Origin: Dimorphilus gyrociliatus
Lineage: Eukaryota > Animalia > Annelida
Direction: 5' to 3'
DNA length: 64,000 nt
Assembly (NCBI GenBank): GCA_904063045.1
Contig: CAJFCJ010000019.1
Location: 1,311,650-1,375,649 of the forward strand
Shown: in pieces, positions 1 through 64,000 of the stretch
How positions within the stretch are numbered: the first letter of the stretch is position 1
Layout of the letters: the number at the start of each line of letters is the position of its first letter
Notes under the pieces: generated by a model
The model's database searches: none
The model's input: only the letters and a program-made list of their open reading frames with translations
Told to the model about the DNA's origin: nothing
Program-made: the position numbers and the translations under genes

Positions 1-1315
1 CCCATTAAATTTGTTCGCTCCGCATATAGCCTCAGTTTTCTCCGTAAGCAATTTATTTCAGATTTAAAAATTTATAGAAACTATACAAGATCATATAGAG
101 ATCAACAAAAATCGACCTTCTCTTTTTGGACAAATTCAAAAACTCGTTACAACCTTCAAACTTCAGGGGTCATCGTTAGTGGTGTCTGCTCTGGTTTAGC
201 AATAGGCTATGGCATATTTTCAATAGGAAATTATAGAAAAAGCTTGCAAGCTAATGCAACTGAAGACAAAATTGAGCATCTAGATCATCCAATAACCTAT
301 TCTGTAAAAAGCGATACAGACAATACAGGATTAAAATTGACATTATATCAATATGCAACTTGTCCTTTCTGTTGTAAAGTAAGGGCATATTTAGACTTCC
401 ATGGGTTTTCATACGATGTAGTAGAGGTGAACTCTGTAACAAGAAAAGAGTTAAAATGGGCAAAAAAATATAGGAAAGTACCAATGTTGATTGTTGAACA
501 GCCTTCAACGAATGGATATGTGGTAAGAATACCTATTATTGTTTCCTATATTACATAAATAATGATGTTTGCTGTGCTTTCAGCAATTAAAAGATTCCTC
601 TGTAATTATGAGTACCTTGGAAACTTTTTTACTAGACAGAAGGCAAAAAATGGAAAATCTTGTAAATTATTATCCCTGTATTGAAAATAAGGAAGGGCGA
701 AAACTCAAATTTGATTTTCCAAATAAATATTTTGTTATGTACGGAGACGATTATAAAGCGCCCGGTACGGAAGAAACTCGTAAAGTAGAAAGACATTGGC
801 GTAAATGGGCTGATGAGACACTTGTCCATACACTTTCTCCTAATGTTTATCGGACCCCCTCGGAAGCTTTACAGGCTTTCACTTGGTTTTCAGAAACCGG
901 AAATTGGAAGCAAGTATTCTCAAATGTCGAGAGAATATTTGTAATATATGTAGGAGCTGTTGCAATGTATTTTGTTGGCAAAATGCTAAAAAAACGCCAC
1001 GAATTACCTGATGATGTACGGCAAGCGCTATATTCTGCAGTTGCTGATTGGACGAAAGAAATTGGCAAAAAGCCTTTTCATGGAGGTAATCGACCGGACT
1101 TAGCAGATTTGGTGGGTGTTATCTAACAAATTTATTGCGTGTAATTAATTTAAATAATCTTCTCTGAACAGTCAACGTTCGGTTACCTGAGTGCTATTGA
1201 AGGCTGCTGGGCTTTTGGGGATCTTCTAAAAGAAACGCAAGTGAAAAACTGGTACAATAGAATGAAGGCAAGCGTACATAAGCACGAAGGTTCATCAAAA
1301 ATGGCATCAGCTTGA
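1..1315 (+). CDS. PTGES2: Prostaglandin E synthase 2 (glutaredoxin + GST-C domains), 5' end outside window; exons <1-522, 584-1111, 1172-1315
   Basis: Frame 1 is open from base 1. It contains the YQYATCPFCCKVRA CxxC motif, WRKWADETLVHTLSPNVYRT and GGNRPDLADL. GT-AG introns at 523-583 and 1112-1171 join the frames; TGA at 1313-1315. Confidence 0.92.
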
Positions 1316-1518
1316 CAACAATTGCTACATTTTGTTTTGTGTTGTTTTCCTTTTGTTACTAAATTAGCGTGAAATAAACGGATATGCCAAAAAACCCGTA
1401 TTCTCTAATCGTTTTATAGATAAGATAGGGGATCTTATTACTGTTTTGTAACAATAATATCCATGGAAAAAGCTTAACTTAGTATCTTTGACACTTCACC
1501 GGCACTTTAGCATAAGTA

Positions 1519-2842
1519 ATGGACCGACGCGCATTACTTGGTATCGTTGTCCTAGTGATTTTTACTTCGAAAGTGACGTGTTATACTGATGAAAACTTGA
1601 CTATTAAAAGTTCCAAGGACGATCAACAAAAGCCCACAAAGGAAGATAAACCAGAATTGTGCCCTGAGTATGTTTTCACTTTTTCCTCAATAGAGTAAAT
1701 ACTTCTATTGAATAATATTTGAATTGATTTCTTTCAGATCGTGCTCGATAGCTTTGAACGGAATGCTTAGCCGTTTAAAGCAAGCTGAAGATGAAATAAA
1801 CATTTTGAAAGATCAATACTCGCCGTCTGGAAATATACCGGACGCTGAATATGCAACAACAGAGAGTATTGATAAAAAATGGAAAGAATTTGCTAACCAA
1901 TTAGCACTATATCAAGTTCATAACGAAGAAGAGAGAACCAAGTTACTTATGAATACTAAGTTAAAAATTAAAGAGTATTATAAGGAATTTGCTAATTCAA
2001 TGATTTCGACTTGGAAATTAGCAAAAGAAAAGAGATCAATCCTTCGTAGAAACTTAAAAAAATTTATGTATCTTATGAAACATGAGATAAATATTCGATT
2101 AGATAATTTCCAATTCATTTTGTCTACATCTTTGCCTCGGGACTGTTCCGAAGTTCAAAGAAATAGTAATGGGAAACCGGTTGCTATTTGCCCTTCTGGC
2201 TCCACAGAACCTTTCATCACCAAATGCGTAAAAGACGGAGAGGGAAATTTATGGACTGTAATTCAAAAGCGTACAGACTCCAAGGTGAACTTTAATCGAA
2301 CATGGATTGAATACAAATACGGCTTCCGGTCAACAGTCGATTTATGGATGGGTTTAATGGGAGTTCAACGTTTAACTGAAAATCAACGCCATATATTAAG
2401 TATCCATATGAAAACCGATGGAGGACGAATTCTATGGGCAGAATATGACAATTTTACCCTGACTGGTTCGGAATATAGACTAGGATTGGGAAATTATAAA
2501 GGAAACGCAACAAATGCTCTTAGTTTCAACGAGGGATCGAAATTTGGCACATTTGATAGAATATTGACAAGGGTTAATTATCCATTAATTTACTACAGAG
2601 GTTGGTGGCTGAGAAGCAGCTACCCAGGAACATATTCTGATCTTAATGGACAAATGATTTGGTTCGACATAAACTTGAATGAGCATTTAAAAATAGTAGA
2701 AAGTCAAATGGCAATTAGACCATGGAATAATGATTTAGATGGAAAGGGTGCAACTGGGGAGAGTGGTGATAGCTCCGGGGCTTCTGGTGGCAGCAGTGGA
2801 GCATCTGGTGACAGCAGTGGAGCATCTGGTGACTTAGATTAA
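1519..2842 (+). CDS. Secreted fibrinogen-related domain (FReD) protein: signal peptide, coiled coil, degenerate fibrinogen C-terminal domain, Gly/Ser tail; exons 1519-1667, 1738-2842
   Basis: ATG at 1519 gives the signal-like MDRRALLGIVVLVIFTSKVTC. A phase-2 intron (1668-1737) joins it to ORF 1724-2842. FReD motifs present: DCSEV, WTVIQKR, NFNRTWIEYKYGF, LWMGL, GWW, SDLNG. Confidence 0.85.
2765..2833 (+). repeat. About 3.3 copies of a 21-bp coding repeat encoding G(D/G)SSGAS
   Basis: GGTGATAGCTCCGGGGCTTCT / GGTGGCAGCAGTGGAGCATCT / GGTGACAGCAGTGGAGCATCT / GGTGAC immediately before the stop codon. Confidence 0.9.
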
Positions 2843-3054
2843 CTAAATTGATATTAAACTTAAATAATTTTTTCAGTACATGTATTTTTTTTATTCAGCA
2901 ACGCCAAAATATGTTTCAAATTTGATTACACAAAGATTCCGTTACATATTATCAATTTAAGCCGCAGCCCTTAAACCAGAGGACCATAATCCAGGCGGCA
3001 ACAATTTCTCGACTAGCTACGAAGCGAAGAAGACAATGAATGTCAGTTCCTTCT

Positions 3055-4824
3055 TCAATCCAGAACTTTCTCTACCAGATCCACAGACAACATATCTAGG
3101 CGGGCATTTATGTTTTGTTCAGTTTCTCTCTCGGCAGGCGCCGAATGCGTGCGCGTCACCTGTTGTCTAGTAGTTTCAACTGTTAAAAGTTGCTGATAAG
3201 TCGTCTGAATCCGTGGTCCAGTTGGAACTGACAAGTTAGACTTCAACGGCTGCTTGCTCGAATGTTGCGCTCTTTTCGTAGAAATAGCTCCACGTTTCCC
3301 TCCGGCCGCATAATGATTAAATGAAGAAAAAGGTCTTGTAGATCTCTGTGAATTCTTGAAAGAGTTATTCCTGTTGTTCAGAGACGACACTCTGGACTTC
3401 CAGCTTTTCAATTGATTTTGTTGCTGCTCAGTGAAAGCTTTATGATCACTTAATTTGTCAACAAGTTGCTCAAAAGCAGTACAATTCTCTTCATCTAAAG
3501 TATTCATAAGCAACTGTGAACTGACTTTTCCGAGAACAGCAGTAATCTGACTAGGTAAATCCTCATCAGATGATAGAGCTTGAGCTCTATCAAAGGGTTT
3601 AATCGGTGTATTCACAATCAACTTTAACTCGGTCAGAGCATCTTTGACGCTACCTTCTTCCCTAACCTTCTTCTCCAATTCACTCAAAATCTCCGATCTC
3701 TCTTCAAGCTTCTTTATGTTTAAAAGTATCTTATCGCGAGCTCCCTTTGTCACACCTTTATCTGTCAGCCAACTTTCCGAAATATTCAGCATATCCTCAT
3801 ACTTCATTTGCTGAAAAAGGGATGCATACTTATGCAGTCTTAACTGCTTCAGCCAAGCCGGAACATCTCGCATAGCAGATTGCGGGTCTGCAAAAGAGTT
3901 TCTGGGCTCATCGCCATTTGAAGACGATGCAGAAGATTGGGGTGAGAGCTGACAGTGATTGTTGCGATCATTCCTTTCATATTGTAGACTAACGGGTACT
4001 AACGATTCGGTTCGAGCTAACCGACGATGAGATCTACCATCATAAATTCCACCCAATCCAGGCGGGCTTGATACAGTCGCGCAGACTTGATGTTTTTCGA
4101 ATCCTAGATGGTTATTCACCCCCGTAGTCGGCGGTGCAACACATTGCGTTGAGTCATTATTAGTTGCACCAACGCTGATTGAATAACTGAGTGGTCTTGC
4201 ATTCATTAATGTTGAGCCACACGTAGTATCCAATGGACAATTCAGCCCAATTCCAGAGTCTCTTAGCGAAGCCGATGGCCAACCGTTAGTATTTCCTGCA
4301 CCACCGTTAGATGCTGCCGCTGCGGCGCGCTGCGCCACTTGCTGTTGTTGCTCCAATTTTGAATACCAGGCATTAAACTCTTGAATTTCAGTCTGGGTGA
4401 GAGCAGGATGCATGACGAGATAGATGGCTAATTGACGGCATTCTTCTGTCTGACGTCCTGCGTCAGCGGCCGATTGCATGAGGCGTTTTACGAGATTAAT
4501 ATATATCTGCTTAGCCTCGTTGGAACCGGGGCGGAGAAGGGGTACGTGGGCCAGCACGGTACTTAAAGCTCCTGCTGTATCTATTTGCTGGGCAAGCCCC
4601 TGCAGATAACTGGAATCGTTTGCCTGCGCATCACTTCTCATTAAAGCATGATCATTATCAAGAGATTGTTCAACGGTTCGGCATAGAAAGCGGGCATGAC
4701 TAGGTCTCAGCCTTTTGAGTAAGTTGAGTAGTGCGATGGTCTGTTCGCAGTCGTTCCACGTATCAAACTGGGCCGTAACATCGTGTACTTGATCTTTGAA
4801 CGAACAGGACGCCGATCTCATCAT
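3055..4824 (-). CDS. SAMD4: Smaug / SAMD4 RNA-binding translational repressor (SSR1 region, SAM, PHAT); intronless CDS
   Basis: N-terminal FKDQVHDVTAQFDTWNDCEQTIALLNLLKRL; SAM domain DVPAWLKQLRLHKYASLF...VTKGARDKI; PHAT-like LKLIVNTPIKP. A probable 5'UTR intron runs from about 4876 to 5714. Confidence 0.93.
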   Translation of the reverse strand: MMRSASCSFKDQVHDVTAQFDTWNDCEQTIALLNLLKRLRPSHARFLCRTVEQSLDNDHALMRSDAQANDSSYLQGLAQQIDTAGALSTVLAHVPLLRPGSNEAKQIYINLVKRLMQSAADAGRQTEECRQLAIYLVMHPALTQTEIQEFNAWYSKLEQQQQVAQRAAAAASNGGAGNTNGWPSASLRDSGIGLNCPLDTTCGSTLMNARPLSYSISVGATNNDSTQCVAPPTTGVNNHLGFEKHQVCATVSSPPGLGGIYDGRSHRRLARTESLVPVSLQYERNDRNNHCQLSPQSSASSSNGDEPRNSFADPQSAMRDVPAWLKQLRLHKYASLFQQMKYEDMLNISESWLTDKGVTKGARDKILLNIKKLEERSEILSELEKKVREEGSVKDALTELKLIVNTPIKPFDRAQALSSDEDLPSQITAVLGKVSSQLLMNTLDEENCTAFEQLVDKLSDHKAFTEQQQNQLKSWKSRVSSLNNRNNSFKNSQRSTRPFSSFNHYAAGGKRGAISTKRAQHSSKQPLKSNLSVPTGPRIQTTYQQLLTVETTRQQVTRTHSAPAERETEQNINARLDMLSVDLVEKVLD

Positions 4825-5001
4825 GTGTGGATAATTGCGTTGCAGTTCGTCTAGATCAGTCCATCGTAGACAACCTTTAAATAAACATGTGTAAGCGCCC
4901 GAACATAAAAAGCAATATTAATACTTCATTCCGCTATATATATATATATGTTTGTATAATATAACAGAAAGAATAAAAATATTGAAGAGAAATACTTGAA
5001 G

Positions 5002-5003
<2 letters not shown>

Positions 5004-5058
<55 letters not shown>
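5004..5058. repeat. (TA)n microsatellite in the putative Smaug 5'UTR intron
   Basis: Perfect TA run visible in the sequence. Confidence 0.95.
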
Positions 5059-5063
<5 letters not shown>

Positions 5064-5759
5064 GACAAAAACGTATGTATTGGCTTGATTGACATAAACA
5101 TTTATATGTATAAGTGTGTTTTAATATATATTTTATATATATATTTTACATAAATATTGATTATTACAATTAACCGCCTTATTAGAAGCTGTCACATATT
5201 GCTCTGGTGCGAAAATTTTATATTTTCCCGAATCGGCCTATTTTCAGGTCATTTTTCAGTCATGACTCCCAGTCACGCTGCTTTAGATCGTGAACATTTG
5301 TGTTCCTTTTCAGTTTTAACATACAGCGGAATTACACACGACGGATAGGCAGGATTGGTCGAAGAATATGTTATATAAATAGCACGTGATAGCTTATAAG
5401 CAGATTAGGTATAGCGTAATCGTTTCTTCTTTCTTTTGCTTGATATTAGAGGAAATTATATTCAGAAATACTTGATATTTAAACTCGAATATTTTCTCCA
5501 ACAAAGCAGTTACTTTACCAAGTTAGGAAAACAGATATTTAGGTCGACCAACGGATAAGCGAAACCGTTGGATGCCTTGAAAACTAATGCTAAATTTTCA
5601 CATGATCAGCCATCAGTATTTAGACTCAAAATAGGTCATTAATTAAAATACTTATAGAAAAAACAGTAATCAAACAAACGCGGCGAGAAAACGGAAAACT
5701 AAACGTTAACTTACCGATTCTTGTCGAAGATTGTTCGATCCGCATGTGAATTGTGTGTG

Positions 5760-5865
5760 CGAGACGTCATAAGGTGAGCAACCAATCACCATCGACTGAC
5801 TCATAGCTGTAAAAAAACTAGGGAATTCCTACGGATGTGACGTATGGGCAGAACTTCCGCCGGGA
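5760..5865. promoter_or_regulatory. Probable bidirectional promoter SAMD4/RABL6 with CRE-like, CCAAT and ETS motifs
   Basis: GACGTCA 5763-5769, CCAAT 5782-5786 and ACTTCCG 5853-5859 lie between divergent genes. Confidence 0.5.
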
Positions 5866-5883
5866 GTTTCTTCCCTAATCGAG

Positions 5884-7679
5884 ATGTCAACGTTCTTTAA
5901 ACGAATTTTAGGTGATGGAAACAATTCAAAAGTTAACGATGCGTCAAAGACAAACGCCCCAACACCTATGGTTGCCAGCTTACAAAGAAAATTCGCTAAA
6001 GGTGTCCAATACAACAGTAAGTCGATAAAATTGAGCAGCTGTAGGAAAATAACTTTTCAATTTCAATAATAATTCCAGTGAAAATCGTTATCAAAGGTGA
6101 CCGAAATGTAGGCAAAACTGCTCTTTTCGAAAGGTTACAGGGGAAAAAATTCCGAGAAGAATACATTCCCACAGACGAAATACAAGTCACGTGTATTCAA
6201 TGGAACTACAAGGCAACAGATGATGTTGTCAAAGTGGAAGTTTGGGATGTCGTTGATAAAGGCAAACCAAAAAAGAAGACAGACTCCTTAAAATTAAGTA
6301 ATAATTCAATAGACGAACTAGAAGAACCATGCTTGGATGCAGATTTTATTGATGTATTTAAAGGCAGTCACGGAGTTATACTTATGCTCGACGTAACAAA
6401 GTCGTGGACTTTTGGTTATGTTGAAAGAGAAATTGTAAAAATACCAGATCGTATACCCATATTAGTTTTAGCAAATCACCGAGATATGGGACATCATCGA
6501 ACTGTTAGTCAGGATTCTATTAAGACTTTCTTAGAAGATTTTGAACGATCTAGACCTGAGGGTAGCGCTCAAATTCGGTATGCTGAAGCTTCGATGAAGA
6601 ACGGCTTCGGATTAAAATACTTACATAAATTTTTCAACCTACCATTTCTACAATTGCAGAAAGAGTCGTTGTTGACACAGCTTGAAACCAATAGGCGAGA
6701 GTTTGACGCAACAGTTCATGAGTTAAATGCTTATGGCGAATCAGAGTTACAAAATTATGATCTTTTCATTGAGCAGTGTCAAGGAACTGGTAAAAAACCG
6801 AAAGAATGTGTTCCAGACACAAGCATAAAAATGGCACCTCCTGCTAAACCCATACCTGGTATGCAATTAAATATTTCGTCTTCCGCTCCATCCCCTCCTA
6901 CTTTGTCGATAACGCCAGCAACAACACCTATTCAATCCCCGCCCTCCACTTCAACAAATTTTGTTTCGAAATTATTTAAGAAGATTCAAAAGGAAGAAAT
7001 CGAAACCCCCCCCAAAGAGAGTATAAAAGAAGCTGAAGCCAGTACAAGTAGTCAAAGCCCTGAAGAAAGTGTAAAAAATATAGAAGAGTTTGTGCCTGAG
7101 GAAGGCATTGATGCTAATTTCTTGGCAGATACTAATGAAAAATCAGCCAAAATTGATTCAGGTAAAGATGAAGAGTCAGACGATGCTGATGAAAAAGCAA
7201 ACCCTTTGGTAGCTGGATTTCAAGAAGATATAGACTCCGAAGAAGATTCTGTGCCTTCTAGAGTATCAAAAGTACAAGATATTCAATTAAGTTCCGACGA
7301 AGATGACCTTAATAAGTTAAAAGTAGAAGAGGACATTAATGATAGTAGCGTTAACGTTGAGGAAGTCTCGTCCGAATCGAAAGGTATCGAATTGACTGAA
7401 GCTGACGTGGATTTTCTAGATAAACAATTTTTGTGCGAAACCCCATCGAACGAACCATCAACAACAGTAAGAACAACTCCTTCACCTCAAGAACAAAGTA
7501 AGAAGAAAAAAAAAGATAAAAAAGATAAGAAAAAGAGGAAGAGTAAGAAATCTAATAAAGATAACGGGGCCAAAGAAAGTGACGAGTCAAAAAAACAAAA
7601 AAATAAGGAATTAGATGATTATGAAAAATTTTTGGCTGATGGAGAAGGTGGAGAAAGCAACGGATACGAGTGTCTGTAA
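5884..7679 (+). CDS. RABL6: Rab-like protein 6 (RBEL1/PARF); exons 5884-6016, 6079-7679
   Basis: The splice gives [26 protein letters not shown], followed by DDVVKVEVWDVVDKG and LKYLHKFFNLPFLQLQ, with an acidic and lysine-rich C-terminus ending YECL. Confidence 0.95.
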
Positions 7680-8003
7680 CTTTCTTTCAAATAACTGAGA
7701 ATTTATGCATTCCTTTTGTTTTCTTGTTTAAAATAATATATTGGCAAAACATGAACATAATTAATATGAAATCGAATAAATATTATATTTGTCGATTCTG
7801 TTCTTTAAAGTTGTGATCTGGAACATTGTGTAAAGGTTAGTGTATTTCGTAGCAGACGCTCTAATTGCGATTTAACTGGCAAGCTGTTATATTTTTACGC
7901 TTGATAGGTTTTACGTGTGAACAAGCACGTGTAAGAATGTTAAAAGGTATATAATAATTAAAAGTCATCCTTTGACCGCAAATATTCACTCTAAAGGCTA
8001 CTA

Positions 8004-9406
8004 ATGCGTTTTATTATTATCTTTATTCTCGTTGTGAGCCACCTTCAGGGGGCGAATGCTTGGTCATCCGAAAGTATCGAACGAGCAAAACATGTTTTAG
8101 AGCGTTATCCTTTAATAGACGGACATAATGACCTTCCAATGGTTTATAGGCGTCGTGTCAATAACCGAGTCGATTTAATAAACTTGGAAGAAGATGTTAA
8201 TCCCCAATGGGGAGCCAGTCATACCGATATACCAAGGATGAGACAGGGAAAAATGGGTGCTCAATTTTGGTCAGCTTTTGTTAGCTGTACTTCTCAGTAC
8301 AAAGACGCTCTTCGCTTAACTATTGAACAAATCGACGTTGTTCATCGAATGACTGAAAAGTATCCAAATCACTTTAAGATGGTCACTTCAGCGGATGAAA
8401 TAGAGGAGGCCTTTTCAAACGGTCTTATGGGCTCATTGATTGGTGTTGAAGGTGGTCACTCTATGGACAATAGCTTAGCCGTTCTACGTCAGTTTTACTC
8501 CTTGGGAGTTCGTTACATGACTATTACGCATAGTTGTAACACACCATGGGCTGACGCATCGCCAGCCGATGATAATGGCCCTGAGCATGATGGTTTGACT
8601 GATTGGGGTCAATTAGTCGTAAAAGAAATGAATAGACTAGGCATGCTAGTCGACTTAAGTCACGTATCTACAAGGCTTATGGAAACTGCTTTCAATATTA
8701 CTAAAGCACCCGTAATATTTAGCCATTCCTGCGTGTATGCTATTTGTAACACTCATAGAAACGTTCGAGATCATATTCTTGATAAGCTGGTACTTATGAT
8801 AAATATCTTTAAAATATACATAAAAAACTTAATTACAAATGTTCTCGGGCATAATCTTTGTCTTCTATTATCAAATTTATTATGTAAGCTTATTAAGACT
8901 TGTTGAGATTTTTATTTTTAGAAAGAAAATGGTGGTATACTAATGATAACTTTTGTGAGATACTTTCTCGGTTGTGCTCCAGCGAATAGAAACCCCGATG
9001 TGAAGTTGGTTGCGGATCATATCGATTACGTAAAAAATCGTATTGGTGCCGATTACGTTGGTTTGGGAGGTGACTACGATGGAATGGCGGGGTTTGTGTT
9101 TCTCGCTTGAGCTTTTGAGGGAAAACGTTTATATCTGCGCTAGTATACTATATTATTAAATATGTCCGCAGGGCACCCGATGGTTTAGAGGACGTTTCTA
9201 AATACCCTAATTTATTTGCTGAATTAGCCGAGAGGGGGTGGACTGACACTGAACTAGAAAAGTTAGCTGGTAGGAATTTGATAAGAGTATTGAGAAAGGT
9301 TGAAGAGGTCAGAAACCAGTTAGCAGGTGAAGGAGTAAGGCCTATCGACCAAATAATTCCAGAATCAGCTTTGGCTAATCGTACCGAGTGCAGAACTTCA
9401 TTCTGA
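8004..9406 (+). CDS. DPEP1: Renal/membrane dipeptidase family (peptidase M19) zinc dipeptidase; exons 8004-8789, 8922-9091, 9172-9406
   Basis: Signal peptide; PLIDGHNDLP, IGVEGGH, DLSH, FSHS, ADHIDY, GLGGDYDG, GLEDVSKYPNL and GRNLIRV motifs; ends ECRTSF-stop. The symbol indicates the family, not proven orthology. Confidence 0.9.
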
Positions 9407-10144
9407 TAAAAATATAGTTCATATATAAATTTTTCTTTGAAAGAAAAGCGTAATAAAACAAAATTAAGCAGAACATTAAAAAAAGATCAATATAAATTTA
9501 TGTGTATGTGTTAGTTCATCGACCGCTTTCTAGAAATTAGATACTTCTGCCCCAAAAACGTCCTTCTCTCTCTTTAACACATGTGATACAGCTGTCGTTG
9601 AATTAAAAACAGAAACAATATTTTTCAAAATATTCATTGTATTTTTGCAGTACAGTATATTATTTTGTTCGGTATACAATACGTACAACAAAAGAAATAA
9701 GGGGAAAAATGATTATTAATTGAAAGATGAAATGCAAATTGAAATTAATAACTATTATTTATAAAATATGCGCTTAAAACAAAAAAAAACAAAAAAAAAT
9801 TGGCACCATTTCCAAACAGTTATTTATAGTGACATTCCAAAGTCATTCGGTATATATCAAACGGCATATTTTTATTCGGTGTCCCAGGTTTCGAACGAGG
9901 AAAATTTGGGTTGACCCACTACTTCGACGTGTTTATACTCATAGATTCTTAAATTAGGCCTGAAGCCGATTGCACATATTAAAAAGAATTCTAGTTTCAT
10001 GTTAATAGAATGTAAAGTGCGTAGAAATAGCGATAGGACGACAAAACAAATTTATTATTATTCATAAATATTTAGACTATAAAAATTGTTTATATATAAT
10101 ATACATATGAGTAATGTCATGTATCTATGTATAGTTCGACGAAG

Positions 10145-10150
<6 letters not shown>

Positions 10151-10184
<34 letters not shown>
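10151..10184. repeat. (TA)n microsatellite
   Basis: Perfect TA run visible in the sequence. Confidence 0.95.
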
Positions 10185-10189
<5 letters not shown>

Positions 10190-10756
10190 TTATATATACT
10201 ATATATGTATTAGCATAAATATCGAACAAAAATTGGCAGTCGTTCGAGTAAATGACAATTAACGAAGCTTTTTCTATACAAAAGCATAATCTGCTGTATA
10301 AAAATTTTTGTAAAATAGTTAAATATAAAGCAACATAAGTTTCATAACAGTAATTGATTTTTACTTGAATCTTATTATTCGTAATAAATATACATTGCAC
10401 ATGAAAATATATACTCCACATACTACAGATCGTTCCTTTCATTAGTTATACTTTCTGTTCAACTAAGACATTTTATTTAATATATCATTATTATTTACTA
10501 TTTTATAACTTGGTTGTTATTTATTTCTGATATATGAAAATTTTAACTGTATATCTTATTTATACAATGGATTAAAAGATAAATAAATTACGCTTAGCAA
10601 GGCCTATTTACCCTGTAATAACAACATCAGATATAAAATATAATATAATATATCATCTTCTATATTTTGTTTGTCAAAGGACAAATTTAAAAAACAGACT
10701 ATTATAATTGTAAAAAAGAGGAAGGAAGAGAGGAAAAACGGAAAAAATTCTCTTTA

Positions 10757-10761
<5 letters not shown>

Positions 10762-10788
<27 letters not shown>
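10762..10788. repeat. (CT)n microsatellite
   Basis: Perfect CT run visible in the sequence. Confidence 0.95.
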
Positions 10789-11475
10789 GTCACAACTATA
10801 ACTTAATTCGATGTTGATATTTGTTTCTGTTTTCTTCTTTAATAGTTAAATTTCATTTGGCTAGAAAAAGATTAATTATACTTCTTTCTTTATCATTATT
10901 TCATTTTGCTTCTTCTTTTATGCAAAAGTATATTTGATTCTATTTATATAATATTTATTTATTAATATAAATATAATTTATAAATATCTAAATAGGTTAT
11001 TTTTGAATATTTAGTCAAAATTGTTTCAATGGTCATACGTCTCTGTCTATTCATTAGATAATAAAGTAATATTTTCTCTTCTTTAAAATTAATATCTCTT
11101 TTTATAATATACAATATAATACTGCAAATCTTTTACTTTTTAATGTAAATACTGGCCTATACTTGTTATAAATATAAAAATGTTAGAAAACTATTATCCA
11201 TTTGAATAGATGCATGTGTATATATATATTTAAGTTAGCCATTGTGCCATCAAATTCGATGAAATAGCTGAAAGACTTCCATTCTTTCATTCTCTAGTGT
11301 AGATAGGACAAATTTATTAAATAATATTTAATAATTTATCTACTCTTTTAAACATAAAAACAAAACAAAACAAATGTAATATTTAAATATTCAATAAATC
11401 TATCTTGAATAATTTTCATCAATATTCAAATACAAATTTTAAAGTTATTATCTTGATTTATGTATTCTTTCTTTC

Positions 11476-11486
<11 letters not shown>

Positions 11487-11544
<58 letters not shown>

Positions 11545-11550
11545 TGTGTG
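11487..11550. repeat. Compound (CT)n(TA)n(GT)n microsatellite
   Basis: Adjacent CT, TA and short GT runs visible in the sequence. Confidence 0.95.
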
Positions 11551-12320
11551 TTGTATACTTATCAATCATCCTGTGTTACTTGAATAATACATTATTTGAA
11601 TAGGGGGAAAGGTAGGGAAATGAGAGAATTAAAGTATACCAGTGTTAAATGATCAGATATAAAATGGTAGTAAAAGCAAGGATGCTAATTAATAATTACT
11701 TGATAAAATTACATTGGTCTTTTTACTAACGCTGATTAAAACGAGCAAAATGCATCAATGAATATATTGTATTACATATGCTGTATACTGTATATCATGT
11801 ATATGGGTATGACTATATACCAATTATACTGGAGGGATGATACGTAAAGTACTACCCTCTATCAATATTAATACATCATTACATAATCGCTTCTCGGCTT
11901 CTTATTTTTTCGATCTAGGCTGTTGTAGCATAGTGGATCCATTTAGGTTGCACAGACTGACTTTTTATTAATGTCTAGCATACTGCTTGTGACCTCGATC
12001 CAGAAAGGCCATTGATGGCTAGAAATTATCACCTATAAAAGCTCTTTTAATCAGTAAAGAGTAATATTCTTTCCGTATAAGTTATTTAAAAATCTCCTTC
12101 GATCTTATTCCTTTGAAAGAGAAAGTTTTTAAGAGCTGATCGTTAGCTGGTAGGTAAATAAATTAATAAATTTAACGATTAATAGGAACAAAAGCTTCCT
12201 TAGCGCAAGTTCGTTTCAATATATGCGTATTCGATTGATAAAATACCTGTGAAAGGATTAAATCATTAATTTTTTTACTATGAGCACCTTTTATTTATTC
12301 TATAGATAATTGAACAAAGG

Positions 12321-13936
12321 ATGTCGATCATATCGAAAGTGATTAACTATGATGTTTTGCCCACGAAAGTGGCTGATTTTCTAAGAGATACGCCTAATTG
12401 GAAATTGGTTGCTGGTGGAGGATTGGTACTTTTAGGGGGTTATTACGCGTTTTTTAAAGATAATAGTGGACTTCCGGGACCGAGAGGCTATCCAATTGTT
12501 GGAATACTACCATTGCTTGACAAGAAAGCGCCGCATTTAAGTATCTATGCGATGTCCGAAAAGTATGGAGATGTATGCTCTCTATCATTTCTGAGTGATG
12601 ATTTTGTTTTGGTGTCTGGTGAGAAAAATATCTACGACATTTACATTAACAAGCAAGATGATTTCTCTAATAGACTTCGTAATGTGAGAATCGCAACAGT
12701 GTTGGACGGTTTGATGGATATCACTTCTATGAATGATTGTGAAAAGTTTAGAGATGTTAAGAAACTGACAATGAGATCTTTAAAGACATATGGCGAAGGC
12801 ATGGAGAGGGTAGAAGATATCTCCACCGAAGTTATCGGTGATTTTATTAATTTTATTGCAGAAACAAAAGGCAAACCCCTCGATATAAGTAAAAAACTTA
12901 AAGATGTCTTTGGTGACATTATCACATCAATGGTTCTTAATAAAAGAGTTAGCAACACAATAACACAAAAGTTTGTTCACAACTACGATAGAATTTTGAC
13001 TTATACAATAAACCCATTCACGGCTATTATAGAGTTTTTTCCTTGGCTAAAATATTTTGGTAATCATACTTATAAAACTTTAAGAAATTTCGTAAAGCTT
13101 CGAAATAAATTAATAAATCCTCTTGTTGAAAGTGCTTTTAAAGAGTACGATCCTGATGATATTAAAACGGCTTTCCAACAGATAGTGTTTCTAATGAACC
13201 AATCAAAATTTGATTACAATTTGAGGGATATGACAGCGGTTGTTATTGTTCTAATAGTGGCAGGCTTTGTAACGACTTCATCAACTTTGTACGGACTCTT
13301 CCCTATTCTTATGGCCCATAGACATGTTGAGGAGAAAATTCTTCAAGAAATTTCTGAAGTTATTGGTTTTGATAGGTCTCCTAAATTATCAGATAAAGCG
13401 AATATGCCCTACACCGAAGCTACGATCTTGGAAGCTCATCGTATCCTCTCCATATTACCTTTTAGCCTTCCACATCAGGCTACACGAAACACAACTCTTG
13501 GAGGATATAACATAAAGAAAGGAACCACAATATGGCCAAATATCTGGGGTCTTCATCACGACAAAGAGATTTGGGGTGACCCATACAACTTCCGACCTGA
13601 GAGATTTCTGGACAAGGATGGAAAAGTCCTTTCTGTAGAACATAGACTAAGAAAGTGGTTAGTATTAAAAACATTTATCTATTGAAATGTCTATATACTC
13701 ACCATTGACATTTCTTCTCTTCTAGTCTTCTCCCATTTGGAGCTGGACGACGAGTATGCCTTGGTAAAAATATGGCTAACAACCGATTATTCCTTTTCCT
13801 TACAACAGTCTTACAAAGATTTAAATTTCAACCGGAAGAGGGAAAAACTGTTTTATGGGATCCAAAGGAAATGGAGTATAGTGTGGTACTTTGTCAAAAA
13901 CCCTATAAAATGAGCTTTTTACCAAGGCAATCCTAA
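12321..13936 (+). CDS. Cytochrome P450 copy A (clan-2-like); exons 12321-13657, 13726-13936
   Basis: TM anchor, PGPRGYP hinge, AGFVTT I-helix, EAHR (ExxR), PERF and FGAGRRVCLG heme motif after a phase-2 intron. A probable 5'UTR intron lies at about 12150-12305. Confidence 0.93.
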
Positions 13937-14927
13937 AAAATATCATCAATCTTTACTTTTGCAAATTGAAAAGCAAATTTATTAACTCACTAACTGTTAC
14001 CAAAATTTCATCACTTTCATAACATAAAATATACAACATTATAAGATATTTAAGAATTTGTATTGATGAATATAAACTTCTTACTTACTTGGATTTATTT
14101 TTTATGTTTTCAATTGATTGAATAATTAATAGAGTTAAAAATTCTAATAATTTTTATAGGCCTATAATTGAGATAGTAATAGCAAAGTATATATTTGCCT
14201 TAAAACAACAGAAACGACATAGATTTATAAAAGTTTAACTATGGCTACTCTTTTATGCGCATAATTCCATTTTAAACTAATAAAAATTTTTTATCCTATG
14301 TTATATATATATACATTGTATATCTCATAGATACTTTCGTAAAAAAGAAAAAACCTTATTAATGACAGTAATACAGATAGAAATAGGTAGAAGTTGTTTT
14401 TTCAATTTTTATATAAGTCTTTATTTATTATATTGGGTACTCTTTGTTATCATATTAAGTTAATATATAAAATAACTTTTGGAATATTCTAAAAAATTTC
14501 GATAAAAGGTTCTGGATATTTTTATTCTATTTTAAACATAAAATCCAATTTTGTGGTCGTTTGAAAGTCGCAGGTTTGACAAATGATAATCCAGGGACTA
14601 GACATATAGCCTTGACCTAAAAATAAACAAATTAAAGTGTTTTATACTCATGCAAAACCAATACATTATTATCTTAACAAAATAGTCAAGTGTCTCTACC
14701 TGATTAAAGTGCCAATTACAAACCTTTGAAGGACAAAGTCATTTTATACATAAAAAAACGATCAGTTATTCATAAATAAAGGACGAAAACTGATTCTTCC
14801 ACAAAAATAGCTTAAAAATAGCATAGAACTGCAACTTAGCCTATATATCGACAGTTTAGGGCATTCTACAACTAGTCTATTTGCTCTTGTAAATTCATTC
14901 CATTTTTGAGGATAGATTAGTAAAATT

Positions 14928-16537
14928 ATGGCTTCGTGGATGAAAGCTTTTTATTACGATAATGTTTCAAATAAGCTGACAGATTTAGTAGAAACCACGC
15001 CAGCATGGAAACTCGTCGCTGGTGGAAGTCTACTATTAGTTGGAGGATACTATATTTTCTTCAAAGACAGAAATTCACTTCCAGGACCAAGAGGACTTCC
15101 TATTTTAGGAATTCTTCCTTGGCTCGATAAAGACTTACCTCATCTTGATCTATCTTCTTATAGAAAACAGTATGGTGATGTGTTGAAAGCGCCTATAATG
15201 ACAGAGGATATCATACTTGTTTCCGGAGAAAATAATATCTATGATTTATATATTAATAAACAAAACGACTTTTCAAATAGAGACCGTGGCGTAAGAGTTA
15301 CGGCCATATTAAATGGCATTGAAGATATTTCTATTATGAATGACCATCAATTATTTAGAGATTCAAAGAAGATGACTCTTAGATCTCTTAAAACCTATTC
15401 GGAGGGAATGAAAAAAGTAGAGGATATCTCTTCCGAAATAATTGGTGAATTTTTAGAATACATACAATCTACACAATCCAAACCAGTAGATATTGACGAT
15501 AAAATGAAAGCTTTGTTCGGTAATATTATCATATCTATGACCCTAAATAGGAGAATCGAATCTTCTGTTATGGAGAAATTTGTTGCTACATATGAAAAGA
15601 TTTTCAAAATTGTTCTTGCACCTTCAACTGCAATTTTAGAGGTATTTCCTTGGCTTAGAAGCTGTGGTAATAAAGCCTATAAAATGCTGGTGAATTGCGC
15701 AAAAAGACGAGATAATCTAATAGAACCTATTGTTAGAGAGGCAATAGACAATTTTGATCCTCATGATATAAAAACTACTACTGATCAACTTTGGCATTAT
15801 ATGAATCAATCAAATATAGATTATGATTTCAAACATCTTTATGGTATTTCTTCTGGTTTAATCATTGCTGGTTTCATTACAACTTCTTCGACATTGTATG
15901 GACTTTTTCCAATTCTAATGTCACATAGACATATTGAACAGAAGATTCTTCAAGAAATTGAACATAATATTGGTTTTAATCGTCTTCCATCACTCGATGA
16001 TAAAGCTAATATGCCATACACGGAAGCTACAATATTGGAGGCTCATCGCTATCTATCTGTTGTACCTTTTAGTTTACCACATATAGCTGTAAGAGATTCG
16101 ACAATTGGAGGTTATAATATAAAGAAGGGAAGTCAAATATGGCCAAATATTTGGGGTCTTCATCATGATGAAACGATTTGGGGAGATCCTGAAAATTTCC
16201 GACCCGAAAGATTTTTGGATGATAATGGTCGTGTTCTAACAGCGGAACATCGATTCAGAAAATGGTAAGCGAAATAAGTAAAATCTATAATATTGAACTA
16301 TTGTTGACGAGTACTTTTAACCACAGTCTTCTTCCATTCGGAGCGGGTAGGAGAGTATGTGTAGGTAAAAATCTTGCAAATAATCGATTATTCTTGTTTC
16401 TTTGTTCGATGTTACAAAGATTTGAATTTAACCCGGAAGATGGTAAAACAGTTGAATGGGACTTTAAGCAGATGCAATTCGGTGTACTTCTCAGTCACAA
16501 ACCCTATAAGATGTGTTTTACACCAAGAGAAAATTGA
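14928..16537 (+). CDS. Cytochrome P450 copy B; exons 14928-16264, 16327-16537
   Basis: Same motifs (AGFITT, EAHR, PERF, FGAGRRVCVG); 62-bp intron at the same position as in copy A. Confidence 0.93.
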
Positions 16538-18092
16538 TTAATTTTAAATTTTCAGTGAAAAGTTTAAAATGTTATTATAGCAAATTCTTTTAAATGGAAT
16601 GCTTGAATACTATTTTAAAAAAATGAATATTTCCTTGACTTTTTGTATGATTTCAAGCTTTTAGCTATATTTGTTTCGAAATGAATAAAATATCAGGATA
16701 CATTTCTAAATGTATTATCTATTAATAGACTTTTGTAAAAGGAAAGTAATGTGAGTGTTAATCGGCATAATTTTCAATTTTATGGCAAGCAGTTAATTTG
16801 AAGTGATAAAGTGAATTGTTTTTTTTAATAACGGATTGAGAAGAAGATATTGTATTGATCTGCTATTGTTTTTCTCATACATTGAAAAGTTAAATATATA
16901 TTGGAAGATAAAGGACATGCCAATTATCTAATTCGTGAATCCTTTATAATCTATTTTTAATAAGTCCTCTTTTAATTGTTATACTAACATAATCTATACA
17001 TGTTTTTATAAAGTATGCTAAGATTATTATATATATAACGATTTGCTTAGAAAACAAAACCTACACGTTTTGGATTACTTAATTAAAAGCCAAGAGAAAT
17101 TTAATAAGAATGGCATGTTTATTAGAAAAGTAATCAATTACAGTCTTTTTTCTAAGAAATTTATGATATATTTCTTATCGTAAGCCTAATTTTTTTCAAA
17201 ATTATTAAATTTACTGAAAGGTTGATTGTTCATCTGTTAAATACATTTGAAATAACATATTATTTCTATTTTACTTTATACTGTTACCTTAATAAAAGTC
17301 ATATATAAATTAATGATTTTTTTGCTTTGGTTATTAGAAAGGTAACAACTCTGAAATATTCACCTTAGTAGGGTGAAAAATGTTATTTTTTTATAATTTT
17401 AAAATTGATCTCTTATTGTCATAGTTTGAATAATGTTTAATAATATTAAAGACTGTTAGATTACTGATTAAAGTTTTCTTTCTCTTCAAACCAGTGAAAA
17501 TAATGCAAAATAGAAATACGTTTCTTTCTTTAAAACAACATTGTAATACTTAATATACACGTTACATCAGCATTTCCTTATGAAATCTTTTCATATTTTC
17601 AGTAATATAAACTATGAGCATTAAAGAGTAGTATTCTACGGAAGATAAATAACCTTTGAATAGACAATTAACCTGAAAGTTAACTGGGTATAATTTGAAG
17701 AAACTCAATAAATTGTAATTCCATGTAATATCATATCAGGCGATCTGTCTGAGGTTAAATTATGTTCTGGGCTAAAGCAGAATATAAATGATTTAACCTT
17801 TAATATAGCAGAAACGAATAAAGACTGCTGTTTAGAGATTGAAAGGTATATTCTATCATCGACTTTTACCCTAAAGAAAGCTTGAAAATTATCTAGATTA
17901 ATATCTAAACCTTTTATTTGGAATAACCTTGTTGGAATGAAAAAAACATTTTTTGCATATCTTATCATTCTATCTTAAAAAAGAGTGAATTAGTTATAAC
18001 ATATATTGTATTATATATTTAGATATACTTATTAAGTATTCTATTATAAAACAACTTAGAATGTCTTTTTTTAAATATACTTGAAATTTGAA

Positions 18093-18118
18093 CTCTCTCT
18101 CTCTCTCTCTCTCTCTCT
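18093..18118. repeat. (CT)n microsatellite
   Basis: Perfect CT run visible in the sequence. Confidence 0.95.
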
Positions 18119-18573
18119 ATGTTCCAGTTGACTTTATGATATAGATAATTGATAGTGTTATTCTGAATAAAGAAGAATATACCTTCTACATTATTAATAG
18201 GGTTTCGACGAAATTTCTTTCCAAAAAACGATTTATATTTCAAAATGACAGAATTGTCATTCATGTCAATGCTGACAATTGTTTGCAATAACACAAATGA
18301 TTTCATAGTTATTTTAGCTTTTCGAATAATGTACATAAACATCGTTACATATACTGTATAAATATTAGTATATCTTCAATATAATTATTTCTTTCATATA
18401 GACCAAATATCAGTGTATATCTAAAAAGTGTGCTTTGAAACATGCATGCTTGATAACAATACTTCAAACTTTAGATAAATTAATAATAAACAAATACTCC
18501 TATTCAACAATATAACGCACTTAATTTATACTGTGTTGATAACAGTTTTTCTTTAAAGTCCACATCAAAATAC

Positions 18574-20183
18574 ATGGCTACGTCGGTAAATTTCATTACT
18601 TATAGCAATGTAACCAATAAGTTAACAGAATTGGCTAAAGATACACTGACATGGAAGATCGTCACTGGTGGAGGTCTACTATTGGTGGGAGGATACTATA
18701 TTTTCCTAAAGGACAGAAATTCACTTCCAGGACCAAGAGGATTTCCTTTTTTAGGAATTACTCCATGGCTTGACAAAGAAACGCCTCATTTAAATCTTAT
18801 AGATTATACCAAAGAATATGGGGATGTTTGTAAAATACCCATTATGTTGAATGATATAATTTTCGTTTCTGGAGAAAAGAATATATACGATATGTACATT
18901 AACAAACAAGACGACTTCTCAAATAGACTCCATAGTGTAAGATTTAAGGCTTTAAAAAATGGCTTTCAAGATCTCACTTTTATGAATGACCATCAATTAT
19001 TTAGAGATTCAAAGAAGATGACTCTTAGATCTCTTAAAACCTATTCGGAGGGAATGAAAAAAGTAGAGGACATCTCTTCCGAAATAATAGGTGAATTTTT
19101 AGAATACATACAATCTACACAATCCAAACCAGTAGATATTAGTAATAGATTAAAAGTTCTATTTGGTAGTATAATCACATCTATGACCCTAAATAGGAGA
19201 ATTGAAAATTCTGTTATGGAGAAATTTGTAGCTGCATATGACGAAATTCTTATAATACTTCAATCTCCCTCAACTGCAATTTTAGAGGTATTTCCTTGGC
19301 TTAGAAGCTGTGGTAATAAGTCCTATAAAAAGTTGGTAAATTGCGCAAAAAGACGAGATAATCTAATAGAACCTATTGTTAGAGAGGCAATAGACAATTT
19401 TGATCCTCATGATATAAAAACTACTACTGATCAACTTTGGCATTATATGAATCAATCAAATATAGATTATGATTTTAAAGATCTTTATGGTATTTCTTAT
19501 AATTTGATTGTTGCCGGTTTCATTACAACTTCCTCGACATTGTATGGACTTTTTCCAATTCTAATGTCACATAGACATATTGAACAGAAGATTCTCCAAG
19601 AAATTGAACATAATATTGGTTTTAATCGTCTTCCATCACTCGATGATAAAGCTAATATGCCATACACGGAAGCCACAATATTGGAGGCTCATCGCTATCT
19701 ATCTGTTGTACCTTTTAGTTTACCACATATAGCTGTAAGAGATTCGACAATTGGAGGTTATAATATAAAGAAGGGAAGTCAAATATGGCCAAATATTTGG
19801 GGTCTTCATCATGATGAAACGATTTGGGGAGATCCTGAAAATTTCCGACCCGAAAGATTTTTGGATGATAATGGTCGTGTTCTAACAGCGGAACATCGAT
19901 TCAGAAAATGGTAAGCGAAATAAGTAAAATCTATAATATTGAACTATTGTTGACGAGTACTTTTAAGCACAGTCTTCTTCCATTCGGAGCGGGTAGGAGA
20001 GTATGTGTAGGTAAAAATCTTGCAAATAATCGATTATTCTTGTTTCTTTGTTCGATGTTACAAAGATTTGAAGTTAACCCGGAAGATGGTAAAACAGTTG
20101 AATGGGACTCAAAGCAGATGCGATTCGGTTTGCTTCTCACTCACAAACCGTACAAGATGTGTTTTACATCAAGAAATAATTAA
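18574..20183 (+). CDS. Cytochrome P450 copy C; exons 18574-19910, 19973-20183
   Basis: Intact ORF with the same motifs and intron position as copy B. Confidence 0.93.
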
Positions 20184-20457
20184 TTGTTGTTGATTAGGTG
20201 ACGGTTTTTAGTAATAAATTAATTCTTATCATATGATAGTCATTTGTAGTTGTTCTATGCTCTAAAAATGGTTTTAATAGAAGAATGAGAAGTAACTTTC
20301 GGTCTAATATTTCTGATATTAGGCTGAATAGTATAGCTGAGATTTTTAGTGGTTTAATGAAACGTTAGTGCGCTTGTAGCTCGTGATTTTAAAAACTGGT
20401 GCAACAGACAATTTTACTTAGCTCGATTTAAAAATTTTTTTAAGATAAATAGACACT

Positions 20458-22002
20458 ATGGGTTTGCTGGGATATACTAATATGTATAATAACTTATCAA
20501 CCCAGGTAAATGAATGGGTGGAAGATATACCAACATGGAAGATCGTCACTGGTGGAAGTTTGTTATTGATTGGAGGATATTATATTTTCTTCAAAGACAG
20601 ATATTCACTTCCTGGACCAAGAGGGTATCCATTTTTAGGAATTGTTCCATGGCTTGATAAAGAAACACCTCATCTTAATCTTATCGATTATGCAAAAAAA
20701 TACGGTAATGTTTGTAAAGTGTCTCTAATGACAGAAGATATCATACTTGTTTCCGGAGAAAAGAATATCTATGATGTACACATTAATAAACAAGACGATT
20801 TCGCAAATAGACTCCATAGTGTAAGGTTCGAAGCTGTATTGAATGGAGCAGACGACCTCGCTGTAATGAATGATAGTGAAAACTATAGAGAATCAAAGAA
20901 GATGACACTTAGATCTCTTAAAACCTAATCGGAGGGAATGAAAAAAGTAGAGGACATCTTTCCGAAATAATTGGTGAATTTTTAGAATACATACAATCTA
21001 CACAATCCAAACCAGTAGATATTAGCGATAAACTAAAAATTCTATTTGGTAATATAATCATATCTATGACCCTAAATAGGAGAATTGAATCTTCTGTTAT
21101 GGTGAAATTTGTTGCTACATATGAAGAAATTTTCAGACTAGTTCTTGCACCTTCTACTACAATTTTAGAAGCTTTTCCTTGGCTAAAATATTTCGGTAAT
21201 AAGACTTATAAAAAATTGGTGACTTGTGCAACAATACGAGATAAGCTACTAATACCTGTTGTTAGAGAGGCAATAGACAATTTTGATCCTCATGATATAA
21301 AAACTACTACTGATCAACTTTGGCATTATATGAATCAATCAAATATAGATTATGATTTCAAACATCTTTATGGTATTACAATTGGCCTAATTGTTGCTGG
21401 TTTCATTACAACTTCTTCGACATTGTATGGACTTTTGGTTTTAACCGTCTTCCATCACTCGATGATAAAGCTAATATGCCATACACAGAAGCTACAATAT
21501 TGGAGGCTCATCGTTTTCTAACTGTTGTACCTTTTAATATACCACATATAGCTGTTAGAAATTCGACAATTGGAGGTTATAATATAAAGAAGGGGAGTCA
21601 AATATGGCTAAACATTTGGGGTCTTCATCATGATGAAACTATTTGGGGAGATCCTGAAAATTTCCGACCCGAAAGATTTTTGGATGATAATGATCGTGTT
21701 CTAACAGCGGAACATCGATTCAGAAAATGGTAAGCGAAATAAGTAAAATCTATAATATTGAACTATTGTTGACGAGTACTTTTAACCACAGTCTTCTTCC
21801 ATTCGGAACGGGTAGGAGAGTATGTGTAGGTAAAAATCTTGCAAATAATCGATTATTCTTGTTTCTTTGTTCGATGTTACAAAGATTTGAATTTAACCCG
21901 GAAGATGGTAAAACAGTTGAATGGGACTCGAAGCAGATGCGATTCGGTTTGGCTCTCAGTCACAAACCCTATAAGATGCGTTTTACACCACGAAACAAAT
22001 AA
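20458..22002 (+). pseudogene. Cytochrome P450 copy D, pseudogene
   Basis: Compared with B and C: TAT>TAA nonsense change at 20926-20928, a 1-bp deletion near 20959, and a 64-bp deletion at 21436/21437. The intron (21730-21791) and heme exon are retained. Confidence 0.85.
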
Positions 22003-22625
22003 ATGTTATTGCTTTATTCATAATCCTGATTTTTATTTATTATTGTTATGAATAGATTTATGTGAACTATGATCGAAATTTTAACTTTATCTTTCTTATC
22101 CTATCAGTATATCTATTTTTGTCCCGTTTATGTTTTGAACAATAACAAACATTTATAAAAGGTTCTATTAAGAAAGTAAAAGATTTATTACGTCGTCTAC
22201 GAAATTATAATATTGTTTTGAACAAATATTTAAGAGAAGTTTTGAACAAAGTGTTTTATTGACAAGTAATACTTAATTTTCATTGAACATCTAACGATTT
22301 CGTATCAACAATAATATATTTTTGATTGTTTAATAAACAGTTAGCACAATTTAGTGTAATAGAAAGTTTCTCTTTCTTTTTCTTCCTTTAAAATGATTAT
22401 AAACTGAAAGCTATTGAATAATGCTTACAGTTTAGTTGTTCGTTTCAAATTGTTTTTTGATAAGTATTAAAGAAAATGAAATTAACGTTTGCGTTTAATC
22501 ATTAAAGTTTTAAAAGTAATAACTATATTTTTAAACTAATAAGGCAATCAATACAATTTAAAAAAAAATGTCCATCATCATAAACTATTTTGTTTTTTTT
22601 ATACTTATTTGCATATTTAAATTAA

Positions 22626-24448
22626 CTAGCTAGTATTTTTCTCTTCTGTTGGAAGCATATTTAATTGCCGATTGGTCTCATCAAGACTTCTACTTATATC
22701 ACGTTCAATATCATTCCATATATCGCTTGCATTCTCTTCTGCGTTATCAATTCTGATATTGTCCGTGACTTCAGCCTTTTGTAATCTAGCTTTTCTTGCC
22801 TTTCTTAATCTGGCTAATCTGTACTGAGCTGATAACATACCGACCGCCGCAACAAATGCGGCAATTATACTGCAATATAGAAGAAGCGACATTAGTCCCT
22901 TTTTTGATTTGTATGCATAGATGTATCCAGCAATCCATGGTAAAACCATTGATCCACCTGCCGATGCAACAAAAGTTAAAGATGTTGTTAAAACGTTTAT
23001 TTTCATTTTTGAGTTTGCCCAGTTTAGCCAGGCCGGAAATATCGGTGATAGAGTCATTGCAAAAAGGCAAGAAAATATCCATAAAATTGTTTTGAATCTA
23101 GAGGCATAGGCTACAAGAATTGCACAGCATATTATACAAGAACCAAGGCACCAGGTTAGAATAGAACTCGAGTGGATGCATCTTGAAAAGACTAGAGATA
23201 TACCTCTACCCGCCGTGAAACTAGCCCAGAAACACGTTTCAAGAAGTGTACCCTCTCCAATTTCGAAGGATGTTACTTCTCTGGCATAAGCAAATAAGAA
23301 CTTGCCTATGACCCGTTCAGCACCAATAGGAAGTGGACAAAATGTAAAAAGAAAAGTTAGCATGATACAAGCTAAAGGAAAATCTCCTTCAGTCCAACTT
23401 TTAGGCTTATACCAATTCTTATCAAATGTAAATTGGTTTCTATGTAAATCATAATCGTCAGCTCTCCAAGCACTATCTTTTCTTGACTTTCGGAAAAAGG
23501 TTAAAAACATGAGAGCTACAATAAATGTTAAACATGAGGCGATAGCGAATGGATACTCCAGCGAAGCAGACCACCCATCCTCAAAAGTTACAGAAACATC
23601 ATTCGACGTTACAGTTTGATTGGACATGTCGTGATTTTCACGGTCGAGAATAAATGGACGAACAAGTTGGGGAGCGATCAGCGCCCCCACCCCAAAAGCG
23701 AAATGTAGAGAATAAGTAGGAGTTGCAGCCCTATCTTTCCATAATCTTATAATAAATCCATTGCCCCCGGAAGCTAGTACCCCTTTGCCGCAACCGTCGA
23801 GGGAAAACATGGCTCCTAACATTGGTAAATTTGTACAAAGGGGAGCCATGGCAGTACCTATCCCAGCCACACCAAGTGCAATGGCCAAAACGAGATCTGT
23901 GTACTTGGCGAATGCTTCGCAGACTATTCCACCTGTTAGTGCTCCTATAAGAAAGCCTAAGCCCCTAGCTACAAGAACCCTAGATATTTCTTCGTAGTTT
24001 GCTTTTACTCTAGCTCTTAAGTAGGGCAAGGCTGGTGCACAAATCTCTGAAAACAAACCCTATAAATAAAGAACAGCGTTGAATTAAAATTGAAAATCGA
24101 GTAAAAATAGCATTAAATTCTGAAGTTTCGTATTACTAATTGATAAATTAGGCTCACCATACAAATCCAAGCAAGTATCATTGTAATTGTTTTAATCATT
24201 CTAACTTTTTTCCTACGCTTCTCTTTCTTTCTATTTTCCGTCGCTTCTTTAGACAATATTTTAACTTCAACTTTTTCCTCTTCTACTTTCGGTCGACTTG
24301 GCGGTCTTTTAAGTGACATAGTAGTACCATTCGAATAAACAGGAGTTTGTCTAGCACTAAATCTTACTGGTAGATGTGGTACCCGTCTTGGAATAACTGC
24401 TAAAGGTTTCCTTACGGGGATTCTTATGTGAGGATGGTAATCGCTCAT
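22626..24448 (-). CDS. Major facilitator superfamily transporter, MFSD4/NAGLT1-like; exons 24448-24158, 24059-22626
   Basis: The splice gives ILAWICM-GLFSEICAPAL...ARGLGFLIGALTGG. Many TM helices; LHFAFGVGALIAP, GAERVIGKFL and FWASFTAGRG resemble the MFSD4 family. Confidence 0.8.
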
Positions 24449-24574
24449 GATTGGCTACTCTCCGGTAAAATTTCTTCGGATAAACTATTTTAACGCTATG
24501 CTCAATCCGTGAGAATGATTGCATTTGACAAACAATTTAATTAAAAAAAAAAAACCGAAATTTGATCGAAGCGC

Positions 24575-24610
24575 ACCGCCCGGAAATTGTTATCTGTCAC
24601 GTGATCGTAT
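24575..24610. promoter_or_regulatory. Bidirectional promoter (MFS/TLC gene) with ETS-like CCGGAAAT and CLEAR-like GTCACGTGAT
   Basis: CCGGAAAT 24580-24587 and GTCACGTGAT 24596-24605 lie in the 297-bp gap between divergent ATGs. Confidence 0.5.
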
Positions 24611-24745
24611 CTATGGTAAGGCCTACACTGCATATCAGCCCATGCCACACCTCCATATATATTTCAGAGCAGACTGAGTTTTTGGCATTTTTTTTACTTT
24701 CATAAAGAGATTAGCGGAATTTTTCAACGTTTATTTAATTAAGAA

Positions 24746-25597
24746 ATGAGTGGCACAGAGTCTCCTGTAGAACCTATTCCAATTAAATATTGCTTCACTG
24801 GAGTAATTTGCAGTTTATTTTGCTTCCAGTATGTTCACAAACAATTATCAACGAACTCTAAAAGTAAGACATGGGAATGGAATAACATATTTGTATCATT
24901 TCTTCATGCTGCTTTTGCCGGTCTATGGACGATAATTTGGTAAGTTTTGTGTGGTAAAACCTTCAATACCGGCCTTTTTTGTCTTGCGCTGTCTTATTTT
25001 ACAACGACGCCATACTGACCTCGTTCAGGTGTTTCTTTTTTTTCCAGCTTAATAAGGGAGCCACAAATCTTCTTTAATCCGATCGACCATTTTTCTGTCA
25101 ATTCATATGTTTTGGTTACATTTTCCACGGGATATTTTATCCACGACGCTTATGATCTAATTTCGGCAGGAAAAGCGTATAAAAACTGGGAGTTGATTAT
25201 ACACCATGCCATCTTAACATTGATGTTCTTCTATAACCTATTTACGTGCAAATGTATAGGCTACAACATACTGGTATTAAGTGTTGAAATCAATAGTACA
25301 TTTCTACATAGTCGAAAGCTAATGCAACTTGGAAAAGTCCCCTTCAATTCATTAATCTATAGGATTAACAGCTGGTTGAACCTTGGCACATTTGTCGTTT
25401 TTAGATTTGGAATTCTATTTCATATATGTGGTGGCTTATTACTCTGGAGAGAAAAAGTATCTACTGTTTATTACGTTTCGATATTCTTTTCGAACGTTGT
25501 TATGATAATAATGAACACAATTCTATTTGGACGTCTTATTAAATCAGACGTATTAAGATCTACGACGAAGTCGTCAAAAACTGAAAAATTGATGTAA
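24746..25597 (+). CDS. TLC (TRAM/LAG1/CLN8) domain membrane protein, TLCD1/2-like; exons 24746-24939, 25048-25597
   Basis: WEWNNIFVSFLHA, FSTGYFIHDAYD, ELIIHH, EINSTFLHSRKL and NLGTFVVFRF motifs; intron 24940-25047 is in phase. Confidence 0.85.
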
Positions 25598-26583
25598 TGA
25601 TAAAAAGAAAAACAAGCAAAAGATTGATGATTTGTAAGATAATCGATCAGATAGGTTTGAACATTTACTTGATTCATTTTTTTCAGACTATTTTGTTACC
25701 AGTTTATATTCATTTTTTAATTACTCTTGTTAATTCTATGCTAATGATATCATTTTAGAATAGCTGCCAATTCTTAATTTCAACGTCGTATTTGAACATC
25801 GAGGGAAAAAACACTAAAAAATATAGGTTTATTACTTTTATTATCTTTCCCTCTTTTTACTTTTTTTTAAACTGGAAACAGAACGACTATAATAAGGTTA
25901 ATAAGAAAAGAACATTTGTAAAAAAAAAGCAAAAAACTTATGTACATTTAATCATATGAAATATTGAACAAAAATTAGGATTGATTTTTTTTAATACACC
26001 TCTAAGGAAAGCAAAGAATGAAAATCGATAGGAAAAATCGAAATAATTAATTTTCCTGATTAGTCTCTGTTTATAAAATCCTACTTATATATTCTATATT
26101 ATTGTACTTTTTGTATTTCTTTTTCGTTAAAATATTTGAAAACAATGTTCAATTACAAGCCAAAACTAAACCTCATTTAGATTGGAGAACAGAGTCAAAC
26201 CTATTTTAGTCTTTTTTTTCATGTTACAATTGAAAAATACAAAACTTGAATGATACTGTTATTATTGTTATTATTATTATTATTATTACAAAAATCAACT
26301 TTTTACTTATAAGAGCGTGTTTTCTTCAAAGAAAATTATGAACGGAAACTACTAGCGCCATCTAACAAATACATTTTGTTAATTAAATATTTGATGAAAA
26401 CCGTGTCTATAAATTTTTATTTTTAACATTCATATTTGATTTATAATTATGTACAATTTATCCATGTTCGGTTATGGCAACCACATCAATCATAACGCCA
26501 AACTTTACAAAAAAAACAACCACATTTGTATGTTCTATACTAATTTGACATCCATCCGACCACGAGGGAAACATTTTTTATTC

Positions 26584-27643
26584 TTATAAAGAAGAGAAAC
26601 GATCCGTAGGTGTCATATTTGTTGGGGACGGAGGACTTGATTCTAACGATGAGAGTAGAATTGAATCACTGGTCGCTTTCTTCATTTGTTCAAATTGAAC
26701 AAGGAGTGAGCCATAACCTTCGTCGTCTTTTAAATTTTTCTTTAATTTTTTAAGAGAAGAGGAGCATTGGCAGGTTTCAGCGTCGTCCTCAACTTCACTT
26801 GCGCAAGCTAATCGGGGTGCAGTCTGCTCTGTAAAAGATTCAATAGAATTTGTGCGGCTCAAATTATACATTGTTTGGTCTTCTAATTGCTTTATGTATA
26901 ATTTCTTTAGTGTTTGGTTCAGCTTTTCTTCTTCTTCCAGCCGTTCCAACAGCACCTTGTAATCATCACTTAAAGTCCTATAGGCGAGCAATGTTGACAT
27001 AACGCCGGTAGATAATTGCGCCATATGCGCTTCGTTTTTGTGACGAGACCGCTCGATATCGAGAATAACAGCTGCTTTCTCGGCTTCAGCTTGTCTTAGA
27101 CGTTCTGCTGATTCTGTTCGTTCTTCGCATAAAAGAGCTTGCATGTGACGCAAACGATTTTCCTTCGCACTGAGTTCGTCTTGAAGAAACTTTGCTTTTT
27201 GATATAGATGACGTCTTTGTGAATAAAGTCTTCCAACTTGTTCTTCCAAGCGAGCAACATTGATTCTTTCCTCCTTTATCATACCTCTTAACTGTACTAA
27301 TTCTGCTTCTAACCTAACCTATAAAAAGACAATAACGAAATATTATATTAGTATAAACTTTGACTTTGGTTTTTAGGTTCGAATATAAAAATAACCTTTT
27401 CGCTTATTTTACGATCCTTCTTACTCAATTTTCCACTTCTCTTTGAAGCGGTTGATTGACTAAGATTGCTCGCCGATGTTGTTGGTAAACATAAATTTCG
27501 GTTTCGGGCGACCAGCCAACTTTTATCTAGACAAGACGGCGGGTGCAGTTCAATTTGATCAACAATCGATCTGTGAGGCAAAAATAAAGCTATATACGTA
27601 AATTTCAAAAACTATAATACACGTCTTCTTACCTATTCGACAT
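26584..27643 (-). CDS. Uncharacterised coiled-coil protein of about 300 aa; exons 27643-27633, 27570-27396, 27318-26584
   Basis: Two ORFs join in phase through canonical GT-AG introns to an 11-nt first coding exon (MSNR-SIVDQ...). Long heptad region and Ser/Pro-rich tail. No family recognised. Confidence 0.65.
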
Positions 27644-28837
27644 TTTCTTATTCTTGTGAAAGAGATTTCAGATGCGTATATGATATTTTAATCATGTTGA
27701 GTTTATTAGCAGAATTATGAATATTTTCCGATTAAAATGCTCAATTTTGAGAGTAAATAATAGAATGTGTTATAAAAAATAAAAACCAAGCTATTTTCTC
27801 TGAACGATCTCGAAATTCACGACGGTTGGTAGTATAGAGTGGCAATAGTATGTGAATTCTTTTTATCTGTAGACATGGACGTAATTTACAGGTATTACTA
27901 AATATATGGTGGAGGCGCGATGTGCAATTGTTCACCAATTCTAAAAGCATTTTGATCAAGATCGCTGTTAGCTAAACTACATAGCCCTCTTTTAAAAAAA
28001 TACCTTTTGTTAACTAGAGATGAAAGAGATTTATTTTACTGATTTATAGTTTCATATTTCCTATTAATCAAAGAATATAATATTTAAAACTTGAAAATAA
28101 ATCGTTGCAAGTGTTTTAAATTTAACATTATATATATAAATTACAATATAGTGAAAAACAGTTCATTGTTATTTTGAGCAATATGCATGACAGCGAATTT
28201 ATTTAAACAAAATAATTCTCCTATCATTAAATTCGCCTTTTAGTCATACCAAAATCGATTTTTCGTTGTAAATTGACATAAAAATAATAAGTAAATTAAG
28301 AAATAATAAATAAAATAACAGAATAACTAAAATAAAAAAATAAGCAATAAAATTAGAATAATTTTAAAATATAAGAAAAATTTAATACGACAATTTTTAT
28401 AAAAAAAACCTCATTGATTAAGTTTGTCGGAGCATGAGCCTTTCTTAAGGCCACGATCTCAGATTTACAATAATGCTCTAAAAATATGAGTTCTATCTTA
28501 TGATATAATATGAAATAAGGCCTATATGTGTCTAAACATATATATTTAAGTATATACATATTTGTTATATGTATATGCATACATGTTGATAAATATGCTT
28601 GTTTACAGATATACGTATATTATTTTCAATAAGTACATTAATATCGTATAAGAAAGGAGAATGACACGAAAGGACTGATAAGGTTTTAGACGAATTGTTA
28701 CGGTAACAGCACATTTTGTTACATATTTCTATTTATATATTACTAGCTTTATATTTAGATAAAATACATTTTTCACAAAATGGTATACGAAATAATACTA
28801 TTAAATAATAATATTTTATAGAATCACATTTTGCTAA

Positions 28838-31177
28838 ATGATCACTCGAACAAGACTAAATTCAACTTCTTCAGACGAGGATTGCATACTCCTGTTTCGG
28901 AGATTATGCATTAGAATTTTAAGATCTCGGAAGCTTTCAATTTGCATTTGTGGGCTGGTTGTATTTTGGGTATGCTCAGCCTTTGTTCTGGTTCCTGTTG
29001 GAGATTCTGTAAATAAATATGAAAAAGATGTAAGTTGTAAACAAATATCAAGCAAATAATAATATAATAAGTTAAAATACATTTTATAATATTCAACAAG
29101 ATTTATCATAAAACGGAAAATATCGTCCTGCCAAAAGGTTCAATAATTGTTAATAGTTAGTATATCTATTTACTTGTTATCATAATATTTTTATTGAGGC
29201 AATTAATTTTACTATTGTTTAATAGAAACCCAATTGGATAGATTGTTAAATCGAATAAATGAATTGGAACAAAAATTGAAAGAAGTACCAACTTCAACCA
29301 AGGCACCAGTTACTGAGAAGAAGGACAATCATATCAATGCTGATGTATCAGAAACTTCTTGTGATGCTCCAAACGATCAATCCTTTCCTGATTGTCAGGC
29401 GAAAATTTCTTGGATGAAAATTCATTGGAGAAGTGATAAATGTTACTCAGAACATGGCGTAGATGGTACAATGTGTTCGTTCCGAAAATATTTATCAGAA
29501 GTAGAGTGGTTTTGTCCTCTATTACCGGGAAGAAAAAGATTTCAATCTGATGATAATCAAAATGTAAATAAAGCAAAATGGAATCCAGATATGGAAGGAT
29601 TAATGCAACTCCTTCAAGAAAAGGGATCCAGGGTAACTCTTGGCTGGATAAAACAGCGTATTAAGGGAATGTGGTCTAAATGGCAACAAGCTGTTAATAC
29701 TTTTCATAATAGAACCATTGAAGTTGGTCCAAGATTAAAAATCTTACTCCATCTAGGCTTACTGACGAAGCAATCTAATTTCAAGATTGCTGAATTACAA
29801 TTCAAAGGGGGCCCTTTGGGTGAATTAGTCCAATGGGCAGATATTATAAGTTCACTTTATGTTATGGGGCACAATATCCAAATAACTACAGAAGTAAATC
29901 AATTGCAGAGAGCGTTAGGTGGCACGAGTCATGCTTCTAGTTGTCCACCTGTGCCAGGTAGATCATCAAATGAAGCAGAGATTATATACACCGATATAGC
30001 AGGCTTAAAACAGCTGAAAAAAATTATTAAAGGTGGTTACGGCCAGGTTCGTTGTAAATTACGAATTGTCGATTCTTTTGGAACAGAGCCAGCTTATAAT
30101 CATGAGGGTTATGCAAAAAGTCATAGACAATTCAAATCAGCCTGGGCTATGCATAACCTCAATCCAAGACAATTTTTTACAATGTTTCCCCATTCCGACG
30201 ATAACTCCTTTATGGGATTTGTTGTTGATATGCCAGTCTTTTCGACTCCGATTCCTGAAAAAGAAAATATAGCATTAGTATATGGCAAGCATGAAAACTA
30301 TTGGGGTACCAAAGAAAAATATCTTGAGGTATTTAAAAAGTATTTAGATGTTCATGGTACTGTTTTTGTACCTAACCCACCTTCAAAAATCATCCCAAGT
30401 TGGGTTCAAAATCATGGTTTACTTAAAGCTACTGATTTAATGACTCTCCTTCAAAGATCAAAGGTCTTCGTTGGCTTAGGCTTTCCATATGAGGGACCAA
30501 ATCCACTGGAAGCCGTAGCAGCTGGAGCAATCTTCATTCAACCCAAGTTTAATCCACCTCACTCCTCTTTAAACAAACCATTTTTTAAGGGAAAGCCTAC
30601 TTCTAGGGCTTTGTCGAGTCAACATCCCTATGCTGAAGAATTTATAGGCGAACCTCATGTTTTTACTGTTGATATAGATAATAAAGAGGAGTTAGAATTA
30701 ACTATAAAAAATGCTTTAAAGGCTCACGAAGAGAAGAGGGTGTACCCTTATCTTCCTAAAGAATTTACACCTGAAGGAATGATAGAAAGGCTATCTGCCT
30801 TCTTAAATCATCAAGATTTCTGTTCGCCATCTCGGTTAAGATGGCCACCTGATTCTTCTGTTCAATTGTTAATGAGTGAAAAGGGACAGAGCTGTTCTGA
30901 AGTCTGCAGAAAACATAAAAGGATATGTGAAGCAAGCCATTTCGAGCGTTTAAATACAGAACAATCTTTGAAAAATATATTGGGCACCTCATGTCGTTCA
31001 GTCAGGAGGGAAGAGGATATTTTTTATCCGGCCTTCCAACCATCCTCCTCTGTTTGTATTTTACAAAGAACACCGTTATTATTCAGTTGTGTAGGAGCTA
31101 AACATGATCTTGTGAGATTTTGTCCATGTAGAGATTTTATATCTGGACAAACTGCTCTTTGTTCTCAGTGTATTTGA
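28838..31177 (+). CDS. MGAT5: Alpha-1,6-mannosylglycoprotein 6-beta-N-acetylglucosaminyltransferase (GnT-V); exons 28838-29029, probable 29101-29155, 29226-31177
   Basis: Type II TM segment; CSFRKYLSEVEWFCP, GGPLGELVQWAD, LRIVDSFGTEP, GLGFPYEGP, GKPTSR and CPCRDFISGQTALC motifs. A 55-bp middle exon is needed to keep the reading frame. Confidence 0.92.
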
Positions 31178-31348
31178 TATATAGTTGAAACCGATCTTTC
31201 ATATTTATTATGATTATAATTAACATTATTTAAAAGTTCTGTGATATAACATTTCTGTTTGCTGCAAGTTTAAAGTACTTGTCCAATTGACGACATGTAA
31301 AAGAAAAAATAAAATTTAATAACATAGAAATTAATATCACAGCCAATT

Positions 31349-34300
31349 CTACACGTAATCAGAAGGTATTCGCTCAAATCTGTCTCTTTTAACTGAATAA
31401 ACCCTCTCGAACCATTTTTTGACCTCAGAGACAATAAAAACCGATGACGTTAGGGTTATCAAAAAGATAAAGTCAGTTATATATAGTGCCTCAGTTTGAA
31501 ATGTACGTTGTAGAGGGGGAAAGTAGACGACCAATAGCTGTCCCAACAAACTACCACCGACTGCCAATAAAAAAGTTCGATTCGTCGTAAATCCCAGCTG
31601 CAAAATAGATTTTTTCTGAGACCTACAAGATAGAGCATTAAACATATCGAATAGAACAAAGCAAGTAAAAGTCATTGTAGTGTCGCGTGGAGTAATTTTA
31701 TTATCTGCCATTTCTCGCCAAAACACCCAGAGAGTTCCACTAACAATAATAGTCGCAGAGAGTAGAACATTTGTCATTAAGGGTCTAGTTATAATTGATT
31801 CTGTGGCTTTGCGCGGTGGTTGCTTGATTGTATCATCATCCACCGGCTCAACACCCAAAGACTGGGCGGGGGGGCCATCCATAATAATGTTTATCCATAA
31901 AATTTGCATGGCGTTTAGAGGATTTGGCAAATTTGCAAAAGTCGAAATGGTAATTAATGTTAAAGCTGCAATACTAGTTGACAATTGAAATCTAACAAAA
32001 TTTCTTATATTATGAAATATGGCTTTTCCTTCTTCCATGGCTGCTTCCATTGTTCTTAAATTATCATCAACTAAAATCACGTCAGCTGCTTCCTTGGAAA
32101 CATCTGTCCCACTCCTGCCCATTGCTATCCCAATATCAGCACTTTTCAGAGCAACAGCATCATTTACTCCATCCCCAGTCATACCGACAATTTGGCCAGT
32201 TGATTGTAGTGCCTTAATGATAACATGTTTATGTCTTGGACTAACTCGATATAATACAGTAGATTCAATTAGCGAAGCTGTAAGTGCCTCAAAACTTAAG
32301 GAGTCAACTTCCTCCCCAGATAGCGTTCTCCTTGACTTTAGACCTAGACGATTAGCAATTGAAACAGCAGTTTCTTCACTGTCGCCTGTGAGCATCTTTA
32401 TCTCAACACCAGTTTCTTGTAATATTGTGATAGCTTCTTTAACTCCCTCTCTGGGAGGATCAATCATTCCAATTAAGCCAACAAAAGCTAAATCACTCAT
32501 TGAAGATCCGTAGGCAGTTGCTAAAACTCTCAAGCCACTCCTTCCCATATTTTTAGCCTGAGACACAAACAAATTGTACTGTTGATTTGTTAATGGCCTA
32601 AGAACTCCTCGTTCATTAAATTTAGTACAATGTTGCAGTATTCTCTCAACAGCTCCTTTCACAAAATAAGTCTGAGCATCTTCATTACCACGAACAGCGG
32701 CTTTTACAGTCATCATCTTAGTATCCGAATTAAAGGGCCATTCTTGAAGGCGAATATATTGATTTCGAATGGAATACATATCCATTTTAACTGCTGCTGC
32801 CAGAATAGCTCCCTCAGTTGGCTGACCATGAAGTTCACCATCAACAATTTGAGCATTATTGCAAATGACACCAATTTCAACAATTTTAACAAGTGAAGGA
32901 TGATTTTCTGGGTTGACCGTTTCACCACGACATACAACTTGTCCCGTTCCACTATAACCTAATCCGGTTGCCTGTAAAGAAATTTTAATATTATCATCTC
33001 CGAATTATTAATAATTAGAAATTATAATGTATCATAAATACGAATAGAATTTTTTTTTAAATAGAGAATCAGCATACTTAAAGATATAAATGATGAAAAA
33101 AAGATTACAAGATTAGCAGATATTTCTGTTAAATTATCAGAATCATTTATTTAAAATCTTAAATATCCGGCATGTTGTCATATTTAAGTCTTTTTTTGTC
33201 AATATTGGGAGAAAATTATCAGATTTTGCATCAACAAAAGACAAAGAAATCGAATTGAAATTTGGAACCATATTTATATGCAATAAATATATACACAATA
33301 TATATGTATATACATGTATATATGTATATATATAATATCGTATACATCATAATAATGCATATGTGCTTTTGAAAATAACGACTCCACATACCACATGGTA
33401 TACTGTATAAAATCAAGCGTGAATGAAACAACATTAACTTGCTTACCGATATATCTTTAAGCTAATGTAAAAGGTAGAAAATAGTCAAAATTGTTATATG
33501 GAAATACTTAAGTAGGATATTTGTAATTCTTTTTTAATAGTTATTTTTGAAAATAGAATTAATTTTTATCAAGTACACATTGGTATACTCCGAGTACTAC
33601 TATTTATAGATTAAATTTTTAATGACACTGAGAGCAAATGAACTTAAAGAGTCGATAATAGTTTTGAGTTTATGAACAATTCTCTATGAAATCTTTTAGA
33701 AATAAAATAACAGCGGAATAATATCAATAAATTATTGATTTTTAAAGAAAAAAATTCCTTACCTCGGCTTCATCTCCATCTGAACTCACTATTCTTGTAA
33801 CAGTCATTTCATTCTTTGTTAACGTTCCTGTTTTATCGGAACAAATCACATTAACACAGCCGAGCGTCTCTACAATCGGCAATTTTTTTACTATAGCTTT
33901 CTTTTTCGCCATTCTCATCACACCAATGGCCAATGTCACAGTTACAACAATCGGAAGACCTTCTGGAATTGCAGCAACCGCCAAAGAAACTCCTATATTA
34001 AACATCTTTAGCAATTTACGTCCCTGAATCCAACCAGTTACCATAATTAGTCCAATTACTATAAAAGAATAAGCCGACAGCTGTTTCCCCAAAAGACTCA
34101 TAGATTTTTGTAATGGCGTTTTCGGCGGTTCTTCTGCCTTCATAATTCGAAATATTTCCCCAAATTCGGAATTATCACCCGTACCAATGACTACCCCTTT
34201 TCCATTCCCACATCTTACTAATGTACCCATGAAAGCTATATTCTGCATATCAGTTACATTAAATGCTTTTTCCCCTCGCAGAGATTCTGTTAATTTTCTG

Positions 34301-34854
34301 GCCGGTTCAGTTTCCCCAGTGAAAGAGGATTCGTCAATAGCCAGATCGAAAGCCTCGAATATTCTTATATCAGCAGGAACTCGATCACCAGTAGATAAGG
34401 ATACAATATCACCAGGTACAAGCTCTCGAGCAAGGAATGTTTCATATTTTCCATTCCTGAGACAGTGGCATTTTGGAGGCACAAGTTTAGTTAGAGCCTC
34501 CAAGGACTTTTCAGAGCGATACTCTTGAACAAAAGCAACAGTAACGACAATAATAATTGCAACAGTAATACTAATTGCATCATCAAATTGCCTCATAAAC
34601 AAACTAACGATAGCTGAACCTAAAAGCAACATTATTAGAGGATCTTTAAATTGACTTAAGTATTTTTTCCATAGTGGTTCATCTTCATTGATTTCGAAGT
34701 CATTTAGTCCATGGATTCGCTGCCGAACAGCAGCATCGTTATGACTCAAACCATGTTGAATATCTGATCTCATTAAGTGTAAGACATCATCACTGGTCAT
34801 ATGACAAGCTTCATCAGCTTTCAGGCAATTGATCATTTTTTCTTGATCGGCCAT
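31349..34854 (-). CDS. ATP2C1: Secretory pathway Ca2+/Mn2+-ATPase (SPCA/PMR1); exons 34854-33763, 32971-31349
   Basis: [32 protein letters not shown] and [13 protein letters not shown] motifs. One 791-bp coding intron (32972-33762). The likely start is MADQEK at 34854. Confidence 0.95.
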
Positions 34855-35074
34855 CTGATGATACGACAAAACTAGCTCCAATTATCGCTCATTTGCTCCT
34901 ATTTTTCACTTGTGTTGATAAAAAAAACTGTTTTCTGTCAAATATGAAAAGCAAGTAAGCTAAGTTCTTCTGTATTTGTAGAAAAATGAATAATCCAAGA
35001 TTCGTTATAATCAGAGTCGACCAGACTGTATTCTTTCAAAGTCTATTAGGACGTTGACAAATAATGTGGCATAG

Positions 35075-35120
35075 GCATAAAGATGGCAGCACAGACGTGT
35101 CGGAAGCTGATTGGTTGACT
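35075..35120 (-). promoter_or_regulatory. Housekeeping-type promoter motifs upstream of ATP2C1 (YY1-like, ETS-like, CCAAT)
   Basis: AAGATGGC 35080-35087, CGGAAG 35101-35106, ATTGG 35110-35114. Confidence 0.45.
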
Positions 35121-35302
35121 ACTAGCTAGTCAAAAAGAACCTGAATAATAAGAAATATTGATATTCTAAACACGAAAGCGAGAAAATAGCATGTTCTATT
35201 TTATACATAAAAAGAAATTGAACCAATTCAAATACATGTTATGTTATTTCATGGCTTATGTTTGTTAAAAATAGCACGAAAATGTCAATTTCTTGTATGT
35301 TT

Positions 35303-35716
35303 TTAAAGTTCTTCTTTGCAATATCTCTTTCGAATATCGGCGATGTTAATACCTTGTTTTTCCAGAGTAAGAAGCTGTGATTTTAAGGCGTCATTTTCCT
35401 GCTGTAATTCAAATATGCTCCATCGTAGGGAGCGTAAAATAGATCTCTTTTCACTTATTTGAGTGCATTTGACTCGACATCGTCCACGAAGAAGACATAG
35501 TCTACTTCCTAAGTCACTTAGTTCCTCCTTTTGTCCCTTGCTCTTTAGGTCCATTGATTGATATCCTCTTTTCATATCTTCCAAATCTCTACGTAATGTA
35601 GTTGTCTCTTCCGTCATCTGTAACTTGAGAGTGTTAAAAATAGGTTTACAAGTTGTTTCATCCAAAAGTTGGGGAAGTGGGGTCTGATACCGAGAAGGAG
35701 GAACGCTGCTGGTCAT
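35303..35716 (-). CDS. Small orphan coiled-coil/leucine-zipper-like protein (137 aa), intronless
   Basis: ATG-initiated 137-codon ORF with heptad repeats. It is GC-richer than its flanks and has a perfect CRE palindrome TGACGTCA at 35781-35788 upstream. Confidence 0.55.
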   Translation of the reverse strand: MTSSVPPSRYQTPLPQLLDETTCKPIFNTLKLQMTEETTTLRRDLEDMKRGYQSMDLKSKGQKEELSDLGSRLCLLRGRCRVKCTQISEKRSILRSLRWSIFELQQENDALKSQLLTLEKQGINIADIRKRYCKEEL

Positions 35717-35866
35717 TTTATATTATAAATGACTAGATTAGTCAGAAATTTTGTTTTTAATATTTCAAAAGGGTTTTTAGTGACGTCATTAGAAAAGGAA
35801 CTTATCATTTGTTAATTTTTTTTAATTGCACTGTATTGTATTAAATATTAAAACTAATGTTAAAAA

Positions 35867-38800
35867 CTATAAGTTCTTATGTGATATATAAACGTCATTA
35901 CTAAAGTCCGATGCCTTCTGTAGCATTTCTTTAAATCCGACATATTTCCTTGGATTAAGCTTGTCAACAACGGGTACAGGATTAGTTGTCGGGCGATATA
36001 AACTATGCAAGTTTTTCACAATAGCATAAGCATTACCCGTAACGGTCTCTGGATAGACGGATGTTGATTTTGTAAAAGGTTCTTCCACTTCCTTGAAAAC
36101 TTGAGAATTGAATAGATTCTGATCGAATGCTTTACTCTAATATTAAATCGATTTTTATTATATAAACATAAGATTTTAGCTATGAATATACCAACTTGCT
36201 CAAGAGATTGCATTAATTGATAAACGAATAGTTGCCATCTTGGTAGGTAGTAGCTGGAGAGTTAAAAATAAAATACGCATGGAGTTTGCTATTTAGATTA
36301 ACAAACTTAAAAATAATTCTACATACTCTTTGATTAAACCGGCCCATTGTTTACTAGCGTAATCGAGAATCTAAAGAGATGAAATGTTCCCTTGTTTATA
36401 AATTGGATACTGCATTATTCAAAAAACTCAACCTCTCCTTTAGGTCCCCAAAGAGTTATTTGATTTCTTGCATTATATTCGAACAATTTTCGGTCAAAAT
36501 CATTTGTTGCGGCTCTTTTAGCGGAGGCTAACCATTTACCCAGTAAGAAGTGACTATCTGAAGCTAAGAGCTGGTCCATGTTCATTAATAGCGAAACCAA
36601 ACAATTTCCATAAGTTCTACAGAATAATTTTTATCTATTAAATCTATTCTTCAGCAGAAAATATGTAACAAACCTAGTCTTTTCTTTATCTTTAGAATTG
36701 AAAGCTTTAATTAATTTTGTGTATGAATCTAAAGCTATCAACTGAAGAGATTGCCGTGTTACGTCCACCAGATCGTAACTGTTGATCAATAATTATATCA
36801 TATGTAAGTTACTGCATTTGAGAATAGGTATTTACCGAAATAAGTTGTTATTTTCATAATTTGAGGATTCTTGTACAAACAAATCCCATGCTTGATAAAC
36901 ATCTTCTGGTTTATACCATAACTATGAACATATATATCAATAAATACAAATTACTTATTAATGTGTAAATTCAAAGGCATATCTATGAGAGTACAAAGAA
37001 ATTATAAAAAGCAAGCATTAAACTCTTTGTGTAATAAAATTATAATTAATTTAAGATTATTGAGAAACTTTTACACATAATCAGTGTCAAAATTGAAAAC
37101 CGTTACAATAAGCAAGCTGTGGCAAATAATTATTCATAAATGATAACGTACAGTTTCAACGATGTCTAAGGATGGCCGACGAATGAAAAAAACATCTAAA
37201 CCTTTTCCTCCAGTAGCGTTATAGATAGATCTCTAATAGATAATTATTAGTAAAGCTTTAGTTGTTTAGTTCAGTTTGAAAGTGTAAAAAAAAAAATAAA
37301 GAGGAAATTACTGATTAATTGCAAACTATCCAAACTATATAAACGTCAATTTTTCAAACATATAAGGAAAGGAAAGAGGATATTAAGACTATTACATGTA
37401 AATCTGATCTTTACCCATGCAAATACTACTTCAGATATTGCCTTACTTTTTCCTTAATATGTTTATTTGGTCGATGAACAACAACAACTTTATTATGATG
37501 TTTTTGATTGTCGGAGCAATTATAAACTGACCTCTTTAATTGGAATATTTTTTTTGTAAACAGTTAATTAAATAAATTTATTTGATTTTCTTAGCCAACG
37601 AACCTTTAAAATTTGCCAGGCTTTATCAATATTTCTGTTTTCCTTTCCGTATCGTCTGATTGCATAATTTGTAATCCATTTAGTAATATTCCTTGGGGAT
37701 GTTCTCCAACTATTCTCGTTCATAAACTCATAGATAACATCATTTTGAAAGATACCTTCTGGCGTTAAGCCAGTTCCTATCATAGTGCTGCCTGGCATTG
37801 CCCTTGCGTTATGTGGACCCTTTTGTTAAAGATTTTTAACGTTATTGCCGAGTATGAAAGAGTTAACGAAAAAGTAAAATTGTACTTTATTGATATTTTC
37901 AATGGCACCATACATCGATACGGTTCCGCCGAAATCGTGGAGCATGCACCATATATAAGGTTGACCATAATAGGACTTAAGGCGAGAGAATTGAGGAGTA
38001 ATTTCAGATTGGAGATCAAGAACAATCATTTTTCCCTGAAATTAAAAACTTAAGTACTTTATTCTATTAAACTATTAATTGTGTTCAAGCACCTGAGGTA
38101 TCGAAGTTAAGAGTGCTTCCGCTCGAGTATTGGTCCACCATCCACTAATAAATAACCAACCTTGCATTACCCTGTAGATTTCAATCACATTATTTTATAA
38201 ATTCAAACAATTAAGAATAAAATACCATATAGCTTGAGGATCGGCAATGGTCATTGCGTTGAAAACTGCTTTTCCTGCAGATCTCAAATAGGCAGAATCA
38301 CTGAAAAGAGTTTTATCTAATGACAAAAAGACAAATTCTGTTTAAAAGAATACAAACCCAGATCTAGGAGTCATTTCATTAAAGGTGTCTGTATTGTAGA
38401 CATGGTCAGTTCCAAATTCTCTAATATACTATAAGAAAAGTAATTATTTCTAAGTAAAATGAATAAAATACTAATCTATAATAGTCAAACCTCGTTTAAA
38501 AACATTTGTCCTACTTTAATGAATAAAGGATCTTTCGGTTCAAGTAACGATACGCTAGTTTAGAGATTATTTGTTTCAAAATTTTGTATAAAGGTCATAT
38601 ACATAAAGAATATATATTCTAACCAACAATATTTCGAGTCAAAGCCACCCCAATCCGATAATTTTGAGACGTTAGCATGTGGATAAATCCTATTAAAAGA
38701 TCACGTGACGTTAAGAACAAAATTCCCTCAATCTCTTCTTGCTTACTTAACCTTGTAAAAGAATCTGGAACGTGACCGGCGAAGGCGGGTAGAATAGGTA

Positions 38801-39766
38801 TCATACCTAAACTTCTCATTCGGTTAAGAATGCGATGTTGAAGGGATACCTGAGTAGCGTGCCACTGTCTAGATAAAGGACCACCCCATCCTTTCATGTT
38901 TCCCATTCTGGACCTAAAACATTTCGTTATAGTTTAATTCTATCTTAAATGAATTGAACTGAAAAATACCAAGCTAAAAACGCCGGTCCTCCGAAATGCT
39001 TATCGATTTCGTCTTGTGTTAGACCCATTTTTAAATAAACCTAAAATTCAATAATATTTCTCAGAGATTTAACAAATGAAAGCATATTAACGATATTAAC
39101 CCTATTCCATATTTCCTCTTGGCCATTGAAAGCCAGCGGAAAGTTAATTCCGTTTAGTGACATCCAGTCGATTTCTCTTTCCCATCTTTTCCAATCATAC
39201 CAAACGAAAGAGTAGCTAACTGTACATACGTTTTGATAATAACGAAATCGATCAGCTGATGTAACTTTCACAGCTTTTGTAATAGCAGGTAAAGGGTTGG
39301 GAACATTTAATTGATCTCCTCCCCAAGACATATGACAACTGCAATTTTGCTTTAAAAAAAAATGAAATCCCCATGTAGCTGCTACTCCACTAGTCCCTTT
39401 TATTTGTAATTTGCCGTTCACTGTTTCATACTATTGACATAAATTATTATCTATCCTAAGGGACGAAAAGTATATGTTACCTGGAAGGAGTCCTTATCTA
39501 ATTCTCCTATTGACTTATCTATTATAACTTCAAATTCATTAGCCCTTTCGGGTAGAAGACGTTCAATCAAGTCATAAGCTGCTTTTGCTTGAATTTCTTC
39601 TGTTGCCTTGGACCTGATATGATTCAGTGCAGGAAAATCTAACAACAATAACTCAATACAGTGGCATTATCAGGTTATAACTTCGCAACAAACCTTGCAA
39701 ACTAAAAGAAAAGTTACTTAAAATTAAAGTTAAAAATAGTACTAGAAACATAATGCTACATTTCAT
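35867..39766 (-). CDS. NAGLU: Lysosomal alpha-N-acetylglucosaminidase (GH89), about 19 exons
   Basis: Signal peptide MKCSIMFLVLFLTLIL at 39766; RYYQNVCTVSYSFVWYDWKRWEREIDWM, MGNMKGWGGPL, DTFNEMTP, WCMLHDFGG, GLTPEGIFQN and YNARNQITLWGP motifs. All exons were joined by canonical introns. Confidence 0.95.
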
Positions 39767-39800
39767 GTCTAAAAGTGTATTTTAACTAAAGAGGCGTAAT

Positions 39801-39844
39801 TCATGTGGTACCACGTGATCCTCACATGATCAGATATCATGTGA
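39801..39844. promoter_or_regulatory. Cluster of four MiT/TFE-type E-boxes (CLEAR/M-box-like) just upstream of NAGLU
   Basis: CATGTG 39802-39807, CACGTG 39812-39817, CACATG 39823-39828, CATGTG 39838-39843. Confidence 0.6.
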
Positions 39845-39861
39845 TATAACACTGATAAGGG

Positions 39862-42217
39862 TCATATATTTTTGAACAGAGTAGTTTTCGAACTTGTGAT
39901 ATAATAAGATAAAGTTTCTATATCAGAAGAAACATTTTTAACATGATCAAACGGTTCTCGAAGAGAAACATATAAGACAGAGTGAGTAAGCGAATCCTCA
40001 CAAGAAGCCTTCCAAACAACTGGTTTACAATTTAACTGTAGCCCACTCAGGGACATACCCAATCTAAAGGCTCTAGTTGGATCAAACTTTTCTTTTTCAT
40101 ATTGTTTAAGTAATTTGCTAAAAGTATCAAAAAGAAATAATTAATTATCGTAACTATATTTGTAAAATTTATCCATCCTACTTGGTGACAGTTGAGAGAA
40201 CGTCTGGAGAAGCTTCCAGCCATTGTTCAAAAAGAATGACAATTTGAAGAGTTGCGTGTAGCTTAAACAGCCTTTCAATTCGGTTTTCATAGCTTCCACT
40301 TTTCTTGACAAAAGGTTCCAAATAGATATCCGCCGTTAAGTGTTTACCTATTTAAATTAAAATAAATATATTAATTTGTTTATCAAACATTAACAATATA
40401 TTTTTTAAATACCGATTAGAATAACTATATAATCTCGATTTAGTTTTTCTAGACCAATCTCTATAAGCATCCTAATGAGATCAAAGTTATGTTGGGTTTC
40501 AGCATATGAAAAGTTATTTTCATAAGAATCTCTGATCATTTGTGCTAATCTTGACGAATTTCTCTTCCAAACCTAAATACATTATTATATATATATAAAA
40601 TCAGCTAAGAAAATGTTACAATTTTATAATGGATATAAAAAACAAACGTGAGGTTGAATTCTTTCTCTTTCCAAAGCATCAAAAATCCTTGAAAAGGATT
40701 GTTTAAGATCATTCATACACGTGCAATCTGAAAGATTATAGGCATAGTATAAGCAAAAGATTTTAACAGTAGTGTTGAAAGTATTGTAGATAACCTTTCA
40801 GAATAAGCCATAATTCATCGCAAATATCCAAATCCTGCCTGTCATCAATAACAAACAAATTATCAGCATCTGCTTTATTGTTTCTAGATTCTCTTTCTAT
40901 TCGAATGGGAACTTTATCTTTTGAATAGCGTTTTAGGAGGTCTTCCAGCCGTTCGGTGATGGTTAAGTCCGATACGGAATTTGTGTTCCATTTAATTAAC
41001 TTAGTTTTCAAACCGTTGACAAGATCCTATAATGATAGATTATTTATATGAGTACAAATAAAAATAGCACTAATTAAACCTTCAATATTTCAATTTCCTT
41101 ATATAGTTTATAAAGACGACTGGCTGGTTTATTGATGACAGGTTTTACTTCCTATAGAAATACATAATCAGTTGTTGACTCTTTAAGTTTAACCATAGAA
41201 TCTTTTTGATACTTACCACAATAACTTTAGCATTCTTAGGACACGATAAAACTGGAACAAGACCAACCCAAGAAGCTTCAACAGTGAGCATACTCTCAGC
41301 ACATTCACCATCTAATATATCGAAAGATGCCCAACAAGAAAATTTTTTACCCTGGCATGTTAGAATGAGGTTAATGTACTTTATTCGTACTTTGCCATTT
41401 AAACTACCTTAAAGCTGTTCCAGAATTTAGAAATAAGATGGCAATTGGTAACTTCGCTGACAGGGAGAGGTCCTACATAGTGTTGTAAAAATTCAAGTTC
41501 TAGTATATTGTTAAATGATAACACACAAACCTGTTACGGAGACTCTTACTGATCGCTTCTCTTGTAGCTCATTACATTTCAAAGCCAATAGGGAACGATG
41601 CTGACTATCACTTTGCGGATCGACAGCCACACAAAAATAACAATTTTCTTTGATATCAGCCATAGCAAAGAGAGAGATAAGTCTCCTAGAAAGATTATTT
41701 TCAAATGGTATAAATAATAACAATGTGTGATTGATCATACCTTGCCTCTCCATGAGATATTGGCTCATATTTGAAATCGAGAATTTTTTTGCAGTCGTTT
41801 GAATTTTCAGCTTTGAATTTTGCCATACGTAATGGAGAATTATCATCGCCATCATCTTGTATTATGTTAACTTTTACATCGTCAATTTTTTCAGTTTTTT
41901 CCTTTCAAGAGCAAGGGGCAATTTTAGACCGAAAGCTACATATTGATTAATTTAAAATTTTAAAACTAACCGAGAATACCAATACAAAAATATTATTTTC
42001 TTTTTCCTCTTCTGTCAAAAATGCTTGCGGGAAAACGTTTTTCACTAATTCAAAACGATATTTCTGAAGGTTATAAAGTACAAAAATAAAGTACCCGAAA
42101 TTAAAGATCTGGATGAAACTCAGGCATACTTACTTCATAATGGCAAGTCTCGTCTTTCTCTTTTACTAATTTCCTAAAACAGTCTTTGAAATTCTCAATT
42201 GATTCTTCTAAGTCCAT
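39862..42217 (-). CDS. ZWILCH: Zwilch kinetochore protein (RZZ complex), multi-exon
   Basis: Start MDLEESIENF at 42217. Joined exons give VGPLPV, ASWVGLVPVL, DLDICDELW, EIQP-WRRNSSRLAQMIRDSY, RMLIEIGLEK and KPVVWKA, which match human Zwilch blocks as I recall them (DLDFAEQLW, DIQPW, QMLLEIGLDK, KPQKWR). Confidence 0.8.
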
Positions 42218-42973
42218 ATTTTTTCAAATCTTCAATTGTAGACAAACGATTAAGGTAAACTAAGCAATACACAGTTTGAATTTTTGAATTTTAGCACAGT
42301 CTTTAGCGGTTCAATAAAAAATATGCTACTTTCGTTCCAAATGGATAGATATTTCTATAAAAGAACTGAAAGTCAATCAAATTTTGCCTTGTAAATGAAT
42401 AACAACTTAAGAAGTGAGTATTTAAAATTTTAACTATTTAATTGCGCATGCGCATCTCATATACGAAACAACTTTTATCAAAACTTTTAAAAAATGATTT
42501 TCTTGAATTAACAGCAAGAATATTTCCATATGGAAATATATTGGAAGTATTATTGTCTATTACATTTTAAAGAGTTTTAGTGAATTATTTTTCTAAACAT
42601 GTTTTTCTAACACGTAATCAGTTAATAAAAAAATGCTTTTTCATATAAATATATGTTTAAGAAACTACCTTTATAATATTTGTAGAAAACTAGTTCTACA
42701 ATCTGCCACTATAGTCAGTTTTCCTTTAAGTTGTTTAATACTTTTTTCAAGTTTTTGATACAAATAACAAGAACCATATTTAATGCTTTAAAATTCTTAT
42801 ATATTTAAACGTTTGGTCTTTTTAGCATATTTAAAATTGTACATTAAAAAATATCTCTCAATATATTTCTTTTGTTAATAAAATTACAAATAATATTATA
42901 GCAAAAGAGGGCGCTGCTGAAATATTCTACAAATATTCTTTCATTGTTTTCATTTAATATCGCTCAAGAAGGC

Positions 42974-45217
42974 ATGTCTCGATTTGGCGTACCAGTAGCG
43001 AAAAAGAGGAAATTGAAATCAAACAAGCCGAATTTTAAGAAAAAAGATGGTAGATACAAAATTGAATCAAAAGAAATTGGAGAAATAGTTGAGAAATATT
43101 CGTCCTTTGATGATAAGTCTTTTGAGAGATTTTCAGAGTTTCCACTATCCAAAAAAACGCACAAGGCTCTCAAGGAGAACAATTTTGTAAAACCTACAGA
43201 AATTCAGACTGAATCTATTGGTAGAGCTCTACAGGGTCATGACATATTGGGGGCTGCTAAAACTGGGAGTGGGAAAACTCTTGCATTTTTAGTTCCCTTA
43301 CTGGAAGTATTGTGGAGGAATAGGTGGTCGCCACATGATGGTCTAGGGGCTTTAATTATATCACCAACTAGAGAGTTAGCTTACCAAACTTTCGAGGTTC
43401 TTAGAAAGGTTGGAAAGTATCATGATTTCTCAGCAGGTTTAGTAATAGGAGGTAAAAATGTAAAGGACGAGGCTGACAGAATAAATCGCACGAATATTGT
43501 TATATGTACTCCTGGAAGATTACTTCAACATATGGATGAAACTTTTGCATTTAATGCTGATAACCTTCTTATGCTGGTTTTGGACGAAGCCGATAAGATT
43601 TTAGATTTAGGATTTCAAACTACTGTAAATGCTATTTTGGAAAATTTACCTAATAGACAAACCCTCCTCTTCTCCGCAACTCAAACAAAAAATGTAAAGG
43701 ACTTAGCCAGATTAAGTTTATCTAAACCTGTTTTGGTGTCTGTTCATGAGCATTCTGCTCAATCTACACCAGTCCAGCTTCGCCAATCTTATGTCGTTGT
43801 TGAATTACACGACAAATTAACCGTATTGTGGTCATTTATAAAAAGTAATTTGAAACAAAAAATTATCGTCTTCTTAAGCGCCTGCAAACAAGTTCGCTTT
43901 ACGTATGAAATGTTTCGTCGTCTACGACCTGGAACAACTGTTATGTGTCTCCATGGAGCAATGCAACAGCAGAAACGAATGAATGTTTACTCAGAATTTT
44001 GTGAGAAGGACAGTGCTGTACTATTTGCTACTGATCTGGCTAGTAGAGGTTTAGATTTTCCTGAAATAGCTTGGGTAGTACAAGTGGATTGTCCGGAAGA
44101 TACTGCAACATATATTCATAGAGTAGGACGGACAGCGCGTCTGGAGGATGATGGAGAAGCGGTTATTTTCCTCACTCCTTCTGAAAAAGATGGCATGTTG
44201 GAGGATTTAAAACAAAAACGCATTCCCATCGAGGAAGTTAAATTTAGTCAAAAGAAACTTCGTCCAATCGAGGGGAAGGTACAAGCATTTTGTGCTCAGG
44301 ACTTAGAGTTCAAGGAATTTGCTCAAAGAGCTTTTTCATCTTACATTAGATCCGTGTATTTAATGAAAAATAAGAAAATATTTAAAGTAGAAAATATTGA
44401 CCTTCCGAAATTTGCAAAATCTCTTGGTCTTGTTGTGACCCCCAGACTTAGATTTTTACAAAAGGGTCAGAAGAAAAGTCCCGCTATAACAATAGATGAA
44501 GAAGACATAAATGGTGAAAATAACGACGACGAAAGCGATGATTGTTTGACGAAAAAAATAAAGTTAGCTAGTTCTGATGATGACGAGAGCGATGAAGATG
44601 TACTTATGATCAAGAAAAAAGCTACTGGTAATAAAAAGAAAGAAGTTGATGAAAAATTAGGAAACAGTGATTCAGATGAAGATTCTGAAGATGAATTAAA
44701 GAAAAAGAAAATTAAAGTTATCACAAAATATACTACCGCAAAGAAAATCTTACGAAAGAAGATTAAGCCAAATTCTCATGTTATGTTCGATAAGGAAGAT
44801 GATACAGAAATTAAAATTCCAACAGATGAGGAAAGGGACACAAAAAGTGGTATTGATATTGAAGAAGCAAAAGAATATATGAAGCAAGTTGATCCAAGTG
44901 ACAAGCAATTATATAAGGATAGAATTCGCAAACAGAAAATAGAGAAGAAGGAAAAAGAACGTCAGAGACGACTTAAACAGCAAAAGCCACAGGAGGAAGA
45001 TAATGATGAAATATCATATACAGGAGAATTCAACCCTGATGATTTACCTGACCCTGATGAATGTTATGGTAAAAAGGAAGAATCTGAAGATGATATGCAG
45101 GTTGAAGAGAGTGACTATTCTAATGAATCAGAAAGTGAACGCGATGAGGAAGACTCAATTGGTCTTGATGTTTCAGATCAAGAAGAACTTGCTCTTAGTT
45201 TATTGAGAAATAATTGA
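42974..45217 (+). CDS. DDX10: DEAD-box RNA helicase DDX10/Dbp4, intronless
   Basis: GAAKTGSGKTLAF, SPTRELAYQ, TPGRLLQHMDET, LDEAD, SAT and HRVGRTAR motifs, with an acidic and basic C-terminal tail. Confidence 0.95.
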   Translation: MSRFGVPVAKKRKLKSNKPNFKKKDGRYKIESKEIGEIVEKYSSFDDKSFERFSEFPLSKKTHKALKENNFVKPTEIQTESIGRALQGHDILGAAKTGSGKTLAFLVPLLEVLWRNRWSPHDGLGALIISPTRELAYQTFEVLRKVGKYHDFSAGLVIGGKNVKDEADRINRTNIVICTPGRLLQHMDETFAFNADNLLMLVLDEADKILDLGFQTTVNAILENLPNRQTLLFSATQTKNVKDLARLSLSKPVLVSVHEHSAQSTPVQLRQSYVVVELHDKLTVLWSFIKSNLKQKIIVFLSACKQVRFTYEMFRRLRPGTTVMCLHGAMQQQKRMNVYSEFCEKDSAVLFATDLASRGLDFPEIAWVVQVDCPEDTATYIHRVGRTARLEDDGEAVIFLTPSEKDGMLEDLKQKRIPIEEVKFSQKKLRPIEGKVQAFCAQDLEFKEFAQRAFSSYIRSVYLMKNKKIFKVENIDLPKFAKSLGLVVTPRLRFLQKGQKKSPAITIDEEDINGENNDDESDDCLTKKIKLASSDDDESDEDVLMIKKKATGNKKKEVDEKLGNSDSDEDSEDELKKKKIKVITKYTTAKKILRKKIKPNSHVMFDKEDDTEIKIPTDEERDTKSGIDIEEAKEYMKQVDPSDKQLYKDRIRKQKIEKKEKERQRRLKQQKPQEEDNDEISYTGEFNPDDLPDPDECYGKKEESEDDMQVEESDYSNESESERDEEDSIGLDVSDQEELALSLLRNN

Positions 45218-45555
45218 ATGTTATATTGGTATTTTTATAATATATTAACAAGTGCTATCAGATGTCGACTATATTGTCACTCAAACTTCATTAAGATTAA
45301 ATAAAAGAAATAAAATATAATGTAAATAGCTGCATAAATATTACCTTATTTTTATATTAATATTACTAAATTCAATACATTCATATGGAAGATTTGAGGA
45401 AATATTAGTTCTCACAGAAAATAAATACCCATACATTAAACTTGAATAGGTCAAACCCGTTAGTTTTAAGTTGAAATTATATTTTAGCAATAAAAAACCA
45501 CAGGAAAGTTCTCTGATGTAAATTATAAATCGTTCAGAGCACCTTTGGAATTCAA

Positions 45556-48500
45556 TTATTCTGAAACGGAGTTCTCATGAAGAGCTTTTGGCTATATAAA
45601 AGAAATATTAAAGCAAACATAAATTAACCTGCATTGAGAAAAATGATAAAAGTAGACAAACACTTACCAAAATTGACACTAAATGATGAGAAGTAGAAGT
45701 AAATTTAGAAGAAGGTAATTCAACTTGTAATTGAGGAGAGAGTAAATTCCCAGAATATAATGGAATACAAATAAGTTGAAAGGAGAACGCGCCTCTTGCC
45801 AAAATTCTAACAAGTTTCTGTTTGGGGCCAGTAAAGATAAAGCCTTCCGATGGTCGAATATTCATATTAACTTGAATGATCGATTCCGTTCGATTTTGTA
45901 TTTCATAAGTGATTGGCAAAGGTACATATTCGTATCCTAGGTCCTCAGTTTTCATATCAATTAAAATTGGTGATTTTATTACTTTAATTGGAGGTAAACT
46001 CTTTGTATTGGTGACTAGAGGAACGTCATCTGTTGATGCTCGGCGCCAGAGTACAACTATTTCTCCACTATCTAAATTACTGTTGAGGAAAGGTTGTTTT
46101 GGTGCCGAAATGAGAAAGAGAAAACTTGCTTTTCCCTTGTGTATAAGCTGGGCTATTAAATATATGTTATGATAAAATCGTGTATTATATAAGTTCGTAT
46201 AATAAATTACTGTTTTCTTGATTCGAATCCTCAAGTATCTCAAAGTTTTCTCGTAGGTTTAAATTTGCTTTAACAAGACAAATAGGAAAAGAAGCAATAT
46301 TTTCAACATTAATTAATATTAAGAAGTCTTCATTGGATTCAATTTCATTGATATTTCTCATCTTTACAATGAAGATATACATCAATAGCTTTCTGATAAC
46401 TATTGTAAGCAATACTTACATTTATATCCATGAGAGTAAACTCTGTTTTAATGGCATCATGAACATCAATATCTATAACTTTCTCAAGATGGCAATCATG
46501 TAGGCATTTTCCTTCATTACTTCCGTGAACTTGATTGGCCTTAACTGAATAAGCCAACTTAAGTGTTACGTTTCTCTTTCCTTTTTGTAAGCATTTTATG
46601 AAAACTCTGACGGTCTTCTTGTTATTCATATCAATAGTACCAACGTCTTGGGAGACTCTTCGAATGACATTTGATTCTGAAAATTCGGCTTTTCCAATAC
46701 TGATATTAGCTGGTAAAAAAGGAAAAAAATGATAATTATTATATTTTACCATCAGCGTTTCTAAACTAAATATGTTAATATAAACTATAGCATTAGTTCA
46801 GCCAAAAAACAAGAAAATGTATATAAATAAAAAAAAAACGTAACTATACTGAAAATTATAAAAAATGCAGCACTTTGTATTATTTAGTTATGTAATGATA
46901 AAAAAATCTATTAGTTTTAACTACTAGCTTGCCCAAGACTTACTGAAAGTGTGACACTTATTTTTTTGAATTTCTTTATCTTCAGCTATTTAAGAGTATA
47001 TTTTAGTTTTTCACAAAAATAGCAAAGGGAAAATAAAATTTTCTTAATGTTATTTTATGTTATAAATATAAATTTACTTCTAATCTCTGTTAAATTTAGT
47101 TGTTTAATATACTTACTGACTAAATTTGATCCTTCTTGAACTTCTTTGACAACTGCACTTAGCCTGTGAATATAAAGTAGAATGAAAAATAGCTGATATT
47201 TAATAAATTAATAAACTTACTTGACATCGCACATAGCTTCAGATTCATTGCTTATTATAGAGACATCCAAAGGGTAAAATTCATTGACTAAGCAGGGTGT
47301 TTGGTGATCAATTTTAAATTCGACTTTAGCTTCGCGACGCTTTAAACTGCAAACATTCATACAGGGTGTAGATTCAAAATTAACGTTGTCCCAATTTGTA
47401 GGGAGAGGAGCTCCGAAAGGTGAATTATCCAAAGGTAGTAGAAACAGGCTAGCGCCATTTATCCAAGAGAGATTAAGAATAATATTTGGAGATGAGCCCA
47501 TTGTTAATTTAACATCCATTACTTGTAGTGTGTTATTGACGTGCTTAAGTAGGGTATGAAAATGGAATATTTTTACATATTGCTCTCCGCACTTTAATTC
47601 AAAATTTTCATCGCTTTGGCAATTTGTATTGTATTCCTATATTGAATATTTCTAAATTTATTAAATTCTATATGAAATACTCAACTTACCTCATGGTTAA
47701 AAGAAACAGCTAAAGAAGTAAATTTAACTGGGAGAGGAGCAAACGTCTGTAAAAGAATGGCAAGACCAACTTCTTCATCTCCTTTAAATGATCTATTTGG
47801 AAAGCAAATACAAAAAGTAGTAAATTTCTTGAGTTAAAAGTCATAAAAGAAAAATTAAAACTTTTTTGTAAAGCAGGTTTTCAATTCAATAAATGTCATA
47901 AGATTATGCATCTGAACAGATACTTCATTATTACTGGATTGCTCTGTATCCTGTTGAACAAGTTTTAGCCATCCTTCTTTGGCTTTCAATGCATCCTCTT
48001 CCGAAATATTTGGTTCAGGGTTCGGAGGTTTACCCTAAAATTACAGAATATAGAATTTTTTTCATTTAGAACAATTTAATCTTTAATACCGATAAGATAT
48101 TATTTATGTTGTGATGTACTCTGGTTTTATCGTCGTTAGAGCAGCAACTAACTATGAAATGAAAATTTTTCTGCAATTAATAAGATATTTATCCTTAAAT
48201 ACTAAAAATATACCTTTTCCAATATATTCAAAAGCTAATGATAAGTAATCCTGAACTCGGAAAGTCATAAAAGCAGAACTAAAAATTTATATAATCTATT
48301 TAATATTATTTCTTAAATGTTCATAATTTTATACCATAAAGCTTGAGTCAGAACTGATGTTAATAAATTCCACCATCTTTCGTTTCTATATTCCCATGTA
48401 ACACGAGATAGCAGGCTATGAAAGAAACAAAATGCTAATGGAATATATGATCGGATAGGAGATAAAATACTTACGCTAATGCTTTGTCATAATCTTTGAC

Positions 48501-50242
48501 GTATAAATATTCCTCTCCCATTTGAACCACTAATTAGTTATTAAAAAAATTGGTGAGATTTTTTATTGCCTTGTACATTCTAAATTAAAAAACTCTTACT
48601 TAAAAAACGTTTCATTCTTGATGATCTATATTTTTTAAATTGAGCAACTGCACTGCTCAATAATGGTATTATCAATCTCTGCATAAGTAAAAATAAAATA
48701 AAACATTGTATTATGAGGCTATAATTATAATCTACTTACAGAGTGATCTTCACTTTTCTCGACTTCTAATAAACTTGCCATACCTTCTCTTTCTTTAGTT
48801 GCATCTGGTGGTTCTATGCTTTGATGGCCCTGCCGCCAAGGTCGTTGACCATAGTAGTCTAAGCTTTTTAATTTATCAAGCAGGTTCATATTTGGTTTAT
48901 CAATTTGTGCTTTTCCACGTTCTAGTGCTCTCTTTTTTCTAGTAATTGCATGATTAGCCGCCTGCTGATAATAGAACCCTGGATGCTGTGTCTGAATGGC
49001 TGCCAAACCATTTTTAGTCGCATCGTCGAAAAGGTCTCCAAATATTTGAAATCTTTAGTAGATTATAAAGATTAGTATGTTAAATTAAAAGCATGCATCT
49101 CTTACTGTCTAGACATCCAAGCGCTATGTTCAAAATCTACAGCTACAGGACAAACAAGGGATTTATAAAAATCAACATGTTTCCTAAATTGCTGAATTGC
49201 ATCTAACGGTGCACCCAAATGAAAGGATAGCAAACAAATCTTGTAATTGATAAATCCAGCAATAGTTTTAACTTCTAAAACATTTGTGTCATGTATTCTC
49301 ACGTCCAAGATGTTTATGTAAGCTTGCTTGTAGTGCCTGGAATAATATAACAGCTATAACTGAATTTGCAAAAAGTGTTGGCTGGTGTACTGCTTACTTT
49401 AAAGAGTTCGTACTGTCTTGTTTCAGTTCATTATAAAAAGCAATTTTAAACTGATGACGTACAAAGAGCAATTGATGATTTGTTTTGTTAAGCAATTCCT
49501 TATGACTTTTTACTTTTCTTGCTTGGGAATGATAGTATGACTGAGATAACTCATAGAAAGCATTCTCTAAACGTATAGTGTATCCGAGGAGCTGATCTGA
49601 ATGTGGAAGAACAAATAAAGATTTAGAGCTCAATTCACAGGCATTGCATAAAGCAGCTGCTCTATCTGCTGCGACAACATCATCTCCTGGAGGTAGCGGA
49701 GCATTCTTTTGAATTAATACAACTGCAACCTTAGTAGTTCTTCCAGTAAGACTATTTCTGAAAAAATTGAATCCAATAATCAATAACCAGATATTACACT
49801 GTAATTAAAACAAACCTAATAGTTTCTACTTTTGATGAGCATGCAATTTGTTTTTCCTTCCACATAACTTCGTCCCAATCTAAATCAAAAAAAATAACGA
49901 CTAAAGATGGAACAAGCTCTAGGTGTTTTTTCATCCATTGTCTTTTCACGATGCCTTTCGGAATGTACCATTCATAGGAAGCTCTCTAAATTGTCATCGT
50001 GGTATAGAGTATCAATGAAGAGTTTAAAAATAAATCTTTACCTTCGATTTACACTTAGGGTATACATGTTCTGTATCAAAATGTTTGAAATGTAAAGCAA
50101 CTCTGTCAGGCCTTCTATTAGAGCTGAAAGACTCCCATATGCTTTTATGGATGGAGTTATTGGCTATATCTAAATTAGCTAATATAACCAATCCAACCGG
50201 TCGGATCAACAATTCTTCGGGTAACTCATTTGCCCAAGACAT
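45556..50242 (-). CDS. TRAPPC11: Trafficking protein particle complex subunit 11, multi-exon
   Basis: [67 protein letters not shown] and [11 protein letters not shown] motifs. Last exon [11 protein letters not shown] with TAA at 45556-45558. Confidence 0.93.
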
Positions 50243-50727
50243 CCTATCTAATTTGCTATAATTTTGTATTATAAATCTGATAATATAAAAAAGATTTCAG
50301 ATTCTTTTATCGATTTTCACGAAGTATTTTATCCGTACTTTCGTATAGAGTCATGTAAGCAGAATGTCAAGTTCGTTCTTGAAAGAGGAAAATATAGCTT
50401 CCCTTCAGTAATGTTTACTACAAATCTTCATGGATAAACAACCAGTTGTAAATAAATTTTCTAAGTGAGCGATATTATGAACTTGAATTCAATGGGGGCA
50501 GAAGAAAGTTATTAATATGTATATATTCGAGTCCAGTTCTAGATCCTATTAAGTTTCTGGTATGGTTACATGTTCAACATCGATTCCAGCCGATTCTACA
50601 GCTAACGCCCTCTGCATTCAATAAAGTCAGTCATACCAGTTTCTTTGAATAAATGCCGGGCGATTCATTTTAGTTTTAGGAATTTTTCCAAATCATCGTT
50701 GTTTAGAGTCCCTCTTTAAACCTCACG

Positions 50728-53700
50728 ATGAAGTTAGTTTATAAAATTATCTACTGGTTTATTGATGATACACAATTTAATTAAGTGAACAAAAATATAC
50801 CCATTTCTCTTATGATTTCGTACTAGTCTTAATTTTCGTACTGTAGAATAAACGTTGATGGCCTGTTGGTTTACTTTCCTTACGAATATATTTATCCCGA
50901 GCAGTATGCTTATATGCTTGAACTCAAGAGGTCCCTGGATGCTCAGGTAATTCACTTTAATTGAAAGACGTAATGATACAAAATTGATCTTGAAAACTTT
51001 TAGGGCCACTGTGCACTCGAGATGCCTTCTGGAACAGGAAAGACAGTCACGCTATTATCTTTAATTGTGGCGTATATGAAAGTACTAACACATTTATTTT
51101 GTCACTAATTTAAATTAAAATCATATCTTTTAATAGCAACACCCAGGTGTCATCACTAAATTGATATATTGCTCTCGTACTGTTCCTGAAATAGAAAAAG
51201 TAGTGGGAGAATTAAAACGTCTCGTTGCATATATTGAAGAAGAAACTAAACAATGTGCTAATATTCTTGGACTCTGCCTGAGCTCTCGTAAAAACATGTG
51301 CATCAATGAAAGCGTATGATGATTAATCAAGATTAATCTATATAAATAAATTATGAAATTCCATGTAATGTTGTTACTTTAGGTACTAAAAGCTGTCGAA
51401 GGAAAAGCAATTGATGGAAAATGTCACGCATTAACTGCATCATTTGTCCGTGAAAAGCATAAATCAGATGCGTCAGTTCCAGTCTGTGATTTATTTGAGG
51501 TAATTTATTTAGAAAAAATAAAATGTGCTAATTAACGCCTATTTTTAGATGTTCGATAAAATGGGAAGAGAAACGATTATGCCTCCTGGTGTATATGATT
51601 TAGTATGTATAATTAAACATAAAAGGATCAGGCTCAGCTAAGAAAGAAAAATTTTTCAGAATGAGTTAAAAGATTATGGAAGAAAGAATGGGATGTGTCC
51701 ATATTTTCTAGCAAGATGCGCCGTAGGTAGTTTTTTTTCATTCTGGGTTTTATCTTCATGTTTTAACTTTACACTTACAGATAGGTCATGCCAATGTGAT
51801 CGTTTACAGTTATTACTACTTATTAGACCCTAAAATTGCTGATTTAGTATCCAAAGAACTAACAAAACAAGCTGTTGTTGTCTTTGATGAAGCTCACAAT
51901 ATAGGTAAACACGTCGTAGTACACTATTACTCTACTTTATATTATATTACTCTTTTTGACCTTAGATAACGTTTGTATTGAATCGATGAGTATTACTATG
52001 ACAAAAAGTGTATTGGATAAATGTCAAAATAACATTAAAACGTTACAAGATCAATTAGAAAAGTTTGTTTTGCTTTTTCATTCTTATAACTCTTTAAACT
52101 ATCGGATTTTAGAGCAAAGGATAGAGACACTAATAAATTAAAAAGTGAATACAAACGCCTAGTGGAAGGATTGAAAGATTCCAAAGTAGCACGAGAAACC
52201 GACCTTGTACTGGCTAATCCAGGTGAGAATAGTTATTTAAAAACCAAATTATTAATATATATTCTTTATTTTTTTCAGTTTTACCAGATGTTATCCTGCA
52301 AGAAGCTATACCTGGGAATATTAGAAATGCCCAACACTTTTTAGTATTCCTTAAAAGATTCGTCGAGTACCTAAAAACGAGATTACGCGTTCAACATGTT
52401 GTAGAAGAGAGTCCAGCTAGTTTTCTACGAGACTGCCATCAGAAAGTTTGTATAGAAAGAAAACCATTGAGGTAAGGTGATACTCCTTTCAGTTGTCTTT
52501 TGTAATAATTTGCTTGTTTTTGTAGGTTTTGCAGCGAACGACTACGGTCACTGCTTAGCACATTAGAATTAACTGATCTGCAAGACTTCTCTAGTTGTGG
52601 CCTGATTGCCAATTTTGCAACAATGATTTCTTCATATACGAAAGGTAAAGTTAATAATAGTTTGTAATTCTAATTTCGTTTTTTTATGATGACAAGTCTC
52701 CTGCGCAAATCTGATTATTGCCGGCCTTAGCTCGGTAGCTTGATCAAAATGGAATGTGTTCTAAAGAACACGCTCTGATAATATTTAATCAATATTTATG
52801 TAACAATAATTTCTTTAAATTCTCTAACAACTCTTTTATTCCTTTTTTAAGGATTCACTCTTCTAATTGAACCATTTGACGACCGAACTCCAACCATATT
52901 CAATCCAATTATGCACTTCAGTTGTTTAGATGCTTCTATCGCGATTAAACCTGTTTTTAACAGATTTCAATCTGTTGTTATAACATCAGGAGCAAGTTTT
53001 TCACTTTTCACCTATGATTCTTTCATTATTTTTATTTTTTATAGACCTTGTCTCCACTTGAAATATACCCAAAAATACTGGACTTTCGTCCTGTAACTAT
53101 GGCATCTTTTACTATGACACTAGCAAGAGAATGTGTTTGCCCTCTAGTTATAAGTCGGGGTTCAGACCAAGTCACCGTAACAACCAAATTCGAAAATCGA
53201 GAAGACCAAGGTATTATCATGATTTAGCCCTAAATATTAGCAATAATTGCTACTATCAATAGCTGTTATTCGAAATTACGGAAATATTTTGGCTGAAATG
53301 AGTGCCATAGTACCTGATGGAATAGTTGCCTTCTTCCCAAGTTATGGCTATATGGTAAAACAATAGTTTATTGACCATCAACATATAATAACTACAATAA
53401 ATCTTTTAGGAACAAATTGTTTCGTCGTGGCACGATCAGGGAATTATAGATCAAATTCAAAGATTCAAACTTGTTTTCATAGAATCTCAGGATGCAGCCG
53501 AAACAACGATGGCCCTTGCTAATTATCAAAAAGCCTGTGAGAATGGACGTGGAGCAGTGCTTCTGTCAGTTGCAAGGGGAAAAGTTTCAGAGGGTATAGA
53601 TTTTGATCACCATCTTGGAAGAGCTGTTATTATGTTTGGAGTCCCATACGTGTATACTCAAAGTCGAAAATTAAGAGCAAGGCTGGGATATCTTAGAGAT

Positions 53701-54183
53701 CAATTTCATATTAGGGAGAATGATTTTCTAACGTTTGATGCAATGCGGCACGCTGCTCAGTGCGTTGGTCGTGCCCTCCGTGGTAAAACAGATTACGGCA
53801 TAATGCTTCTTGCAGATAAGGTAGAAAACGTAGTTTGAGAAGTAAACATTACCTAATCAAATGCTGTTGCGCTAACAGAGATTTGGGAGAGCTGATAAGA
53901 AAAAAAAGTTACCGAGATGGATTCAAGAGCACTTGAAGGAGTCAATGTGTAACCTATCAACTGACGAGGCTATTCAAGTATCTAAAAGATTTCTTCGATC
54001 AATGGCGCAACCTTTCAATAGAGTATGAAAACTTATTAAAATATAATGTTTATTTAATGTAACATAATTTTTTAGGACGATCAACTAGGATTATCCCTAT
54101 TAACCTTCGAGCAATTACAAAGTACAGATATCCTGAAAAGGATTGAGCAGAAAATTCAAGCAGTACAACCGGATGCAAATTAA
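50728..54183 (+). CDS. ERCC2: TFIIH/NER Fe-S DNA helicase XPD, multi-exon
   Basis: 5-nt first exon ATGAA, then [19 protein letters not shown]; EMPSGTGKT; four Fe-S cysteines; DEAH; [13 protein letters not shown]; [15 protein letters not shown]; ends DQLGLSLL...PDAN with TAA at 54181-54183. Confidence 0.97.
52686..52778 (+). ncRNA. Candidate intronic box C/D snoRNA/scaRNA
   Basis: Box C ATGATGA 52686-52692, D' CTGA 52711-52714, C'-like TGATCA 52741-52746, box D CTGA 52775-52778. It sits in an unusually long (207 bp) ERCC2 intron, 73 nt upstream of the 3' splice site. Confidence 0.65.
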
Positions 54184-57100
54184 TGTTTAAGTAATTTAGC
54201 TAATAACTCTTTTCTATCTGATTCGTATTTGGTAACTTTTTTAGCATATGCGCATTCTTGTTTGAGAATACTTAGAAGATTTCCAATATGTCTTGGTATA
54301 CTTTGTAATCTGTCGCAAGAAGGTACATTAAGTAAATCATGAAACAGATCTTTCCACATTTTTGAACCGTTTACATATCTAAAAAGGAAAAAAATAAAAA
54401 AATTATGTTATGTTTAATATTTAAGGGATGGATGTAATGAACCTTTTGACATTTTCATTCGGGTACCACATTCCATTTTTCTGATGGACTTCCATATACT
54501 TGCCAAAGTGTAACAGATACAATATTCCTGCCACACCAAAATAGTCTGTTTGAAATTTCCATGGTTTATTTGTTCTCATTTCAATACACATGTCCGTTGT
54601 TGTCTTTGCTGTAAACGTAGTCCCCTCTTTGAATAGATTCATGTCAATCATTCTACCCAAATCTATTAAGGCTATGCATTTAGTTTCTGATTTATACATA
54701 GCAGACGGATCATGCAAAGCTTCTGCTTGTAAACTTGGTCTAAATTAAATGAGGTAACGTAAATTACGGATGGACAGATTTGTTCATTAAACTACTCACA
54801 TATCTCTTATCAATACGTTATCCGCTTTCAAATCAGCGTGTATTAAATTGAATGAATGAAGTCGGTCGATAATAATCAAAAGATCTATTGCGATCATAAG
54901 AATCAGAATCATATTGTCGGTGCGATTATCAGTGGCGTTGACAAAATCCTAGAAAGAAAATTATTTAATAATCTAAAAAGTTAGCATTATAACATAAAAT
55001 TTTTATACTTACAACCAATGAACCATACTTGAACCTATTGCAAATAAATAAACTACCATTTTCGTAGAAAAATCCATCCTTGATTTCAATAATCGCATTT
55101 TTCTGAAAAAAGTTGTTCATATAATAATATCACTTGCCTGCAAAGTAAAAAACGCTTACTATAGATGGTAAAATAAGACAAGACTCTATTTTTTTTTGAC
55201 ATTCATTTAAAACGTAGAATTCCCAAACGTTTAATCTATCTTTTTGAACTTTGAAAACGAAATTATCATTTCCTTCTTCATCCTCGACAGCGTATACTGA
55301 AGAAAATGCCCCTTCACCTAACTTTTGTAATATTCTCCAATTTTCCCCTCCGACATTTGTTGTACTTTTTACTCGAATTAAAGGAAGCATTGCATTCATT
55401 TGATGATAATTTACATAACGTAAAAGATTTTTTTTACCATATCGTTCGATCAATCTTTCTTCAAATCTATCATCAAAAGGGTTGTTTGTTCTTAAATATA
55501 TAGAATCATTTTGAATATTCATCAAAGAGTGATTTAGTCCATCTGAAGTTATTGACAGAGAATGATAGTGCGAAGATTCATTGAGGGATACTGAAGATGC
55601 AGACGAAGCCGAGGAAGCAGAGGAATGGGTGGAGATAGTTGAAACTTCAGTACTAACTTCTTGAATGGGACTAAGATATTTAGAGTCAATTCTAGCGGTT
55701 TTGGTATTTGCTCTTTGATCTCTCGAATTATTTGATGTGTCTGAATCATTTTTCACAACAAGACCCGCATTTTCTTTGTCATCCTGAATCGCATCTGCAT
55801 AATTATTTGTTTTCAATATTTCTTTGTTAGCTGGTTTTGAAGGAGTTGGAGAATCTACGAAAATGTCAAAGTCTTTTATTTTGCTTGGTACAGCGAAATT
55901 AGGAATCTTTTCATGTTTCTCTTCTTTCGAACACTCTATATGAGAATCCATAAAAATTTCAAAATCATCTACTTTTAGGCATGGAGCCGCAAGTGAGTCA
56001 TCCATCTCGTCGGTATTACTAACAAAAGGTTTTTTTGAATATTGGTTGCTGTTGTAAAATAATTAATTTTTGTTTATCAAATAATTTTGATTGACTCTTA
56101 TTACCTATTAGTATCATTAAAGATTTCAAAATCTGGAGGTTTTTGAGTTCTTTTTTGATTGTTTGACGGAATAATATTGAGATCCGACGATACTTCATCT
56201 TAGAGAGTGAATTAAAAATTAAAATAAACTATAGACCTACTTGTTTTCCTTACCTTTTTCTATAAAGTTTGTGTCATCTAGGAAAACGCTGTAAGATTGA
56301 TTAACTGCACATGACATCAATTTTCTTGCCTGGAAAGTGTTTGGTGTTTGGACGGACCTCCTCTTCAAGTCACCATAGCTATCCTATGTAAAATAACAAA
56401 TTGAAACCAATTGGGAATAGCGAAAATATCTAATTTTACCAGCTTAAAGTTGTCCTTTTGAGGAGTTTTTGGAATCAAGCTAGACAAAGCGTCCGATCCT
56501 AAAATTCCAAGAGAATCTTGACCGGAGCTATTTCTAACAGAATTCGATAGACTAGATGATGTTTTAGAATTCTTTAAAGTAGACCCCGAAAGATCTGTTT
56601 TATCCCAATCGACACTATCAGCGGACGTAAGGGATTGTAATATATCTGATAGAAGTGTTAATTAGCCTTAGCAGTTAGAATGAGGGATACGAAATTATCG
56701 CTTTACCTTGACGTCTATCCTTTCCACTTTTTCTATAAAATTCAAGTCTCCACTCTTCAATACATCTTTCAAAGCAACCATCATATAGCAATTCATAATT
56801 AACGGAAATTTTTCTACCATCGCTTTGGAATAAACTCTTTATCCGCGATCTGTTTATCGAAATAACACATGTTTCAAAATATTTAAGTTGCATGTATTTT
56901 TTAATCAAGATATAAAAAGGACTACGGAAATTTATCTACGGTTTAATCTCTGAATAGTAGAACATTACTTGACTCGGTTTTCTTGACGTAAATAACGATA
57001 CTCTTCAAACGACATTTCCTCCATTCCGCCATACAAGACATCCCAATCAACGATTATTCCTTTTGCGTCTTCCGGCCTTTCTGGTTTAGTAACATCACTT

Positions 57101-58564
57101 GAGGCGACTTCCAATGTCTTTTTCTTTTTTTCAGTTAGGACTGGAATGTTTAACGTTGGTGGATTTGACTGAGGAGGTTTCTCAACAGTCCTGTGTAAAC
57201 AAAAAATATATTGTTTACAGAAAATTTCAAATTTCAAAGTAATTACTGTGGAATATCATCATGAAATACTTCAAAATCAACATTTCTTGGTGCATCTGTC
57301 ATCGTTAGAGACTTACATACCTTTTGCTTTACCTATATTGTTAAAACAAGCATAGTTGAACATGTATTAGAAATAGTAATGATGTGTTACTTACTCGTTG
57401 CCCTCCGATTTTTAACATTTGCTGTTCATTTTCCTTCATATCAGATCTTTTGGGCATAGAGTTCCAAGGAACAACGGGGGTTTTTTCCACCTCACCATTC
57501 TCATCAATTCTGACTGCCGCGTTAGTCTTTTTGGTTGAATTATGAACGGAATATGTTCCTGGTTCAAATAAAGGTTAAAAAAAAGCCTTAAAAAGTATTT
57601 TTTAACAAACCAGCTGCTCTATCTGTAGTACGATCGATTGTAGCGTGATGTTTCTTGCCAACAGTTTTAAGTTCACCGAAAGCTCTACGGGATTCAGTAG
57701 TGGATTCCTCATCATCATTTCCAACACTGGTCTTTCTCTCATTCAGGAATCTGAGAGTGAATGCTTTCTAATCATGACTAGATATGAAATTCATAAACTT
57801 ACTGAATAGTTTTAATTAAGTCCTCTAAGGGTTCAGCGCCCACATCAAAACCAGTTTTGCAAATTTTAATTGCTTTATCCCAGTTTCCTTGAGTTGCGAA
57901 GTATTTACACCATTCTATATAAAAATAAGCGCAATTTTTCCCGATTGCTTTTGAATTATAGAAAAGAAAAATCGATGGTACGTCGGTATTCTTCAAAGCC
58001 TGTTGGGTATAATAACAATGAAAAGAATGAATATCATTAAACACATTTGTCCTCTTACCACTCTTATGCATATTTTTATGAAACGTATGTCATTTTTGTA
58101 AGCAGAATCATCCTGAAACTTTTGAACGGCTTTAGATAGTAACCTTTCTATATTGCCATCTCCCAATGGATAGTTTTGATCGACCCATTCAATATATCTG
58201 AAACAGGTAAATAAAAGTAAAGGGAAATAGAGCGATTAGATCTTACTTAATCCAAATATGCAACGGGTCTTCATGTTCCAAACGGAGTTGTTTTTCAAAT
58301 GCCCTGTAGTTAAAACATATCTAGAATAGAAATTTGATTGATATTAACAAGAAATTGCACATACTCTCTTTGCCGTCTTAAGATAGAAGATTTTTCAGCA
58401 GTGCTAGGTGTAGACGGAACAGTTGATAAACTTCCATTTCGACTTGGAGTCGCTAGGGCACTATTCAAAGCTTCTATTCTTCTACCTTGTCTAAGGGGCT
58501 GAACATTTTCTTTACTTTCTTCCCAACAGTATTCCTCTTCTCCATTATTTTCGTCGTTACTCAT
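54180..58564 (-). CDS. BUB1: Spindle-checkpoint protein with both BubR1/Mad3 motifs and an intact Bub1-type kinase (MadBub), multi-exon
   Basis: WEESKENVQPLRQGR, TPR region, second KEN, GLEBS-like EEMSFEEYR, LSPIQE; kinase motifs GEGAFSSVY, VFKVQ, HADLKADN, IDLGR and FQTDYFG; TAA at 54182-54180. Confidence 0.92.
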
Positions 58565-58639
58565 GACAGCTTAAAATTGCTTTTTTTCTTAATCTAAAAT
58601 CGCTTTTATATATGTGACAAAGCGCGGTTCATTATTTTG

Positions 58640-58660
58640 AACCGTTACCGGAAGTAGAAC
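58640..58660. promoter_or_regulatory. ETS/GABP-type motif in the BUB1/TSNAX bidirectional promoter
   Basis: CCGGAAGT at 58648-58655 in the 307-bp gap between divergent ATGs. Confidence 0.5.
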
Positions 58661-58871
58661 CCACTTTTAGATATTTTTAATTTAAATTAAAACTTAATTT
58701 TGTGTCTATAAGCTGTTTTTAATATAAGTAAATTATGCGTAAAAAGTAATTTAAAAAATTATTTCTTAGTAAAATTCTAACAACAGATTTAAAGATTTAA
58801 GAAAACGGGTATAAACAAAGACAATTTTACTTGTTAGAAACTTTGATAAATAAATATACGAATTACAAAAT

Positions 58872-59967
58872 ATGGAAAAAGAAACCACGGAAGATAGCAC
58901 TAAAGGTTTGAAAATAACTTAAAGATATGATGAAAGGGAAATTAACATTAGAAATAGTTGTTTCCCATGAAATTGACCGATAATATATTGGCGTGATAAA
59001 TGTAAATTATAGATTCGACAAAAGATAATGATTGTTGAAGTTGTTATTTTTAAAATTGCAACTTTTCTTAATGTATATATTTTCAATATAAACTATAATT
59101 TATTAGTTAAACATAATTCTGGGGAGAGTCGACGGAGACAGAAGTATAAAAGTCATAAATACAAGGATGACGACATTCCGAAAACTCCTCTGATGATGTC
59201 TTTTACTTCCTATCGTACTGATCTGGATGCAAAGCATGATAAAAGTGAACGTTTGGTAAAACTCAGTCGAGATATAACGATTGAGAGTAAACGCGTAATA
59301 TTTTTGCTCCACCGTACAACAAAGTGAGCAATTATGCGTATGTAATGCTATTCAATTATGATGTTTAATCATATTTTTAGAGAGGACAAATCTAATTTGA
59401 TTTTAGAAGCTGACAAGAAACTTCACTCATTAGAGCAAAGTCATTGGAAAAATGTTGCTTTAGAACTGCATGGTGAGGATATATATCTTTTCTTAAGAAG
59501 CTACACTCAAGGTTTGAAAAGAATTTCATAAAACTTTAGCAATGAATGACTTTCAAAATTATTTCCTAGGTTTGCAAGAATATGTTGAAGCAGTTTCTTT
59601 TTTATATTACTTAAAGCACAAGGATTTAGTTCCACTCTCCATTGTTAAAGATAGTTTAACATTCCACAATGTAGACAGTGGTGCTGTTACCACTAAAACG
59701 ATCTCTGTCGAAGTTCCAATCATTGATTTTGCATTGGGACTAACAGACTTAGGTGGAGAATTAATGAGACTAGCTATAAATAGTATTGGAGTAGGAGATT
59801 TTACTACACCTAAGGAAATTTGTTCGTTTCTTCGAGCTTTCTACGATGGCCTTATGAACTTTCGTGCTACAAACTGGCAGATGAACAAAAAATTGCAAGT
59901 CCTCAGAAACAGTCTATCGAAAGTAGAAAATGCGTGTTACACACTAAAGGTATCTTATATTAAATGT

Positions 59968-60011
<44 letters not shown>

Positions 60012-60143
60012 GACTTTTTTGCTGATAATATCAATAATATATGTTAATAGATTAGAGGGTCTGAAGCTCCGAAAGAACTTTTAAGGGATTTAGTATCGAG
60101 TGTTTCTACAACAACGTGCAACACAGACGAGTATGACAATTAA
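58872..60143 (+). CDS. TSNAX: Translin-associated factor X (TRAX, C3PO subunit), 5 exons
   Basis: [31 protein letters not shown]; catalytic-type GLQEYVEA and [11 protein letters not shown]; [26 protein letters not shown]; TAA at 60141-60143. Confidence 0.93.
59972..60010. repeat. (TA)n microsatellite in the last TSNAX intron
   Basis: Perfect TA run visible in the sequence. Confidence 0.95.
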
Positions 60144-60466
60144 GACCGTTCCCATAAATAGACTTTCAGCTTCTTTCTTATATATAATAATGTTAAACAT
60201 TGATGTTGTTTATTTCTGCAAATATCAAACTCTGACTAGCATTTTGCTGTATGTCCGATAAATGGACGAATAAAAGAAAGTTTCTTTATATTCTTATACT
60301 GTATTTGTAATCAAAAGTTGTATGTACACTCAGATTCATAACTTCTGATCTCTCTCTGATATGTTAGCAAGAAGTTGTTTACAGACAAATAGTTTGACAA
60401 TCACAACATGCAAAAAACATTCGATAGGAAATTTCATCCTTTCTCTTCTACCATATTAAGTCCTTT

Positions 60467-62948
60467 TTATCGAAATGTAAAAGTGCGTCCAAAAGTATTT
60501 GCAAACTTGTCTTTATGCTTTTTCATATCGATAGTGTCTAATAATTCACCGACCCTTTTAATAGCTGATCTGAAAGTAGTTGCGTTACATTATCTGCATT
60601 CTATTCAAAAAAATAATTCTTACTTATGTAATAACTTTTTTTTCAATCTATCGCGTGATGTATTTTTTATTTTATCTATATTTGTCAGTTGTGTATCTTT
60701 CTGTTTTCCTCTTTTCTTTTTTTTCATAAGTGAGACGCCTTTAGCTGCTTCAATTTCTCTCAGTAATTCTTCATCCTCCCATGGATTCTTTTCTTTCTTC
60801 TTGATTTCTGAACATTAAAGATTATTTATCGAAATTATACTCAGAGAATGATTTTACCTTTACTCTCGTCTATATAACCTTCAGCAGCAACACCGAATTC
60901 ATTTCTAGGTATTATTGTTCCATGAAAAGGACACTGAAAAAAGTAATATTGTAAACAATGGTATAATGGAAATGCCATTTTACCTTTTTTTTATCCATCC
61001 TCTCGCAAAGTGATCCATTTGGCATTAGAGCTCTACATTTCCATTTAGCAAGTTCTCTTTTGCCAACATAATTTATTACTCTCGAAGAATATGACGCCAA
61101 GGCGTTCTATGAAATTAATTTTATTTGTACATAGAACTAGATAATAAGTTTACCTTGTCAATTTTATCTTCATTATCAATATCTTTCTTTGTATAGAAAC
61201 GATGTTCAAGATCATAATTAGGCAATAAAGGAACTTCAATTTTAGATCCCCAATTCAAGAGATCATTTCCAAAAGGTACAATTGGAGCAATTTCTTTTAA
61301 TTTTTTGGTCCGACCAGATATTGCAGATTTGCTGTCTTGAGATGAAGATTGATTGTATGATTCAGTATTTTTTTCAAATTTTTTTTCTATCGCCTTAACT
61401 GCTGCTTGATATGATGCTGGATCTTCTTCACTATTTTCTTGCAAGACAGACCAACTACCAGTAGGCTTTGCCTTTCTTATATTTTTTTTCTTAATCCCAT
61501 ATTCTTCATGTAATTCCTCGGGAATATTTGCTTCATAGCCTTCTTTTTCAGGCACTTCTTCAAAATCAGATTCTTCATCTGAATCTTGTGTATCTATAGT
61601 TTTCGTTTTCTTTTTTTTCTCTATTTGAAGATGCTGGAACTTATCTTTTGCTTTTGTCATATACGCTTTCATATCAATAGCTCTCTTTATATTATCTTCT
61701 TCACTTCCATATTTTGTGAGAATCTATGGTGAAAATATAGCAAAATTTTATTTCTAAAATAGATTATCGCTCGGTTTACAAACTTCAAGCCATTTATTAA
61801 TTTTTGGAACATATCTTGCATCAATGAGTCGAACTTGATCTTCTAAACTGTTGATTATGTCTTTGTTATCATCAGTTTCAGTAACGTTCACAGTGTCTGG
61901 TATTGAACATGTAATAGGCGTAAAGTTTCTATACCAAGGTTGTTGTTGAAATAATTGCTCGGATTCTGAAATATTATTTCTTTGTGCAAACTCATATTTG
62001 TACTTTAAATAATAATTTAAACCTGATTCTGAATCCTCTGATTGGCGTCCGTCTTTGTCATTACTGTCACTATCAATATCTTTGTCCTGAGTAGGCTCTT
62101 CACGAATAATATCGAAAAAGTTAACGGAGGGTATAAGAAGGTCAAAACAGTTTTGTATTTGAATTAAACAATTCCTCATCTCCTCTGCTATTTCTAAGTT
62201 TTTTGTTAACACCAACATATTTAATATCATTTTATACAATTATATTAAATTATAGTTACCAATCATTTCTTCCTGAATTTCTTCCAACCTCTTCTTCTGA
62301 AAGCTTTCTTTCCTCCTTTGCTCTTCTTCGAGTCTACGTCTTTCCGCTTGCGTTCTTATAGCTTCACTTTCAAAATCAACTTTATTAGAACTTTTTAGAT
62401 AATGATACGCAATTGATAGCTTTTTATAATGGCCAGCATATTTATTTTTCCAATGCTCTATTAATGAAACAGTTTCCTTTTTAAGAGTAGCAGCAGCCTC
62501 TTTTGGTAAAGGTAGAGGATATTGCGGGTCGATTTCTTTTAAAGGAATTTAATATTTGTTAGAGCATTGGGCGTAAAAATTATGCATCATTTTACCCAAA
62601 GTAAAGTTTATAAACTCCTGAAAGTCGTCAAGGAGTAAATTTCGAAAACAATGAGATCTTTCAAATAGCTCTTTTATGAGACGCAATGATGCTAAGCGGA
62701 CTTCACAATGGTCTTTTTTTAACTGTTCATAAATTTGTACATAGGCTAATTCTACAAATTGAACCGAACTCCTGCAATTAGAATTGTAACTGATTGTACA
62801 AGAAATGACTGTGATTACGAAATATCACAAACTTGCAAATAGTTTTCAGTTCTCCAAATAATTTTGGGTCAATATTTCCCTTATTTGAGGTTACAATCTT
62901 TTCAATTAACTGAGAAATGTCTTTTCGTTTTTCCTCTTCATCAGACAT
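60467..62948 (-). CDS. UVSSA: UV-stimulated scaffold protein A (transcription-coupled NER), multi-exon
   Basis: VHS-like N-terminus (LKKDHCEVRLASLRLIKELFERSHCFR, LPLPKEAA, IAYHYL); IQNCFDLLIP; IAPIVPFGNDLLNWG; C-terminal [25 protein letters not shown] zinc-binding motif. Confidence 0.9.
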
Positions 62949-63240
62949 ATTCGTTCTCTGAAGATGTTTAGATTTCGAGTTTCTTTCTGCTAAATGATAT
63001 CCTTCACCTTCAGCAATACCGCACCGAATTTAACGATCATGAATGGCGCAGTATAATCGCTTGAAGAATAACTTTAGAAAGATTTTTATTTTTTTTTCGT
63101 ATTCAAATTGCTATATATTAGGAAAAAATATTCAAATAATTCATTATTTAAATTGAGTTTGTACTAAAATAACTGTCGCTACGACATCACTTCCGCTTCT
63201 GACTTCTTAGTTGTAGCACATAAATTTATTTTAAAATAAA

Positions 63241-64000
63241 ATGGTAAGTAAGCTGATTAATTTTGTTTGAACCCCAAAAATAGTTTATTATGGTACATAG
63301 TCATAAAAGAATGATAAAATTCAAACTTTTATGTCTTAATATCTGATAGATCACAGAATTCGTCTAGATCGACATTGTTAGGCCGGTTTCGCCATCTTGA
63401 AAATCTTATCAACATTAATTGAATTTAAAAACCGGTCTAGTTAGATATAGTAGAAGCTTTTTAATCTTAGGAAACGTGACGAGGTTACTCGATGATAAAA
63501 CTGAATCGAAATATCTTTTCATTTTTAGCGTTTGATCTTTGTAAATTGATATCTGATTAATAATACCAATGAAAGATATAGGTACTTGAGCATTATTAAT
63601 GTTATATTATTTAAATACAACAGAATTGTTCCCTTTATGAAAGTGGCACTTTACATTGTACCTGGGAATAGCATATTATAACTGAAAATTTGAGCATTTA
63701 TTCTTTGTTCTCTTTCACCTGTACTAAAAAATATAATCATTTAAACAGAGTCCACCCCCTCAAAACGACACGAAGTTTAAAATATTTATAGGTGGAACAA
63801 CACCTGATACAGATGAAGAAGTGCTGAAAGAACATTTTTCACAATATGGAACAATAGTTGATTGTGTAATTATGAAGCACCCACAAACCAACAGGTATGT
63901 CATTCTTATTATAACAATTTCCCAAAAAACAAAGCTTTATTATATTTCAGGCCTAGAGGATTCGGTTTTGTCTCATTCTCCAATCAGGAAGAAGTTGATA
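63241..64000 (+). CDS. RRM protein of the hnRNP A/B-Musashi-DAZAP1 type, 3' end outside window; exons 63241-63243, 63749-63894, 63951->64000
   Basis: ATG|GTAAGT first exon spliced to SPPPQNDTKF-KIFIGG (RNP2) and RPRGFGFVSF (RNP1). ETS-like CACTTCCG lies upstream at 63188-63195. Confidence 0.85.

Follow-up and report, generated by a model that had tools for sequence, protein, structure and literature searches.

XPD/ERCC2 and BUB1 end tail to tail in a shared TTAA tetramer in the compact genome of the annelid Dimorphilus gyrociliatus

The genes for XPD/ERCC2 and BUB1 in Dimorphilus gyrociliatus raise the question of whether two essential genes of a free-living animal can genuinely end in the same four bases of DNA, and, if they do, whether the arrangement is an end point of genome compaction which is merely tolerated or a regulatory link which is kept by selection. 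The genes lie in a stretch of 64,000 nucleotides, the whole of which was analysed and is referred to here as the window. The genome has been described as ~78 Mb in size, in ~350 scaffolds, with ~209 genes per Mb and introns whose median length is 66 bp (PMC7854359), and as one in which intergenic regions are short, UTRs relatively long and gene regulation otherwise conventional (PMC7854359); the assembly comprises 77.9 Mb in 349 contigs. The window itself is AT-rich (~32% G+C) and densely packed with genes, whose introns measure 50-70 nt. Neither the XPD-BUB1 pair nor gene overlap in Dimorphilus was the subject of any paper found in a literature search.

The two genes lie on opposite strands and face each other, each has been identified exon by exon, and their coding sequences have positions 54180-54183 in common, which correspond to 1365829-1365832 on contig 19 of the assembly. 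The features which define the junction are as follows.

50728..54183, plus strand: XPD/ERCC2 coding region (Pfam DEAD_2 and Helicase_C_2, PDB matches to XPD, conservation in a related species)
54076..54183, plus strand: XPD last exon, including the stop codon (translation; the coding part, 54076-54180, matches human XPD residues 731-760; same stop in the related species)
54180..58564, minus strand: BUB1 coding region, with the Mad3/BUB1 TPR region, a KEN motif and the kinase domain (Pfam Mad3_BUB1_I; tblastn)
54180..54378, minus strand: BUB1 last exon, including the stop codon TAA at 54182-54180 (translation; C-terminus of the BUB1 kinase in the PDB; full-length BUB1 proteins reach 54183 in tblastn)
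54180..54183, both strands: TTAA tetramer common to both stop codons (sequence and translations; identical in the related species)

Read in the plus-strand frame from 54076, XPD begins its last exon with DDQLGLSLL and ends in QPDAN, after which the stop codon TAA occupies 54181-54183. Read in the minus-strand frame from 54377, BUB1 runs from YVNGSKMWKDLF to LLKH and then stops at the TAA at 54182-54180, base 54378 supplying the third position of an AGA codon which the last BUB1 intron splits. Both last exons are flanked by GT-AG introns, at 54023-54075 for XPD and at 54379-54442 for BUB1. The stop and exon coordinates given in the preliminary description of this locus are thus correct by sequence, by translation and by homology to human structures, and its claim of a 4-nt overlap of coding sequences without intergenic DNA is borne out, with the refinement that the four bases hold nothing but the two stops and, from each of the final sense codons, a single base. 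These final sense codons are AAT for XPD on the plus strand and CAT for BUB1 on the minus strand; in the related species they are AAT and ATT. No amino-acid-coding triplet is common to the two genes, and no amino acid is dual-coded. The configuration is that of a four-base convergent overlap of the YTAR type, in which a single tetramer, here TTAA, holds both stops (definition in PMC2174442). An Rfam search at the junction gave no match.

An overlap of this kind can be accepted only if the two C-termini are where the reading frames place them. For XPD, the evidence comes from the manner in which its last exons fit the human protein.

53410-53820, plus strand: XPD exon, matching human XPD residues 580-682
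53879..54022, plus strand: XPD penultimate exon of 48 codons, matching human XPD residues 683-730 end to end

Together with the last exon, these tile human XPD residues 580-760 in the PDB matches without gap or overlap, by which the terminal exon is fixed along with the splice sites. Upstream, the start, as inferred by reading, is an ATGAA exon at 50728-50732 joined to 50847, and is followed by many short exons. The assignment to XPD is supported by the presence of both DEAD_2 and Helicase_C_2 and by the PDB search, in which human XPD was matched at E 5e-56, as against 1e-44 for CHL1 and 7e-9 for FANCJ. The other matches in the same genome are 61% identical (on the AT-rich contig C275) and 38% identical. 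All homology searches for both genes were carried out exon by exon rather than with a joined, spliced protein model.

For BUB1, four BUB1 proteins cover the gene from start to end in tblastn, from the ATG at 58564 to 54183. The gene is assigned to BUB1 rather than to BUBR1/MAD3 on the basis of its PF08311 N-terminal region together with a kinase domain that is closer to BUB1, the penultimate exon matching the C-lobe of the human BUB1 kinase at E 1.4e-20 as against 0.039 for BUBR1; the named top representative matches are BUB1, and the single PF08311 locus found in the genome is this gene. In a search of its kinase exon against the whole library no close relative was found, the best match being 60% identical. 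The end of the protein is also well determined: when the last exon is aligned with the human kinase C-terminus, 24 residues are left after the aligned block in both the query and the chain, and 70 residues follow the penultimate-exon match here, as against ~69 in many full-length animal BUB1 proteins; the tail has the vertebrate length.

If the spacer between the genes had been collapsed or deleted in the assembly, or if either terminal exon had been mis-modelled, then the overlap would be an artefact. The agreement of both C-termini with their homologues in sequence and length, which also upholds the earlier contention that neither reading frame is a run-on, and the exact mapping of the splice junctions onto human XPD residues both speak against mis-modelling. 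The possibility of a faulty assembly is answered by a related species. Word searches with three exons brought up genomic ORFs from one related species and no RNA-derived contig of either species. Among these ORFs is one of 113 aa, 99% identical to an XPD exon, on Logan contigs from the five runs SRR23372228, SRR23372229, SRR23372231, SRR31984831 and SRR31984834, in two accession series. For the four contigs which were retrieved, identity with each other is 99.9-100%, and identity with the window at the DNA level is ~73-74% over XPD, BUB1 and TSNAX, whose order and orientation are the same. At least two of the contigs, L005 and L007, which were separately assembled and belong to different accession series, span the XPD/BUB1 junction and place it at the same TTAA: the plus strand reads GAT GAA AAT TAA, and the minus-strand end of BUB1 reads AAA ATT TAA. 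The comparison with related species which had been proposed as a check on the locus shows the genes in an unchanged order with the tetramer again common to both stops, and the GT-AG introns which flank the two last exons are also kept. The presence of the same junction in a related species makes assembly collapse very unlikely, and an artefactual origin of either kind is regarded as exceedingly improbable.

The same comparison bears on the state of the two genes and on the age of the arrangement. Protein identity between the window and the relative is 92-100% for XPD and 76-87% for BUB1, while synonymous third positions across the two genes are only ~53% identical, which is near saturation for this composition. 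The combination of high protein identity with near-saturated synonymous sites implies that both genes are under purifying selection and that the overlap is old. Both partners have intact frames and amino acids which have been conserved against this synonymous background, as is the case for functional genes and not for pseudogenes. At this junction, two conserved and intact genes do truly overlap at their tails.

In order to judge how exceptional the junction is, it must be set against the spacing of other convergent genes in the same genome. Within the window, this can be done for three further convergent pairs, all with their terminal domains complete: stops are 171 bp apart between MGAT5 and a P-type ATPase, 212 bp apart between a fibrinogen-like and a Smaug-like gene, and 390 bp apart between a DEAD-box helicase and a Gryzun/TRAPPC11-like gene. 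A crude survey of the window and twenty 10-kb samples of the same contig, in which only long ORFs were used so that the gaps are upper bounds, found 23 convergent pairs in 264 kb, the nearest credible ones being 166-460 bp apart. An apparent 39-nt convergent overlap in L023 was not counted; its ORF probably continues beyond a splice donor, GTAAGT. XPD/BUB1 lies at the far extreme of a continuous range of spacings, and, since two 3'UTRs must fit into each of the short convergent gaps, overlap between UTRs is probably common in the genome.

The origin of the overlap is suggested by the length of the XPD protein, whose C-terminus extends 5 residues beyond the end of human XPD. Counted from the QLG motif, the tail has 33 residues here as against a modal 28 among 23 animal XPD C-terminal fragments, and the position of the modal stop is occupied by a sense codon.

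54166..54168, plus strand: CAA codon at the modal animal XPD stop position, where the five-codon QPDAN extension begins (tail lengths; same CAA in the related species)

This CAA is one base change from TAA and probably marks the position of a former stop codon which has been lost, the evidence for such a shift being the comparison of tail lengths.

The account which we consider probable is that the overlap marks the final stage to which compaction of the genome has led in the Dimorphilus lineage, and that it is tolerated and not favoured by selection for a regulatory role. It starts from the overlap, the two gene ends and their conservation in a second species, all of which are observed directly. 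The DNA between the convergent genes would first have shrunk to nearly nothing, about a dozen bases, after which the old XPD stop at the usual animal position would have been lost; translation would then have run five codons further to the next in-frame TAA, which is paired with the BUB1 stop in TTAA. Such an overlap would be nearly free of cost, its sole requirement being that each last sense codon end in a pyrimidine. With the spacer gone, the cleavage/polyadenylation signals and the termination zone of each gene would lie inside the partner gene, the transcription units would overlap, and the mRNAs would be complementary over up to ~300 nt. What we infer beyond this is that the stop shifted, where the poly(A) sites lie and that the arrangement is neutral.

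It had been claimed that each 3'UTR must be antisense to the partner gene, and this holds for any 3'UTR of either gene, because the DNA downstream of each stop consists of the body of the partner gene only; some antisense overlap between the transcripts is consequently unavoidable. Its extent depends on where the transcripts are cleaved, for which a hexamer scan provides the following candidates.

54023..54075, plus strand: XPD last intron, 53 nt, GT..AG, carrying minus-strand candidate BUB1 poly(A) signals
54054-54049 and 54037-54032, minus strand: candidate BUB1 poly(A) signals AATAAA and AATAAG, respectively
54379..54442, minus strand: BUB1 last intron, 64 nt, GT..AG, carrying a plus-strand AATAAA
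54393-54398, plus strand: that AATAAA, a candidate XPD poly(A) signal which is not conserved in the related species
54076..54378, both strands: putative mutual complementarity of the mature mRNAs, 303 nt, as deduced from where the exons and hexamers lie, on condition that both 3'UTRs extend into the last intron of the other gene

The AATAAA at 54054-54049 is the first one on the minus strand past the BUB1 stop in the window, and the first one past the BUB1 stop in the relative (L005 6525-6520) also lies within the XPD last intron. The two species are 64% identical in this intron and 39-51% in seven further XPD introns that could be aligned; the conserved half of the former is the 5' half, which holds the minus-strand AATAAA in the relative. 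The minus-strand block in this intron is therefore most likely, to judge from sequence and conservation, the BUB1 poly(A) signal. Since the conserved signal stands ~125-150 nt beyond the BUB1 stop, the predicted BUB1 3'UTR is ~150 nt in length and would span the whole of the XPD last exon. On the XPD side, an AGTAAA within the BUB1 last exon is common to the window and the relative.

A different picture would follow if both 3'UTRs were very short. Cleavage only a few tens of bases past the stops would restrict the RNA overlap to ~20-60 nt, and the arrangement would have no consequence beyond termination read-through. An ATTAAA hexamer does sit on the XPD stop in the relative (L005 6665-6670), and the lack of conservation of the plus-strand AATAAA in the BUB1 last intron of the window points in the same direction. 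Weighed against these are the position of the conserved BUB1 signal, the result of the hexamer scan in the window, which found no canonical poly(A) hexamer near either stop, and the relatively long UTRs which have been reported for this genome (PMC7854359), and very short 3'UTRs are accordingly judged decidedly improbable.

The more consequential alternative to tolerated compaction is that the pairing is a selected regulatory coupling, in which convergent transcription, or pairing of ~300 nt of mRNA ends, links the expression of XPD and BUB1, for example in the cell cycle. The routes which can be proposed are transcriptional interference, duplex-dependent stability, siRNA production and A-to-I editing. 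The exact overlap and the gene order have been conserved despite the near-saturated divergence of synonymous sites, which favours coupling and counts against the compaction account insofar as it could reflect selection for the arrangement. It is also relevant that convergent genes with short spacers in yeast form mRNA duplexes in vivo (PMC6993858) and that the convergent type is enriched among conserved metazoan overlaps (PMC2330155). Loci for Dicer and for ADAR-like adenosine deaminase are present in the genome, so that editing or siRNAs over the overlap are testable predictions rather than findings.

If the overlapped exons carried additional functional information, then their synonymous sites would be expected to show it. 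The two last exons do show a mild rise in synonymous identity (58/87, compared with 787/1480 elsewhere; Fisher p = 0.015), but the rise is absent at four-fold sites (8/22 in the last exons and 227/522 elsewhere), and three other BUB1 exons exceed the last exons in synonymous identity. Extra synonymous constraint on the overlapped exons was for this reason rejected as a robust signal. The superior conservation of the XPD last intron, which could likewise be read in favour of coupling, needs no more than an ordinary poly(A) signal as its explanation. The arrangement was also sought in two other animals, the annelid Owenia fusiformis and the oyster Saccostrea echinata, in neither of which was an XPD gene found within 10 kb 3' of BUB1, the 10 kb in Owenia being counted from a BUB1 model whose last exon is missing. 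In human, XPD and BUB1 lie on different chromosomes, which also counts against coupling. The suggestion in the preliminary description that XPD, through its role in the MMXD complex, might be co-regulated with BUB1 is thus unsupported, both by the absence of a nearby XPD in Owenia and Saccostrea and by the absence of a robust excess of synonymous constraint, and selected coupling in general is considered unlikely. Its most specific form, that selection keeps the overlap because the ~300-nt complementarity (54076-54378) lets XPD and BUB1 tune each other by polymerase interference or double-stranded RNA, seems rather improbable; if it were true, the locus would be a conserved antisense switch between a constitutive repair/transcription helicase and a mitotic checkpoint kinase, with no non-coding spacer.

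The junction can be compared with several known systems of overlapping genes. In prokaryotes, four-base overlaps of convergent stops occur in the four-letter sequences CTAA, TTAA, CTAG and TTAG (PMC2174442), and these YTAR overlaps have the same geometry as the XPD/BUB1 junction, with opposite-strand stops in one tetramer (PMC2174442). In addition, 4 bp is the modal overlap length in prokaryotes, and compaction, which is proposed here for XPD/BUB1, is the accepted driver (PMC2174442). Unlike the prokaryotic cases, XPD and BUB1 are spliced genes in an animal nuclear genome, whose transcripts end by cleavage/polyadenylation instead of at bacterial terminators. Because of this difference, the 3'-end signals of each gene must sit in the introns or exons of the partner. 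Overlapping transcription in highly compacted eukaryotic genomes, those of microsporidia and nucleomorphs, was reportedly described by Williams and colleagues (PNAS, 2005). In these genomes, as for XPD/BUB1, transcripts come to end within adjacent genes because intergenic DNA has been lost; the genomes in question belong, however, to parasites or endosymbiont remnants with few introns, whereas Dimorphilus is a free-living animal with conventional regulation (PMC7854359).

Among metazoans, 3'-3' overlapping pairs like XPD/BUB1 are the commonest and best-conserved class of overlap in human, mouse and fly (PMC2330155, PMC2335118). Overlaps in Metazoa are mostly between UTRs, and those of CDS with CDS are strongly under-represented (PMC2330155, PMC2335118), while XPD/BUB1 is without any UTR-only zone, so that each whole 3'UTR, unlike those of typical metazoan UTR/UTR pairs, must cover a coding exon or intron of the partner. 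The earlier statement that overlap of coding sequences is very unusual in animals goes too far: despite this under-representation such cases are known (PMC2330155, PMC2335118), and the present overlap is restricted to stop codons. In yeast, convergent genes with little or no spacer between them yield complementary mRNA 3' ends, as XPD/BUB1 would (PMC6993858); duplex formation and its effects have been measured there (PMC6993858), whereas XPD/BUB1 is known from sequence alone.

Viewed in this context, XPD/BUB1 is a further example of convergent overlapping genes, a curiosity within a known class and not a new mechanism. Its significance lies in the extent of intergenic DNA removal which it shows to be possible in a free-living animal, two essential genes having been left without a spacer. 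The result is a shared stop tetramer in the bacterial style, with 3'-end signals that have apparently been relocated into the last introns of the partner genes. The pair is consequently a natural test case for cleavage/polyadenylation and termination inside a partner gene, for the importance in vivo of convergent collision or mRNA pairing, and for the drift of stop codons once spacers vanish.

Comparison with the related species, a relative that is about 74% identical in DNA, revealed a conserved block inside one of the introns of XPD, its core lying at 52676-52788 on the plus strand.

Window 52644-52850: XPD intron, about 207 nt, unusually long.

This intron also gives weak, sub-threshold Rfam matches to C/D-box families (snoU105B, 21.2 bits; SCARNA18, 21 bits), as would fit a snoRNA encoded within it.

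The assembly contains a second sequence that resembles XPD.

G000:C275:27752-28162 (locus L030, 3077-4360): second XPD-like ORF, 61% identity to the XPD exon in the window.

This ORF is without introns, as are the WD40 and other ORFs which it adjoins, its upstream part is composed of N, and the contig that carries it is 33.9 kb long with a G+C content of about 20-24%. The ORF is probably a contaminant whose source is another very AT-rich eukaryote, a paralogue being the less likely reading.

The survey of convergent spacing among long ORFs, which covered the window and samples of its contig, also turned up a pair that overlaps (locus L023, G000:C19:1180001-1190000).

L023 5248-5901 (+) and 5863-6231 (-): convergent long ORFs with 39 nt in common.

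The plus-strand ORF ends in an acidic tail, and a Pfam search with both ORFs returned no matches. Near 5908-5903 the minus-strand ORF reads through GTAAGT, which resembles a splice donor, so its end may be no more than intron sequence left in frame.

The annotated BUB1 protein of Owenia fusiformis (P0011; GCA_903813345.2, locus L003; 1270 aa) ends 8 residues past the match to the penultimate exon and does not include the conserved last exon of BUB1, with its W..F..LLN.P.C motif; the 3' end of the gene is probably missing from this public model.

On its upstream side, BUB1 is divergent from a translin-associated factor X-like gene of the Translin family (window 58564-59028), the two start codons being about 460 bp apart. 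The order of these genes is the same in the related species, and they may have a promoter region in common.

In a Pfam search of the whole 78-Mb genome, PF08311 (the Mad3/BUB1 region) matched at one locus, window 54180-58564 on the minus strand, a count to be read as at least one. The BUB1 gene at this locus combines a kinase domain with a KEN motif close to the N-terminus. From the two observations together, D. gyrociliatus may possess a single BUB1/BUBR1-type gene.
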